NCBI GenBank assembly: GCA_965113315.1
Contig: OZ220371.1
Length of the DNA stretch: 64,000 bases
Source of the DNA: Podarcis vaucheri
Lineage: Eukaryota
Reading direction: 5' to 3' (one strand)
Positions 1 to 64,000 of this stretch are shown in pieces (position 1 is the stretch's first letter; each line of letters starts with the position of its first letter). The notes below the pieces were generated by a model. That model ran no database searches. It saw only the letters and a list, made by a program, of their open reading frames with translations, and was not told the origin of the DNA. Position numbers and translations under genes: made by a program.

Positions 1-679
1 TAGTATGTTTTGTGTAAAACAATGGCTAAGATGAAAAACCATTTTGCTGGGTCACAGGTAAGGATCTAACTGGTGGGAAATGTTACAATAATTCAGGTTT
101 GTCAAGGAGTTTCACATGATGCTAAGGGAAGTAGTGATCTGTCTATTATGAAAAAGCACCTGTTGCTATTATGAGTAACTAATAACTTTAAACAGCATTT
201 TTGATCACTTTTTGCCCCTAGCACCCAGTAGAATAGTGGCAAAATTAGAAGTGCAGGGTCCCTTCATGATAGTCACAGTCATACTGCCTTCCAAAATTAT
301 ACAATAATCTTTTAGTTATGCAGATCTCCATGTGTTTCATAGATCTACTATTTTCTGTGCATGTGCACCAGTGAATTATTTGCAATGTGTTTTCCTTGAA
401 GTTGTATGTAACAAAACTTGCATACTATTCTCCTGAGACTGAAGCCCCTTGTGTTTTCAGTATGCCTAAATGCTTCACTTTAGAACATACAAAACTCCTC
501 CTCTGCAGTGTTATTTCTGTGCTCCTTCTGCAGAGTAACCCTAGAAGCCAATTCTCAGTAGCTGACTCACCTCCTTTAACACTGGTTCCAATCAGCACAA
601 AGAGTGAGAAGCCTTCTCAGTGGCTAAAAAACTCCCCTTTCATGCTGCTCGGGTGGCTCAAGGATGCTGGAGGCTGGGA

Positions 680-1030
680 CAGTGGCGTAGCGTGGGGGGT
701 GCCAGGGGTGCCGGCCGCACCGGGCGCAACATTTGGGGGGGCGCGTTTGGCCGGCCCTCCTCGAGGAAGCAGGAGCCCCACTGTCCTCGGACCTCCTCCG
801 AAGGCTGGCGGTGGGGCGGAGAGACCTTCTCCCCGCGCCAGCCTTCGGATTGCTGTCCAGAAGACTTGTGGTGGGAGCAGTGGCGTAGCGTGGGGGGTGC
901 AGGGGGGCCTGCTGCACCTGGCGCAACATCTGGGGGCGCGCGGAAGAGACTCGAGTGCTAAAATCCACGGGTTAGGGGGCGCAAATTACTTGCCTTGCCC
1001 CGGGTGCTGAGAACCCACGCTACGCCACTG
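680..1030. mobile_element. hAT-superfamily non-autonomous DNA transposon (MITE), young
   Basis: Perfect 17-bp TIR CAGTGGCGTAGCGTGGG (680-696) / CCCACGCTACGCCACTG (1014-1030). Perfect 8-bp TSD GGCTGGGA (672-679, 1031-1038). GC/CpG-rich in an AT-rich background. Confidence 0.93.
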
Positions 1031-1759
1031 GGCTGGGACCCTACATAAGAAAGCTTTGCTAGCAACTTTTCCTCAGCCCTTCTGAAAAGGGTAGAATTTG
1101 AGCTTTCAGTAAATTAATGAGGCAGGCAAATGTCAATTTACACATTGTTGATGATTATCTGGAATAGGGAGTCATGGAAGACTGACAAAAAAGTTTCATT
1201 ACCCCCCCCCCGAACTGTCATTGGTGTATTTGACCCCCAGTAAAGAGATTTAAAAGATAATAAATGAACATCTGGTGATGTGCTGTAAGGCAGAGAATTG
1301 AATGAAGCTGGGGGGAAATTGATATTACCACCTAGGAATTTTCAGGGTCAAGCTAGACATGAAAGCAGCAGATCTGCTACATTTTTAAGGGCTAAATAAA
1401 GCTCCTGATACACCCTTTTGAGGACAGGGTATAGTTTTAACCCTTTCTCCATACCATTTCACTCATCTGAGTCCCCCCAGCTTCAAAACAGCAGCATTTA
1501 TAACACGGAGGGAAATATAGGAGGGTCCCTGTATGTTTTGGCCCAAGAGGCAAATAGTTCCAGCAGGGTGATTTAGATTAGGAAGTTGGCATGGTGAGAA
1601 AGAATTCTCCCATGGCTCTGATCTGAATCAAGGCTCAGCGCAGCTCCATTTAATTTTTTTTAAACCACAAGATATCTTTTGTCTTTTCCAGTCGTACCGA
1701 GTCTAGTACCTAAAATGCCATATTAGTTGCTAGGAATTTGAAATATTTTTCCACCCTCA

Positions 1760-1810
1760 AGACTAGTTTAGATTACTCTTTGGGTTCCTTCCAACCCTTA
1801 TAAGACTGTC
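1760..1810 (+). mobile_element. Degenerate CR1 LINE 3' end fragment
   Basis: GACTAG..TTGGGTTCCTTCCAACCCT resembles the conserved CR1 3' terminus (GGACTAGATGA..GGTCCCTTCCAAC). Confidence 0.45.
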
Positions 1811-3329
1811 TAGAGCTAAATTTTGAGTTTGATACATTCACTTTTTTCTGTTTGTTGGAGTCAAACTATTACCATTTATCCCACTTGGCCACACCATTTC
1901 CTTCTTCCCTTTATCTAGTCTATGTATACACTTTTTATTTTCCTCTTTGTTCCACAACCTTTTAATGTAGACAATGAAGGAGACAAAATGCAAAAACAGA
2001 ACAAATTAACGTACTAAAGAAGATCCATACTGTACCATGCTTCATCACAGCTGATATAAAGTGGGACCCTGCTGGATTGCAAAATCTTAATGCATATGGT
2101 ATATATTAAAACACTGCAACTTTTTCAGTATCCACAATCCTAAAATTAAAAAGCCACTGAGTTATGATTATGTGTACTGTCCATGACTTTGAAGTATTTT
2201 ATTTGTTAGCAATCTGGTGATCAGCAGGTCTTGATTATTTTGAACAGCATTTATGTAGCAACCATGGAGACTTGCAGTTGTACATGTTTAAACGCCCCTC
2301 GGCTATACCTCAATGAGTTTTCTCAATAGTAGCCAAGATTCCATAAATTCAGAGCTCATGAACCTTGAAAAAAGGATAAATGGGATTTGGTGAGACTAAC
2401 ATAGCAGCCACTTTTACCTTTAAAATGAAAAAGTGTGAGGGATTCATTTAAACTGGTTTTTGGGATTTACTAACTCAAAAATGAATTGTACTAGGAAGCT
2501 TTAAAAACTGAGGGCATATAGGGGTTATACGTTCTTGTTATTTTCTGAGCATTAGTATGCAGAAATATATCATTTAGGGAATAAAAAAAATCAGAGTTTA
2601 TTGAGATGTAGCCCTCCCAACTCTTTCTTCTTTCATCCCCTTTCCTTTAACGCAGTGGCACACCACACATCCAAACTAGCAAACAATGTCCAGTGTAAGT
2701 AATAGTTTGTTGCATCTAGATAAAACAGCAAATTATGTGTCAAAAATATGTGCACTTGCATGGAGCTTCAAGAGAGGTGACATGGTAGCCCCATCGAGAG
2801 CATGTGGCTAAAATTAGAAAAAGAAATAAAAACAACAGGGTTATATTGTAAAAGATGAATGTTTCGAAATGTAATAAATAATAATAAATTGATCATCATA
2901 AAGGGAGAATCCAGTCAGCTGGACTTTGATAGCTAGGAAGACAATAAAATCTACGGTATTCTAATTTGTAATCATCTTGATAACAATGTCAATTTGTAAT
3001 TGTCTTGATAACAAGCCAGTGATTAGCAGAAACCATTGTCAAGAGTGAGTCCTGCCAGTCTAATATTATTTTAAAAAAATGTTGATGGTGATAATTTAAA
3101 CTTTTTAATTGCCTTTTACAAATCATCTCAAGGTGAGGTACAAGGTTGCATATGATAATGTAAAAATACACAGAAAAGGTCAGAGATTAAAACAGAATAA
3201 AAAGCACCCATTCTAATGATCACATCAATATACAGTCAAGCAACAGACCACCTTCTTCCCAGAAAGCATGGCATGGTCACATACAATATGAAATAATCCT
3301 AAAGAAACAACCACCAGCATTCAAATACC

Positions 3330-4450
3330 TGAGAGTAAATAAGTGTTTTCACCCAGTGCCAAAATTATATCAGAGTCGGCACCAAGTGAATGTCCCTCAG
3401 GAAAGCTTCTTTGTAACTGCCATCCAAGCTGGCAATGGGAAAGCATCCTTCACCACACCTGAGGGAAGCAAGCTAGTTTAGATGATACAATCCAGGTCAT
3501 GTGGCACACATGCCTCTGTCATGCAACAGAGGAGAGCTGGGGCTGGGGCTCAGAAGGAATGGGGGCTGCTTCTGTTGCCCACCCTCATCTACTGCTTGAA
3601 CTGGCTCATTATGACATGCTAGAGCCTACTCTGCCAATCCATCTTCAAAGGCATCCCCACTGCAGCATGAGGTTTCCAGGGCATATACCACTGAATCCAG
3701 GATATATGGGCATAGGTGAGCCATTATCCAAAGCTGTTAGAAAGCACTCCAAGTCAAGGAGACCATGTAGTAGATCCATGAGTACTCTGGACCATGAAGC
3801 TGATCCTTTAAGGGGAGTGGGACCCAACCCAAACTGGCAGAATTCCATGTGTCTGAACTGAGGAATTACTTCCTCTGTTTCTGTATTGTCTGACTTTCAG
3901 TTTATTGGCGCTCATCTAGTTCTTTACTGCAGTCAGACACAAGCTCAGCATGTCCGCTGCTTTACCTATCTGAGATTTACAAGTGAAACAGAGTTGAGTG
4001 TCGTCTGCATATAGATGACAATGCACTCCAAAACTCCAGATGATAAGAATGAACTCAGTACAATCTCCATACTGGAGGTTTCATGGGCCAGGTACCTGCC
4101 AGGTACCATCTTCTGGATTAACCCACCCAGGTTGAAGCAAAATCACTGAAAAGCAGTACTTCCCACCCCCTGCTCTGACAACCTACCCAGAAGGACACCA
4201 TGATTGATATTTTTTTTCAAAACTGACAGATCTAGGATGATCAATAACAGGTCACATCCCTTCTGTCTCTTTTCCAACATAGCTCATCATACAGAGTGAT
4301 CAAGTGCTAAAGTGGAGGCGAAACTCTGATTAAAAAGGGACCAGAAAGTCATTCTGATTCAAAAGCACCTGGAGTTGGTCAACAATCACCCACTCAAAAA
4401 GCCCAGGAAGGGACTGTTGCCAACCAGCCTGCAATTATTTGTATTTAGGT
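3330..4450 (-). mobile_element. Fossil L2 LINE reverse-transcriptase region
   Basis: Minus strand 4020-3991 translates CHLYADDTQL, followed by ..CLTAVKN*MSANKLK (L2: YADDTQLY..WMRANKLKLN). Upstream remnants ILDLS..INHGVLLGRL..GVGSTAFQ*F match the L2 RT. Stops, frameshifts and deletions throughout. Confidence 0.88.
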
Positions 4451-7400
4451 TGTGAGGCTGTTAAAAACAGCTTATGAAAGCAGCACGGAGTAGCTGCCAC
4501 TTGATGAGAGAAAAAAGGAAGTAGCCTTTGCATGCATGTTTATACTATCACACCAAAGGGCTCCATTCACCTACATTATCATTATTAAACTGAGCTGTAA
4601 AAGCTCAGTTTTCTATTTTAAGTTAACTTTCAAAATATGTAAGCAGTTCAGACTTCAGGTTGCTAAGTCACAGAGGAGCAGAGTGTTGCATTCACCTGCA
4701 TTAATCACTAGGGGTCTTGTTAATAATTCTCTCAGGCGCTAAGTCTTATTTTCTACCATTGGGATCTATGAGAAAAGTGATAACATAGGCCTTCATGAAA
4801 AATAATGTGAGTAATTAATCAAAACCTTGTGAAAGGAAAGGATGGGGGTTTTGAGCATCTTGTATGCAATGCAAGTCACCTGCATTGTTCTGTATTCCAT
4901 GTGCAGGAAGAATCAAACCAGTTTAGGAAAAGTGTTTCACCGTGATAAATTTTGTCTTTAATCGTGCTTAGAAAGTTTTGTATAAGTTTATCCTCATACC
5001 AAACTATAAGAAACTCTCATAATTGCACATAATTGTGCCTGGAAAAGAATGGCAAATTAATGACTATACCATCCATTTCCCCTTACATATTTTACATGTG
5101 CTGCAAACCTGTAAATCCTGAGAAAGATACATTATCTATAATTCTCCTTGGGGTAGATTGTCTGCGGTGTGCAAGAGGAGAAGGTGAAGAGCTCCTATTA
5201 TTGCTAATAGGTGCTATTGTGGCTAATTTCAGGCACCCTGTACTAGGAACATAATAATTTGTGTGGGCTTTCTGCCATAAAAATATAACTCTATATGAGA
5301 TACAAAAGCAGTCCTATTTTCTACTGAAGTGCATTGTTGATAATATTATTTCAGTTCCCTAACATTTGGTCTGGTCTCTATTTGTTTCTTCAGAGAAACA
5401 GCAATCTGTGTGAATACCACTATAATAAAGCATGTCAACCTTTAAGTATCCTCTGTTCAAACTTGTCTTTTGTCAGTTATATGAAAATTGCTCTTCTCTT
5501 GTGGTGAATTTTTCCAGGGTTAGCATTTAGACTTTAATAGCTAATGTATAGACTTGAATGTTCTAGTGCTCCTATGAGAGGCACGTTGAAAGATAACTAT
5601 TCATAACTGTCTATCCTTTTGGGAAAGAGAGGAGGTTCCTTGGATATGCTCTTTCCTAACAAAACCAATACAATCATTTCTTTTCATAAAACGGAGGAGT
5701 AGAAAGTTACCTTACATCTGCCAGGAATAAAGCCATAGTATTTTTTTCCCTTGTTAGCATGTGCTGTATGCTTTCCTATGTATGCACTCACTTTCACAGG
5801 TCTCTGTTAAAATGTCACCTATTGTTAGTGTGGCTAGACTGCAGTTGCTACACTGAATATATTCTTAGCATCATAAAGTGGAACAAGGCATTGTATGGCA
5901 ATGGTTATTAAGGTATTTAGAAAAAAGTATTTTCTGACTTATAATCTGCAAAATGTTCCTCTGAGTAAAAGCTTTGCTGCTTGAAATCCTTGACTTCACG
6001 GGCTGAGCAAAAGACAGGTGGGTGTTAAAGGTGCACACCTTTGGCAGGAACCAAACATAATTTCTGTTAAAGTGTTCAAAAGGGTGGTTTCCAAGTGCAA
6101 AAACATATATACTGGCAACTCATCCACCTGTAAATGGTCGAAATTTATTGTGGATTTCTTATACTAGTTCAACACTAACAAAAGCAGAAAAGCGTGGTTT
6201 AAATCATTTCCTGAATTCTTGAATTTTCTTATATTGATGAGGAACAGAATATTTGTAACAATTTATAGAACCTAGGTTGCATCTTCTGGATGTTTTTATA
6301 GCATTGTACATGTGAATTAACATATCAAGTAAATCTGTTGTATACGTATTTATTATAACATGCCATGTATAGATTAAGTGTGTGTGTGTATTCAATATAA
6401 TTGAATTCAATATAAACTTTGTATATATCATGATGATAGATTTTGTAATGATAGATTTTAAAATTATTATATATAATTTTAAAATCTATCATTACAAAGT
6501 TTATATTGAATTACAGTGTGTAGTATTTTATGTCCATGGTATAGTCTTTTGCATATGCACTTCCAGTTACAGGAGAATACTTTCATTTGTATATATTTAC
6601 TCAGAAGTAAGCCATAGTAGTTTCAGTGGCCTGGATCCAGTGATGTACAAGAAGAGCACTTCTACTTGCACAATGCAGGCTTGCCAAATCCCTCCAATTT
6701 TCTTGTCTTCCTGTAAGCCTTTTCCTGGAATAGATAACAATAATGGGACACCTTCCAAGTTTAACAAAGAGAAATAGATCTTGTATGGGGGGCGGGGGAA
6801 GGTTTGCCTGTAACAATTGCAGGATAGAAATCCATCAAGAAAAGCTTTCCCAGCATGCAGTGCAGTAGAAAGCTTTTGCCTGTTTTGTCTCCTGTTGAAG
6901 GTGCAGGATGGCAGAGAAAATGTGACAACAAAAGATGCAAAGCCGTGTCAGAAGTGACTTGAGAAGCAGGAACATTTTTCATATTTATCACACAGTAGAA
7001 TTTGAAGCTGTGTTAGGACTCTATCAAATTACTCCTGACTGTGTATGAGGATGAGAAATCTACAGTTGGAAAGAGTCCTAGCCATTTGCAGTTTGGGATG
7101 AAATGGCTAAGGGCCAAACTACATACATGAATTGTGTGGCTGCACTTCACACTTCTAATTTTTTAAAAAAGCAGTTGGGGAAAATAAGATTAGTGCAGGG
7201 AGAAGTTTTAATCCCTTCTTCCCCAACTGTGGACCAGACAAAAATAAATAAATCCCACTCCTGAAACCACAACCGAGGAAGGGAAATGGCTATAGGTGGG
7301 CAATTTTCATCGGCACCACAGCCAACACATGACTTCATGTGAACATTTCTAAAGACCCTTTTCTTACAAAACAAAACAAAAACTATTTCATTTTACTGCA

Positions 7401-8021
7401 TTTCAGTTTGCAATTCCCAACAACATTACTCAAATCTAATCCTTGTTCTGAAAATCAGGTTTAACTATGCATTATAATGAAAACGGCCATTGTTAAAGTG
7501 TCACTGAATATGCATAAAAGGAGAAATGTTTTCAAAGAAACAGAAAATGTGAATCATAAAATATTGCAGGCCCAGTTTAAAAAAATACATATAAATAATA
7601 ATTTTCAACCTCTAAACAATTTTTCTCTGCTTTTCAGAACACTTATTTAAATACTGGCATAACCTGTAGTTTTTTTTAGAGGTGAAGCAAATAATTTAGA
7701 CATACATATTCATTGTTTCAGCATTGTAGCAATATTCCTTCTAAGAAGTCCCAATTAATGTTTTTGATGATGGACTTACTTTTAAACTTAGTTCTGAAGA
7801 ACAAAAATTGTGGCTTCCTAATCTGCTCTGCTATTAACATGCTATTTATATGCAAGAGGCTACTCTTTGAAAAACAAACTCTGAACCATTTTGTGTTGTG
7901 ATTTTTGTATGTGTTTTCATGTAGTCCTCTGACCTTCATTGCCTCAGGGAAATAAACTAGACAGTCTAGAAATCAAGAGTGTCAGTACCTGTGTCCTGAA
8001 GCTACTCGGTGAATATATATA

Positions 8022-8438
8022 CAAGTAACTTGCAACTTACGCTTATTTAACTTACTCAATCACAGGTCTGCAGGGGAGGGGAATAACTACCGGTAAATGG
8101 AGAGTAGTGGAAACCCAGTCTCCAGTTATTTCCCTACACACACCTGTGCAAATATTCAATTGCAGGCTTACCTGACTTTGGGAAGACTGCACAAGGGCTC
8201 TGGCAGCATCCCAGAGCTCTCCTGCCTCCTTCCCAAAGCTGGGTATTCACTTACAGGGCCTTGGAGACACAGGGCGGAGGCTTCCGGACACTGCCAGAGA
8301 CTTCATGCCACCTTCTGGAAGCCAGGTAGCCCCCCACCTTGCAGGGGGACCAGTTCTGGGGATTCCTGGCTTCATGTGTTTTTGCATATACACGTGGACC
8401 CCCGGAACCGAACCCTCACATAAGGTGTGAGTTACCTG
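8022..8438. mobile_element. Tc1/mariner-pogo (Tigger-like) MITE
   Basis: Imperfect TIRs CAAGTAACTTGCAACTTAC / ATAAGGTGTGAGTTACCTG, flanked by TA (8020-21, 8439-40). Right arm shared with the 16632-17085 element. Confidence 0.7.
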
Positions 8439-11199
8439 TATTGCAAGAACTGAGAATTGGACTGTTTGTTCAACATCCTGGGACTCTGTTGAAATAGTTT
8501 ATAACATCTGTACATTTCATGTACAATAATGACAGTTATTTTGTTCCAAGTGTCAGGTTGTGGTAAGTTTGTACTTAATGTAGAAGCTCTTTTTGTAGGA
8601 AAGAGTGGAGTGTTTGAAAAAGAAAGACTGTAACAGTCTTTCCCCTTCTATATCAGGATTTGACCCCAGGACCTATACTAGTGTGGTTTAGAACAGGCCA
8701 GTTCCTACTTAATGAAGAAGGACAGCAGGAGGCATTTTCATTCATTCTCTCCTTTGTAGCTAATTGTGGCCTAGTATCCTAGAGAGTTGTCATCCATGTT
8801 CCTTAGTCCAATATCAAAACCTGAACCAGAAGTGCAAGTGCATTGACTCAGCATACAAGGGGTTAGTGTACAAGGCAGGCCATTGTTTTTTAAAACAACA
8901 TAACTGCTAGGCTTAAAAAAAATAATGACCGTAATGAGAAGGAAGTTGGAAGTTGACGGGCAAGATGGTCAGCACTTCATGATCTTACTGCTTCTTAGTG
9001 GAAATTGAAAAAATGAGAAAGGCACTTGAATGTGTTGCTGAACAAAGACAGAAAATAGCAGGGTCAGATGCAGTTACACTTCATTAAGGTGCATTGGTAC
9101 AACAACAACAACAAAGTGCCACTTTCTTCTGGAACAAAAGAGTATATTCAGGATACACATCAGTAGCTGAAAAATTAATTCCTTGATTCAATTAATGCCA
9201 AAATAAGAAATCATAAAATGAAAAATGGGTTAATGAAAACATGCTGAAATATGTTATTATAGCAATTGTATTACAGGCTTAGAGACCTTTACCGGAGCAA
9301 ATTCTTTCATTTGTTCAGATGTTTTTCAGGGGCTTAGGTTGCTTTTATATTTTCAGAGGTCCCATTAAGATCCCACTGGGTATTGGGAAGTGGTCCAAAA
9401 ACTGCCTCACCATTTGAATTCCTAAACTCTGCATGTGTGAGTGTCTTAATGTATGAAGCTGATTGCAATACTTCAGATGTACTGTATGCAACTCTATTCC
9501 AATTTGTTTTTCAACTAAGCATTTGACATGTTACATTGTGTTAAATCCCAGTTTAATGTAAAGTGACTTCCTGTGTCCGATAAGAAACACATTTTTAAGG
9601 GAATGCCAAGTACTCTTATGTTATTTCTATTAAATTGGCAGGCAGTTCCTTCTGTATTAGAAAGATTATTTGCCAGAAAGTAGTGCTGGCTCTGTTGATG
9701 TAATAGGCATATTCTGGTATGTAATTTCATCTCTTCTAAACAGGACAGCATAGTTACATAATTGAAACTGAACATGATGTAAGCAAACATATGAACACAC
9801 TTCAGAAATGCCTAAAATATAGGGTGAATAATACCACATTCAGAAGCTCAGGAAGTTATTTTTAGAGACCTACAGTTACCTTATTAAACAAGGGGAAATG
9901 GTTTAATCTTGGGAGTAAATACTGTGAATTACATGTAATTTCCCTTAGAGCAAGATCTGTTACTTTGTCTATCAAGATTCTGCTATGTGTTTTGCACAGG
10001 TAATTCCTGACAGTTGCTTCTCTGTGCCATTAAAATATCAATGGCAGTTGGCAGTAAATGAAGGGGGAAAAAACAGAAATCCACAGAAAAGATTAGTAAT
10101 ATCTAAAAGTGGTTTAGGGTTCCTAGTGGGATTCCTCCCTCTTTTAACAACAAAGTGCACAGGGCAAGAATATGCATAGCTTACTTTGTCTTCTTATTTC
10201 TTTTGATCTGAAAGAACAATCAGATAAGGGTGATTTCTGAAGACAGTTCAGAATGAACAGATTTCAGTTGCCCCCAGTGATAACCATCATTGTCAACAGG
10301 AGGCATTCCAGGTACTGTCACTAGAGCCTTCAGTGTTCAGAGGCTGAGCATTTTATCTTTTTTATTTTTAAAAACTACTGCTGGGAACTCTCTTTATAGC
10401 CTGCACTGGCTGATGAGTATTTAGAGGATGAATAAACCTTGAAGGGGAATAAAGCCTGAGCTTCAGAGACTATCAATGAATACCAGAGGGAGAGAATAAT
10501 TTAAGGTTAAGGTGGGAAATCTCATACACAGAAAAAAGGCAAAGCCTGTGTCAAGTGGCAGAATAAATAATCTAGTGTTATGCAGGACACAAAATATCTT
10601 ATTCAGGGTTTGGTTGACATTTTTTGAACCTCTTACTTCAAATTTGAAAGGAAGAAGAAGATGGGGATTCACTGATAGAGTGATGTTTATCCACATACTT
10701 GATGCAGATTGTCAAGGGTCAGAAGAACTGAGAAGATTGAATAGAGAAGGGTGTTACTAGTCATAATAGAACACTCTTATCTTAGCTGTACCAAAGGACT
10801 TTCTTGTGCTAGGCATTCACGGTGTAATAAACTCCTCCTCACTTTGTCAAGTCCAAAGTTCTATGACACCACCATCTTTATAGTAAGAATAGTGACTAAT
10901 CTGGAATTGAGCAAGATATTGCAGTACTTATCACTTATTTTGATTTGGCATTTTTTGTTGCTAATTCTTTGCAAATCTAATAGAAATGTATAACATAAGA
11001 GATTAAATACGGGGGGGGGGGGAGTGTCAGCTCTGTATTCTTCCCAGACTGCAAGGCAAATAATGGGTGATTTGGATGACATACTCACATTCTAAAATCA
11101 GATTGTGCCATTAACAAGTTATCTTGAATGGGATACTAAATACTGTTTTGTCTGTATACTCAGGTGCCGTCAAATGCTTAACATTTAAGGCAAGTGCTA

Positions 11200-11200
<1 letters not shown>

Positions 11201-11243
<43 letters not shown>
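11201..11243. repeat. (ATT)n microsatellite
   Basis: About 14 perfect ATT units. Confidence 0.98.
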
Positions 11244-11246
<3 letters not shown>

Positions 11247-12059
11247 GTCAAGGCATGATGACCAGGAAAATGCACTATGCTTGAGTGGGGAGGAAGTGGA
11301 AAAGTGAGGGAATCTTTCATTTTGATGGACAAGTCAATTGTCAATTGAGAGATCTCTCTCACCCAGGAAAAAGAGGCTGTATCCACAAAAATACACTTGC
11401 CATCAACTACTCTTGGCGTAATAGGGTTTGTGTTGTGGGATGATGTTTACCCCATCCATCTTTCCTGGAAAATTTATCCTCTTAAAAAACACACCCTTCC
11501 CCAATGCAGACCACTGGAGTAGGGTTTGCATCCCTAAAAATTCCTAGTTTGAGGGAGAAGTAGAATTTTTCTCCCTCTGCTTGTCAAATTATCAATCTAA
11601 TGATTAGGAGGGGCGATTTGCATTCTCATTCAGGGTGCTGGGTTGAGGAGAGAAATTTAAGCCCCCACTGTGCTGTGGTGTTTTGCTTTGTTTTGGGTTT
11701 TTGTTACTGGCAGCACCAGAATTGGTGTATTTCCAGGGGCCAAAAAAAATGGCTTGCAGATGTGGTTCAGGCCCCTGGGCTAGGGTTTAGCCAACCCTGT
11801 CTAAAGACTGCAATGGAAAGTCAAATGCCAAGCAAAATCAGCTCTTCTTGTAAATGGGATAATGTGGACCAGGGTAAGAAATAGAATATAGTTTAACAAG
11901 CACTCAGGACATTTTGGTGGAGGTGAAGTGATTGCCTCCATGCAGTCTCTCGGTGCTAAGGCAGCTGTGAATGGCTGAAGGAATCTTTGGGACCATTTGG
12001 TCTCCGGGTACCCAGCATTGCTTTGTCTCTGGGGCTGGCAGAATATTTAAGCATTTAAG

Positions 12060-12113
12060 CACAATACTGAGAGGTCCATTGGTGTGACTCAGTATAAAGC
12101 AGCTCCTTATGTT
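12060..12113 (+). mobile_element. Squam3-like SINE 3' end fragment
   Basis: ACAATACTGAG..GGTGTGACTCAGTATAAAGCAGCTCCTTATGTT resembles the squamate Squam3 3' end and the 37179-37296 copy. Confidence 0.6.
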
Positions 12114-12146
12114 ATAAAGATTGTATTGAGGGAGGTTTGTAGGATT

Positions 12147-12931
12147 TTTTGTTGTTGGCATCTGTCTGTCTCAAGAGACAATGGAGTGTGCCTCGGGAGG
12201 TGAAGTCAAACCGCTGGGAAATCACGGCACCTGGTGTTACATCAGAGATGGTAACTCATAGTTGCTGCCTCCCGCATTGTTTTTTGCTGAAAGCAGCACC
12301 GAAGTGATATCTCTGGGGTGCAAGCCTGGACCGTGTGTATGGAGGTCCTGGGCTGCCCAGATGACAATATCTCCCTCTCGTCCTCACTGATGTGGTCCAA
12401 AAGAAAGCAGACCAAATACATTTTGTAGCAGCTTGGCTGCAGGAGTTGCCGGAAGGACGTGTACAAGAAGGCATCCAACAGCCTCCGGATTTGTGTAGGG
12501 TTTACTCTTTAGCTTTTTCTTCTCCCAGAGATGTTCCCATGGGGTTTACTCCTGAAGCTGGTGGGGTTTATGCCATATGGTGTGTTAGAGGAGGGGTAGT
12601 ACCTCTGGTGTGGAGGAAGTCATGCTGCTTCTGGAGTAGTTTGTCCACCTTTGATCCTCATCCTGCACTCCACATGTGACAACAACCACATCCCAGCTTC
12701 AAATGGCCAGCTAAACCAGATGAGGGTAGCCAATGGATCTCAGACCCTCCGTGAGTTAGGAACTTTCATTGCATGCAAAGATAGGCTCTGGTGGATTGAG
12801 CGACGAGACTAGTAGTGAGTCCAGCAATAAAGAAGGGAAGTGAGGAGCAGATGGGGCTTGTCAACCTGGGAAGGTAGCCCATCTAGGTGGAGGAAAGATC
12901 TGATCCTAAAATTCTACTGCCTTGTGGCCTG
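12147..12931 (-). mobile_element. Non-autonomous RTE-derived retroelement, copy 1, with inverted 5' half
   Basis: 3' half (12147-~12540) on minus with RTE-type end CTCCATTGTCTCTTGAGACAGACAGATGCCAACAAC. 5' half (12563-12927) on plus. Homologous to 19442-20120 and 48383-48890. 8-bp TSD GTAGGATT (12139-12146, 12932-12939). Confidence 0.85.
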
Positions 12932-15088
12932 GTAGGATTAACCACACTGCTGTAGTGGAGTTGGGGCTACCCTGTAACCCTGTAACAGATCTTTCAGCTG
13001 GAGCTGCAGAGTACCTTACTACATAATACTTTAGAAAATAAAATATACATACTTATTAAAAATAAAATAGAATTTAGTCCAAAAGGTAATTTTAAAAACT
13101 ACTTCTATCTTAATTTTCTCTCCCCTGGGGGACTAATAATCATTAGGAATCTGATTAGTTTATGAACTAAGATACATTTTCATTGAATAATCAGTAGTAC
13201 TGATACCACTTCTTAATGCTGTTTGCCCACAGGTATTTAGTCTGGAATCTATTTAAACATGCCACTGTATCTCACTAAATCATGAGTCATTATAGCAGTC
13301 TACAACTCCCTGCTGTTCATTATATTAGATGTTAGCGTGAAAGAAGTGTATAGAATAGACTTTGGCTCTGAGAGGCTGGAGGGAGGTTTTCACTACCATC
13401 AGAGTACTGAAGAATTGGAGCATTTTACACTTACCTCTTGTTCCTAGAGCCACAGTCATGCAGACATATAAAAGTGTAATATCAGTTAGATTGTCTAGTT
13501 CATGTGAGACAGTGTTTAACAACATATGACAAACTGATCAACAGAATCAAAGAGAGAACATTTTAAAGGCACACTCATTTCGTTTAATTGTTGGGAACAC
13601 TCTCAAACACATATTCACAACCATTACAGTTCTTCTGAATGTTTGGCCATGTTGCAGTAGTTAAACCTGTAGTATAGCCTATTGCTTAAATTGTTAATAT
13701 TTATAAGTTTATGAATGTTGCTTATAGTTCCCCCACAGCTTTTCTAGCCAAGCTGACTAAAATTACCTGCTTTGTTCATAATCTAATTCCTTTGTTGCTT
13801 TATTTGAAACATGGCAAAACCACACATGGGCATCAGTGCCTATACCATGCAATTCCTGTTAAAGGTGTAGAATAATGTGAGGATGAGAATCTTGACACCT
13901 CATGGGAACATGAAGGTGTTGAATTGTATGTACTATACACGGTCTGTTGTCAACACCCAGCAATATCCCACATTTAATTGCTTATATTTCTCATATATCA
14001 CACCTCTGCTCTCAGCTTCATTTATAAATCATTGCAGTGCTCTCTGAAGGGGTTTCGCTTGTGTGTGTGTTTTCTCTGATTTGCCAGTGCAGAGCCTGCT
14101 GTGACATAATATCTTTGTGTGAATTTCCTTTACTGGTGTCAATTACAGTCTAGAAACATTGTATTACATAAACAGATATGTGAAACAGGATGAGAGGGCA
14201 GTGAACTTGCATTCTGCTCAGAAGTCTTTGAGAAGTCTACAGGTGTTGATTTTAGACACTTCTTCAAAGATATTGAAGTAGTGCATTAGTAAGCAGTGTT
14301 AATAGGAAGAGGCATTTCAAGTTGTACATCCTGAAACACAAACGTGTACTGGTATATACATAAACACTACACAATGGACCAATTGTTAAACAAAATGGAC
14401 CTCTGGCTAGAAGTTAATTTCACTAATGATTCACTGTGTGGATTCAGAGAAAACAAGTATTTCACAAATTAATTTTATGTCATGGGCTGTTCCAGTGTGG
14501 TCTCATTCCATTCACAGAAAGTTGTTTTATTTGATAGAGGTTTCTATGAATGGAAGGGGAGGAAAGCTATTTTTGAAAATTCTGGTTTGTTCCCCGGATG
14601 CTACTTTTCATTCTGTTCCAAAGATTCTTCCAACCCTCTGGAGCAGATTTGGAAGATACAGAAAGAAGGATATATTGCCTCCCTGATCCTTTTAATCACA
14701 TAAATCTCTTCTGGACTTGTTCAGAGAATCCTCTGTGTACAGAAGGATACAATGCAATTTACCTTTAACAAAGGGCGATATGCCATGTTGGGGCCCCAAG
14801 TGAAATGTGCTGCTGGTAATTCAGAGGAACCTTGTGCCTTAGGGACAAAATAGGCATGCCATTAAGTATGTCAAAGGGGTAATCTTCTCCCAGGTGGACT
14901 TAGAGCAGATAGGTAGCATTTTTATGCCCAGATTCCAATGCTTGTTAATCAGATGCAGGTCCCTCACTTGGCCAGACACCACAGGGAGTAGAGATTCCTG
15001 GGTCTCTTTGCAGTGACCACAGTGCATCACACACAGGCTTGCCTTTAATCATTATTTTGAAATTTATGTTTCTACATAGTTAGGCTTT

Positions 15089-15554
15089 ACTGGTATGTTT
15101 TCTGAAGATGGGAGACAAATTGGAACATGTGTAACACCCCCCCATGTATAAGATGCCCCCTATTTTGGGGAACTAAAATTAAAGAGCTTGGGGGGGGGAG
15201 ATTGACCAGAGTTGTTGAGCTTTTTTTGGGGGGGAATGCCAAAAATCACTCAACCAACTGAAAAAAGCTAACAATCGCAAGCGACGCAAGCCAAATTGCA
15301 GAAGCAGCAGCCAATCCAAAGCAGCCCTTGCCGCATCCACTAATAACCCACCCATTTGACAAAGCATCAGCCAATCCAAAGCAGCCCTTGCAACAGACAC
15401 CATTCACCCACCCAACCACTAGATCCTGCTCGCAGATGCAACCAATCACCCACCCCCCACTCTGCACTACCCAAGTATAAGATGAACCCCCCCCCATTTT
15501 AAAATTTATTTTGGAGTAAAAAATAAACCTTGTCTAATACACAGAAAAGTATGG
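15089..15554. mobile_element. Tc1/mariner-pogo-like MITE relic with internal direct repeats
   Basis: Right end GTCTAATACACAGAAAAGTATGG|TA. Subterminal GTATAAGATG motifs near both ends. Duplicated CAGCCAATCCAAAGCAGCCCTTGC unit. Left boundary approximate. Confidence 0.6.
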
Positions 15555-16631
15555 TATGTAAGGACAAGAGATGTAAGGCCTTAGAAATCTAGAGATCTAT
15601 TATTATATGAAGTGTCAAATGCTTATCCTCAAATAAATTAAGGCATAGCTCAAAAAGAATGTCTTAGAGCTGTTAAGAATGCTCACTTGGATTAGTGATG
15701 CTTGGATTGGCACAGCAAGGTTTATACATGCTATGGTGAACACAAAAGGATTCATCCATGATAATACCAGAAAGAATACCCCAGGAGACAAAATATTTTC
15801 TCCTATTTTCCTTTCTAAAATAGACAGAACCATGACCATTCAAGACTCTTCAAATTTTGGCAAGATAGGTATGCATTTGATGAATACACAGTGATCATTA
15901 TGGTGTGTATTGCTGCTATGAGACAGGTGTGTCAGACGCCTTGAGAGAGTAAAGCTCCTATCTGCACTTGTAAAAGGGGAGAGAGCCCTCTTTCATTTAA
16001 AGTATAGAGAACAAAATCCTGGCATACACTTGACATATTAGCCCCATATACTTTCCATCTCTCGATTTTCCAATACTAAATGTGTGTCAGTGCACTGATC
16101 AAAACCCCTTCTTGTTTATATCTTTCTTGATGACTGAAATGCCTATGCATAGTATTATTTCTGTATGTAAAGTTATACAGTGTTGACAGATTCTATAGCT
16201 CTTCTGTGACATGGTGGCATAAAAACCTTTCTTCCATGACTACCAAAGAAATCACTGGGGTTAAATGACAGCGCTCCAAGAGTTATTTGTCTGTCACAGA
16301 GAACTGTAAATTGCAGCCTGTCTCCAGGATGGTGTTTAGACACATTCTGAGATTAATAGTTTTGCATAGATGCTTTGGGTTCCAAGAGATTTTGAGATGA
16401 GTTCCATCAAGAAGATCCATCCAATTTGAACTCAAGTCAAGTGTTTTTGCAAAGTTTTGGATTCTTGGCAAAGATTAGATTCCAGCTTGTGGACAAAGGC
16501 CACCTTATTTCTGCTATGAAAATAAAATAAAATAGTTATTTCCAAAATAATATACATTTTAAAATGGGATCTTCATTATGTCACAAAGTGTTACGGATTT
16601 CTTTTTGTTTGTGTATAAGACAATGTCACAT

Positions 16632-17085
16632 ACACATAACTTGAATTTTACACTTATTTTACTTACGTGATTGCAGCTTTGTGCCGGTTGTGGTTAGTAA
16701 GTAAGCAAGTAAGTAAATAATTAAATAAAAAGAATGTGGAGGAAATCCATTCTCCATTTATTATCCGCTTCACCCATGCAAAGCTGTGACTGCATCCAAG
16801 AACCTTCACACTGCCATCCCAAAGCTGGGTAAGCAAGAAGCTGGGCTTTGGGGGATGGTGCAAGCCCTCCCACCTGCTTCCCAAAGCTGGGCAAGAGTTT
16901 ACTAAGCTTTGGGAAGGTGGAGGAAAGGCTCTGGGACACTGCCAGAACCCTTGTGCCACCTTCCCAAAGCCTCCACCTTGCAGGATGGGAGGTTCTAGAG
17001 GTTCCTGGCTTTATGCATTTTGTTTTTGTTTTTGTTTATGTATGTGAACCCCAGAACCGAACCCTTGTGTAAGATGCTAGTGATG
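16632..17085. mobile_element. Tigger-like MITE relic related to 8022-8438
   Basis: Shares GGTTCCTGGCTT..CCCC(A/G)GAACCGAACCCT right arm with 8022-8438. Internal CCCAAAGC repeats. Ends degenerate. Confidence 0.55.
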
Positions 17086-17334
17086 CTAGGGACCTTAAAA
17101 AAAAGTTAAAATAAAACACCTCTTCGTGTCTTTGGTTGTACAAGTTGTGGATATGTGGCCCAGGGAGATTGCCTGATCCATTGCCACACCTAAGCCTTCA
17201 CTGAAAGTCCCCAAATCAGTAAACTTGATTAGTCCTCTATATGAGGATCATGTGACAGTCATAACTGAAATATGAAGGAAGAGACAACTCCCCAGTTCAT
17301 AAAGGTTGTTTATAGTAATGTATATGTGCAGAGA

Positions 17335-17678
17335 GGGGACGCGGGTGGCGCTGTGGGTTAAACCACAGAGCCTAGGACTTGCCGATCAGAAGGTCAGTGG
17401 TTCGAATCCCCACGATGGGGTGAGCTCCCATTGCTCAGTCCCTGCTCCTGCCAACCTAGCAGTTCGAAAGCACAATGCAAGTAGATAAATAGGTACCACT
17501 CTGATGGGAAGGTAAACGGCATTTCTGTGTGCTGCTCTGGTTTGCCAGAAGCAGCTTAGTCGTGCTGGCCACGTGATCTGGAAGCTGTACGCCGGCTCCC
17601 TTGGCCAGTAAAGCAAGATGAGCGCCGCAGCCCCAGGGTCAGGCACGACTGGACCTAATGGTCAGGGGTCCCTTTACC
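17335..17678 (+). mobile_element. Sauria SINE (tRNA-derived head, BovB-related tail)
   Basis: GGGACGCGGGTGGCGCTGTGGGTTAAACC head, B box GGTTCGAATCC, ACCTTT-type tail. 12-bp TSD TATATGTGCAGA (17321-17332, 17679-17690). Confidence 0.96.
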
Positions 17679-18212
17679 TATATGTGCAGAAGCCTCTGGG
17701 TAAATTAAGATGGTGGGTGCCTGGGGTCTGCCCTTTGCATTATGCCCTAGACTTTGGGAGCTTGAGGCTCACAGGGGAAGTAGGCAGTGTTCAGCCAAGA
17801 GTCTAAGACAAACAGAGAACACAAAGGACCTGGACCAGCTCCAAAGGGCCCTGCTAAGGCAACTATTACAGTAGTTGTTGTCTTTGCAAGCAGCTAGAGA
17901 CAACTGAAGCTTTGTGTATGCTGACCAGACCTGTAGTATGCTAGGTTCTGCTTCCCTGGAGGAACTGAATGGTTAGTTAAAAGTTCTTCACTATTTTTTT
18001 GTAGTATTTGACTTCTTAAGGCTGAGGAGACAGTGATACCCCAGGGGAGCCATTATCTCATTCAGAGGATGGCAACTGAAGTGTGTCCTCCAGTTGGAAG
18101 GGCCATGAATAAGGTACTGGTGGTTCTGCTCCCAAGGAAGCAGCCTGAACCTCATCCTTATCAGAGTCGTCCACTATGCACTGCAAGGTCTCTAGGTTAC
18201 GGGATGATGATG

Positions 18213-18352
18213 TTGATTATTAATACCCCACCCACTCTGGGCGGCTTACAGCATATATAAAAATATAGTAAAACATCAAGCATTGAAAACTTCCCGATAC
18301 AGGGCTGCCTTCAGATGTCTTCTAAACGTTGTATAGTTCTTTATCTCCTTGA
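18213..18352 (-). mobile_element. L2 LINE 3' end fragment
   Basis: ATACCCCACCCA..GGGCGGCTT..AAAACTTCCCGATACAGGGCTGCCTTCAGATGTCTTCTAAA is the reverse complement of a lizard L2 3' end. Confidence 0.7.
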
Positions 18353-18398
18353 TAAGTATTATAATTATGACAGTGCTTACCACCACTACACAAGTGAA

Positions 18399-18505
18399 GG
18401 GTTGCATTCAACTAAGTCCTACTCAGAACAGACCCACTGAAATTAATGAACCTACTGAAATTAATGCACCTAAATCAGTCGTGTCCATTAACTTCAGTGG
18501 GTCTG
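18399..18505. repeat. Short palindromic interspersed repeat (Harbinger-MITE-like relic)
   Basis: AGACCCACTGAAATTAATG..CATTAACTTCAGTGGGTCT inverted arms, plus an internal ~18-bp tandem duplication. Confidence 0.55.
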
Positions 18506-19441
18506 AACACCACTCAAAGCATTTTTAAAGAAAAAAGAAGTGAGCAAAGGGACAAAATTGAAGTCCCGCAGTAGACCTAAGGCTGCAGTCCCCTGGGCCA
18601 CCCCCTGATAAAGTCCCTATATATAAAGTCCTTATTTCACCATTCCTCCTTCCCTACCTGTGGTTAATTGAAGACTTGCAGGACAAGCTGAAGAAGGGAG
18701 ATGAGCTATCCCATGAATTTGTATCTTGAACAAAGATATGAACATCCAAACCAGGCCAACAAAGCCCATAAGCACTAATACATCAGAATGTTTTTCTTTC
18801 TGAACCAACAAGGTATTGATAATAGGCTTGTTGAATGCATGTTACATAATTCCACACTGAAGATCCAGTTAGCACAATTAGTTTTAATTAGATGGCTCTT
18901 TCTACACACAATATAAGGCTGTCTCCAATTCTTTATACAAATTTTAAAAACTTTAAAACTGAGCTTTGTTGAGTACTCACAGTTCTTATTTGCTTGAAAT
19001 GTAGCATTGGTAATGAGCTTTCCTTAAGTAAAAAATGCAAATCTGATTTTTGCATATATCAGCATTAGGCTGCATTTGCTGTTCCATTCAGGCATATCCA
19101 ACTGTCCAATTAAGATGGGTCAGAATTATTTCTTACAGCTGCTTTATAAAATCCTGCTGATTTGTAACAGATATTGTAAATCCCTGCTCTAAGACAAAGA
19201 CCGGACCCTTTAATGCACTCTGTTGCACACATGATCAGAAGCTTTCTCATCCACTTCAGTGAGTGGTGCTTCTTGTGCTGTTAATACCTAACGTAAAGGC
19301 AATACCTAGCTGGGTATTAATTATAAATCAATCTGTAACATATCTGAACTGAGCCATTTTCAGTATTAGTGCTTTAAAATGCACTCTCCTTTCCTATCTC
19401 TTTATGTATAATGTGTCAGATATTAGTGAAAATATGCTTTA

Positions 19442-20120
19442 TTTGTTGGCATTTGTCTGTCTTGAGAGACAATGGGGTGCGCCTCCAGCGGTTAAGTCAA
19501 ATCACTGTGTTAGCAGCAGCAAAGTGACCTTGCCAGGGCACAAGCCTGGGCAGTGTGTATGGAGGTCCTGGGTGGTCCAGATGACAAGACTCCCTCCCCT
19601 ACTTCAGCCACGCTGATGGGGTCCCAAGGAAATCGGAGCAATATGTTTGGCACCAGCTTGACTGTGGGAGTTGCAAGAAGAAGGTGTACATGGCCCCATC
19701 CCACTGCCTTAGGGACTTAATTCTGGATTTGTGTAGGGCTTTACTCCCGCAAGGTAGTGAAGTTTTAGGACCAGGGTTTTCTTTTTTCCTAGATGAGCCT
19801 CATTTGCCCCTCACTTCTCCCTATGGCATGTGCAGAAACCACCTTCTTGACCGCTCAATACACTGGAGCCTTTTTTCACATGCAGGGGAAATTCCTAACT
19901 CACTCAGGGTTTGAAGCCCATCAGCTACTCTCACTTGGCTTAGCTGGCCAGTTGAAGCCATTCCCGGGATGTGGCCACTGTCACGTGTTGACAGCTCCTA
20001 GGTGTCAGAGGTGAGAACTGAGTGCAAGGTGGGGACCAAAGGTGTTCAAACTACCCCAGATAGAGCATGCCATATTCTCCACCAGAGGTACTACCTCTCC
20101 CCTAACACTGCATACACCCC
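19442..20120 (-). mobile_element. Non-autonomous RTE-derived retroelement, copy 2, retaining both ends
   Basis: 12-bp TSD AAATATGCTTTA (19430-19441, 20121-20132). RTE-type 3' end ..CATTGTCTCTCAAGACAGACAAATGCCAACAAA. No RT ORF. 5' end begins GGGGTGT. Confidence 0.9.
19928..20120 (-). ncRNA. Predicted HDV-like self-cleaving ribozyme at the element 5' end (decayed copy)
   Basis: P1 GGGGTGT/ACATCCC (7 bp), GG after P1, P2 TTCTCAC/GTGAGAG, P4 TGGC/GCCA, J4/2 GCTAA, all in HDV order. G1 abuts the TSD. Confidence 0.7.
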
Positions 20121-20329
20121 AAATATGCTTTAACATGCTGACATAAATAATGTCATGTTATGTATGCCTATGAAGCACACCTGTATTTTTAACAAGAAAA
20201 TTCTTAACCCATTACACATGAAAGGCTTCTATAACAAAATGATTGGCACAGTACCAATCCAATGTATAAACTGATGCCACATAAGCTATTGACACATAAA
20301 TATCTCTATTCAGCTTTTCATTCATTTTC

Positions 20330-20382
20330 TTGTAACTTCCAGGCTTGACTGTTGTAATGTGCTTTATGTGGGGCTTCCATCA
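20330..20382 (+). mobile_element. L2 ORF2 fragment
   Basis: Translates VTSRLDCCNVLYVGLP (L2 motif SRLDYCNALYVGLP). Confidence 0.7.
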
Positions 20383-20674
20383 ATTATGCTGTAGCTCTTC
20401 TTCTGGTACTGTCAGGAAATAGGAGTATATGGGCCTTTTGTTTCAAGCTTCTGCTGCTGGAAATGAGCTTTGGGGCCTAGTTCATGGTTCACACTACCAT
20501 CAATACAAAAAACAGAATTTCAGTCTCTGTGAAACGATTAAAAGTGGAGGAAAGGAAGACAAGGTAAGAACTGGCTATATTAATACATTTAGCCACCTGT
20601 TCTATTTGGTTGGTTCCCTCAGAAAAAATACGCAGCAGGATCTGAACAGACTGATCAGGAAACTGTAACTGTAA

Positions 20675-21017
20675 AAAGGTAAAGGTACCCCGACCATAAG
20701 GTCCAGTCGCAGATGACTCTGGGGTTGCGCGCTCATCTTGCTCTATAGGCTGAGGGAGCTGGCGTTTGTCTGCAGATAGCTTCCGGGTCATTTGGCCAGC
20801 ACAACTAAGCTGCTTCTGGCAAACCAGAGCAGCACACTGAAACACCGTTTACCTTCCCGCCGGAGCGGTGCCTATTTATCTACTTGCACTTGATGTGCTT
20901 TCGAACTGCTAGGTGGGCAGGAGCTGGGACCAAACAACGGGAGCTCACCCCGCTGCCAACCTTCCAATCATCAAGCCCTTGGCTCAGTGGCTTAGACCAC
21001 AGTGCCACCCGCATTCC
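20675..21017 (-). mobile_element. Sauria SINE (second subfamily, B-box region deleted)
   Basis: AAAGGTAAAGGT tail and full body on minus. TSD GTAACTGTAA (20665-20674, 21022-21031). Confidence 0.95.
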
Positions 21018-21934
21018 ATAAGTAACTGTAATACAGTATATTGTTATAAGACCAAACCATACCCTGAGATGATGGGCTTGTATTCATCAGATTTTAATGT
21101 GAATTTGAAGACCACAAGTGTGGCTAGCCATCATGCATCCCAGTTTCTGGTCTAATCAAGGGGGTAAATTTAACAAATTGGAAGGCAAAATCAAATGCAC
21201 ACACGGTGGATTGAGTCAACACAAGGGAAGGATTACTAGTGTGGCCAGTGAGTAGAGGAATTGCAGCTCAAATAAAAGAGCTAATACTCACATGTGTGGA
21301 CTAGGAAGATGACTAGCTGGGCAGGTAGGTGGACATATTTGTTGTAACAACTTAACAACTCTCATGTGGCTTTGGAATTCTTGTTACCGTTTATGAGAGC
21401 TTCTGGGCTGTATCTTGCTCTTTCATGCCTGTGAGTCTGAATCATTAAGCTGCTTTAATACAAAATATCACTTCCTTACTCATCAGTAAGTGCACTTTTT
21501 GTCCTGTTTTGGGTTGGAGTGAGGACAGGTATTTCTCCTTACAATGACTTTTCTGACAAACATTTTATTAAGCTTTTTATTTTATTTTTGTACTTTATTT
21601 AATTGTAGGATTTCTCTCTCTTGTAAGTCCCTTTGTTGGTACTTGAATATTTAAAACAAATAAACATGTGTGTTTGACTAAATGGTGCTAAATTTCATAT
21701 GCATGCAATCATTTGCTACATATTAGGATTATCAAACACTTTTTGCAGAAGCCTAAAGAACTGAAATATTAGATCCAGCAACAAAATGAGCGCTTCTGCT
21801 TCTATTGTATTCTCTCTCACACACTCTCTGTTTCTTTAAACTGAATAACCATTCCATTTTCCCAGTGTATAGTCTTGAAAGAACAATTCAATATCTGTGT
21901 TCTGATTAGGGTATTTGGGAGGAGGAGTTCTTTA

Positions 21935-22023
21935 CAACACTATCCTATACATGTTTACTCAGAAGTTACCCAGTGAGTTCATTAGTGCTTACTCCCAGGT
22001 AAGTGAGTATAGCATCCCAGCCT
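21935..22023. repeat. Short palindromic interspersed repeat
   Basis: ATCCTATACATGTTTACTCAGAAGT..ACTCCCAGGTAAGTGAGTATAGCAT imperfect hairpin. Related copies near 25427, 27742, 30339, 33781, 38401 and 60703. Confidence 0.6.
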
Positions 22024-24169
22024 CAACCAGCATTGCATTATTCTCTGATGGTGTCCTATGGGAATGCCTGAAAATATAAGAATCACCTTTGGGATCTAAA
22101 GTTTGGCAGAACTAAGGTGCATGGAAAGAGATTAAGGATGAAGCTCAAGAGCATTGTCCAATTTTGTCCAACCATCCTCTACTATAAGACTTTACTTTTA
22201 TCTCTTTATTTGTGCTCTGAGCCAAAAAAATTCCATCAGCTTCTCAAAATGAGGACTCAATGCACAGATAAAATCTTGGCTGGATGACCGGCTTACATGA
22301 ACTCCAATCCTTCTTTAGGAACTGTTGGCATACATTGATGTGCATGAATTCAGACCTCTTTCTCGTCTGCCTTCTTCATTCTTGTGAGCACTCACCTTTG
22401 CAAATTTACAAATGCAAAGGTGGGTAAATGTTTCCAGTACTTTATTGAAATGGGATTATAGATGGAATACTATTTAACACCAAATCCTACCAATGAATTA
22501 ACTTGATACTATGTTTTTGAGTTGCAATTTAATGAGATAAACACAGAGCTGATAATTTTGGTTTAATTATTCTGAGAGAGCAAGCAATTTAAAAACAAGC
22601 ATTCTTGTGGAGTATATGTTAGATGCTTTAAATGGAAAGCATAACAAGCTTTATACAGAACTGTTAATTTGACTTCAGTGGCATATAGAGCATGAGATCC
22701 AATATTGAATAAATATGTGGAAGCAAACAGCAACTGAATGTAAGGTAGTATAGATTCAGTAAAGCTAGATTTTGCTTGATTAATATTTATCAAGAAAATG
22801 TGTTTATAGGAAATGCAGATGACCTAACCTAACCTATCTGACCTTCAAAAAACTGTGGTTGACAGGTGAAAGATGACAAAGGATTGTTTTTGAAAATAAA
22901 CCTTTAGATTACATAGAAGTCATCAGATAAGATCCTTGGGGATCATGCTTTGGGTCAATTCTATTTAATAAATTTGGTGGTTCTCATGAAGGTCCTAATA
23001 CTGCAGTCCGTTTCTAACGCAAACTTGGCAGACATGTAAACCACATTGGCAGACAGGTGGTATATAAATGGAATAGACAGGGATGGTTAACTGTATAGCC
23101 TTATGAACTGGGCTAATAGAAATGTAATTAAACTAAATTAAATAGATTTTTACTAAGGTGAGTTTGATTAATGATTATGATTATTTTTCACTATCTGTTG
23201 TCAACTGAGCAGATAAAAATAACAGAGGAAGAAGGAAACCATTAGTAATAGCCACCAGTGTCATGTGTCTTTAAAGAGAAAATGTGTAGCTATATATATA
23301 AAACATCTGTAACCATATACATGGCTTCTGGCTTGGTGCCCCCTGCCTATAATTAGAAATAACAATAAGAGGAGGAAAGAATGCTTCTGTGACCAGCATC
23401 AGCTGCAGTGCATGCACGTTGACTAAGGTGGTGATGCTGGGCCTCTTTGGTTGCTGCCACATCATTTGCTGCTCTCTGGGTGGTCCTTTGCCCTGGCCCA
23501 TGTGGCCCTAGACTTTGATTCAGAGGTCCAGCTCTAGCTGCTCTTCAGGGAATGATTTAGGCTTTCAAGAATATTTGGCAAGAAGGTAGTAACAAAACAG
23601 ACTGAAAAGAGTAAAAAATATATATAGAGACACCAGAACTGAAATATGTGGTCATGTGTATTATGTGACAATATGTATGATGATGATGATATTACCAAAT
23701 TACAACTTAATTTTGCACAGTTTTCAGTTATACATTCCTTCCCCCAATGAGAAAAGTGGTAGTTCTCCCACCATTAACAGGCAGTAGCAGGCAGAGGAAA
23801 AGTTCACAAGTCTATCATTGTCTGTATGTCCTAATTATCTAGTCATTTGAATTTGCCCTCCTAGACAGGTATGCTTTTAAAAAAAATTGCTATATAACTT
23901 GCTGTCACGTAAAAAAAAAAAGCTTTAAAATAAACGTGCATTCTTTGTAGCGTGCCTTGTCTTTCTGGGTACCAGGACTTTTCTACCCCTAGGTAGCATG
24001 AAATATCCTGCCTCAGGTAGCTGTTTTCAAGGTACTAGTTTCAGATACACAGTTTGTCTTACAGAAATAGTCTGAACATTTCTGAAACACTGATAAGCAT
24101 GACATTAAACTAGAGAGTTTGGAGAGAGACATTTTCCGCAGTTCAAAGTTTATTGTTAATTGGTTAAAT

Positions 24170-24554
24170 AAGAGGTTACCAACCTTTTTGGGCCTGTGGG
24201 CAACTTTGCAGTATACACAATGTGTACACCACAACTAGGAATGCCATACATCGGGGTTCTGGACACATCCGAGAATAGCTTAGAAAAATGGCATCCGGGT
24301 GGATTTTTGCTGAATCAGCAAAATGTTCTGGAAAATCCAGACATATGGCAAGTTGGGCTATTTTTTTATAAAGAAATTCTGGGAAAAAAATCAAAGGATA
24401 TTTTTGGAATATGGCAACCCTAACCATAAACTGTTGTATTGGTTGCGATAAAATGTTTCTTTGAAATCTGAATTCAGGGGTGGGGTGCTGCGAGTTCCAG
24501 GGAAGGCTTTTGCAGGCGCATGGGCATCCATGGGTGCTGTGTTAGTGACGCCTG
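24170..24554. mobile_element. hAT (Charlie-like) MITE relic, host of a nested insertion
   Basis: CCAACCTTTTTGGGCCTGTGGGCA left arm and GGGTGCTGTGTTAGTGACGCCTG right arm. Ends degenerate. Confidence 0.55.
24236..24422. mobile_element. Nested hAT MITE with TAGGGTTGCCATA-type TIR
   Basis: TAGGAATGCCATA / TATGGCAACCCTA termini. Imperfect 8-bp TSD ACCACAAC / ACCATAAA. Confidence 0.65.
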
Positions 24555-25426
24555 AGTAAAATTAATACCGATGAGTGCAGCTTAACATTGATCCACAAAG
24601 ACAAGGGTTGTACTAGATAAGAATTAGCATAAATTGGGGAAGCTTTATAACATATAAACATGGGCCTCCAGGGTTTTCAGTTTAAATTGTGTGATTTACC
24701 ACTTAAGTTATCTGAACAGAGAAGTGTTGGAATTAGATTTGCAGCCAAACCACTTGAGTCACTGTTGCCTTTGAACTCAACTGGAATATAACACAGCTGT
24801 TGCTTTTGTAGCTCTTCACAGTAGGTTTCCTGTGCTGACAAGCTGAACAACTTGTTTTCACCCACAGTATTCAGAAACTTGTAGTAACTTCAGTAGTATA
24901 ACAATTAAATGTGAATGTAGTGTCATTTAACTTGTGATACTACAGGCCCACATTATCACTGCAGGTTTGGTTTTTTTTAAAGCAGAAGTGTGACTCCTGC
25001 TTTCCCACTGGAGCTCTTAAGACTAGTTTTGTGTTGATGCTATGTGATAGGACAGGTCGCTTCAAAAGTATGTAATAAGCTATCGCTGGTTCTTTTTGAG
25101 ATGTCAGATACCTACTTTATTATAGCAAGAAAATGACAGTCAATTTCAATCAGAATTTATTGCGAACATTAAGAGCTGGAAGGACTTTGGCTAATCATTA
25201 TAATGTCCCCAACAAATGGTAAATGAAAGCATAAGGAAATTGAGTTAACACAAGTTAAAAGTTCACATTCTTACTGAATTATATTAGAAGACCCATGACT
25301 TAATTAAATTATCTGAAACTGCTGGTTTCACTTCTCTTATAACAGCACATTTGTATGATAGTTTCCTGGTAGATGCATAATAGGTGGCAGGCTTGCTTGG
25401 TTTATGTACAAAGAATAGATAATTTA

Positions 25427-25516
25427 GGCTGAAATCCTTCATCCAATTACCTGAGAGTAAGCTCTGTTGAAGCCAGTACAACTTACTTTTGAGTTAACAT
25501 GTATAGGATCGTACTG
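25427..25516. repeat. Short palindromic interspersed repeat
   Basis: ATCC..TTACCTGAGAGTAAG..CTTACTTTTGAGTTAACATGTATAGGAT, opposite orientation to the 21935 copy. Confidence 0.55.
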
Positions 25517-25754
25517 TTAAATCAGTTATATAGCTTTCTTCTAAATATTTGTATGCACAGACCCATATGCACAATTATTTTCTATATTATTTTTGTCCTT
25601 GGAGCATTTACTCCAGACTTAATCATAATTGAAACTCTGCTCACAGAACATTCCCACTGAAGAAAGGGAGAAGGCATTTTTTCCTTTCCTTTCCTATCTC
25701 CCTAAACTTTCTTTTGGAGGATTGGGGTTTCCTTGGTTCATCTTTGCCATTGTA

Positions 25755-25851
25755 CTTTTAATCTTTTGCTGGAAGCCGCCCAGAATGGCTGGGGTAACCC
25801 AGCCAGATGGGTGGGGTAAAAATAATAAATTATTATTATTATTATTATTAT
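25755..25851 (+). mobile_element. L2 LINE 3' tail with (ATT)n
   Basis: GGAAGCCGCCCAGAATGGCTGGGGTAACCCAGCCAGATGGGTGGGGTAAAAATAATAAATT(ATT)n. A shorter related tail lies at ~26772-26820. Confidence 0.75.
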
Positions 25852-25901
25852 TCCTCTCTATAGCAGCATCTTTGCTTTTGCTGTTTGATATAAGCAGTAC
25901 A

Positions 25902-26264
25902 GGGACGCGAGTGGCGCTGTGGTCTAAACCACTGAGCCTTGGGCTTGCCAGTCAGAAGGTTGGCGGTTCGAATCCCTGCGACGGGATGAGCTCCCGTTGC
26001 TTGGTCCCAGCTCCTGCCAACCTAGAAGTTTGAAAGCATGCCAAAGTGCAAGTAGATAAATAGGTACCGCTCTGGCGGGAAGGTGAACAGCATTTCCTTG
26101 CGCTGCTCTGGTTTTGCCAGAAGCGGCTTAGTCATGCTGGCCACATGACCCGGAAAAACTGTCTGCGGACAAACGCCAGATCCCTTGGCCAGTAAAGCAA
26201 GATGAGCACTGCAACCCCAGAGTCGTTCGCGACTGGACTTAACTATCAGGGGTCCCTTTACCTT
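25902..26264 (+). mobile_element. Sauria SINE (second subfamily)
   Basis: Full head, B box and CCTTTACCTTT tail. 11-bp TSD TATAAGCAGTA (25889-25899, 26265-26275). Confidence 0.96.
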
Positions 26265-28866
26265 TATAAGCAGTAGAAGCCAGGAAGACTGCCTTACATT
26301 TCTCAATGGAGTGTTCTAAAGTTGCCCAATGTGTCAGTGTCTATCTGTGAAGGTAAGCTGATCTGGAACTGGCCAGTGCATGTCTCAGGACACCCTTGAA
26401 GCTGGTTGCATAGTCACCAAAGAAAGAGTATGATTCCAGTATAACATAGGTAATGTCCTTTTTGATACCACAACAAAAAGACTGATGCTTCCAAAGTGCT
26501 ACCTTTGTGGTAAGGCTTCATATACAAGATTCTCCACTGATACAGTAAGAGTATGTTTAAAAATTGATTTGACAACTTTCAACTGTCTTTGCTGTCATTT
26601 GAGCACTGACATTTCAATAGGATAATATTGTGGAAAGACAAAAGGTAGTAAAGAAATAAGCAGCCCCAGTAGCTGCTGTTAAAATTATTTTAAAATCATA
26701 GAAAATAAAAATTTAAACCTAGATAGTGTAATTCATTTCATGTGCCTGTAATCTAAGGTTGCCATGTTCATTGCTGGGGTAGCCCAGTCATATGGGTGGG
26801 GTACAAGTAATAATAATAATATTTATATTTATAATAATTTGCATTCCTGTGTTATAACACTGGAATAATTTTTCAGCACTTCCCCCCAAAATGCATTAAT
26901 ATAATAAATATATTGCTTAAGAGTGATTTACAAGCCTTATAGGATACAACCATAAATTTTGAGTTTTCATTTCTAATTATTTACATTGAAACTGTGGAAG
27001 TAACTGTACAATACAGAAAAGCCATTTTGCTTTTATATAGTCACTAGCAATTCTCCAACAAGCTGTAAGATGATATGATTCTAAGCAGTACAGCTACAAT
27101 CCTACTTTGTCAAAAGGTGAGGTTATATTATGTTTTACTTCCTGGGGAAAATATGAGTAAGCAGAAAAGCAATGTCATCCCCTTTCATCTAACACTTTAA
27201 AGTTTAAATGAAGTTATTTTAGAGACCAGCAGAAAAATGACCTTATTCAGCTTTAGAAAGCAGTCTGGAACATAAATTTGTAATAAAATAGCTTTGCCAT
27301 TTTTATTTCCTTTTTCTTTTTGGCCATGCTGGAACCTGGATGTAGTCCACTTGAGACTTTATCTTAAGAGTGCTTTCTTAAGACTAACCCTTATTTAGTA
27401 ATAAAATAAATGTGTTTTATAAAGAAGTGTGGGACCCCCACGGACTTGTTTCTAGCAGCTTGTTGCAAAAAAAACCAAACCCCACAAAACCTTTTTTCTA
27501 ACTGCCGGTAAGAAACTAATTCTCATATGAGATGGAATGTTCTGTCCAATCCTGTTTCACAGTAGCTTTGAGTGCTTGACTGTACTGAAAAGGAAGGGTA
27601 TTATTTGATTGTTCATTGTTACCAGCAGAAGGCTTTCCATTGTCTTTAAATAATAATTGTCACAAAACCTTCTATAGCGTAGTTTCCATTTTGCTTTGAT
27701 CAGTGTGTATGTAGTGTGTAACATCTGTAATAGTCAATCTTGCAGCCCAATCTGGTGCATGTTTGGTAAACCCCATGAAGTTCTACAATACTTTCAGATA
27801 AGCAGGTATAGCATTGTAGACCTTGATCTCTTGTGTGTTGTGGTCATGGATGTAAAATGATTTCCAGATAGACAAATAGAATAATGGCAGTCTTATTCTC
27901 ATTGTGTGTCATTTGAATTGTTCTCGAATAATATTTCTGACACCTTTAAAGAACCAGATTGCAGCAAATGGCTTGGTTTAGATTCTTATTTTGATATGCA
28001 CATGCAAATAATCTTGATGCAAAAGTAAAGAATAGGTGGACGGACCAAATAAATTCTTATAGTCTATGGATTACTTACTGTTATGGTTCTATTTGTTGCA
28101 TCATATAATGTTTACATGCCCCCCCCCGCCCAAATATTTATAGTTACATTTTATCAAATAACATTTTCCCATTCCTACATGTTTATTCTGCCTTCAGAAA
28201 ATACAGGGGGGGAATGCAAAGAACTTGCTTTTAAAGTATGTGAATATATAAGTAGATTTATTTGTTAATGTGGGACCGCTTTCATATAAAATTTTGAGAC
28301 ACTTGTACATCCTTCCTACGAAGACAGATAAAATCCCATAAATTCTTCAATCAAAACTGAGCGAAAGATAAAAGTCTACGGAAATAGACAATATTTATGA
28401 AAGCCCATAAACAACCTTAAAAAACCTTGAGCAACATAAAAATCGCCAGTGCCAATATATAACAGGGTTGGAATTTTCTGGAATAACATTAATTTCTAAG
28501 CGTTTTGAAAATCTGAATAAAAGTTACTTAAATTCATTAGGGTGACCCATGGAGGCAAAGGGGGTGAAGGAGATAAATGTACATTTTGTATGGGTTCTGC
28601 AGTGCTTTGTGGCACTCTGGTACACATAGACAAGCAATTGTCCTTTACAGCTTTGCTATAAAGCTGTTGTTTGATTAAGAGGCGTATATACCATCTCTTC
28701 ATTCTCAAGTGTACTTCAAACTATTCACATTTTCACTGCCGTAATTGTATTGAAATTAATAGTGTTACAGAGGGACAACGAAGCAAAACAAAAAGAAGGA
28801 GATATGCAGTGGTGGTCTAGATCCTAAAACAGCATGAAATTGTCTGGCTGAAAGATTTCAACTGCT

Positions 28867-28892
28867 ATTTATTATTATTATTATTATTATTA
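28867..28892. repeat. (TTA)n microsatellite
   Basis: Direct reading. Confidence 0.9.
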
Positions 28893-30439
28893 ATGTGCCG
28901 TTTTGATTTTTCTCTCCCAAGTGTGAATTCACATGGCTCTTTGCCTGTAAAATGGTTTGTTTCAGCTGGTCCAACAGAGGTCACATTACCTGCCGTAACC
29001 TCCTTGCTTCCTACTCTGGGCTTTTGCCACATACTGTTTCTAGCGTCATAGGTAAAGCAATTGTAATAAAGATATTGCAACACAGATGTGTTACGATACG
29101 TAGCTTATATTAAAGCAATAGGAAATAATATGACAGATTTCTCATTAGTAAAATGTAATAATGGCTTACATAAAAATGAGACAGCCTATTAATATTTTCC
29201 TTAGATTCACATTTAAAAGAAAAATATTGCTATGACTGTAAGTATCCTTATGATGCATGCAAAGAAATTCATTATGCTAAAATGATCTGGCATGCCGAAA
29301 CTAGCCCGAGCTATATGAAATTTTAAAGATATTGCTGAATACCCATTCTTTAATTTTAGTAAAATAATGAAAAACATATTTTACTTTAGCTTACAACGCA
29401 TGAACATGCTAATTGATATGAAACATCTTTTTTTACATATGTATTGCAGCATCTTTCGTGGTATTAAAAACCATTTCTCTTTTTTTATATTTAACTTACT
29501 TGCAAAAGCAATTTGAGCATTTCTGTTGCCTACCCATTCACCTACATTTCTGTGACCTGTTTGTTAAAGTTGGAGTTTTGAAGATTTAAACTTTCCTTCC
29601 AGCAGGTAACAGCATATTTAAAGTAAATAAAATAGGCATGTTGTCTTTTATGTTAATATAATAGCAAAGGGATATATCTGGGATAAAGAGCAAAAAGTAA
29701 GGCATGGCATTGGGTAAGAGAAAAAAGACAATTACTTTAGGGGATGTAGATCATGCCTCACTTTTACTAGGATAAAATAATTGTATTGTAATATTATAAA
29801 ACAATAGATCCCTTCATTGTCCACCAGGAAGAAGGGGATGCCCAGCAAATACATGATGGAGATACAAGAGGCAACAATCCAACACATTTGACACAATTCT
29901 TTGTTGCGTTTGTAGATGCTCTCTTCCCATCTGGCAGTCTTTCTTTTCTTACAGAAGCAGAGTTTGAAAACAAGTCACAGTCACAGTACTTGTGCCTCTA
30001 GGTTGTTGTTGATATGCCACATCCCCTCTGTATTCATAAATTGTCATTTATTTATTAAAATTAATTAATATGTAATAAGAAACTGCTACAGTTGGGAACA
30101 ACTTCAAACTGGAGACATGTTTAAAGCAATCTGGAGTGGTTTTGAACCAGATGACATTTCCTTTAAATCATTGCCCACTTGGTGCTTGTGAGAACTGAAA
30201 AAAATGCTTTCACTTTTGCCATTTTGAATGCCGCATTTGTTATTTAATATTTTGTTCTTTGCACTTCCTTTAGACGTTTTCCTGCATGCACAGACTTTTT
30301 GGTGCATACACAAAATAGATATTATTTGTGTAATGTTTAGCCCAATTCTACACATATTTTGTAGGAAATAAGTATAATTGAGTTCTGTGTTCTCTTCAAG
30401 TTAAGTGTGAAAAGGATTGCGGTCTAACATAATTTAAAG

Positions 30440-30613
30440 CAGTGCTTTTTTTCTTTAAAAAATGTTTAGGGGTACTCTCATTTTGACTCAAGAAAAACAA
30501 GACTTTATAGTTCAAATCAGTGGAAATAAATACAGCAAATGGACAAAAGTACAAAGATTCGCAAAATGTTTAGGGGTATGCGTACCCCTGTGTACCCCCA
30601 GAAAAAAGCACTG
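30440..30613. mobile_element. hAT MITE
   Basis: TIR CAGTGCTTTTTT / AAAAAAGCACTG. Perfect 8-bp TSD ATTTAAAG (30432-30439, 30614-30621). Internal AAAATGTTTAGGGGTA repeats. Confidence 0.92.
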
Positions 30614-30653
30614 ATTTAAAGTATGAGTAGAAGTAAAAGTATTTTGCATGAAC

Positions 30654-30657
<4 letters not shown>

Positions 30658-30713
<56 letters not shown>
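30658..30713. repeat. Compound (GA)n(GACA)n microsatellite
   Basis: Direct reading. Confidence 0.97.
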
Positions 30714-32835
30714 TAAATATTTAAATGTTCTTATGGAGACCAAGGCTATCAAATACACCTCATCTGCAAGAAAACGAGGCCAGCTATATTTCTATTTATG
30801 TAGAAGTCCCAGGTGACACAAGAGTAGCACCACCTATTTTTTTGCAAATCAGATGTTACAGGACTGGCATGCCCCTTCCTGCAGATTCTTCCTTGCTCAG
30901 TTGAACCACTGAGTGAGGTTTTCACATCCTGTTAAAATACATTTATTCCTAACAAGCACACTGCTTGATTGGCACATGCATCTCCACAGCTTCCCATAGT
31001 CTAGGAATATTGAAGAAAATTATTTCTGCTTTCGTATGTTCGACCTTTTAAACAAACCCACATACCAACAGAACACAAGCACTTTGTCCCATAATAACTT
31101 CTTAGTTTGTATAATACCAATATGCTCTGGCTGAAGACCATATTAATATTAATGAAAAAATGGAAGTCTGAGATTTAGTGACTCTTGTTCCCTCCCTGCA
31201 CCACCCTTATATTAAATCCATTAGCTGAGTTGAATGCACATTAATAAATAAAAAAAGAAAGTAACTCTCTATTCAGAAACCGATTAACCTGACCTTTGCT
31301 ACACTTACGCCTTCATGTGACCACTATGATGTCTGAAGTTGACCTGTGTGCTGATGTTATCTCAGATGTAACCACTGAGGATTATTCTTTTTCTCATATG
31401 AAATGTTTGTGATTAAAATTGCTCTGCTTTTGATGGAAAGTGTTATAAATGGATCAGAAATGGTACAGCTGTGCCAAGCTTTTTTGTGAATATGATGTTT
31501 ACTAATAGGACTCATTGAAAGGCTCCCAAGTGTAAATATATATGAAATAATTTGGCAGAGTCATTAGGGAAATGATTCCGTTTATTGCTTTGTCTTTAAA
31601 ATTGGTACTGTGCAATTTATAAAAGCAATATTGACTCAGGACTCAACCGGTTCCTGGACGACCAGTGGAAAAAAATATTTGTAATTATTAAGGGTGGAAA
31701 TAATCCCTGTAGATTAATTTTTTCTACAGAATTAATAATCTCATGATCAGGGCTGTACCTTTGGACTCATAAAATATAACTTGAGATTAAATATTTTAAA
31801 CCCTTGGAGCCATATAGGTCTACTATGACTAGTTTGTTTGTTTTATTTGACAGGTACAAAACTAAGTCCACTTTTCTATTTGAGTGTTTTGAAATATATA
31901 TACAAAACAACACTGTTGGGTGTGCATGTAAAAACTGGAAGTGTGTGATCACAAAATGGAAACAGCTACCAGAGTTGCCAGTTTTCAACATTCACAGGGA
32001 TAATAACCTTGTTCCAACCATACTAAAGGGTAATAACCAGCAACACCAGTTTTCTAGATCTAGAAAAAAAAATACAAACATAGGTTCCTATATTGCAACT
32101 TTCAGTTGTTATGATTAATGGGAGGAAAGTGCAGTGCATATGAGAATAAAACCTATGAATGTCATAAAGTGAAATGTAGGAACAAAGCCACTACAAGCAG
32201 AGTCCATTGATAACTAGATCAAACTCAAGTTGCTTTGTTGTCTTCTGAATAATGGTTACTTTTACACATCCCAGTTGTGTGTACTGTGTACATATATGCA
32301 GGGTAGCGGCACGTAAGTTTTGTGCAGCTTCTCAAGTTAGCTCTCTTCAAATTAGTATTTAGTATTATATATTGATACATTTTCCCAAAACACATTCAGA
32401 CTCTGGAAAGAGAGTTCTTTGTTTTCAGGTCCTACTCGGTTCTTCAGACCGGTTAAGAATGGTTGGGTGGCAAAAAGTTAATGTTTTCCCACTACTGTAT
32501 TTGCTAAATGTCAAACCAATTGCTACAAGCAGGTGTGTGTAAACATCACTCTGATTTAGAATAAAATCAGAAAAGCCACCACTAGCAGCAACAGTTTGAG
32601 AAGGCTGATGTTTGGGGCAGAGGGTAGCAGGGGAGATGAGGTGCTTAATTATTTCCCTGTTGTCTGTTTTTGGTTTTTTTCCCCCATTGAATATGCCCTT
32701 CCTTGAACTGCACTTCCTCCCACAGGGTTCTGAAAAGCAATTTTTAGTACGCACAAAAAAGACCATCAGGGAAAGGGTGCATCCCTTTCCCAAACTTCTG
32801 AAGAGTAGCCTCCTGGGGTTAAAAGCAAGCAGGCA

Positions 32836-32840
<5 letters not shown>

Positions 32841-32874
<34 letters not shown>

Positions 32875-32875
32875 G
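32841..32875. repeat. (CAGA)n microsatellite
   Basis: Direct reading. Confidence 0.97.
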
Positions 32876-33795
32876 GGAAGTGTTAGAAACCTGTGCATAT
32901 AATGCCAAGTTGAGTATTGGATTTATCAGCAGTTGTCTCTATTTGAGACTGATTAGAATAATCAATAGAGTCCTATGTCTTAAAATACCTTTACTGGTGC
33001 GTAGAAGGCATGGTCCAGCCAAAGCAAAGCATTTTAAAGTCCCCTTACTTTTACTAGGAGAGTTAAGTATGAACTGAATTCTCTATAGTTGAAATTAAAG
33101 GTGCTTAAAATGTAGTTGGATCATACTCCATTTCTGTAACCCAGTTTTATGTTACCTATATTTGTATTACAGTAATAAAAAAAGGTTATTACACCAATAA
33201 CAATTCAGCTAGTATTTTGTTTGAGCCATAGTTTGCAATAATTTTGTTTTGGCCAGGAGTTAGTCCATCTATAACACTTGATCCAATCTCTGGGTACTAA
33301 AATTAAGATCCAGAGTACACAGAGAAACTAGGAAATGGTGAACACTGTACGTCACTTTACTGCCACCAGAATGTTTGCTGGATCAGACCAAAGGTCACTT
33401 TAGTCAGTCATTCTGTCTAACGTCTGTTTGAGCCAAACGTTCTAGGTGCAACTCCACTTAATACACGATGGTGTTATTAAACCCCTGTTTCAGATATGGC
33501 TAGCAAGGTTGCATTGAACACGGTCAGGCTTGTTTCTGAATAATCATGCATAGGACTGTTCTGCATGCAAAACCAATCCTCTGTGTATTTGTCAAGTCAT
33601 TTTTAAAAAGCCGCTGATCCTAGTTTACTTGCTGTATTATCAACTCTCTGACATATATAATATATCTCAAAAATTTTGGTCATAGTGCAAAATGTTGTAC
33701 GTATACATTATGATAGTCCTGATAATCCAAACAATTTCAACAACATTCTATGCACACAACATTAAATATTGTAGAACTTAGTGGCAGTCCTATAC

Positions 33796-33864
33796 CGCCC
33801 TGAGCCCGGCTTCAGCTGGGGAGGGCAGGATATAAATAAAATTTATTATTTTTTTATTATGTAT
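33796..33864 (+). mobile_element. Extremely 5'-truncated LINE (L2-like) 3' tail inserted in a palindromic repeat
   Basis: CGCCCTGAGCCCGGCTTCAGCTGGGGAGGGCAGGATATAAATAAAATTTATTATT flanked by TATAC (33791-95, 33865-69). Confidence 0.6.
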
Positions 33865-36800
33865 TATACACATTCACTTGGGAATAAGTCCCGTTGAACT
33901 CAATGAAGCTTACTTCTGAGTAGACATGTATCGGCTTCCACAGTAAGCTGTTTAACATCTTTATTTCCTGTACTTGACAGCGTGCCCATCTTAATAATGT
34001 TCAGCATGAAATACAGTCACCAAGCTGTATGGACATATCAAAGCTATAGCTTCAGTTTATACACCATTATTCATATGTCTGGCATATGTGTGGAAAGCCC
34101 TGTCCCTTTATTTCCTGAGCAAAATCACTTCACAAAGCATCATTCGATGCATATGAACTGAAAATATTTGTGCAACCTAGAGAGAGAATTAATGGAAGCA
34201 TTTCTGTATGAGCTCAGCCTGATTGCTTAAACTAGTGCTATAAAAGGGGCAACAAAGAAGGAATAAATACAATCGTAATCAGTTTTGTCCTCATCTTGCA
34301 CAGGAGCCTCATTTCCAGAGATAAATTAAAGATAATCCCACCGCTTGACTCTGCATCTTTTTGCCTAATACAGTACTTCTGCTAATAAGAATCCCCAGTT
34401 AAAAAGTTAAAATATAATTATGAATGAAAGAGCAGAGAATTGTTATTATACATGTTAATCAGTGAGAACAGAGCTCTTGACTCTCTTACTTTGAACAGAG
34501 ATCTCCCACTGTTTATGCAGAGCCTCCTATCTCCTCTTGAAGAAAGCCTTTGCCTTCGAGAAAGTGACTGTTGCTCTCTGTGCCTGCAGCAGTCCCTTCT
34601 GCCTTCTGTCAGTAACACCAAGGGAGAGAGGCCCCTTCATATAACTTTGGGGAAACTCTGTCTCTTGAAGCTTATTCCTTGCTGTTAAGGACTCATTAGC
34701 TATTATAGTACAATTAGGACAATACTTATGTCTGAGCATTTAATGGTAATTGACTAGCTAATAATTTGTATTAATGGAAAAAGGACGGAGTGTCTGCGTT
34801 GATAGCAGAATGGTTTCTGTTAATCCAGAACATTTATTGCATTTTCCCCCCTCACTGCCACCTTCTTCTTGCCTTCAGTTCTTTGAGTGTTTTGGTTGTG
34901 ATAGCACATCTTGCTGTATAGCAGTAACATCTTTCCATGGGGGAATATGGCCCCTTACTTAGTGCCCAGAAAATTGCTTGGAATATTTGATGGGATGCCT
35001 CAGAGCTGTCCAGGAAGATAAACTACCACCCTGATAAACATGCATAACTTCTGCTATCAAGGATGTTTAATAATTTCTAAACCTAATTCTTCACTAACCA
35101 TAACATGTTGTGCTTTTACTATTTTAAGTAAAATGCTCTGCCCTTTTTATCATGTCTAACCCCCAGCAAACCCTCCACCCCACTAATATCTCAATGATTT
35201 ATTGTACCTTACAAATTTAACGTTTTAAAGGGAACCACAAACTATTATACTAATATTTTCCCTTTTTATTTTGGTATGAGCAGCAAACTCTGGTAAAGTA
35301 TTGGGGAGATCTGATAAAATATCATTGGTTGACTAACTACACTTGGCTTTTTCTTTTTGATGTTTGTTTCTTGATGTAATTGTTTCTGATATAGAAATAT
35401 TCTGTTTTTTTCTGTGCAATTACGGCACGTTTTCCAAACAGAACATATCTGGACATTTTAAACTCGGATTAATTTACTTATTTCCATAAACCTTTAAGGG
35501 CTATGAAGGATAACACTGGCCAAGATCCAGCCTAAATTAAATACTTTGAAGTGTCATCAATGTATGCTTACATTTCTCAAATTGTGATTCTGGAACTTCA
35601 AAGTATTGGCTTTGACTGGGTTGTATGCATTAATAAGGAGAAACTTAATAAATCTTTTTCTTCTTCTTCTATGATGTAAATAATAGTTTCTACCTACTTA
35701 ACCAAAAAACAACCAGCTAAAGTAGCATAGCTTCTACTACAGAAATTATGTTCATCTGTGCTCTTTTACTATGTCATTTTAAATGCTAGATTAAAGTAAA
35801 CAGGATATGGGTATGTGTGTGTGATTTTTGCATGGTTTCTTTGCAATAAAATGTGTCCATTATTTATTGCCATGGATTACATTATTTAGCAAAGATATAT
35901 CACGAGTATGGGATGATGTGGTTTCCTTGTTTGACTGTGAACAGTACATATCATTTCAAGTAAATTTACCAAAAAAATTGCATTGACCACATGCATATAA
36001 TCTGTTTACAGTAAGAATCAGAAGGGTAAAAACAAATGCTATATCTATCATATGAAAAATATAGCCTTTTGTTTATTTTGCTGTAAAAAAGCTAACCTGG
36101 ATAACTGTTGAAAATTAATAAAAAGGGGGGGAGGGAAACTATACAGAAGATGGTTGAAGGACCCTTGTATTGTACATTGGAAATGAAACATGGGCATAGC
36201 CTATGTGCACAAGGACTCCATGTCCTGTCTTCTCTCTCTTACAGCTGCTGCTGCATTAAGTGCTATAAGGATGCAGCAAAAAGCAGCCTACTATTTCTTG
36301 TGAAGGTGCAGAAATGTTTCTCTGCCGTCATAGAAATTCTGTGACACAGTGATTCCCATCAGTTTTACATTAGTGGATTCCCCCCCCCCAATTGATACAA
36401 AGTCTCAGTTCAATCTAGGAGGAAAATCTAAAGAAAATGAAACCTAATAATAAATTGCTGCCGAATTTGTGGTGAGAGGGACCTTCATGATTGTTTCACT
36501 GTTTTAAAAATATTCCTTTTCATTTCACCTTCTGTCAAACCATTCCTGTGGGTGGGTGGGTGTAGGTGTACACTGTTTTAACTGAATTCTGTAGCATAAG
36601 CAATTTACACCTCATTCCTATAAGGCTTTTGTTGGCGTAACTGCCTCTCATTCTCTTGCATGTCATCGTAATGCCAACTGCATTGGTGCTGCATCTGCAT
36701 AACTGGACTTGGTTACCTGAAAAAATATTTGCCTCAGCTATTGAGTAAGGGCATTAAGATCAGCAAATAGAAACAAACTTTTTCACTGGTGGCACCAGTA

Positions 36801-37178
36801 TTATGGACTGCCCTCCCTGCTAAAATTCGAGAGTATTGGTGTTTTGCTGATTCTTGATGACATGCCTGTTTTCAAGCATTTCCCTAAATTTGAACTTCCT
36901 GTTCTAATTAATTGTTCTTTTAACTGTTTTAATCATTGTGCTTTTTAACAGGCTTGTTTTATTGTAAATAAGAACCTTGAGCAGAGTCAGGCTTGGATGA
37001 TAATTATTTTATTGTGTATGTATTTCAAGTACATACCAATTTTGTAATTTATATTATTCTAAACTGCTTAGAATAATTCAAGCCAAAACTCTTCACTACA
37101 ACCCTGAGTGGAGTCAGGCTTCTACTTGATGCTTAAGCAGCCTCTGCAACCCCTTCTGCATTTGTGCACCTGTGTCAT

Positions 37179-37296
37179 GTTTAGAAGGATCAGGTAGCAG
37201 GTGATGTGAAAGACCCCTGCTTGAGACCATGGAGAGCGGCTGCTAATCAGAGCAGGTAATGGGCTAGATAGGCATACTCAGGTATAAGGCAGCTTT
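37179..37296 (+). mobile_element. Squam3-like SINE, 5'-truncated
   Basis: AAGGATCAGGTAGCAGGTGATGTGAAAGACCCCTGCTTGAGACCATGGAGAGCGGCTGC..GTATAAGGCAGCTT. Confidence 0.75.
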
Positions 37297-40200
37297 TTCT
37301 GTATTGTGTTGATATGTATAATTATGTCCATGATGTCCAAAATAAAACTTCTTCAAAACATTTTTTTTTAAGATTGAAAGGCAAAGAGAGATGAAACTGC
37401 AGTTTATGACAGTGATTACACATACATGCTCACAATCTAAAGAATGTGAATATGAAACATAAAAGTTTTTATTTATTTATTAATGGTTCCCAGTCCAAAC
37501 TGAATGGAAGCTTGTTTCTTATTGAATGGCCGTCTGGCTCCTGGATCCTGATTCCGTGTTTTAGAGAAACATAAAAAACTGCAAGGTAGAGTCTATAAAT
37601 GAAAGGGTGGGATAAAGGTACATGGCAACCAGTTAGCCATAGAGATCTCCCCTAAGAAAGGCTGTTGCTGCCACAGCCTGGAAATACCAGTAAAAATCAG
37701 GGCTCCTTCCATCCAGCTTCTGAGCATTTCAGTTCATTACAGTAAGAAGAAGGGAACAGAAGCACATAACAGAATGCGGCTCAGAGTTCCCAATAGAAGC
37801 AACAGTGGTAGCAATTTCCATCGGAAGTTGCAGTAAGCAATATCAAGAGAAGAAAGTGGAAGGAAATTATGACCTCAAACCAAGCTTCAACCCAGGCATG
37901 CCAACTCCTAGAGGCAGAGGTGTTTTCGGACCCCTCAGTATTGGCTGGCAGGGGGCTGGGCCCCCTCAGTGTTGAGGGGGCAGAGGAGGCCAAGCAGGGA
38001 GCCGGGCACAATGTGGTTCAGTGGCTGGCTGCTCCTGAGTGCGAGAGAGGAAGCCACCCTGCAACGGACTCTGCTGTCAGGAACCTGACATCACACACGC
38101 GCAATGTGCACTAGGCCCACTCAATCTTAGGTGCAAGATGGTGCCTCTTCTTGAATCTCTATGGGGTGTGCAGGGGAAAGCGAGGATCAGCCAATGTATG
38201 CTATAAGGAAACACTTCTCCAGTGCCCTCTCCTTTTTACCAGGGGGAAAGAGTGATGAGGGAGCAAGGATAAGGGATTTGAACTATTCTATAAACAATTT
38301 GAGTATACACGATGTTAGATAAATTATAAAGGATCACATTTTGAACAGTAGAATTGCATGTGATGTGAAGCATTATTATTTAAAAAAAGAGATGAGGCTT
38401 CAGTGCTCTATGCATTATCTGGGTGTAAATCCCATCAAAATCAGTGGGATTTACTACTGAAAAAACATGCATAGGATTCCACTCCACGGCTTCTAATAAG
38501 TATTGGCACTTACAGCTTGCTTTTAAAAACAAAACACTGCAGTTCATTTAAATTTTCTCTTAAGAGTTTGACAGTGAGTAACAGAGGTACAAGTTCTCTG
38601 GGCATCTGATAACCTAGAGAAAAATGCTGTAGGAAAAAGAATGGGATTTTATTTAATATCACTGTATCTAAGGCTATTTGAGGTCTCCTGTCCACTCACA
38701 ACCATAATTATATCTCATACAGAGCCAATTGTTTCCCTAGAAGAATAATTACAACAGTGAATAATGGGTTAATATAAAACATAAAGTAGAGTGTTTAGTG
38801 GAGGAATTTGAGAACAGATAAGAAATATAGCATCCAACATATTCTTCCATAATTGTACAGTCCTCCAGAGATAATGGATATCATTATCAACGGCGCCTGT
38901 CCTAGGAAACTTGGCAAGGTTATGATTGTTTGTTACAGCTTTGGTTATATTAACATACACATTAATATTTATAAATATTTGATGTCATGTTAATTTTTCA
39001 TATAAGATGATTTATGTAATGTTGCTGTGCTCTGTTAGAGGGCATTTACTGTAGGCTTCAAAAGGGAACTGGATTGATGCATGTTCTTTAAGGGGACTTG
39101 ACTGTATATTACTGTACATACACACGATGAATCATTCCAGGGGAAAGTGATTCAAAAATAAATTATCTGAATTGTAGAAAAGCTCCATTAACATTTTAAA
39201 TAAAACATAATGAAAAAGACCATACTAAAGTATTTCATATGTCTTATTAAATAGCAGGCATTTCTTGTCAACGACTGAAAGTTTTTATCTGAATAATGTA
39301 TTCCAAATATTTTATGCCACTTTTATTTTTTTCCCTTTGGTCCACATCCTAAATTAAATTATGATCAAGTGTGGATAATTCATATTATGGTGTGATACAT
39401 AAGTATAAATAGCATATCACCTATTGTTTGAAGTGAATTACTTTCCTTTTTGTCTTTTACAAGCAGAATAATGTTCACCTCTGTATGTGTCCATGAACCT
39501 AATATGTAGGACTAGAATTGTGATTATTCATGAAACACTTGATGAGTTCAGGTAGTACTAGACGAAGGCTTTCATACAAATATGTGTAGATATTTTAGTT
39601 GTCCCATCCCCAACACTCAGGATGGTATCAATTTCCAAAGGATGCTAGAGGTTGGAAGAGATCTGTTGCTTCAGCAATGAAGCAACTCTGACTGGAAGCT
39701 CTTACAGGAATTGGAGAAACTACTAGCTCAGAGTTTGGCTAGGTAAAAAGAGGCTGTTACTCATACTCATTTTGACTGAACAATTTGTGCATAATGTGCT
39801 CAGCAGCCAGTCCTGAGCCATGTATCGCCTTGCATAAATCTCCGATTTGCAAATTCCCCACTAATGTAATACCAGCACACATGCTGCTTGCTGCCTTGCT
39901 TGGCCACCCTTAATCAGTGTCGACTACAGTTCTTAATGGATGGGGGGCATCCTTGGAATTATGCTGAGTCAAAGGTTGTTGCTGCCCCTCCTCCCCATTT
40001 GCAGAAGCCATTAACGTCCTCTGACAAGTGGGTCCATCCTCAGTGCTGGAACGTAAAGGATGTATCACCCAGTCAGGCCCTGACAATGACAGTGTGGCTG
40101 GGTACAAACCCACTCACTCACATCTTCTAATAACCAAAAGCCAACTGGAACGACAATGTAGCATGAGGGCGAGAGGAGAATGTTGTGCCACCACAGCAAA

Positions 40201-40838
40201 TACTTGAGGACGCCAGCCAGGTTCTACTTATTAGAAGAGGTGAGTGGCTGTAGAAAGACACACTTGCTGTATCCGTGGGATCACTGACAAATGAAACCAG
40301 CTGGGGATTATGAAACTGGAGAGTCACTGAGCATGTCATCATCAGGGCAGTTGTTTGCTCCCGCCCTCCAACCAACCCGCCACTCAGGGCACATGCCCCC
40401 TCTCCCACCTCCTTCGGAAACTAGCCTAACCAGCACAACATATACAGCTAGGTGAAAAATCCTCCCCAACCCAGCCATTAGTCACACACACCTTTTTATT
40501 TTTATTTTCATATTCTTGTGGTGGGGATTTGGAGAAATTTCTTTTATTTTATTGGTGCGGCAGTTAATGTGATAAATGTGAGGTGGCAGGGTGTTTGCAA
40601 AAGTGGTTTTAAAAGCTTTATCACTCCTTTAGGTGGCAAAACAACAATAAGAAGCAACAGAGACTGATATTGTTCCTCAGTGAGAACGTCCCAATACGAA
40701 TGGGACAACTTTGTTTCATTCCTTCTGGGCTGTTCTCACTGATGAGCTCTGTGTTGCAATTGTTGAACACTGTATGACCTTTGTTGTTAATTGCAGCTCT
40801 GCTGCCACTTAAAGCGGTGACAAAAGTTTTTCCCAGTA

Positions 40839-41069
40839 CAGTGGTAGGGTACCTCGGGTTAAGAACTTAATTCGTTCTGGAGGCCCGTTCTTAACCTGAA
40901 ACTGTTCTTAACCTGAGGTACCACTTTAGCTAATAGGGCCTCCCGCTGCCGCTGCTCCGCTGCTGCACGATTTCTGTTCTCATCCTGAAGCAAAGTTCTT
41001 AACCTGAAGCGCAATTTCTGGGTTAGCAGAGTCTGTAACCTGAAGCGTCTGTAACCCGAGGTACCACTG
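40839..41069. mobile_element. Tigger/pogo-like MITE
   Basis: TIR CAGTGGTA(GGGTA)CCTCGGGTTA / TAACCCGAGGTACCACTG, TA TSD on both sides, internal TAACCTGA repeats. Left TIR has a 5-bp insertion. Confidence 0.92.
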
Positions 41070-42736
41070 TAAAAGAAAGACAGCAGCCATTTGCCACCCC
41101 ATATCTATTGTGTTAAGCCATGCACACAGAAACACACATAGAGAAAAATATGAGAAAATTTACCCAAATATCACAAAAATATTAAGAGATTGTTTTGCCC
41201 ACCTGAACCCTGAAATGCACATAAGTTTGGGCTGAATACTTTAACCAAGCACTACAATGTACACAAACTTGAAGTTATGTTAATAAGAATTTTTGCTGTG
41301 ACATTGCATACCCCAGGGTTAAATAAAAATGGAATTATAATATTCTTCAATTTTGCTTTTTTCTGGTTGTAGAAATAAATGTTGAGTTTTCATACAGAAT
41401 GCCAGGTAAGGGCTTCACACTTCATAGGAGTAGTTTCCTTGGGGAGGAAAAATCCAAGACAATCTGTGACAATGAGTGTGACTGCCTAGACACAGCAGTA
41501 TAACTAAAATGATGGCATGCATCAGTAGGTCTTCTCTGTGGAAACATCAGTGTGGGCACCATGTACAGGGAGACCTTGGCCATTTTTTGATAGACTGGCA
41601 TAATGGAGTAAGAATTCAAGTATCCGTGTCTATTTAGTAATAGTTTATATTCAGTAATAGTTTATACATAATATATGTTTCCATTTAAGTTTATTGGCTG
41701 TATGTGGTGGTGGTGATTTTTTTTATTTTTTACATCAAATCTTTGTTAAAATATTCACTTATGCAGCAGCTGATTCTAAGTGAATATTTTAACAAAGATT
41801 TGATGTAAAAAATAAAAAAAAAGCTAGCAAAAGTTCCATTGATTAGATAGGCATGAGAAGCCTGTATCCCACTAAATCGTATTGTGGTAGCAATAGAAAG
41901 AGATCTAAATTCAGTTGCAACTTCATATCTCAGTTGATCCAGAATGAGCCATGTCCTTGCTAAGAGGTAGGTGATTTGGAAAATTTTCTTTTTTTCCAGT
42001 AAATCACAGTGGAGGCATACCTCACAATACCTGTCTTGAACATGAGGCAGCTGCAAGGGATGGTTCAGTGAAAATATCCTTCTGCCTTGCCCCACTGGAT
42101 ATTCAGAATAACCAAATAACAGAAGTTCTGAACTTCCTTTCATAGTTATTTGATTTGTTTCACTAAGAGATTATACCCTAACCAAAGAGTATTGAGTTCT
42201 CTTCCTTCTCTGTCTCATCTTATAATCCAGCATTGAACTGGCTGTAGGTCAAAATGTAATGGATGTAGTGTAAAAAGGTTACACCAGGGCAGGAGTTAGA
42301 TACCACATTTTTAAAAATAATAATAATGCCCTTGTTCACTTTATGCTGCTATTTTAACATACATTTTGATTCAGGTAAAGTTCCTTTGCTCCACCACATT
42401 CCCCTTTAAGCAGGCTATACCCTTTCTCAATTCTTCATGCTTCTCTGTAATTCTTTGAAATATTTTAATAGTATGCCAGTTAAGAAGCATAGTGGACGCC
42501 TTTGCAGATACCTACCTGAAAGTTACACATGGGAGTATGAAAAACTATAAAAAATATTTTCAAAACATATAATAAAGTAAAACATTGGAGAATGGCCATG
42601 GTACCATAGGGACATCTTGTGTCTCTCATTCCCCATAGTTCAGACCAAAAGGCGCATTTGGAACTAGCAGGCCAGATGCAATCTTATTCTCCTTCTCTTT
42701 CCTTCCAACTGCTTTCCCTTTTCCTATTAGTGTATA

Positions 42737-43092
42737 AAGGTAAAGGTAAAGGGACCCCTGACCATTAGGTCCAGTCGTGGCCGACTCTGGGGTTGCGGCG
42801 CTCATCTCGCTTTATTGGCCGAGGGAGCCGGCGTACAGCTTCCAGGTCATGTGGCCAGCATGACTAAGCCGCTTCTGGCAAACCAGAGCAGCGCACAGAA
42901 ACACCGTTTACCTTCCCGCTGGAGCAGTACCTATTTATCTACTTGCACTTTGACGTGTTTTGGAACTGCTAGGTTGGCAGGAGCAGGGACCAATCAACGG
43001 GAGCTCACCCCGTCACAGGGATTCGAACCGCCGACCTTCTGATCAGCAAGTCCTAGGCTCTGTGGTTGAACCCACAGCACCACCTGTGTCCC
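42737..43092 (-). mobile_element. Sauria SINE
   Basis: (AAAGGT)n tail and full body. 11-bp TSD ATTAGTGTATA (42726-42736, 43093-43103). Confidence 0.96.
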
Positions 43093-43120
43093 ATTAGTGT
43101 ATATGTGTGTGTTATTACCA

Positions 43121-43315
43121 TTATCATTTTATATCCACCCTCTCCTTCAAGGAGCTTAAAATGGTGTACATGGTTCTCCCCTTTTCCATTTTATCCTCAC
43201 AACAACTGTGTGAAGTAGATTATGTTAAGAGACAGTGACTGGCTGAAGGTTACCCAATGGCTGAGTGGGGTTTTGAATCATGCTCTCCTAAGTCCTAGTC
43301 CAAACTCTAATCACC
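43121..43315 (-). mobile_element. MIR-like CORE-SINE relic
   Basis: CCATTTTATCCTCACAACAAC..GAGACAGTGACTGGCTGAAGGTTACCCA..TTTGAATC resembles the CORE domain with tRNA-head and L2-tail remnants. Confidence 0.75.
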
Positions 43316-43408
43316 AACTCTCTGTTTTCTGCACGATCTAATAGTCACTAAAATCCCAAACTGGCACATTTGGAAGTTTTTGTTGGAAAGACAAAGTTTG
43401 AGTCAATT

Positions 43409-43686
43409 GTTGTTGTTGTTTAGTCATTTAGTCGTGTCCGACTCTTCGTGACCCCATGGACCAGAGCACGCCAGGCACTTCTGTCTTCCACTGCCTTTCG
43501 CAGTTTGGTCAAACTCATGCTGGTAGCTTCGAGAACACTGTCCAACCATCTCGTCCTCTGTCGTCCCCTTCTCCTTGTGCCCTCCATCTTTCCCAACATC
43601 AGGCTCTTTTCCAGGGAGTCTTCTCTTCTCATGAGGTGGCCAAAGTATTGGAGCCTCAGCTTCACGATCTGTCCTTCCAGTGAGCA
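43409..43686 (-). mobile_element. BovB (RTE clade) LINE, 5'-truncated 3' end
   Basis: Encodes SLEGQIVKLRLQYFGHLMRREDSLEKSLMLGKMEGTRRRGRQRTRWLD..HGVTKSRTRLND. (CAA)n tail. 11-bp TSD TTGAGTCAATT (43398-43408, 43687-43697). Confidence 0.96.
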
Positions 43687-46639
43687 TTGAGTCAATTAGC
43701 ACATCGTATTTTTTTGTTCTCATCCATTTTCCTCATACAAATAATATATTTCTGTGAGAAGTGTAATGTAGATAAGTGCTCCAACTTCAACCATCAGAGA
43801 AGTTACAGAAGGTACATCCCTGACCAGGGAAATTGCTGTAGCTGCACCTTGTACATTCTCATCTTGAGCACATATTATACTATTCTGGTAAGTGAGCTAT
43901 TCATACAACAAGAAATGTTTGTAAAAATGAGGCTATTTTTGCCTTGTGCTGCTTATGTATCAGTGTCTGTGTGAGAAGCAGAGACAGCAGAAGCTGTATT
44001 ACACCCTGTGTAAAACCTAGTTGGAACACTGACCTAGTTAGATCAATGAGATTGCTCCGTCCATGTATCGCTGTGTTAAAAAGGGAACTCAAGCAGCTGC
44101 TATGAAATCAATAAAATATTTAGGACAAATTACGATGAAGATCTAGTCTTTTGGATAAGATTAGTTTTTTAAGGGGAGAAAATCCCCAAACTCCACTTAC
44201 ATTCATTAATCTGTATTGTAATTGTTATGCACTCATTTGGGGAAACTTTATTTTATTAACAGTAATATTTAAACATTCAAGTCATCTTCAGCTAAGTGAC
44301 TACTTTTATTACCACTGTTTATGCTATGCTTCTTTTACCCACCCACCCCAAGTGTGACATGTGCACTTTAAAGTAAGAAACATTATTCATGGAAATAAGA
44401 TAAAAATGGCTTACAGTTTTAAGTATTGACTTGACTCCTAGCCTTTGATAATTACCTCCTATCTCCCTGGGCTGCTGTGATACATACCTGCAAGGTGTCC
44501 AAGTCTATGTCAACACTAGAAAAACATGATAAAATGGAAAACCTGCCATTGTAATTCTAATTTGCACTTACAATTGTGACATCCACAAAATGATTTAGCC
44601 ATTTAGTAATGCCAAAGTAGTTGATTTCTGAATTCTTTTTAAAAAAGAAAACACCTCATGGATGTTCAATTGTGATAATGCTCTGAGTGCAGATTCACTT
44701 TAGTGCTACATCCAAGATGCAGCAAGAAATAGCTTTGTACCTTTTGCAATGATTCTGATAGTTCCTGATCTCCTAATTTGACTTTTGGGGATTAGAAAAG
44801 GATTCTGTACAGTTTTGTTGATATCAGGAAACTATTTGCATTAGCTGGTGTAGGTTTTCTGCAGTCTTTGTGTTGATACCTTCCCAGTGCAAATGGTTAA
44901 GTGTACTGTGGAGACAAAGTGACTGTGTTGATTTCTACTGCTACGGTTTTAGGGCATGGTTTTATTATGCCAGAGAGATTCCTGATTGCCAAGTTTTGGC
45001 AGCTTTCCATTCTTAATATTACATTAGTAGTGAAAATTGTTTAAATAAATAGGTTATGGGGCACTAGGTATTTCTTTTAGCAGCTTTCTTTCTGTTATTA
45101 TCTGAACATGTTTAGTATTTCATATTGATATATAGATGGAGTCTTCTAAATCAATTGTAGTTTGTATATCTCATTTAGCTGCATCGTTTGTTCACTAATA
45201 AACTAAAGTATTTGAAATAAACAAAGAAGGCACAAAGACTGCACAGTTTTTAAAATAATGTGAAAAAACAGAACATTACATCACTATTTCTTTTGGGAGG
45301 AATGAACTAATAATATGAACTTATATACAGCAAGTGAAAATAATATGCCCGATGCTCACCTCCTCCAACAATGCAGCAAATATTTGTTGTTTATATTAGT
45401 ACTATCACAGCCTTATCAGCGCATCTTCACTGTGATCATTGCTGTGTCTATGTCTTCTCTAATTTACTTAGGTTTTCTACAGGGACTACTCCATTCGGTT
45501 AGGTCTCATTCTCTCAGGCATTTAAGCAGCCCACTGGAACTTAAGTGTTATCTCAAAACAAGTATTTAGCTGAACTTGCGGAGATGCTAGCATAAGCTCA
45601 GTTCTGTTTTAGCCTTGTTCACAGCTTGCAATGTGCAGAGAGGGCTCTGGCTTCCTGTTGCTTTTGCATATGGCACTAAATTTAGTTCTGGCAAGAATCG
45701 CCATTTTTTTGACCTGCTTAATATTGGGGTTCCTGCCCATCAGGATTTGCAATACGTATTAGATTCAGTGTTAGGCACTGTGCAATTTTTATTTACATAG
45801 CTTGATATGCATCTGCATGTACAAAATGAGCAAGAACTGGAAATATGTTTATTTTCCTGCTTCGGGACCAGGGCATCCCTCCTCTTACCATTCTCTGGCA
45901 CTTCTACGAACAGAACATTATAAATATCGGCTAGACTGCAAGCCTAAAACTCCAGCTTGAGCTTCCTCTATCTTTGGTTCCCCCCCACCCCCCACCCCCG
46001 TCTCTTAAGGCTACATATTGTTTCCTTGCATGTGTCTGAAATGGCCAAAAAGTTGTTTGCTTTTGCACAAACATTTTGATTATTAATAATAAATCTCAGC
46101 AAAAGGGATAATTACATGGAATCTCAGTTTTGTAATGTTTCCACATGAAGACGCAAGTGGAGAGTGAAGAACAGAACATCAACTGGACACTTTTGATGGA
46201 ACAATAAATAGATTTGTGAGGCTTAAATCTACACTGTAGTGACGAACCCAAACACATTAATGAAATAGAAAATACAAACCTTTACATTTGTTGTGTTTAG
46301 TGGAGACTTCAGAGTCCAAATTTCAGAGACATTGAATATTCTCTAGTATAGCTGAATAAGATTAAAAGGTTCATGACCTGGGAAACAAGATAAAATACTA
46401 ATCAGTCCCATTTATCATTCATTCCACCAATCAATCAGAAGTTATTCTATGTGCCAACACAACTTGTGAGTTAATATTGCTTTGGCCATCAGTAATGTCC
46501 TTCAGGATAACCTAAAAAAGACCTATCTTTAGCTGCTAACGACAGAAGTATCAACAGGTTTGATAAAGCAGCCATTATCATAATTGTGACCATGATGTGA
46601 AATCAAGGTATTTGAATCTGCTGACAGAAATTAGGTTGT

Positions 46640-47018
46640 GGCTTGGTTTGCACATCACAGTAAGCTAAACTACATGCTGCATGTGAATGTGCATACTCCT
46701 GAAGAGAAGCATGCAACCACTTTGCTCCTCCCTGTCCTTTTTATTCCCATGGTGCATTTAGCTAAGGCCTGGCTTTGTGGAACACGCCCTCCAAACATGG
46801 GCTCATGGTTAAGTTCTCTGCTCACAAACAAGCTTTGGCTACAGCTTAACTACAAGTTTGGGTTTTGACTACCCACTAAGCTAAATCTTGACTTATCATA
46901 GAAGTAGTAAAAAGGCCAGAGAGAGGCAAAGCAGCTGCAAACTCCTATCCAGGAGCCTACTTGCTTGCATAGTCTTGGCAAGCTATAATTTGGCTTATTG
47001 TGTCTTGCAAACCAGGCC
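46640..47018. mobile_element. Foldback MITE with long imperfect TIRs (PIF/Harbinger-like)
   Basis: GGCTTGGTTTGCACATCACAGTAAGCTAAACTA vs reverse complement GGCCTGGTTTGCAAGACACAATAAGCCAAATTA. Pairing continues inward for >100 bp. Confidence 0.65.
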
Positions 47019-48382
47019 AGTGTGGCTCAGAATTTCCATGTGAATTAAATATCTTTCAGTACCTTATTTTCAGTAAGCTACCATTTCAACTGAACATGTA
47101 TATTTACATTGTGTAATTCTCTTAATAATTCTTCCCAACTCTTATGGGAATAATACGCTGGTTTTCCTGCCAAGAATCTGACACCCATTCCTGCTCACTC
47201 TACAGACCTCCGTTTTTAAAGAATTCCAGCACTATAGTTGGGGAGTCTGGTTGGGGAGTGTGAGTACTAGTTTAAAAACCAAAACATATCAGAGTACTGG
47301 GATAATATAGCTGGCACCAACCATTTTATATAGCTTTCTCCGCAGCTAAGTCTGTTCCACTTTCCTTTAAGTACAGAAATATGCTTAGGATCCTAAATCT
47401 TTAACAATACGATGAGTACCATACATCAGTATATTAATGTGTACATAATAGGTTACCCACGGGGGAATTAGTAATACCATTATGTTGACAAAAAAAACTT
47501 CGTCTGATTGCCCCAGTCTATCAGTATATCTCCTGCAAAACAAATGATGTCATTCAGTAAGGAGTTGTCTTCCATTATAATAAAACCCATTATAAGCTCA
47601 CAGTCTACCATTCAGATGAGGAATGATATTTAGAGACTCACGTCCAAGTTCTGCTGACCGCAGTCACATGAATTTTCCTGCCATATAATTAGAACTGTGT
47701 GGAAGGGTGTTCCATTTTAGAAAATCAGAAATGCAACATGTCTGAGATAGAAAGAAACTCTGTGTGTACTGTAAAGACAAACAGATTGATTAAATTTTAT
47801 AGCAATTTGGACAAATGGAAGCATGTTTTGGTTTAAACAGATAATTATATAATGTACATTTGAATATTTCACCTGTACTGTGCCCACTAATTTAGTCTTT
47901 TGGAGATTCCAACTAGAGTTGCAAACTTCTGAGCAACATCAAAGAGCTTCCATTTAAAAACATATTAAAACTTTATCTGAGAATATTCTTGTCTTAAACT
48001 TTAGATGTAGGGGAGAATCCTTTCCTCTACATCCCCTAGGGCATTACTTCTTAGACTTTTGAAAATTGAGGCCATCTCCAGAATAATGAAGCTAATCACA
48101 TACCCCTAAAAAACCCTATGTGTACATTGCTAGTGGCCCATAATTTTCAAAGTATATGAGGCTAGCATTCGTATGGAGCTCCTTTTACCCCATTTCATCT
48201 GTATCTTGTTAACTGAGCCCATGTAGTAGCATCCTGAAGCATTGAACGGGTGATATCTCTGTGTCCATCCACTTGTTGAATAGGTAGCAATGCCCTGGTT
48301 TTCAGGATTTAATTTGTGCCAGGTCTCACCATGATTTCAGTCTTGACAACTGTTTTCAGTGCCAGGAGTCCAAGACTATATC

Positions 48383-48890
48383 TGTTGTTGTTGCCATCTG
48401 TCTGTCTCAAGAGACAATGGAGTGCAGCCCCGGAGATGAAGTCAAATTGCTGCATTAGCAACACTGAAATCACTACCCCGGAGCACAAGCTTAGGCAGTG
48501 TGTATGGAGGTCCTGGACTGCCCAGATAACAATACCCTCTTCATCAGCCATGCTGATGGGGTCCAAAGGAAAGCAGAGCAATCGGTTTGCCACCAGCTAG
48601 ACTGCAGGAGTTGCCAGAAGAAGGTGTACAAGGCCCCATCCAACAGTCTTAGGGACTCCACTCCTGATTTGTGTAGGGTTTCCTCCTTAGCTTTTTCTCC
48701 TGAAGATATCCTGCAAGGCAACAAAGGTTAAGGATCTGAGAACCCTTACCTGGTTTAGCTGGCCAGTCTAAGCTGTTTACCAGGATGTGACTGCTGTCAC
48801 ATGCTGACAGCTTCTGGGAGTCACAGGTGTGAGCTGAGTGCAGGATGTGGACCAAAGGTGGACAGCCCAGAAGGAGCTGTCCCCCACCAC
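48383..48890 (-). mobile_element. Non-autonomous RTE-derived retroelement, copy 3 (internal deletion, 5' tip missing)
   Basis: (CAA)n tail and body colinear with copy 2. Retains the best-preserved ribozyme core at 48748-48829. Confidence 0.85.
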
Positions 48891-50455
48891 TGCCAGTACC
48901 TAGTGTAAACCCTCAGAATGCTACAAGGAGGGGGAAGAATTGGACTAGCCAAGGTTCTGCTGGATCCTAAGCCCAGCTATCAGTGATGGACTAGATTTGG
49001 GCCTCTCTGATGTGCTACCCTAGAGCTGATGCACCCGCCCCGCCCCCCACCTCAGAATGTGGGGAAGACACACTACCCTACCTTCTGCTCTGGCCAGCAT
49101 GAGTGGCAGGGCTTCAGATATGATGGTGGCTCTGCTGCTCTGTTAAGCCCCACTGGTCCCTGGTCAGGAGTTAGGATTGCTCCCTAATTTGGTTTGGATT
49201 CAACCCTTTTCTTTTGACCCACTCTAGCTGCTATGCATACCGATTTTGCACCATTAGTGCCACTTTCAGAAGTTATTGTGTCAAGTCTAATGCCATGTGT
49301 AGAGCTCAATGATTATTTCTTTTTTGAAAACTGCTGCAGGTATGTTGTTTTGAACATTCCCAAAGTATTCGAAAAGCTAATGCATTTTGTGTATTATGCC
49401 AGCCTTCTTGCTAACATCTCGGTATTTGACCTCAGCATCTAGGACTATCAAAGCAAATACCATATGAGAGGTCAGTGTGATAATAGATTCTATATCCTCA
49501 GATTTTTTAAAAAAAAAATGTTGTCTACAATTATGCAGTCTTTACAGTATTTAAATTGACTCACAATCTGATTCAAAACATCCACAAGAAAGACTTTCTG
49601 GCCTGAATCCAAAGAACTGTGCAACTAGTTTCACATGCCAAAGAGAACTTTGGATACATTTCCCTTAAACAGCAGCCCCTTATTCCACTTGACAAACCTA
49701 TTTTGAACTGAAGGGTGGTTTCAAGAGTAGTTTGTGACATGTCTGCTATTCATAGGGGCGTGGAACATCAACTGGGCATGCCCAAGCAGTTCTCTGGGTC
49801 CCAGCTATTGGATCAAGTAGGGCTTGCTTCCTAGTAAGTCTTACTTAAGATTTCAGCTTCAGCCCACTGACCTTTCATTATTGTATTCCTAATTATTATT
49901 AAGCCCTCTCACTGAAGCATACAACAATTTTTACTGCACTATTTTTGTCTTTTTAATCTACTGCCTTATCTGTTAAATTACAATTTTAAGGATGTCCCAA
50001 GATCTTACAGAAATTTATATGTGCTTGTGTTGTGTGTACCTTATACTCTTGTGAAGAGTCTATTCTATGTGATACAAAAACTATAGCAATTCAACTTTAT
50101 AGTTGTATGGAAAGTAACATCATTAAGCTCCCTCTGCAAATATTTTTACTGCCATTTAAATTTAGACTCTTGTCATATGTCACATTTGATTTTATTTTAT
50201 CTTTAGGCTAGTGAAAGCATAGCTAAAGGAAACAATCTTGGCTAAGCATGCCTTGAGGGTCCTCTCTGCTTGCTTTCTTCATGCCTTATACTTTTGTCAC
50301 TCAAGCTGCATAGATGCACTCCAATAATTAATAGTAAACCGGGTGGGGAGAAAAAATTATTGGACCCCTTCTTGAGATCTTGTGTATAAAAAGAAAAAGT
50401 TCCCATGAGTGAAGTATATAAGTTAGCTTTTTTCAGGAAAAAGAAAAGGAATGAA

Positions 50456-50787
50456 NNNNNNNNNNNNNNNNNNNNNNNNNNNNNNNNNNNNNNNNNNNNN
50501 NNNNNNNNNNNNNNNNNNNNNNNNNNNNNNNNNNNNNNNNNNNNNNNNNNNNNNNNNNNNNNNNNNNNNNNNNNNNNNNNNNNNNNNNNNNNNNNNNNNN
50601 NNNNNNNNNNNNNNNNNNNNNNNNNNNNNNNNNNNNNNNNNNNNNNNNNNNNNNNNNNNNNNNNNNNNNNNNNNNNNNNNNNNNNNNNNNNNNNNNNNNN
50701 NNNNNNNNNNNNNNNNNNNNNNNNNNNNNNNNNNNNNNNNNNNNNNNNNNNNNNNNNNNNNNNNNNNNNNNNNNNNNNNNNNNNNNN
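50456..50787. other. Assembly gap (332 N)
   Basis: Run of N. Confidence 1.
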
Positions 50788-51514
50788 AGCAGAGATTGCT
50801 TAAAACTTTTCTTTTTTCAGCTAGAGGGATTAGTTCAGTGCAGCTTTTTTAATTAAAGAAACTGTATCTTTTTCAAGGCAATTTAAGGCTGCAGTAGAAG
50901 GCCATCAGCATTCATAACTTAGTACTATTAACTATAACAAAGAGTTGCTATACCTTTTAAATTTTAAAATAGGAGCCAATCTGCAGAATTTTAGAATTCA
51001 TAATTGCTCCTTACCCAAAATAAGTAGCACTGAATGAATTACTGTCTAGCAGCTTCAAATATGATGCATGCCATTTGGCTTAGCTTCCTTTATTTAAACC
51101 CCCATGGTAATTGTAGAGTGTTTTAATTGCATAAATAAGTGAAAATAGTTCTGGTGTACGCCTCCTTTGTTCAAAACTTATAAGGAATATTTATCCATTA
51201 AAAAAATGTCTGTACATATGCAACACACACATGCATAAAGTATTCAGTACTCAGGAAATATAAATTTGAGATGAATTTACAGCTCAATTTAACCAAGGTA
51301 AATTGATGGAAACCTCAAATATTTCAAATAAGGCCCATATGGTGATCACTTTACAAAGCATATAGGGATGGTGCTTGGGTTGCAACATACACATCTCCAG
51401 CTAAATTCCATGTCAGATCAATTAGAAACAGTTCTCCTGGACAGACAGGAACAGAGTGTGTTGCCACTAGACTGACAGGGTATAGACATGAAAGCAGCAA
51501 TACTAGGTCCTTCC

Positions 51515-51553
<39 letters not shown>
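51515..51553. repeat. (TAT)n microsatellite
   Basis: Direct reading. Confidence 0.97.
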
Positions 51554-51555
<2 letters not shown>

Positions 51556-52510
51556 TACTTTAATTGGAAAACAATATTGTGTTCATATTTTTATTAGTAA
51601 ACATATATAAGATCAGTTGTATAACCCCTCCCCCCAATGAAAGAAATTATTTCCCCCACCACTTTTCAGTCAGGCTGGTGTATACTGCTGGATGCATCAA
51701 CTTGAAAGTTTTGCATTATGTAGTCCCTGAGACCTGTAGCTATGTTTGAGCTTAACAGTTGATGGCAACAACTGTTAGAAATTATTTCAAGCATTCTGTG
51801 GTCAGAGGAAATGGTACTTTAAGAAAGTCTATGAGGGTGTCATAGTTGAAACTAATTTTATTTCTACTCCAAAAAGTAAATATGAATATACCATAAATAT
51901 ATGTATACTATATACAAATATATACAAATAAGTGAGTGATATATAATTAAGGACCATAATTAATGTAGCACTTTTAACTTGGAAAATATTTACATTTGTT
52001 GTGTTGCTTTTTTGTTCCCATTTTATGGAGAGAGAATTGAGGCTGCGGGAGAACGATTTGGCTAAATAACTCTCTTGCCAGCTTACACACTAAATCAGCG
52101 GCTGGATAATATTTTTCACTCAGTTTATCTACTCTGTCTTTCCATCATGGATGTTATAGGCAATTACCTTATAGTATAATATTTGACAGTAGATCCTGAG
52201 AAAGTGAACGTAATTCCATTGATTAAATTTAACAAGGTTGTGTAAGTGGCCATTGGGGAACATCTACCAGTGTTAAGGATTCTTCACAATAACTCAAGTG
52301 TGGGCAGGGGGAGCTGAAGCATTTCATATCAGAAGATTGTACATGCCTGTTTTACTGTAGGTCCTGGGAACCTGCTGTCAGTCATAGTTTTCCAATAAAA
52401 GTGTGTATGATAAATAGACATATGAGCAATCGTCTCACATGAGATGGACATGAGCATGGGATCCTCACACCTGTGTCCATTGCAGACTACTGTAATGTGT
52501 GATATACCTT

Positions 52511-52870
52511 AAAGGTAAAGATAAAGGGACCCCTGACCGTTAGGTCCAGTCACGGATGACTGTGGGGTTGCGGCGCTCATCTTGCTTTACTGGCCGAGGG
52601 AGCCGGCGTACAGCTTCTGGGTCATGTGGCCAGCATGACTAAGTTGCTTCTGGTGAACCAGAGCAGCACACAGAAATTCCGTTTACCTTCCTGCCAGATT
52701 AGAAATAGCGGTACCTATTTATCTACTTGCACTTCGTGCTTTCGAACTGCTAGGTGGGCAGGAGCAGGGGCCAAGCAACAGGAGCTCACCGTGTTGCGGG
52801 GATTCGAACCGCTGACATTCTGATCGTTAAGCCCTAGGCTCTGTGGTTTAACCCACAGCGCCACCCGCAT
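52511..52870 (-). mobile_element. Sauria SINE
   Basis: Tail AAAGGTAAAGATAAAGGG and full body with a short internal insertion (ATTAGAAAT). Probable TSD CCTTAAAG (52507-52514, 52879-52886). Confidence 0.95.
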
Positions 52871-55030
52871 TAGGATTCCCTTAAAGACAGTTTGGCGACT
52901 GATAAAGAATTTTGCTGCCAGCTTATTGATGCATGTGGATAGGGGAGAACATACCGTATCTATTCTGAGTTATCTGCATAAGCATTAGCTAAAGTTGTTT
53001 TAGGCAAATTTTTATAGTAAGTACAGAGCTTTAAATCCTTTACATGCCTCAGGTCTCAAGCATCTTAAACTCCCTAAGGTTTTAAGAATGGCCACTGTTA
53101 CCTTCCGATAGGTATTGTTTCTAGGAAGGCAATGATATCTTACTTGATGAAGGTACTTTTCTATGGTGACCCCAGAGCTATGGACGTTTCAGTAGGTTTC
53201 TCCTTGATTTATTTTTTGGTAGCAGGTTAAATTATGTTTAATCCACTGGGCATTTGGAAACTAGGTGTAGATATTTTACTGTAGGTTTTTGGTACTTTTG
53301 AATTATGGTTTTATACTGCTTAAATTTGATATACATTATATTTCTTGTTTCTAGCTTCTGTAAACCACATTGTTTACCACATTTTTAAAAAGAAATATGT
53401 AATTAATATGAAATTGCAATGACTAAAAATTTTGAGTGCAGCATACTTAAGAAATTACCATTGCTATGTACAAAGCCTTGCTCAGTTAATAGTAGCAATA
53501 GTATAGTGGTGGTGATGTATGACAGCACGAGGATCACTTGGATCCCTCCTGCCCCAGGCAATATGTGGACTCTGTCAAGTTGGTTCTTTTATGAGTCCAT
53601 AGTAAAGAGGGTCAATGCCTGGGTGAAACTAAAGTACCATGCTTTCACTAGAGGTCAACCTCATCTAGAGCATTGGTTTATGCAGTGGAACACAAACTAA
53701 TGTAGCAGAAAAGCATGACCCCCATTTAAAGGTTGATTTGTATGATAATCAGTACATTCAGTGGCTCCAGAATGGATGCATGTAGGACCCTAGTTTGCCT
53801 TAATTAAGGTAATTAAGACATATTTCTCATTGCAGACAGCCATTTAATTTTAGAGCTTAGTCAGTGATCTGAGTAGAATATTTGTTTTGCTAATTTATGG
53901 CCAAGCAAACTAAATTTCTCAAAATACCCATGGCAGCTTAGTAATATTTCTTTGTAAGCATGTTTTATTTATTTTTTAAAAGAAACTTATCATATTTCTC
54001 TCTTAATGCAGTAAACTGGAAATACCTGTACAATGAAAGCTGCAGCTACAGTTTTGTTATATTTGACCTCAAAATCAAAAGACCCATTTACTAATTTATT
54101 AATGGGCTACTGACAGGGCACTGCAGCATAGCTGAAAGATTTGATTTTAAACTGATTTACCTATTTAATTGGCTTAGATCCTAGTACTTTATTTTGATGA
54201 TATTGTGGATCAGTCTGCTTTGTGAGATGTTGAGAGATAAATTGGGGCTTAAGTTGTAAACATTTATTTCCCATTAAATCTGAATGTTCTACCTGCCACC
54301 CCCCATTTTTAAAATAGAAAAAGATAACTAGGTTTATTTTCCTATGGCTTTTCTAGGATTTTTCTGCTTAATGAAAATTCAGAGTCTATAGTAACTTCAT
54401 GCAATTACAAGATCTTCAGGCAGGCTGAAAGATTTTTTCAGCTGTCGTTAGGCACAAATGGATACCTGCCCTGCCTCCCAAATATAAGAAAATAGCAGCA
54501 GCAAAGTACAATTAGTAAGTTGAGGGGGTTATCTTTGGAGAGCCTTTGAGTAACCTGATACTACGCTGATCTGCTAGAATGCTCTCAGACTGCATGGCAA
54601 ATATGCCCCCAAAGGCAGAGGCTAAAGGGGAGGCAGAAAAATGACCTAACTCTGCTGTATTTTCCAGAGGAAGTCCTAAATGACTGTTCAGCCTGATCCA
54701 GCTCAGGGATAAAAACCATGGAGCTAATTGTAGGAAGAACAAATGGGAATTGTAACTGTCACATTATGGCCAGCCAATAAGATTGATGGAGCAACTGAAA
54801 CACCCCCCTTCTTCTTTTTTTAATATCATGCTTTCTTCTTATCCACAGTAATGCACAGAACTTGCTCTTTAACTCCCACCCAGTCAACCTCTTATCTAAC
54901 TATCCTCAACCACATCTTGACGCATACCCCCAAAGCAAACTTAGTGGTTAGAAACAATTTCCTCGGATATGAGTTGTATTTCAGTGCCATTTGACAAGCA
55001 TTTTTTTAATGCACTTGAGTACCTTTAAAA

Positions 55031-55032
<2 letters not shown>

Positions 55033-55071
<39 letters not shown>

Positions 55072-55086
55072 GCAGCAGCAGCAGCA
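55033..55086. repeat. Compound (GA)n(GCA)n microsatellite
   Basis: Direct reading. Confidence 0.97.
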
Positions 55087-58000
55087 ACCACCCCCCTTCT
55101 ACATAGAAGAGGTAGATTAACATGGAGGGGGGGCATCAGGGCAACTTTACAAGTCTGGAGAGGACATGCCAATGCCTGGATTTTCCCCCTCCCCGTTTTT
55201 ATGGGTAGGTTCCAGCAGGCAGGAGCCAGAAAGTCGTGCGTCGGGGTTCAATCCTGCTGTTTCCTTTCAATTACACCTTGGATCTAAGAAGCCAAAGGGA
55301 CTGGGAGGCTCTCCTTGACACTTTAATGCTGAAACACGTGCAACCTTTTTTCGTCTGGTACTGCAATATAAAAGTTTATTGCTAGTTGTCGTGGGGTGGG
55401 AAGAGAAGCAGTCTATTAAATTAATGCGCCGGCTAGACTGTAGATACGGGTGTGGTTTTTTTAAATAAAAATATTATTAAATATTTTTAGTTCAGTCACG
55501 TCTAGTGACAGACTTTGGAAAGATGTTAGGATATTAGCCAGATCAGATCTGAAAGAAACGTGACTTAACGCACTTCAAATTAGCTTAAAGGCTAAAGCGT
55601 AATTAAACTCCAGTAAGCTTCATCCTCTAGTATTAAACTTACCCTCCGATCCTAAAACGCATTACTTGAAAGTAAGCCTCGCAGCTTTAAGCAAGACGTT
55701 AAGACTGGACTGCTCCTCTCTGTTTTAAATAGTATTTTCTTTGCAAGGTACTTATCCTGTGGACTCGGTCTCTGAACTAGAAGGGGTGGCTTTCAACATA
55801 TTCGCTGCATCCCTTGCTATAAAATACACTGAAGAGGAGAGGATAGAAAACGCAGAGGGCAGATCTGCCTAAAGGGATGGGAAAATTTGTCCTTCCCTTG
55901 GATCTTTGCAGTACTTTTCCTCTTGCAATTATAATGCTAGATTCTTTTTTTCTACACAGAGAAGCGAATCTAACTGGGGTGCGGGGTGTGACAATTACAT
56001 TTACACTTAATTTTTTTCCGGAAATTTACCCCCACCCTCCAAAAATACCCTTCCTACACTATACGTTCCTGTTTACTCACTCCTCCGCATAGCAGTCTCA
56101 AATTTAAGTGTAGCCCAGAAAAATGCTTTATGTTCGAGCATTTCTCTCATCGGTGCTGCGACTGCTTTTAGGAGGCAGCCCAAAGGCAGAGGAAGCTGCT
56201 GGGCCGTCGCTATTTTTTGAGGAGCGAGAACTTGAAAGGATTCTTTGATGAGCCTTCGAAGTTTCTTTACCTGCACCTTGCCATTTCCTTTCCACTACCA
56301 TGGTGGAATCCGGTGTCGAAAGCTGCCTTCAGAGCCCCACCCTCGCCCATTGCCACGCGCCTCTCTCTCCAACTAGTAATTTCAGTGCCCTTTTCACACG
56401 AGCGGGTTGGCAGCCTCGGAACTTGAGCGGGCTGTTTAGATTACGAGGGCGCCGCGCCTCTTCCCCTGTCGTGGCGAAGAGATTTGTTTCATCACTGTGC
56501 TGCCCAATTTCCTGCTGTCTTCACCTACCGAAGGGTGTTTAAACACGAGTGTGTCACTCCTTTTGCTTGTAAAGGCGCAGTCAGGAAAGAGGATTTTACG
56601 TGGTCAGAGTAGTGCCCACATTCGTTAACCGACAAGGTGAGCGAGGTCTTTTGGAAGGAAAAAGTCAGCTGCCGTCGCAGGCACCGGCCACCACAGGACA
56701 GCAGCCCAACCGAGATTGCGCAGTATGTGGCCACAAACCTACCTGTTCGCCCTCGAAGAGCTAGCTCCCTGTATGGCAGACTGGCCTTCTGCCATGCCTG
56801 CTGCACTTTTTACTCCACACACACCTGCTTTTCACCCACGGACCCACCCACCTACTTTGTTTTGAGCCTAGATCCTGACGAAGAGTTCTGTGAAGCTCGG
56901 AAGTTAGCTCGGTGCTCTGCGATTCTACATGGTTCTAATGTATTACGATACAAGAGCGTTACGCTGCTGTCTGTATCTGTTTGCATGTACATCCTCTCTT
57001 GTGAATTTAATACACTTCCCCATCACAAGTTTTTGAAACCTGGGAAGGCAAGAGGGGGGAAGCGTGTATATGTGTGTGTGGTTTGTTGGGGGGCGGACGG
57101 CTTTCTGGCTGCTGTGTTACACAGGACGCAAGGAGTAAGGAAATGCTAGGATGTCAAGCAGACCATTTCTCCCTGTAAAGGCGCAGTCACCTAGGAATAT
57201 TAACTGAGAAATAAGTGGCTTCTCCCAAGTGAGTGAGGTTAGTGTGGCAGCCTCAAAGAGGGAAAATATCAGCACCACCAAGAAAATAAGGTATACATAA
57301 GTATTACTGTATAGGATCTTAACAGGGAGGCGTAAGAGGAGACGAGAGAAAAGACGTGGCATGTTATCTTCCTCGGGGCGGGAGAAAGAATTGACGCGGA
57401 CGCAGACGGGAGTCTCGGTGTAAACTTCAGAATCGGAGCGGGCAGTTGGCGGAGTCGTCTCTTGCCCAGAAGATGCCGCGTAGCCCAACGAGGCAAGAGC
57501 GCGCGTCCGGGTGCATGCGAGAGAAAGTGAGCGAGGCAGCCACACTTTCGCCCGCTGCGCGCCGAAGAGGATTCGTCCCAGCTAAGAGCGCGTTTCCCGC
57601 GCCTAAATTTCAGAGAGAGGGCTGGTCCAAAACCCGCCGGTCATTAAGAGGAAATGAGACAGGGACCGACTTCCAGGCTTGCGTAGCCGTGCAACTCAGC
57701 CCTGCGCCTTTGCATTCGGCGCTAAATCCCAGCAGAGTTCATTAGGACTCACTCCGAAGTGCGCCTAGGATGGCAGCCTTAATTACAGCCCTCTGCTATG
57801 CTTCATCATCAATCTCGGAGGCAGTCATTTGCTTAGCCACCCTCGCTCTAATGACTCAGCTGACCTAACATGCCCAGCCTATGAAACAACAGCCAAGAGG
57901 AGGGAAATTAAAAGTGGGGGGGGGGGACTAGAAGAAAAACAAACACGCGCCACCACCAAAGTATTGCCTAAGAATAGCAGCGCCCTTCCCATCGCTCTGA

Positions 58001-58689
58001 AGAGCACAGGGTCAAGTGCAAACATTTAGCGCAGTTATTCTCGCACCACCCTCTAGGACGTATAAATAAGGATAGGTGGAGAGATAAATAGGCAAATTCC
58101 ATCCCAATCGCAAGCGGTGCACACCCGAGTCCCTCTCCTCCTCGTTCAGGCGGCGGATCTGGGCGCATGTATAATGAGGATCTGTAAGTTCATTAGTGTT
58201 TGCAATCAGCGGCACGCAGACACCCTCATCAGGGCAGAAAGCTGCAAAGAGCCATTCATCAGCGTGAAGTGTTGTTCACGGATGACCCCTAAATCATGGC
58301 ACTAGTGGTAGATGCACTGATTGGACACAGCATGGGAGCCTCGGCACTTTACATTAACCAACGGAGGCAGTGGGGAAAAGAAAAGGGGACGAGGCGGAGG
58401 TGGTTCAGTCCATCTGACAGCAGAAGGCAGCAAAAGGGGCGCCTTGGCGGGAAAAGCTCGGGCAAGGAGAGCGGCTGCCCGTTTGCCAAATGCCGGGGCA
58501 GAGGAGCCGGAGATTATAAATGGCCAAGTCCATTCCCCAGCGCCTCGGCCAGGGGGATGGACCTCCCCTCGCTTTATGGTAGGCGCCTCTCTCGCGTGTG
58601 CGTCTCTCTCCCCCTCTCTGGCGAGGCAGGCAGGAGCTGAAGCGGCTGCCTCTGCCGAGCCTCCCTTTGGGGTCTCCCCCCTCGCTTTA

Positions 58690-59198
58690 TAGTTAGATCC
58701 TCCCGGCTGCTGCTGCTGCTCCTCCTCCCCCCTTCCCTCCCCCCGCCTTCTGTGGCACTTTATTTTTGGGGGTCGTCCTCGCGCTTTCTTCCATCTCTTG
58801 AGAGAGGGCGGGAAAAAATAATAATAAACTCCCCGCGCGCGACTCTTGCCAGGAGAAAGACGAGTAGCCCGGGGAGCTGCGGAAAGTGAACTCCTCGGGG
58901 CTTGCCCCTCTCTCTCCCTCCCTCCCTCCCTCCCCCCCCTCTCTTCAATCCCTGGCAGGACAGGGAAAGGAACTTGTAACAGTTTTCTTTTTCTTCTCTC
59001 CCCCCCTCCCAATTCCCCTCATTCTCCACCCCTTTCCCGCGATTTCCCCTCTCTCTCTGTCTCTCTCTCCCTCAACCCGCTCCCCGTTTTTGGCAAAGTG
59101 TATGGTGCGTGCGCTGCCGCTGCTTCTGCTCTTCCCGGCGCTGTTGGGCTAACTGAGGAGAGAAGGCGGAGGAGAGAGTCCGCGCTAAGGCGCCCTGG
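58690..59198 (+). other. Putative non-coding first (5' UTR) exon; start approximate
   Basis: Strong 5' splice site CTGG|GTAAGT at 59198/59199 inside the CpG island, followed by G-rich then AT-rich intron-like sequence. No ATG-initiated frame crosses the donor. Confidence 0.65.
59102..59152 (+). CDS. Candidate upstream ORF, 16 aa MVRALPLLLLFPALLG
   Basis: Only ATG in the putative exon (context TGTATGG). Terminates at TAA before the donor. Confidence 0.35.
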   Translation: MVRALPLLLLFPALLG

Positions 59199-62100
59199 GT
59201 AAGTGGCTGCGTTTCGCGCGCTTTGCTGGTCCTAGTGCCCGCGTCCCAGGCTGAGGTACCGAGGAGTTCCGATGAGGAGCCGGTGCGCGCGGCGGGGCGG
59301 GGGGTGGGGGAGAAAAGGGGTCCTCCTTTCCCTGCTCCCTCACTTTGAACTCTCGCCTATTTGGAAAGCTCCCCTTGAGTCGCCTGGAAACTTTTTTTTC
59401 TTTTGGTTTGGGCTTTTGTTCTTTCTCTCTCTCTCTGCCGGCGGCTTCGCTGCCTGTCAGCGGGAAGAGGAGCAGGGACGGCGAGCGGGCGCAGTTGGGG
59501 GTGGGGAGGGGGGCGAGAGAGACAAGAGAACCCAGAGCGACTTTCGTTTGGTGCCAAATGTGGGTCTTGACGGTGCCCTGTGGAAGCGATGCAGCGCCCC
59601 GCCGCAGCCGCGAAGTATAGATGTTTCTGAGACTGTGGACACCGCAAGAGGCGCAGAAGGAAGGGTAGCACTGCGTGTTTGGGGTGCGTGTGGGGGGTGG
59701 GGCGGGGGGTGGGGTGATGGTTGCTTCAACTTGATCAGCCGCCACCTCGTGCGAGACAAGACAGAAATGTTGCCTTGACTAGGAGACTCGTCTGTTGACA
59801 TACGTGGTGTCGTCGTCGTTCCAGCGTCCTTTAATTTCTAAGGGCGAGCGGAGGATTTTGCCTCTCAGGATTCAGTAGGTTGCGCTTTGCTGATTTATCG
59901 ACCTTCTCTGGTCACGCAAGGTGTACATACGCATTACTTATCCGAAACATTTCCCTCCTAAGCTAGCAAAAATCTAGTCTTCTACGCTACTGGACTCTAT
60001 ACTTTAGATTTAGCACGAAACTACTGCTTTCATAGCAATTTCATTTCTTTCCTTCCCCCTTCATTAGTCCAGACGTTTATTTGCAAGTGTGTAAGGGAAG
60101 CTGAAGGAGTATAAATGCCAGCCTGGGCTTAACTTGTGGTGGACTTAGGTATGGTTTCTGTTATCTGTGGTGTGATCTGTATGGATAAGATTGTCTCTTT
60201 TCATAGCAGTGCACTTCTTATCTGTTGACAACGTATTTGTCAAACCTTTGTAGACAGTAGCAGAATCCACTGGGTGGTCTCTGGAAGTTGGACGTTCAGA
60301 CTTTACTTAGTCTTTTGTTACTGTGCAGTAACAGAAAAACTGTATTTTGATCTTTCTTTAAACTGTCAAAAAAGCAAGCACAAAAGAGAAGTCTATACTC
60401 TAGAAGATCAGATTGCAGTATATGTTTAGTCTGAACAAAATCACAAATTGCTTATAGAATGTTAATTGCAAAGTATTTTTCTCCCATGCGTTCACTACCT
60501 GTTATCTGAAGTTTCATAATCTCAAAATAACTTTAATGGTAAATCAGAATATATTTCTGTAATATGTGCCTGTTATGTTTCTGTATGCGGAATCTCAGTG
60601 CTGTGATTGTATTGTGATTTGCAGTTTTAAAGCAGTGCATATAATGCCTTAAAACATGTCTTTGAGAGATCCAGTTTTTCACATATTTGATTTCCAGATT
60701 TAGGACTGCAGGCTGATTCCTGCTTAACTTGGGAGTAAACTGTAGGTGATTAAGAAGCACTTAATTCTGAGTAAGACTGCAAAAGAATGCTTGCGCTCCA
60801 ATTAAAAATGCTCATTTTCTGGGTATGAACCCTAGTATGCATCAATAACTATAATGCATCGATACCTATAGTGATGCACTCATACAGATATGCATACTGA
60901 AGGTGTTCAGAATTAACAATTTTAAACCCCCTTAAAAATGCACATATATGCTTAAGAGTTAGCTTATCCTGGCAAGGGTGGGGGCATCTAGGTCACTATA
61001 AGAACTCTTGACCATACACACAGCCTATATCAGAATCTAGGAAATCTTTTTTACTGTATTATGATGTTCTGCTTTCTCTATGGTCAACAACTGCTTACTC
61101 ACTTTGAGATCCTTTGCTCTAATAAACTGAAGTGACTGGATTTAAGCCATTGTTGTCCCATTGGAGTCTATAGTATGATAGTTGGTGTAAATTAAAGTTA
61201 TTGCACTTCTAATGTGGTAGATTGAGAGTAGTTTCAATAAATTAGAAGATAGAAGGCTTAAATGTGCGATGTATAATTTCTGTTGACCTAAGAAGTAAGG
61301 AGGAAGTGTTTCCCTGCATGTGAAGAAATAGAGGGGAACTATGGTTCTGATTCTCAAGCCAGTTATTTAGAGTCAATTCCTGCTCAGTAGGACTACTTAG
61401 GAGTAAGTGGTTGGCTGCGGTAAGTAGAAATAGTATAGGAAAAAGTACAGGAGAAATTGTATCCTGGGAAAAGTATTTTATAGGACAGGGAGGAGACTGC
61501 AATCATACTCATGATACAGTATCAAGCTCGTATTAGTAACACTCCTTTATGCAAAATATAGCTACTTGTCGTTCAAATGTCAGTAAAATAAAACATCTTG
61601 AATTGAATGAAGCTCAAGTATCCAATTGTGAAATTGAAACACAACACTATTGATTGAAAGCAGTGAAAAATGCTTATTGTCCACTCTATATTTAGCAGCC
61701 ATCACCACCCCATGTCTGGAAGAATTGTCATATTGAATCTTAGCCATTTTCTAATATTTTCTTAAGAATGCAATAGGTGGAAAAAAATAGTATGCTTTAA
61801 AAAAGCTTAGGTTTATGACCTCCATAGAACCTTGTCCAAGATTCCAGTACTGTCAAGATAACACTGCTGTTGGTTTCACTGATATTCAGATTAAATCCTA
61901 CTGCCAGTGCAAGTCCACAGTTCCCAGAGAACCACCAGGCCTTATATACGATGGTGTATTGGAATGAGTAGTCCTCAAAAAAGCCAAAATGGCTTTAATT
62001 TAGGGTCATAAAATCAGGATTACCTGAATAAATGACTAAAAATGCTATCTTTAAATCTATCTTGACCCTATCAAGTAGTCCCATTGACCTCAACAGAATT

Positions 62101-64000
62101 AAGGCAGAATAGATAATTTTCAGATTGGGACCTAAAATTACAAGGTTTTTGTAATTTAGCAGAGTTCATACACATTTTAATTTTCATAATTCTTAAACAC
62201 ATCTATGACATTTTACTTTTTTAATACAGCAGTAGAGCAATTTTATGCATGGGGATGGCTACAATTTTCAAGGTAAATGAATAGCTTTCTGTGTTTGGTT
62301 TGGTTTGGTTCTCTAACCTGTTTGTGAGGTTTGTCGTGTTAACAGGTATATTGAGGATCTTAACATTTGGTGTGCAGAACAGAAACCTTCTGTTACTTGA
62401 TTGTGAGGAATCTGTTTGCTTTAAGAGAACTCTACTATGTCAAGTGTGTTTGATATACAGTACTGAAAGAGACCTTTTCCTCAGTAACTCTTTGAAGTTG
62501 GAGGTTTCAGTTATGTTTTCCATTCATACTGTCTGCTTGAGAGTGGCAAGTTTGAAAGGATTTTAGTTTTTTTATTGAGTTATGGTGTTAACAGGCAATG
62601 ACCTAAAGGCTGGCAAAAATTGAAAAAATATTTAAATGTTAAGTATAATCTTAATATTGGCAGTTACCAGTTTTTAAGAAGCCAGGTTTTAAAAGTTAGA
62701 GATGCTGTAGAGGATATCACCGCAGAGACATACTCTCCCCTTTTTGATTCTGAAACTAATGACTTGCTTTTGTCTTATAAAACCTGATTTATTTTATGTT
62801 TTCTTCATAGCAGGCATTATCATAAATGTTTTCTTATAATTGAGATTAATGTGGCTGAGCAAAAGGAGTGGTTTGGAGGGCTGTATTCATTTTGAGTGTT
62901 GTTCTAATCAGTTTTGGATACAGCATTTCACAATATATCAGTCTGCATCCAAACCTGCCTTATTATGTAGAATTAACTTGTTGGTGATTGATAGTAAGAC
63001 TGCTCCATCTTGAGAAGTCATTTGTTTAAAAACAAGTGTTAGGGTTTCTAAGATTTTCAGACCACTGGGTCATGCAACTTTGACCTTATTGTGGCCTGAA
63101 TGAAGCTTGAGAGAAAAACTGAAGAGGAAACAAGTTTCTTTTTTTGGGAGGGGGGACAATACAGGTGTTTAAGTCACTAATTAGAGACAGATTTGTACAC
63201 TTCATCAAACCAAAGCATGACAGATATAAGAAACAATTTGTGATAATACTATTTTTTCTCTGCACTTCCATTTATTTTCAAAAATATTTTGAAATATGAT
63301 GTTTTAAAAGAATCTTATATCAGTTTGTCACCTGGCTATCTGTTGCATGCTAATAGTAATTACTCTGGGGATGAAAGGTAATACACAGGGAAGTTGTTGT
63401 TTATCTTTTTCTACCGCTTTTAAAAACTGTTTAGTGGCTTCTCTAATTCCTGCTGTGAAATTTGCATATTTTCTCCTCTGTCTATATTCCTATCAGCTCT
63501 GTCAGCATTTAGTTCCAGACAAAAAGTAAATATTCACATTTTACAGTGGGGTTGATACACATATACAGTTCACTAAAATTATTCTCTGGCAGAAAAGACT
63601 GAAATCTATAAGCATTTTAAAATAAAGCAGAGAAGTAAAATATGATCCCAAGTAAAACAAATAGGGCACTTTTAACACACGTCAACTTAGGTCATTTCAG
63701 TAATATGAGATCTTGTTTATGTGGCATTACTTATATTTTATATTAAATATGTTGTTGCATGATTTATAGTTTGAAGAATGCCATTTTCAGGCTATATTCC
63801 GTTCTTGAGTGATGGGGGGAGGGATAAATTTCAGGAGTGCAGTTCCATTCAATTAGAAAACCACAAAAATGTCCCAATTGTGAAATGTCCCCTAAACTAC
63901 TTTGCTTAATATTTGACACCTTTGTGGCGTAGAGGTGGTATGTTTCATAAATCTGTGGCACTGCTTTGTCTTCGCAGATTCTGTTTATATTATATATTAG

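What the first reader, a model, noticed from the sequence alone, without database searches (positions are those of the whole stretch)
19928..20120. HDV-like self-cleaving ribozyme forming the exact 5' end of a lizard non-coding RTE retroelement
Seen on the minus strand, in canonical HDV order. P1 5' GGGGTGT (20120-20114). A ~95-nt structured J1/2. P2 5' TTCTCAC. P3 and L3. P1 3' ACATCCC (19972-19966), giving a 7-bp P1. GG, able to pair with the L3 CC (P1.1). P4 TGGC/GCCA. J4/2 GCTAA (19944-19940), then P2 3' GTGAGAG. G1 directly abuts the 12-bp TSD, so the element starts precisely at the predicted cleavage site. The inverted 5' half of copy 1 also begins at GGGG (12563). Established: HDV-like ribozymes process the 5' ends of R2, RTE and some other non-LTR elements, and GCUAA is the J4/2 carrying the catalytic C in antigenomic HDV and R2 ribozymes. 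Inference: this ORF-less element has no tRNA-type Pol III head and liberates itself from read-through transcripts by self-cleavage. I do not know of this being described for a squamate non-autonomous family, but could not search.
Basis: partly seen in the sequence, partly recalled or inferred. Interest (0 to 1): 0.85.

Follow-up and report, generated by a model that had tools for sequence, protein, structure and literature searches.

The report
Decayed HDV-like ribozyme candidate, retroposon head
The first 193 bases of a dead 679-base retroposon copy look like the worn remains of a hepatitis-delta-type self-cutting RNA sitting exactly at the element's 5' end, a known trick of RTE-type retroposons, but with an odd catalytic loop and no proof of cutting.

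Summary
The element is real. It is 679 nt on the minus strand (20120-19442), non-coding, with a perfect 12-bp target-site duplication. The window holds three copies, and sequencing contigs hold thousands of pieces.

Rfam and the strict published HDV descriptor find nothing.

A refined register does better, using the family-majority letters recovered from reads:
- P1 has 7 Watson-Crick pairs, P2 has 10-11 bp, P1.1 is CC/GG, L3 starts UCCU.G, and J4/2 is CUAA.
- It scores 21 of 22 pairs, which 0 of 4000 anchored shuffles reach.
- Untouched copy 3 scores 19 of 22 (12 of 4000).

Three departures remain:
- The invariant L3 C is an A.
- About 20 nt, including a 17-nt hairpin, are inserted in L3.
- The middle pair of P3 is A.C in most of the sequences I could see.

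This copy itself is dead, because its first L3 letter is A instead of U.

Cleavage is untested, and three copies cannot show covariation. The RTE assignment could not be tested.

Verdict: a plausible (about 0.5) atypical member of the known 5'-end HDV-like ribozymes of retroposons. The scan has already flagged the same family elsewhere in this genome (s1-852196, s1-854974, s1-851473).

The parts
19442..20120 (-). Copy 2 of the retroelement: 679 nt, non-coding, made of two modules. The 5' module is about e1-310, followed by a variable joint at e312-379, then the 3' module with an (AAC)-type tail. Element coordinate e = 20121 - x.
   Evidence: TSD-defined ends. Self-BLAST and nhmmer find three copies. 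Repeat depth in DNA contigs starts at 19443 and stops at about 20116-20125. ORFs are at most 76 aa.
20121..20132 (-). 5' target-site duplication, TAAAGCATATTT
   Evidence: Identical 12-mer at both ends.
19430..19441 (-). 3' target-site duplication, TAAAGCATATTT
20114..20120 (-). P1 5' strand, GGGGTGT (e1-7). The predicted cleavage site is 5' of G at 20120.
   Evidence: It pairs with 19972-19966. Position e6 is T in copies 1 and 3.
20018..20113 (-). J1/2, 96 nt. It is predicted to fold as a long irregular hairpin (e9-98).
   Evidence: MFE structure. No covariation among the three copies.
20007..20017 (-). P2 5' strand, e104-114.
   Evidence: Pairs with e182-193 with C183 bulged. Family-majority G113 and G186 restore two pairs that are broken in this copy.
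20004..20006 (-). P3 5' strand, GAC (e115-117)
   Evidence: Pairs with GTC in copy 3. In this copy the partner is GCC, giving an A.C mismatch.
19976..20003 (-). L3, 28 nt. It reads ACCTAG (family majority TCCTAG, against the canonical UYYHCG), then AAG, a 17-nt hairpin (19994-19978) and TG.
   Evidence: The descriptor is from the PMC4870747 supplement.
19973..19975 (-). P3 3' strand, GCC (e146-148), directly abutting P1 3'
19966..19972 (-). P1 3' strand, ACATCCC (e149-155). The family majority is ACACCCC.
   Evidence: At 19969, A>G (+ strand) in about 80% of contig depth.
19964..19965 (-). P1.1 3' strand, GG (e156-157), pairing with C120 and C119 of L3
   Evidence: C155-G156 is a CpG, which explains T155 in copy 3 and A156 in about 35-40% of the family.
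19945..19960 (-). P4 hairpin, TGGCT/GGCCA with a 6-nt loop. About 5 bp here, about 3 bp in copies 1 and 3.
19940..19943 (-). J4/2, CTAA (= CNRA). C at 19943 is the putative catalytic cytosine.
   Evidence: Invariant in all three copies.
19928..19939 (-). P2 3' strand, e182-193 (GCCAAGTGAGAG; family majority ACCAGGTGAGGG)
12152..12830 (-). Copy 1. The 3' part is in sense (12522-12152). The 5' part is inverted (12563-12830 reads in sense on the + strand), with element nt 1 at the inner joint. This is a twin-priming-type inversion. A deletion of about 30 nt removes the P2 5' strand, the P3 5' strand and half of L3.
48388..48913 (-). Copy 3. It reaches the same 5' end (AGGGTTT at 48913-48907) and keeps the best HDV-like register: P3 GAC/GTC, L3 TCCCAG plus hairpin, P1.1 CC/GG, J4/2 CTAA.
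   Evidence: Scores 19 of 22 exactly at 48913.

Best explanation
Copy 2 is a dead copy of a high-copy, non-coding, two-module non-LTR retroelement. I think its master copies carried an atypical HDV-like self-cleaving ribozyme in their first ~193 nt.

**The fold, in the family's majority letters**
- P1: 7 bp, starting at nt 1.
- J1/2: a 96-nt structured domain.
- P2: extended to 10-11 bp.
- P3: 3 bp, directly abutting P1 3'.
- L3: begins UCCU.G.
- P1.1: a two-pair CC/GG helix.
- P4: weak.
- J4/2: CUAA, holding the putative catalytic C.

**Proposed mechanism**
1. The element is transcribed as part of longer host or read-through transcripts.
2. The RNA cuts itself 5' of G1. This would give the family its sharp 5' end.
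3. A partner LINE's reverse transcriptase copies the RNA from its (AAC)-type tail by target-primed reverse transcription. This makes the 12-bp TSD and, in copy 1, a twin-priming inversion.

**Shown:** the element, its ends, the pairing potential and its excess over chance.

**Inferred:** cleavage, the identity of the partner LINE, and that an A in place of the invariant L3 C plus a ~20-nt L3 insertion still allow catalysis.
For: **The 5' end**
- TSDs abut G1.
- All three window copies reach the same first nucleotide. One does so through a twin-priming inversion, whose inner joint marks the RNA's 5' end.
- Repeat depth in about 6000 laid contigs stops at 20116-20125.

**Family-majority letters**
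- Where they bear on the fold, they improve it or keep it. C152 makes P1 all Watson-Crick, G113 and G186 add two P2 pairs, and T118 restores the L3 U.
- A182 and G192 keep their pairs. None of the listed letters breaks a pair.

**Score on 22 pairs plus TYYHNG, CNRA and R1**
- Copy 2 with the majority letters scores 21 of 22. Untouched copy 3 scores 19 of 22, exactly at its 5' end.
- Across the window, a score of 19 or more occurs at 3.2e-4 of positions and 21 or more at 1.6e-5.
- In anchored shuffles that keep the first 7 nt, 19 or more occurs 12 times in 4000 and 21 or more never.

**Agreement with the literature**
- The L3 insertion lies just after the conserved G. There the published descriptor allows an optional base, and antigenomic C29 is bulged out and least conserved (PMC3386971).
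- A large structured J1/2 and a long P2 are features of the drz-Agam-2 ribozymes (PMC4908430).
- R2 ribozymes tolerate J1/2 of 216-498 nt, a missing P4 and mismatches at the top of P1 (PMC3774820).
- 5'-end HDV-like ribozymes are reported for RTE and five other LINE clades. Bipartite non-autonomous RTEs keep the LINE's 5' end (PMC5786205).

**One compensatory-looking change**
- Copy 3 has A1-T155 where the other copies have G1-C155.
Against: - No Rfam ribozyme model matches copy 2 or copy 3, even at E<=10.
- The strict published descriptor has no hit in the window.
- The L3 C, one of the six invariant nucleotides, is A in copies 2 and 3 (deleted in copy 1) and, as far as the shown rows go, in the family majority. 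It is T in one expressed paralogue.
- An R2 element with changes at the L3 C and G is inactive (PMC3774820).
- A 28-nt L3 with a hairpin has no precedent in the papers I read.
- The middle P3 pair is A.C in copy 2. C147 also stands in copy 1 and in one paralogue, though their P3 5' strand is deleted or unseen.
- P4 is weak outside this copy.
- e6 is T in copies 1 and 3, so P1 may have a mismatch.
- My refined descriptor was tuned after I had seen the sequence, so its P-values are optimistic, perhaps 10-30 fold.
- The read table was truncated (186 rows hidden), so hidden majority letters could break pairs.
- Three copies show no true covariation.
- No clustering of RNA ends at 20120 was seen, though RNA depth there was only about 5-12 reads and came from a sister species.
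Confidence: 0.5

Rival explanations
1. The likeness is chance, or the region is another kind of 5'UTR structure. The 5' end is the transcription start of an internal (probably Pol II) promoter inherited from the parent LINE's 5'UTR. P1 is only the closing stem of a large 5' domain, and there is no self-cleavage.
For:
- The fold energy is not exceptional (z = 0.25).
- No Rfam hit and no strict-descriptor hit.
- An invariant L3 nucleotide is missing, and L3 is four times too long.
- Every LINE or SINE family has a defined 5' end without needing a ribozyme.
- PMC5786205 states that bipartite LINEs are very likely Pol II transcribed.
- My refined model was fitted after I had seen the sequence.
Against: - The refined model scores 19-21 of 22, against 3e-4 to 2e-5 of natural positions and at most 0.3% of anchored shuffles.
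- Five of the six invariant letters and all four helices fall in the right order and spacing, exactly at nt 1.
- Family-majority letters improve the fold rather than erode it.
Confidence: 0.33
2. The fold descends from a real RTE-type HDV-like ribozyme, but it was already catalytically dead in this family's masters. The C-to-A change and the L3 insertion would be the cause. The structure was kept for another reason, such as a 5'UTR structure for translation or RNP assembly, or it was not yet eroded.
For: - The overall architecture is kept, while exactly the catalytic loop is aberrant.
- The L3 insert differs in sequence, and is hardly a hairpin, in one expressed paralogue.
- The sow-bug R2 element with changes in the L3 C and G is inactive.
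Against: The family still has a sharp 5' end at the predicted cleavage site, and thousands of pieces in the genome. That is easier to explain if the processing worked.
Confidence: 0.12
3. A self-cleaving ribozyme of another class (hammerhead, twister, hatchet, pistol, hovlinc) or a Pol III small-RNA head defines the 5' end.
For: Other first-reader notes on this genome mention twister-like heads on RTE-like elements (s1-848944). These are unverified.
Against: No Rfam family of any kind reaches even E<=10 on 19850-20200 or 48700-48940, apart from three or fewer obviously spurious hits. ARAGORN finds no tRNA-like sequence.
Confidence: 0.03

Closest known systems
HDV-like ribozymes at the 5' ends of RTE-clade retrotransposons (drz-Agam-2 family; Ruminski et al. 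2011, as cited in PMC3774820 and PMC5786205; PMC4908430)
   Same: The ribozyme starts at nt 1 of the element. It is a nested double pseudoknot with a large structured J1/2 domain, an extended P2 (12 bp in Agam-2, 10-11 bp here), a G at +1 and CNRA in J4/2.
   Different: The L3 here is 28 nt with an inserted hairpin, and it has A where the invariant C stands. The Rfam drz-Agam models do not match. The host is a vertebrate non-coding derivative, not an autonomous insect RTE. Activity is untested.
R2 and R4 element HDV-like ribozymes (PMC3774820)
   Same: They process the 5' end of a co-transcript. They tolerate very long J1/2 (216-498 nt), a weak or absent P4 and mismatches at the top of P1. The catalytic C and a few L3 letters are conserved.
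   Different: R2 keeps a compact, 15-nt P3/L3/P1.1 core with the C and G of L3 rigidly conserved. R2 is site-specific in rDNA, whereas this family is dispersed.
Bipartite non-autonomous RTE elements (RTESINE1/2, WALLSI3, MAR4, RTE-N families; PMC5786205)
   Same: A 5' end joined directly to a 3' end, with no ORF and no small-RNA head. It retains the true 5' terminus, which that paper links to a possible 5' ribozyme.
   Different: I could not show homology of either module to an RTE LINE. No LINE partner is in the window, and the tools hold no repeat library.
L1Tc/NARTc Pr77 (L1TcRz) of trypanosomes (PMC3185411, PMC3383444)
   Same: An HDV-like ribozyme in the first nucleotides, shared by an autonomous LINE and its non-autonomous derivative.
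   Different: That one is compact (77 nt), doubles as an internal promoter, belongs to the ingi clade and is experimentally active.

Membership tests
HDV-like self-cleaving ribozymes (published RNArobo/RNABOB descriptor, PMC4870747 suppl. Figs S11-S14) | Nested double-pseudoknot order: P1 - J1/2 - P2 - P3 - L3 - P3' - P1' - P1.1 - P4 - J4/2 - P2' | tested here: met
   All strands can be placed in this order. Copy 3 pairs 19 of 22. Copy 2 with majority letters pairs 21 of 22. Copy 2 as it stands places about 19 of the 22 by hand but fails the L3 letter test.
HDV-like self-cleaving ribozymes | A purine (G) at +1 paired to a pyrimidine, in a P1 of 5-7 bp | tested here: met
   G1-C155 with 7 pairs. 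The majority C152 makes all 7 Watson-Crick. Copies 1 and 3 have one mismatch at e6.
HDV-like self-cleaving ribozymes | P3 of 3 Watson-Crick pairs directly abutting P2 5' and P1 3' | tested here: inconclusive
   Copy 3 has GAC/GTC (met). Copy 2 has GAC/GCC, an A.C mismatch. C147 also stands in copy 1 and in one paralogue, whose 5' strand is deleted or unseen. The family-majority letter at e147 was not visible in the truncated table.
HDV-like self-cleaving ribozymes | L3 of 7-8 nt reading U Y Y H C G (N) Y, with U, C and G invariant | tested here: not met
   L3 is 28 nt. The majority reads UCCUAG followed by about 22 more nt. The U is present in the majority but is A in copy 2. The G is present. 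The C is A (or T in one paralogue). The strict descriptor has 0 hits.
HDV-like self-cleaving ribozymes | P1.1: two L3 nucleotides pair with the two nucleotides after P1 3' | tested here: met
   C119-G157 and C120-G156 in copies 2 and 3. The variants at e155 and e156 fit CpG decay.
HDV-like self-cleaving ribozymes | J4/2 = C N R A (plus at most 1 nt) immediately before P2 3' | tested here: met
   CTAA (19943-19940) is invariant in all three copies. It abuts P2 3' only if C183 is taken as a single-base bulge, which the 'with insertions' descriptor allows. Otherwise J4/2 is 6 nt.
HDV-like self-cleaving ribozymes | Match to a curated covariance model (Rfam HDV_ribozyme, CPEB3, drz-Agam and others) | tested here: not met
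   No hit at gathering score or at E<=10 on copy 2 and copy 3. The models cannot absorb the J1/2 and L3 insertions, so this is weak evidence.
HDV-like self-cleaving ribozymes | Site-specific, divalent-metal-dependent self-scission that depends on the J4/2 cytosine | not testable with these tools
   This needs an in vitro assay. RNA reads gave no end cluster at 20120, at very low depth.
Bipartite non-autonomous RTE-clade elements | The 5' and 3' ends are homologous to an autonomous RTE LINE, with a short microsatellite-type tail and no ORF | tested here: inconclusive
   The two-module build, the (AAC)-type tail and the lack of an ORF are seen. No RTE LINE is in the window. A protein-level search of the 3' module found only short spurious ORFs and no LINE ORF. 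No repeat library was available.

The most novel reading that the evidence does not exclude
The masters of this vertebrate retroposon family use an active HDV-like ribozyme whose catalytic loop L3 carries a ~20-nt hairpin-bearing insertion and an A in place of the 'invariant' C. That would widen the known sequence space of the fold. It would also show that descriptor and covariance-model searches miss a whole class of 5'-end ribozymes in vertebrate genomes.
Probability: 0.3. Interest if true: 0.65.

Novelty: new variant of a known kind. Interest (0 to 1): 0.5.

Why it matters
If the family's master RNA really cuts itself, three things follow:
- It would be a vertebrate, high-copy example of 5'-end processing by an HDV-like ribozyme in a non-coding LINE derivative.
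- It would support the published suggestion that bipartite RTE derivatives keep the LINE's 5' end because of such a ribozyme (PMC5786205).
- It would show that L3 tolerates a domain insertion and the loss of an 'invariant' cytosine. Current descriptors and Rfam models would then systematically miss such variants.

If it does not cut, the case is a useful warning. Loose HDV descriptors are satisfied by about 40% of G/U-rich starts.

Tried and rejected
**Searches that found nothing**
- Rfam at gathering score on the whole window, and at E<=10 on copies 2 and 3: no ribozyme or small-RNA family.
- ARAGORN: no tRNA-like head.
- nhmmer with 5' and 3' module profiles: only the three known copies in the window.
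- Strict published HDV descriptor: 0 hits.

**Descriptors that did not discriminate**
- My first 'canonical' descriptor without sequence constraints hit 24% of positions, so I dropped it. An earlier version timed out.

**Attempts to collect more copies**
- One metagenome scan for a conserved 21-mer gave two hits, both chance matches with no homology beyond the pattern.
- A protein-word search with an antisense ORF of the 5' module found nothing.

**Other dead ends**
- Pfam and the ESM Atlas on those ORFs: nothing, so they are spurious ORFs.
- RNAalifold on J1/2 of the three copies: no compensatory pair.
- The papers by Ruminski 2011, Webb 2009 and Nehdi 2006 are not held, so what I say about them rests on citing papers.
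- Pol III A and B boxes, judged by eye: e66-80 resembles a B box in copy 2 only and not in copies 1 and 3. Rejected.
- Read laying gave majority letters for only some positions (186 rows hidden), so e6, e104, e107 and e147 stay unknown.
Full report
**What is there**

On the minus strand, 20120-19442 is a 679-nt element. It is flanked by a perfect 12-bp target-site duplication, TAAAGCATATTT, at 20132-20121 and 19441-19430. I number it e = 20121 - x.

Its largest ORFs are 76 aa or less. ARAGORN finds no tRNA-like sequence in the whole window. Rfam finds no family at gathering score.

Self-BLAST and nhmmer profiles find two more copies:
- Copy 3 lies at 48913-48388 on the minus strand.
- Copy 1 has its 3' part in sense (12522-12152) and its 5' part inverted (12563-12830). 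Element nt 1 sits at the inner joint, as twin priming predicts.

All three tails end in ...GAGACAGACAGATGCCAAC(AAC)n-like sequence after a small palindrome.

**Family-level data**

I laid Logan contigs of the same organism (X1), contigs of a sister species (X5), and raw RNA reads of that sister species (X23, X24) on 19300-20300 at 80% likeness.
- About 6000 contigs per DNA run matched.
- Repeat depth begins at 19443, with 138 and 129 loose ends there.
- Depth collapses between 20116 and about 20125, so G1 is the family's 5' end.
- The 3' module is 5-20 times more abundant than the 5' module.
- e312-379 is nearly private to this copy, so the element is built from two modules with a variable joint.

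The table also gives positions where most of the family differs from this copy. In the candidate region these are e113 C>G, e118 A>T, e124 G>A, e133 A>G, e136 C>T, e152 T>C, e182 G>A, e186 A>G and e192 A>G. e156 G>A is seen in 35-40% of depth. The table was cut (186 rows hidden), so other positions are unknown.

RNA reads were few and partial. They come from a few loci that contain fragments of the element, and no cluster of molecule ends was reported.

As written, though, it is not more than chance.
- I coded a descriptor as loose as the description: a 7-bp P1 with G.U allowed, a 7-bp P2 anywhere, CNRA within 12 nt of P2 3', any 4-bp P4, and any dinucleotide able to pair with the two bases after P1.
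- It is satisfied at 8% of arbitrary window positions.
- It is satisfied at 39% of positions that start with a G/T-only 7-mer, and by 378 of 1000 dinucleotide shuffles that keep GGGGTGT.
- The element itself gives four different solutions.
- The pseudoknot-free MFE contains P1, but it is no more stable than shuffles (z = 0.25).
- Rfam gives no HDV-type hit even at E<=10 on copy 2 or copy 3.
- The strict published descriptor has no hit anywhere in the window, even with J1/2 opened to 500 nt. That descriptor reads: P1 RNNNN*:*NNNNY; P2 6-7 bp; P3 NNN:NNN Watson-Crick; L3 TYYHCG*Y; RN; CNRA*.

**Why I did not stop there**

Two earlier notes on this genome, from other windows of the same family, claimed that family-majority letters restore the fold. 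I tested that with my own read table.
- **P2** runs e104-114 with e182-193, with C183 bulged. The majority G113 and G186 restore two pairs that are broken in this copy, and T114 pairs with A182 (G182 here, a wobble).
- **P3 and P1** then fall into place: P3 5' (GAC, e115-117) follows P2 directly, and P3 3' (e146-148) directly abuts P1 3'.
- **J4/2** becomes exactly CUAA.
- **P1** becomes seven Watson-Crick pairs with the majority C152.
- **L3** begins UCCUAG in the majority (ACCUAG here). It supplies the CC that pairs with G156 and G157.
- **CpG decay** explains two variants. C155-G156 is a CpG, which accounts for T155 in copy 3 and A156 in part of the family.

Copy 3, untouched, has P3 GAC/GTC, L3 TCCCAG..., P1.1 CC/GG, CTAA, and A1-T155 in place of G1-C155.

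**Is the refined fold above chance?**

I scored 22 pairs: P1 7, P2 first 10, P3 3 (Watson-Crick only) and P1.1 2. I required R at +1, L3 starting TYYHNG, and CNRA. I allowed an L3 of up to 36 nt, J1/2 of up to 130 nt, 0-1 nt between P2 and P3, and 0-2 extra nt in J4/2.

| Sequence | Score at its 5' end |
|---|---|
| Copy 3, natural sequence | 19 of 22 |
| Copy 2 with the 12 listed majority letters | 21 of 22 |
| Copy 2 as it stands | fails the L3 test (A118) |

| Null | Score 19 or more | Score 21 or more |
|---|---|---|
| All natural positions of the window, both strands | 3.2e-4 | 1.6e-5 |
| Anchored dinucleotide shuffles keeping the first 7 nt | 12 of 4000 | 0 of 4000 |

The descriptor was tuned after I had seen the sequence, so I discount these values by one to one and a half orders of magnitude. 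They still do not look like chance. The direction of the majority letters adds only modest support (roughly P = 0.05), because most of them are transitions opposite G or T and cannot break a pair.

**What speaks against a working ribozyme**

- L3 has A (or T in one expressed paralogue seen in the RNA loose ends) where all known members have C. That C is one of six invariant nucleotides on which the searches were built (PMC3386971; descriptor).
- An R2 element with changes at the conserved L3 C and G is inactive (PMC3774820).
- L3 is 28 nt instead of 7-8. After the conserved G come AAG, a 17-nt hairpin (e127-143) and 2 nt.
- In mitigation, the insertion sits where the descriptor has an optional base, and where antigenomic C29 is bulged out and least conserved in selection experiments. 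So it is sterically conceivable, but I found no precedent.
- The middle P3 pair is A.C in copy 2. C147 also stands in copy 1 and in one paralogue, and only copy 3 has T147.
- P4 is about 3 bp outside this copy. P4 is dispensable in some R2 ribozymes.
- This copy has A118. The equivalent U23A mutant of the antigenomic ribozyme is inactive.
- Copy 1 has lost the P2 5' strand, the P3 5' strand and half of L3 in a deletion of about 30 nt.
- Dead copies are expected for a retroposon and say nothing about the master.
- Three copies cannot show covariation. RNAalifold on J1/2 found no compensatory pair.

**Comparison with what is known**

- HDV-like ribozymes at the exact 5' end are described for R2, R4, L1Tc/ingi, RTE and other clades (PMC3774820; PMC5786205).
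- The drz-Agam-2 ribozymes have a large structured J1/2 and a 12-bp P2 (PMC4908430). That is the same build as here.
- R2 ribozymes have J1/2 of up to 498 nt.
- Kojima (PMC5786205) describes bipartite non-autonomous RTEs that keep the LINE's true 5' end, and suggests the 5' ribozyme as a reason.

What would be new is the L3 variant and a squamate high-copy family.

I could not verify 'RTE'. No LINE with these ends is in the window. An HMMER search of the 3' module's frame against 1.84 billion representatives found only 11 short ORFs without Pfam domains. One is from a porcelain crab genome and the others are from ENA, JGI, Logan and NCBI contigs. I could not verify 'lizard' either, because organism names were coded.

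**Limits**

- The single metagenome scan gave two chance hits.
- A word-based protein search with a 5'-module ORF found nothing.
- The papers by Ruminski 2011 and Webb 2009 are not held.

**Verdict**

| Reading | Probability |
|---|---|
| Family masters carried an atypical HDV-like ribozyme that defines the 5' end; this copy is a decayed relic | about 0.5 |
| Chance or another 5'UTR structure, with a promoter-defined 5' end | about 0.33 |
| Real descent from an HDV-like ribozyme, but already inactive in the masters | about 0.12 |
| Another ribozyme class or a Pol III head | about 0.03 |

The scan has flagged the same family before on other DNA of this genome (s1-852196, s1-854974, s1-851473).

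Noticed in passing
window 19513-19716 (-), the 3' module of the element: The translated frame of the 3' module has 11 relatives among 1.84 billion protein representatives. All are short ORFs with no Pfam domain. One is from the porcelain crab Petrolisthes cinctipes (KAK3875478.1), and the others are from ENA, JGI, Logan and NCBI contigs. The tail sequence therefore occurs far outside reptiles, either as an old conserved LINE/SINE tail or through horizontal transfer.
   Followed up: partly
window 17506-17682, 20677-20858, 26071-26276, 42741-42917, 52516-52691: A second repeat family of about 177 bp, SINE-sized, has five copies at 79-92% identity. One copy lies about 550 bp upstream of this element's 5' end. 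No tRNA-like head was found by ARAGORN.
   Followed up: no
window 20014-20047 and 19742-19809: In genomic contigs, e74-107 is about 6 times more abundant than the rest of the 5' module, so it is probably shared with another repeat family. e312-379 is almost private to this copy, marking a variable joint between the two modules.
   Followed up: no
window 19906-19979: RNA-seq of a sister species holds this fragment of the family at depth 100-170 on one strand. The loose ends agree at 0.8-1.0, so the reads come from a few transcripts that have taken in a piece of the element (exon or UTR), not from element-length RNA.
   Followed up: no
window 12152-12830: Copy 1 shows a twin-priming-type 5' inversion. 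Element nt 1 lies at the inner joint, and about 100 nt of the element are missing between the two arms.
   Followed up: partly
window 18429-18505: This stretch matches itself in reverse complement (77% over 78 nt). It is an imperfect palindrome.
   Followed up: no
window 50456-50787: A run of 332 N (assembly gap or masked). I left it untouched.
   Followed up: no

Follow-up and report, generated by a model that had tools for sequence, protein, structure and literature searches.

The window analysed here is a 64,000-nt stretch of Podarcis vaucheri DNA (contig OZ220371.1). A self-search revealed three copies of one repeat in it, at 12149-12802 (rearranged), 19443-20120 and 48383-48900, which we call copies 1, 2 and 3. 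Their features, with the parts of an HDV-like ribozyme head marked in copy 3, are as follows.

48383..48900, minus: copy 3, from a bipartite non-autonomous RTE element of ~735 bp in its full form; 5'-truncated (starting at element position 26), with an internal deletion directly after P2 and a (CAA)n tail
48834..48900, minus: what is left of J1/2 (in the family a 96-nt domain with a predicted long hairpin); the P1 5' strand is absent from copy 3
48823..48833, minus: P2 5' strand (copy 3 keeps 9 of the 11 bp of the family)
48820..48822, minus: P3 5' strand (GAC in copy 3, GGC in the family)
48812..48819, minus: core part of L3, with U20 at 48819, the CC of P1.1 at 48818-48817 and the G25 equivalent at 48814, then AA
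48793..48811, minus: inserted hairpin (6-bp stem and 7-nt loop in the founder; 7 bp in copy 3 via CpG decay)
48789..48791, minus: P3 3' strand (GTC in copy 3, GCC in the family)
48780..48788, minus: P1 3' strand (48788-48782) and the GG of P1.1 (48781-48780)
48760..48775, minus: P4 (4 bp in the family; two pairs broken in copy 3)
48755..48758, minus: J4/2, with the equivalent of catalytic C75 at 48758, plus AA
48743..48754, minus: P2 3' strand, with one bulged C
48383..48445, minus: 3' end common to the RTE LINE of the same genome, and (CAA)n tail
19443..20120, minus: copy 2, reaching the 5' end, with G1 at 20120 adjoining a 12-bp target-site duplication
19995-19977, minus: hairpin of copy 2
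12149..12802: copy 1, with its 3' part on the minus strand (12149-12523) and its 5' part inverted on the plus strand

The Copies in the Window

The preliminary description had placed an HDV-like ribozyme with a hairpin in L3 at 48748-48829 on the minus strand, and both the letters and the coordinates of copy 3 agree with it, including the CC/GG of P1.1. L3 of copy 3 runs from 48819 to 48792 (28 nt), its core register being fixed by the relative L187 described below, and the hairpin arms are GCTGTCA (48811-48805) and TGACAGC (48799-48793). This hairpin is above chance, with 2 of 20,000 shuffles of the 22-nt insert folding as well. Copy 2 was said to carry the same stem, and it does, although its U20 is changed to A and its P3 has a mismatch. 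In copy 1, a ~30-nt deletion takes out the P2 5' strand, the P3 5' strand, the L3 core and most of the 5' arm of the hairpin. The middle segment of copy 1 is longer than in most copies.

On the other hand, copy 3 as a whole is not intact: its P1 5' strand is missing and two of the four P4 pairs and two of the 11 P2 pairs are broken. The GAC/GTC of P3 is right for the letters of copy 3 but is not a family trait: it is private to this one decaying copy, on which ground we did not count it as a compensatory change. The ~670 nt upstream of P2 in copy 3 contained no perfect P1 partner and three candidates matching at 6 of 7 positions. With the P1 5' strand gone, the double pseudoknot of P1, P1.1, P2 and P3 is incomplete. 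Copy 3 is consequently predicted to be dead, a truncated relic, and likely has no function in the window.

Could the HDV-like look of the locus be the coincidental look of a GC-rich repeat, and the hairpin ordinary local structure? An Rfam scan of the window gave no HDV-family match at E up to 5, and the 82 nt of the copy 3 ribozyme region fold only modestly better than shuffled sequence (z -2.4; 4 of 200), both of which would fit such a reading. Since the window copies are decayed, the blank Rfam result does not single out the insert as its cause. The relatives outside this genome, taken up below, bear on the same question.

The window holds further repeats. A second family of ~350 bp is present in five copies of 77-88% identity (17336-17692, 20672-21023, 25902-26276, 42735-43098 and 52510-52871). 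At 41722-41814 lies a long AT-rich inverted repeat, possibly a small DNA transposon, which received weak scores from microRNA-precursor models, below the cut-off. At 48400-48450 (minus; element position ~650-690), arms flanking the junction of the 5' and 3' parts of copy 3 can pair over ~7 bases; a helix across this junction was set aside because the check was circular, the arms having been chosen by pattern.

The Element Family in the Genome

The 21-nt J4/2-P2 motif has 391 exact matches in the 1.6-Gb genome, compared with 0 for the reversed control, and a first look gave 2057 candidates for the region. Full copies are ~735 bp long and end in (CAA)n; among 30 copies chosen through their 3' end, most have a truncated 5' side. 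Decayed LINEs end in the same last ~60 nt. The frame left in these LINE remnants finishes in a small Cys/His motif and matches single-ORF proteins of ~1045 aa, endonuclease plus reverse transcriptase, at 37-44% identity; Pfam gave nothing above the cut-off for the four LINE fragments searched. From its architecture and motifs, we take the LINE to belong to the RTE clade.

Loci L284-L298 carry the same UTR continuing into an endonuclease frame, and one of them, L291, has the hairpin ribozyme head, the UTR, the start of the frame and the 3' end in order. The 5' part of the family aligns in the same order with the UTRs of L187 and L260, and also with L291, L284 and further loci in which the sequence continues into the endonuclease frame. 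As L291 runs from the hairpin ribozyme via the 5' UTR into the endonuclease frame, the parent LINE carried the ribozyme; the element itself, given this continuation of its UTR in L284-L298, is an internally deleted RTE. Marks of a bipartite non-autonomous RTE element were found: a part from an RTE 5' UTR, a shared 3' end with a microsatellite tail, truncation, and target-site duplications, the last in 9 of 39 two-ended copies, with all junctions at positions 0-7. The family may already bear a name in Repbase or Dfam.

Other LINEs of the same genome were noted alongside. Two decayed, near-full-length RTE LINEs of a second lineage (L178, G000:C41:9163000-9169000, and L179, G000:C25:106839800-106845800, G000 being the genome of this lizard) have a protein closer to that of L260 and a different 5' end; their 5' ends gave no HDV-like match and bear no such ribozyme head. 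A further group, presumably of the BovB type, consists of near-identical LINEs whose open frames measure ~1036 codons (e.g., L182-L185; ~40 copies among the matches listed). The 5' regions of four of these, scanned with the model described below, gave no HDV-like match.

The Ribozyme Core and the L3 Hairpin across the Family

The family was sampled at 60 loci picked by motifs outside L3. After five duplicates were dropped, 55 remained, of which 18 were left out for want of homologous flanks, leaving 37 scored copies. L3 was 28 nt long in 35 of them and 27 nt in the other two, which establishes the hairpin-containing L3, as had been suggested from the window, as a feature of the family. An L3 of 7-8 nt was found in none of the 37 copies, nor in L260 (26 nt), and it was found in L187.

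The preliminary description would have been undone by a family consensus lacking the hairpin. A CpG-aware family reconstruction forms it in full (6/6 pairs), together with P1 (7/7), P1.1 (2/2), P2 (11 bp), P3 (3/3, GGC/GCC) and P4 (4/4). Judged by sequence complementarity, the double pseudoknot in the order P1, P1.1, P2, P3 is present in the reconstruction, L260 and L187. Among the 37 copies, U20 is kept in 36, G25 in 33 and C75 in 36, the C75 count being partly fixed by the search motif in 18 copies; U20, G25, C75, A78 and a purine G1 are all present in L260 and L187. The hairpin of the reconstruction was equalled by 149 of 20,000 shuffles. In nested folding, P3 and P4 reached pair probabilities of just 0.32-0.39, pseudoknots being outside that model.

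Seven positions in the 37 copies show the TG/CA split of a decayed CpG, and three of them change how the window copies are to be read. The seventh pair of the stem lies on such a site (CG 4, TG 17, CA 9 of 37); the 7-bp stem of the preliminary description therefore holds for copy 3, and the founder had 6 bp with a 7-nt loop. The last base of P1 lies on another (CG 5, TG 13, CA 13 of 37), so that the first P1 pair of the founder was G-C and the G1-U wobble previously seen there is a product of decay. The base after the hairpin stem lies on a third (CG 6, TG 17, CA 12 of 37), which indicates that the founder had G after the stem. Non-CpG change amounts to 5-16% across all elements (19 copies), an even decay that leaves no visible sign of selection on the genomic copies. 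Five of 86 copies scored as "core-intact" were not relied on, as that score depends on gap placement.

Taken together, the founder head is, as far as its sequence can tell, a match to an HDV-like ribozyme in every tested respect except the length of L3, and it is predicted to be active.

Relatives with and without the Insert

Thirteen full-length relatives were aligned, and the alignment led to 76 metagenome loci, from the best 80 of 474 matches. A model built from 29 copies and run on 52 loci matched L260 (82.6 bits) and L187 (53 bits); a single further match was weak and off target. In parallel, 35 metagenome RTE upstream regions (43 kb) were scanned with a descriptor in which L3 was free from 7 to 45 nt. 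The strict form matched L186, L187 and L260 among the 35 regions, and nothing in three rounds of shuffled sequence; it picks up L260 only at an L3 of 26 nt. The three comprise one long L3 (L260) and two of the canonical 7 nt (L186 and L187). A relaxed descriptor run on 33 regions added L210 and several implausible matches. The two heads compared below are:

L260:3572-3773: ribozyme head of L260, with the L3 hairpin
L187:1856-2033: ribozyme head of L187, with the short L3

L187 has the same P1, P3, P1.1 and J4/2 as the family and a canonical 7-nt L3, UCCUAGC. Aligned with the family reconstruction, it shows one clean 21-nt gap directly after G25, which places the insertion point just 3' of G25. 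L260 has a 26-nt L3 with a 5-bp hairpin, the same tandem start, beginning at the same G as the family, and an open frame of 1096 codons. Relative to the reconstruction, its L3 positions 23-24 differ, G25 is kept and the 7-nt hairpin loop is unchanged; in the stem, one C-G pair has become U-G and both partners of the loop-closing pair are lost. Taken alone, this hairpin is weak (-3.1 kcal/mol; 3262 of 20,000 shuffles are as stable). A P4 pair is swapped in both L260 and L187, and a P2 pair in L187. Such covariation supports the fold as an observation rather than a statistical test; it comes from just two sequences outside this genome, of which one carries the hairpin.

These relatives weigh heavily against coincidence. 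In L187, an RTE begins with a canonical HDV-like motif that is complete and that aligns with the family to either side of the insert, and the descriptor that finds it matched no shuffled sequence. On the strength of L187, the coincidental reading appears already largely refuted, and we consider it very improbable.

How did the two forms of the head come about? In protein sequence, LINE fragments of the lizard genome resemble L187 (mostly 40-60%) more than L260 (27-38%), and the L187 and L260 proteins are 44% identical to each other. The downstream UTR and 3' end of the family match L187, and its ribozyme head matches L260. Two histories would give this pattern, a transfer of the head from one lineage to another or a clean loss of the insert in L187, and an exchange of 5' modules between RTE lineages is the likely one. 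A short L3 is the rule in the HDV-like class, for which reason we would prefer a gain of the insert followed by 5' exchange. Diverged subfamilies in the lizard genome were sought among fetched loci, and a DNA search of that genome with the L187 core gave six partial matches, all in the 3' half and none across the short L3.

Other HDV-like motifs were seen in the same material. The one in L186:147-490 heads an RTE and lacks P4; its L3 has the canonical 7 nt and its J1/2 ~290 nt. Another RTE relative carries one at its 5' end, L210:31-280, in which L3 measures 8 nt and P1 6 bp. In L187:1890-1925, a short stem in J1/2 opens with the same six letters as the 5' arm of the insert, which may be chance. 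Pattern scans of viral and prokaryotic sequences gave 1 and 15 matches, respectively, none of them scored with the model; we took these as chance.

The 5' End of the Element and P1

The element starts with two tandem GGGGUGU 7-mers, nine bases apart, and the P1 3' strand is complementary to either of them. When folded without constraints, the sequence places the second 7-mer inside the long J1/2 hairpin and leaves the first free, and L260 folds alike. The second 7-mer was ruled out as P1, as it pairs inside J1/2 and no 5' end maps at positions 8-12. The estimated 5' starts fall at position 1 in 11 of the 37 copies and at positions 1-7 in 28, with none at 8-12; because the query used to select 19 of the 37 lay close to the 5' end, these figures are biased towards full length. 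Starts gathered at or near G1 are what self-cleavage would produce; an internal promoter would fix the 5' end as well.

Could the insertion instead have killed an ancestral ribozyme, the fixed 5' end coming from an internal promoter or from reverse transcription stopping at a stable structure? L3 belongs to the active site (PMC4908430), and the 5' ends are scattered over positions 1-7. RNA reads from three runs cover the family and show no pile-up of starts, in libraries poorly suited to that question. These points would fit a dead head. Against it, the whole core (U20, P1.1, G25, C75 and P1-P4) is common to the lizard family and L260 despite the divergence of J1/2, of the loop of P4 and of the downstream UTR; furthermore, L260 combines its open reading frame with the same starting G. 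We therefore regard a head already killed by its insert as improbable.

Comparison with Known Ribozymes and Elements

Among HDV-like ribozymes, variation is described for J1/2 and P4, L3 being part of the core, and to our knowledge the published descriptors limit the length of L3. Ruminski 2011 reportedly predicted ribozymes for several RTE families.

HDV-like ribozymes cut before the first base of P1, their core consists of L3 and J4/2, and a stable J1/2 domain with a long P2 accelerates cleavage (PMC4908430). The Anopheles ribozyme drz-Agam-2-1 resembles the family in its place at an RTE 5' end, its 7-bp P1, its large structured J1/2, its core of L3 and J4/2, and its long P2 (12 bp compared with 11 bp in this family) (PMC4908430). 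The difference from such RTE 5' ribozymes is the L3, which is 26-28 nt long with a hairpin here and 7-8 nt there; the passages of PMC4908430 that were covered mention no insertion in it.

Genomic and antigenomic HDV ribozymes (PMC4227795, PMC3386971) have the same U20, C21-C22/G38-G39, C75-N-A-A and order of P1-P4, and G25 lies five bases after U20 in both HDV and the family. They differ in that the first P1 pair of the family is G-C rather than G-U, position 24 is A, J1/2 is 96 nt long, and 22 nt separate G25 from the P3 3' strand, compared with 1-2 nt in HDV. The HDV active site contains the U20-G25 pair, residues 25-27 being poorly ordered with fragmentary density (PMC4227795). In antigenomic HDV, the nucleotide that follows G28 (equal to G25) is one of the least conserved; it bulges out and is accessible (PMC3386971).

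RTE 5' ribozymes and bipartite RTE derivatives are themselves known already (PMC5786205, PMC6765202). RTESINE2, WALLSI3 and MAR4_MD likewise join an RTE 5' end or UTR to the last ~60 nt and a microsatellite tail, lack a coding frame and occur as 5'-truncated copies (PMC5786205); they are a different family in a different host.

A helix in L3 was not found in the HDV-like ribozyme literature that full-text coverage reaches, with Ruminski 2011, Webb 2009, and Webb and Luptak 2011 lying outside that coverage. The passages covered of PMC3774820, PMC6765202, PMC9901934, PMC1874588, PMC4870747 and PMC10879173 mention none, their descriptors sitting in figures and supplements. The present analysis contributes the exact site of insertion and a natural pair of heads, one having the insert and the other lacking it.

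Discussion

Of the structural variant first proposed for this locus, the L3 helix at an RTE-derived head is borne out by the alignment and the homologues; the stem length, the wobble and the intactness of copy 3 are not. The reading that we favour, and consider probable, is that of a decayed RTE-derived head whose founder was an HDV-like ribozyme with a tolerated 6-bp L3 hairpin, self-cutting at the first G, and of which copy 3 is a remnant predicted to be dead. A host read-through transcript would enter the element, and the double pseudoknot would fold. The J1/2 hairpin is predicted to occupy the second GGGGUGU, and the first would then pair as P1. By analogy with the HDV family, C75 would cleave 5' of G1 and release the element RNA from the upstream host sequence, and the RTE LINE protein would presumably copy this RNA through the 3' end that the two share.

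Why would a hairpin be tolerated beside the active centre? Projecting into the solvent from the bulged position after G25, it would leave U20, P1.1 and G25 in register, and for that reason we see it as tolerated rather than catalytic. An insert at the bulged, weakly conserved base after G25 would likely be carried without shifting the core.

Alternatively, the hairpin might attenuate the ribozyme: a cis U20-G wobble would lengthen P3 and the hairpin would stack on it, keeping the head inactive until something such as the RTE protein or the order of folding released it. In both lineages with the hairpin, this wobble, formed with the G after it, is predicted to gain 2.4 kcal/mol over the open loop; it would compete with U20-G25 and might slow the ribozyme. 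The minimum-energy folds predicted for L260 and copy 3 have the closed form, and the G between hairpin and P3 is retained in both hairpin-bearing lineages. The 7-nt loop, too, is identical in L260 and the reconstruction even though L3 positions 23-24 differ, but this identity may just reflect recent common descent of the 5' module. Nearest-neighbour energies, moreover, omit P1.1 and tertiary contacts, and we know of no partner that binds the L3 hairpin. On balance, attenuation seems unlikely, although less so than a head killed by its insert.

A bolder form of the favoured reading, in which a tolerated hairpin would be the mark of an active HDV-like subtype, can be held tentatively. L3 would then be a third, so far unreported site for a peripheral domain. 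The head would be a mobile 5' module, passing between RTE lineages with proteins just 44% alike, and its conserved 7-nt loop would tune cleavage or bind the RTE protein. Searches for a short L3 would have overlooked an entire group of these ribozymes in animal genomes. If that is true, L3 would be usable for aptamer insertion.

L187 and L260 form a ready natural pair, nearly identical but for the insert, which makes the question directly testable. If the hairpin form cleaves, the definition of the HDV-like family and its search descriptors would need widening, and the position after G25 would be a natural engineering site beside the active centre. If, on the other hand, it does not cleave, RTE elements can spread with a disabled ribozyme head.
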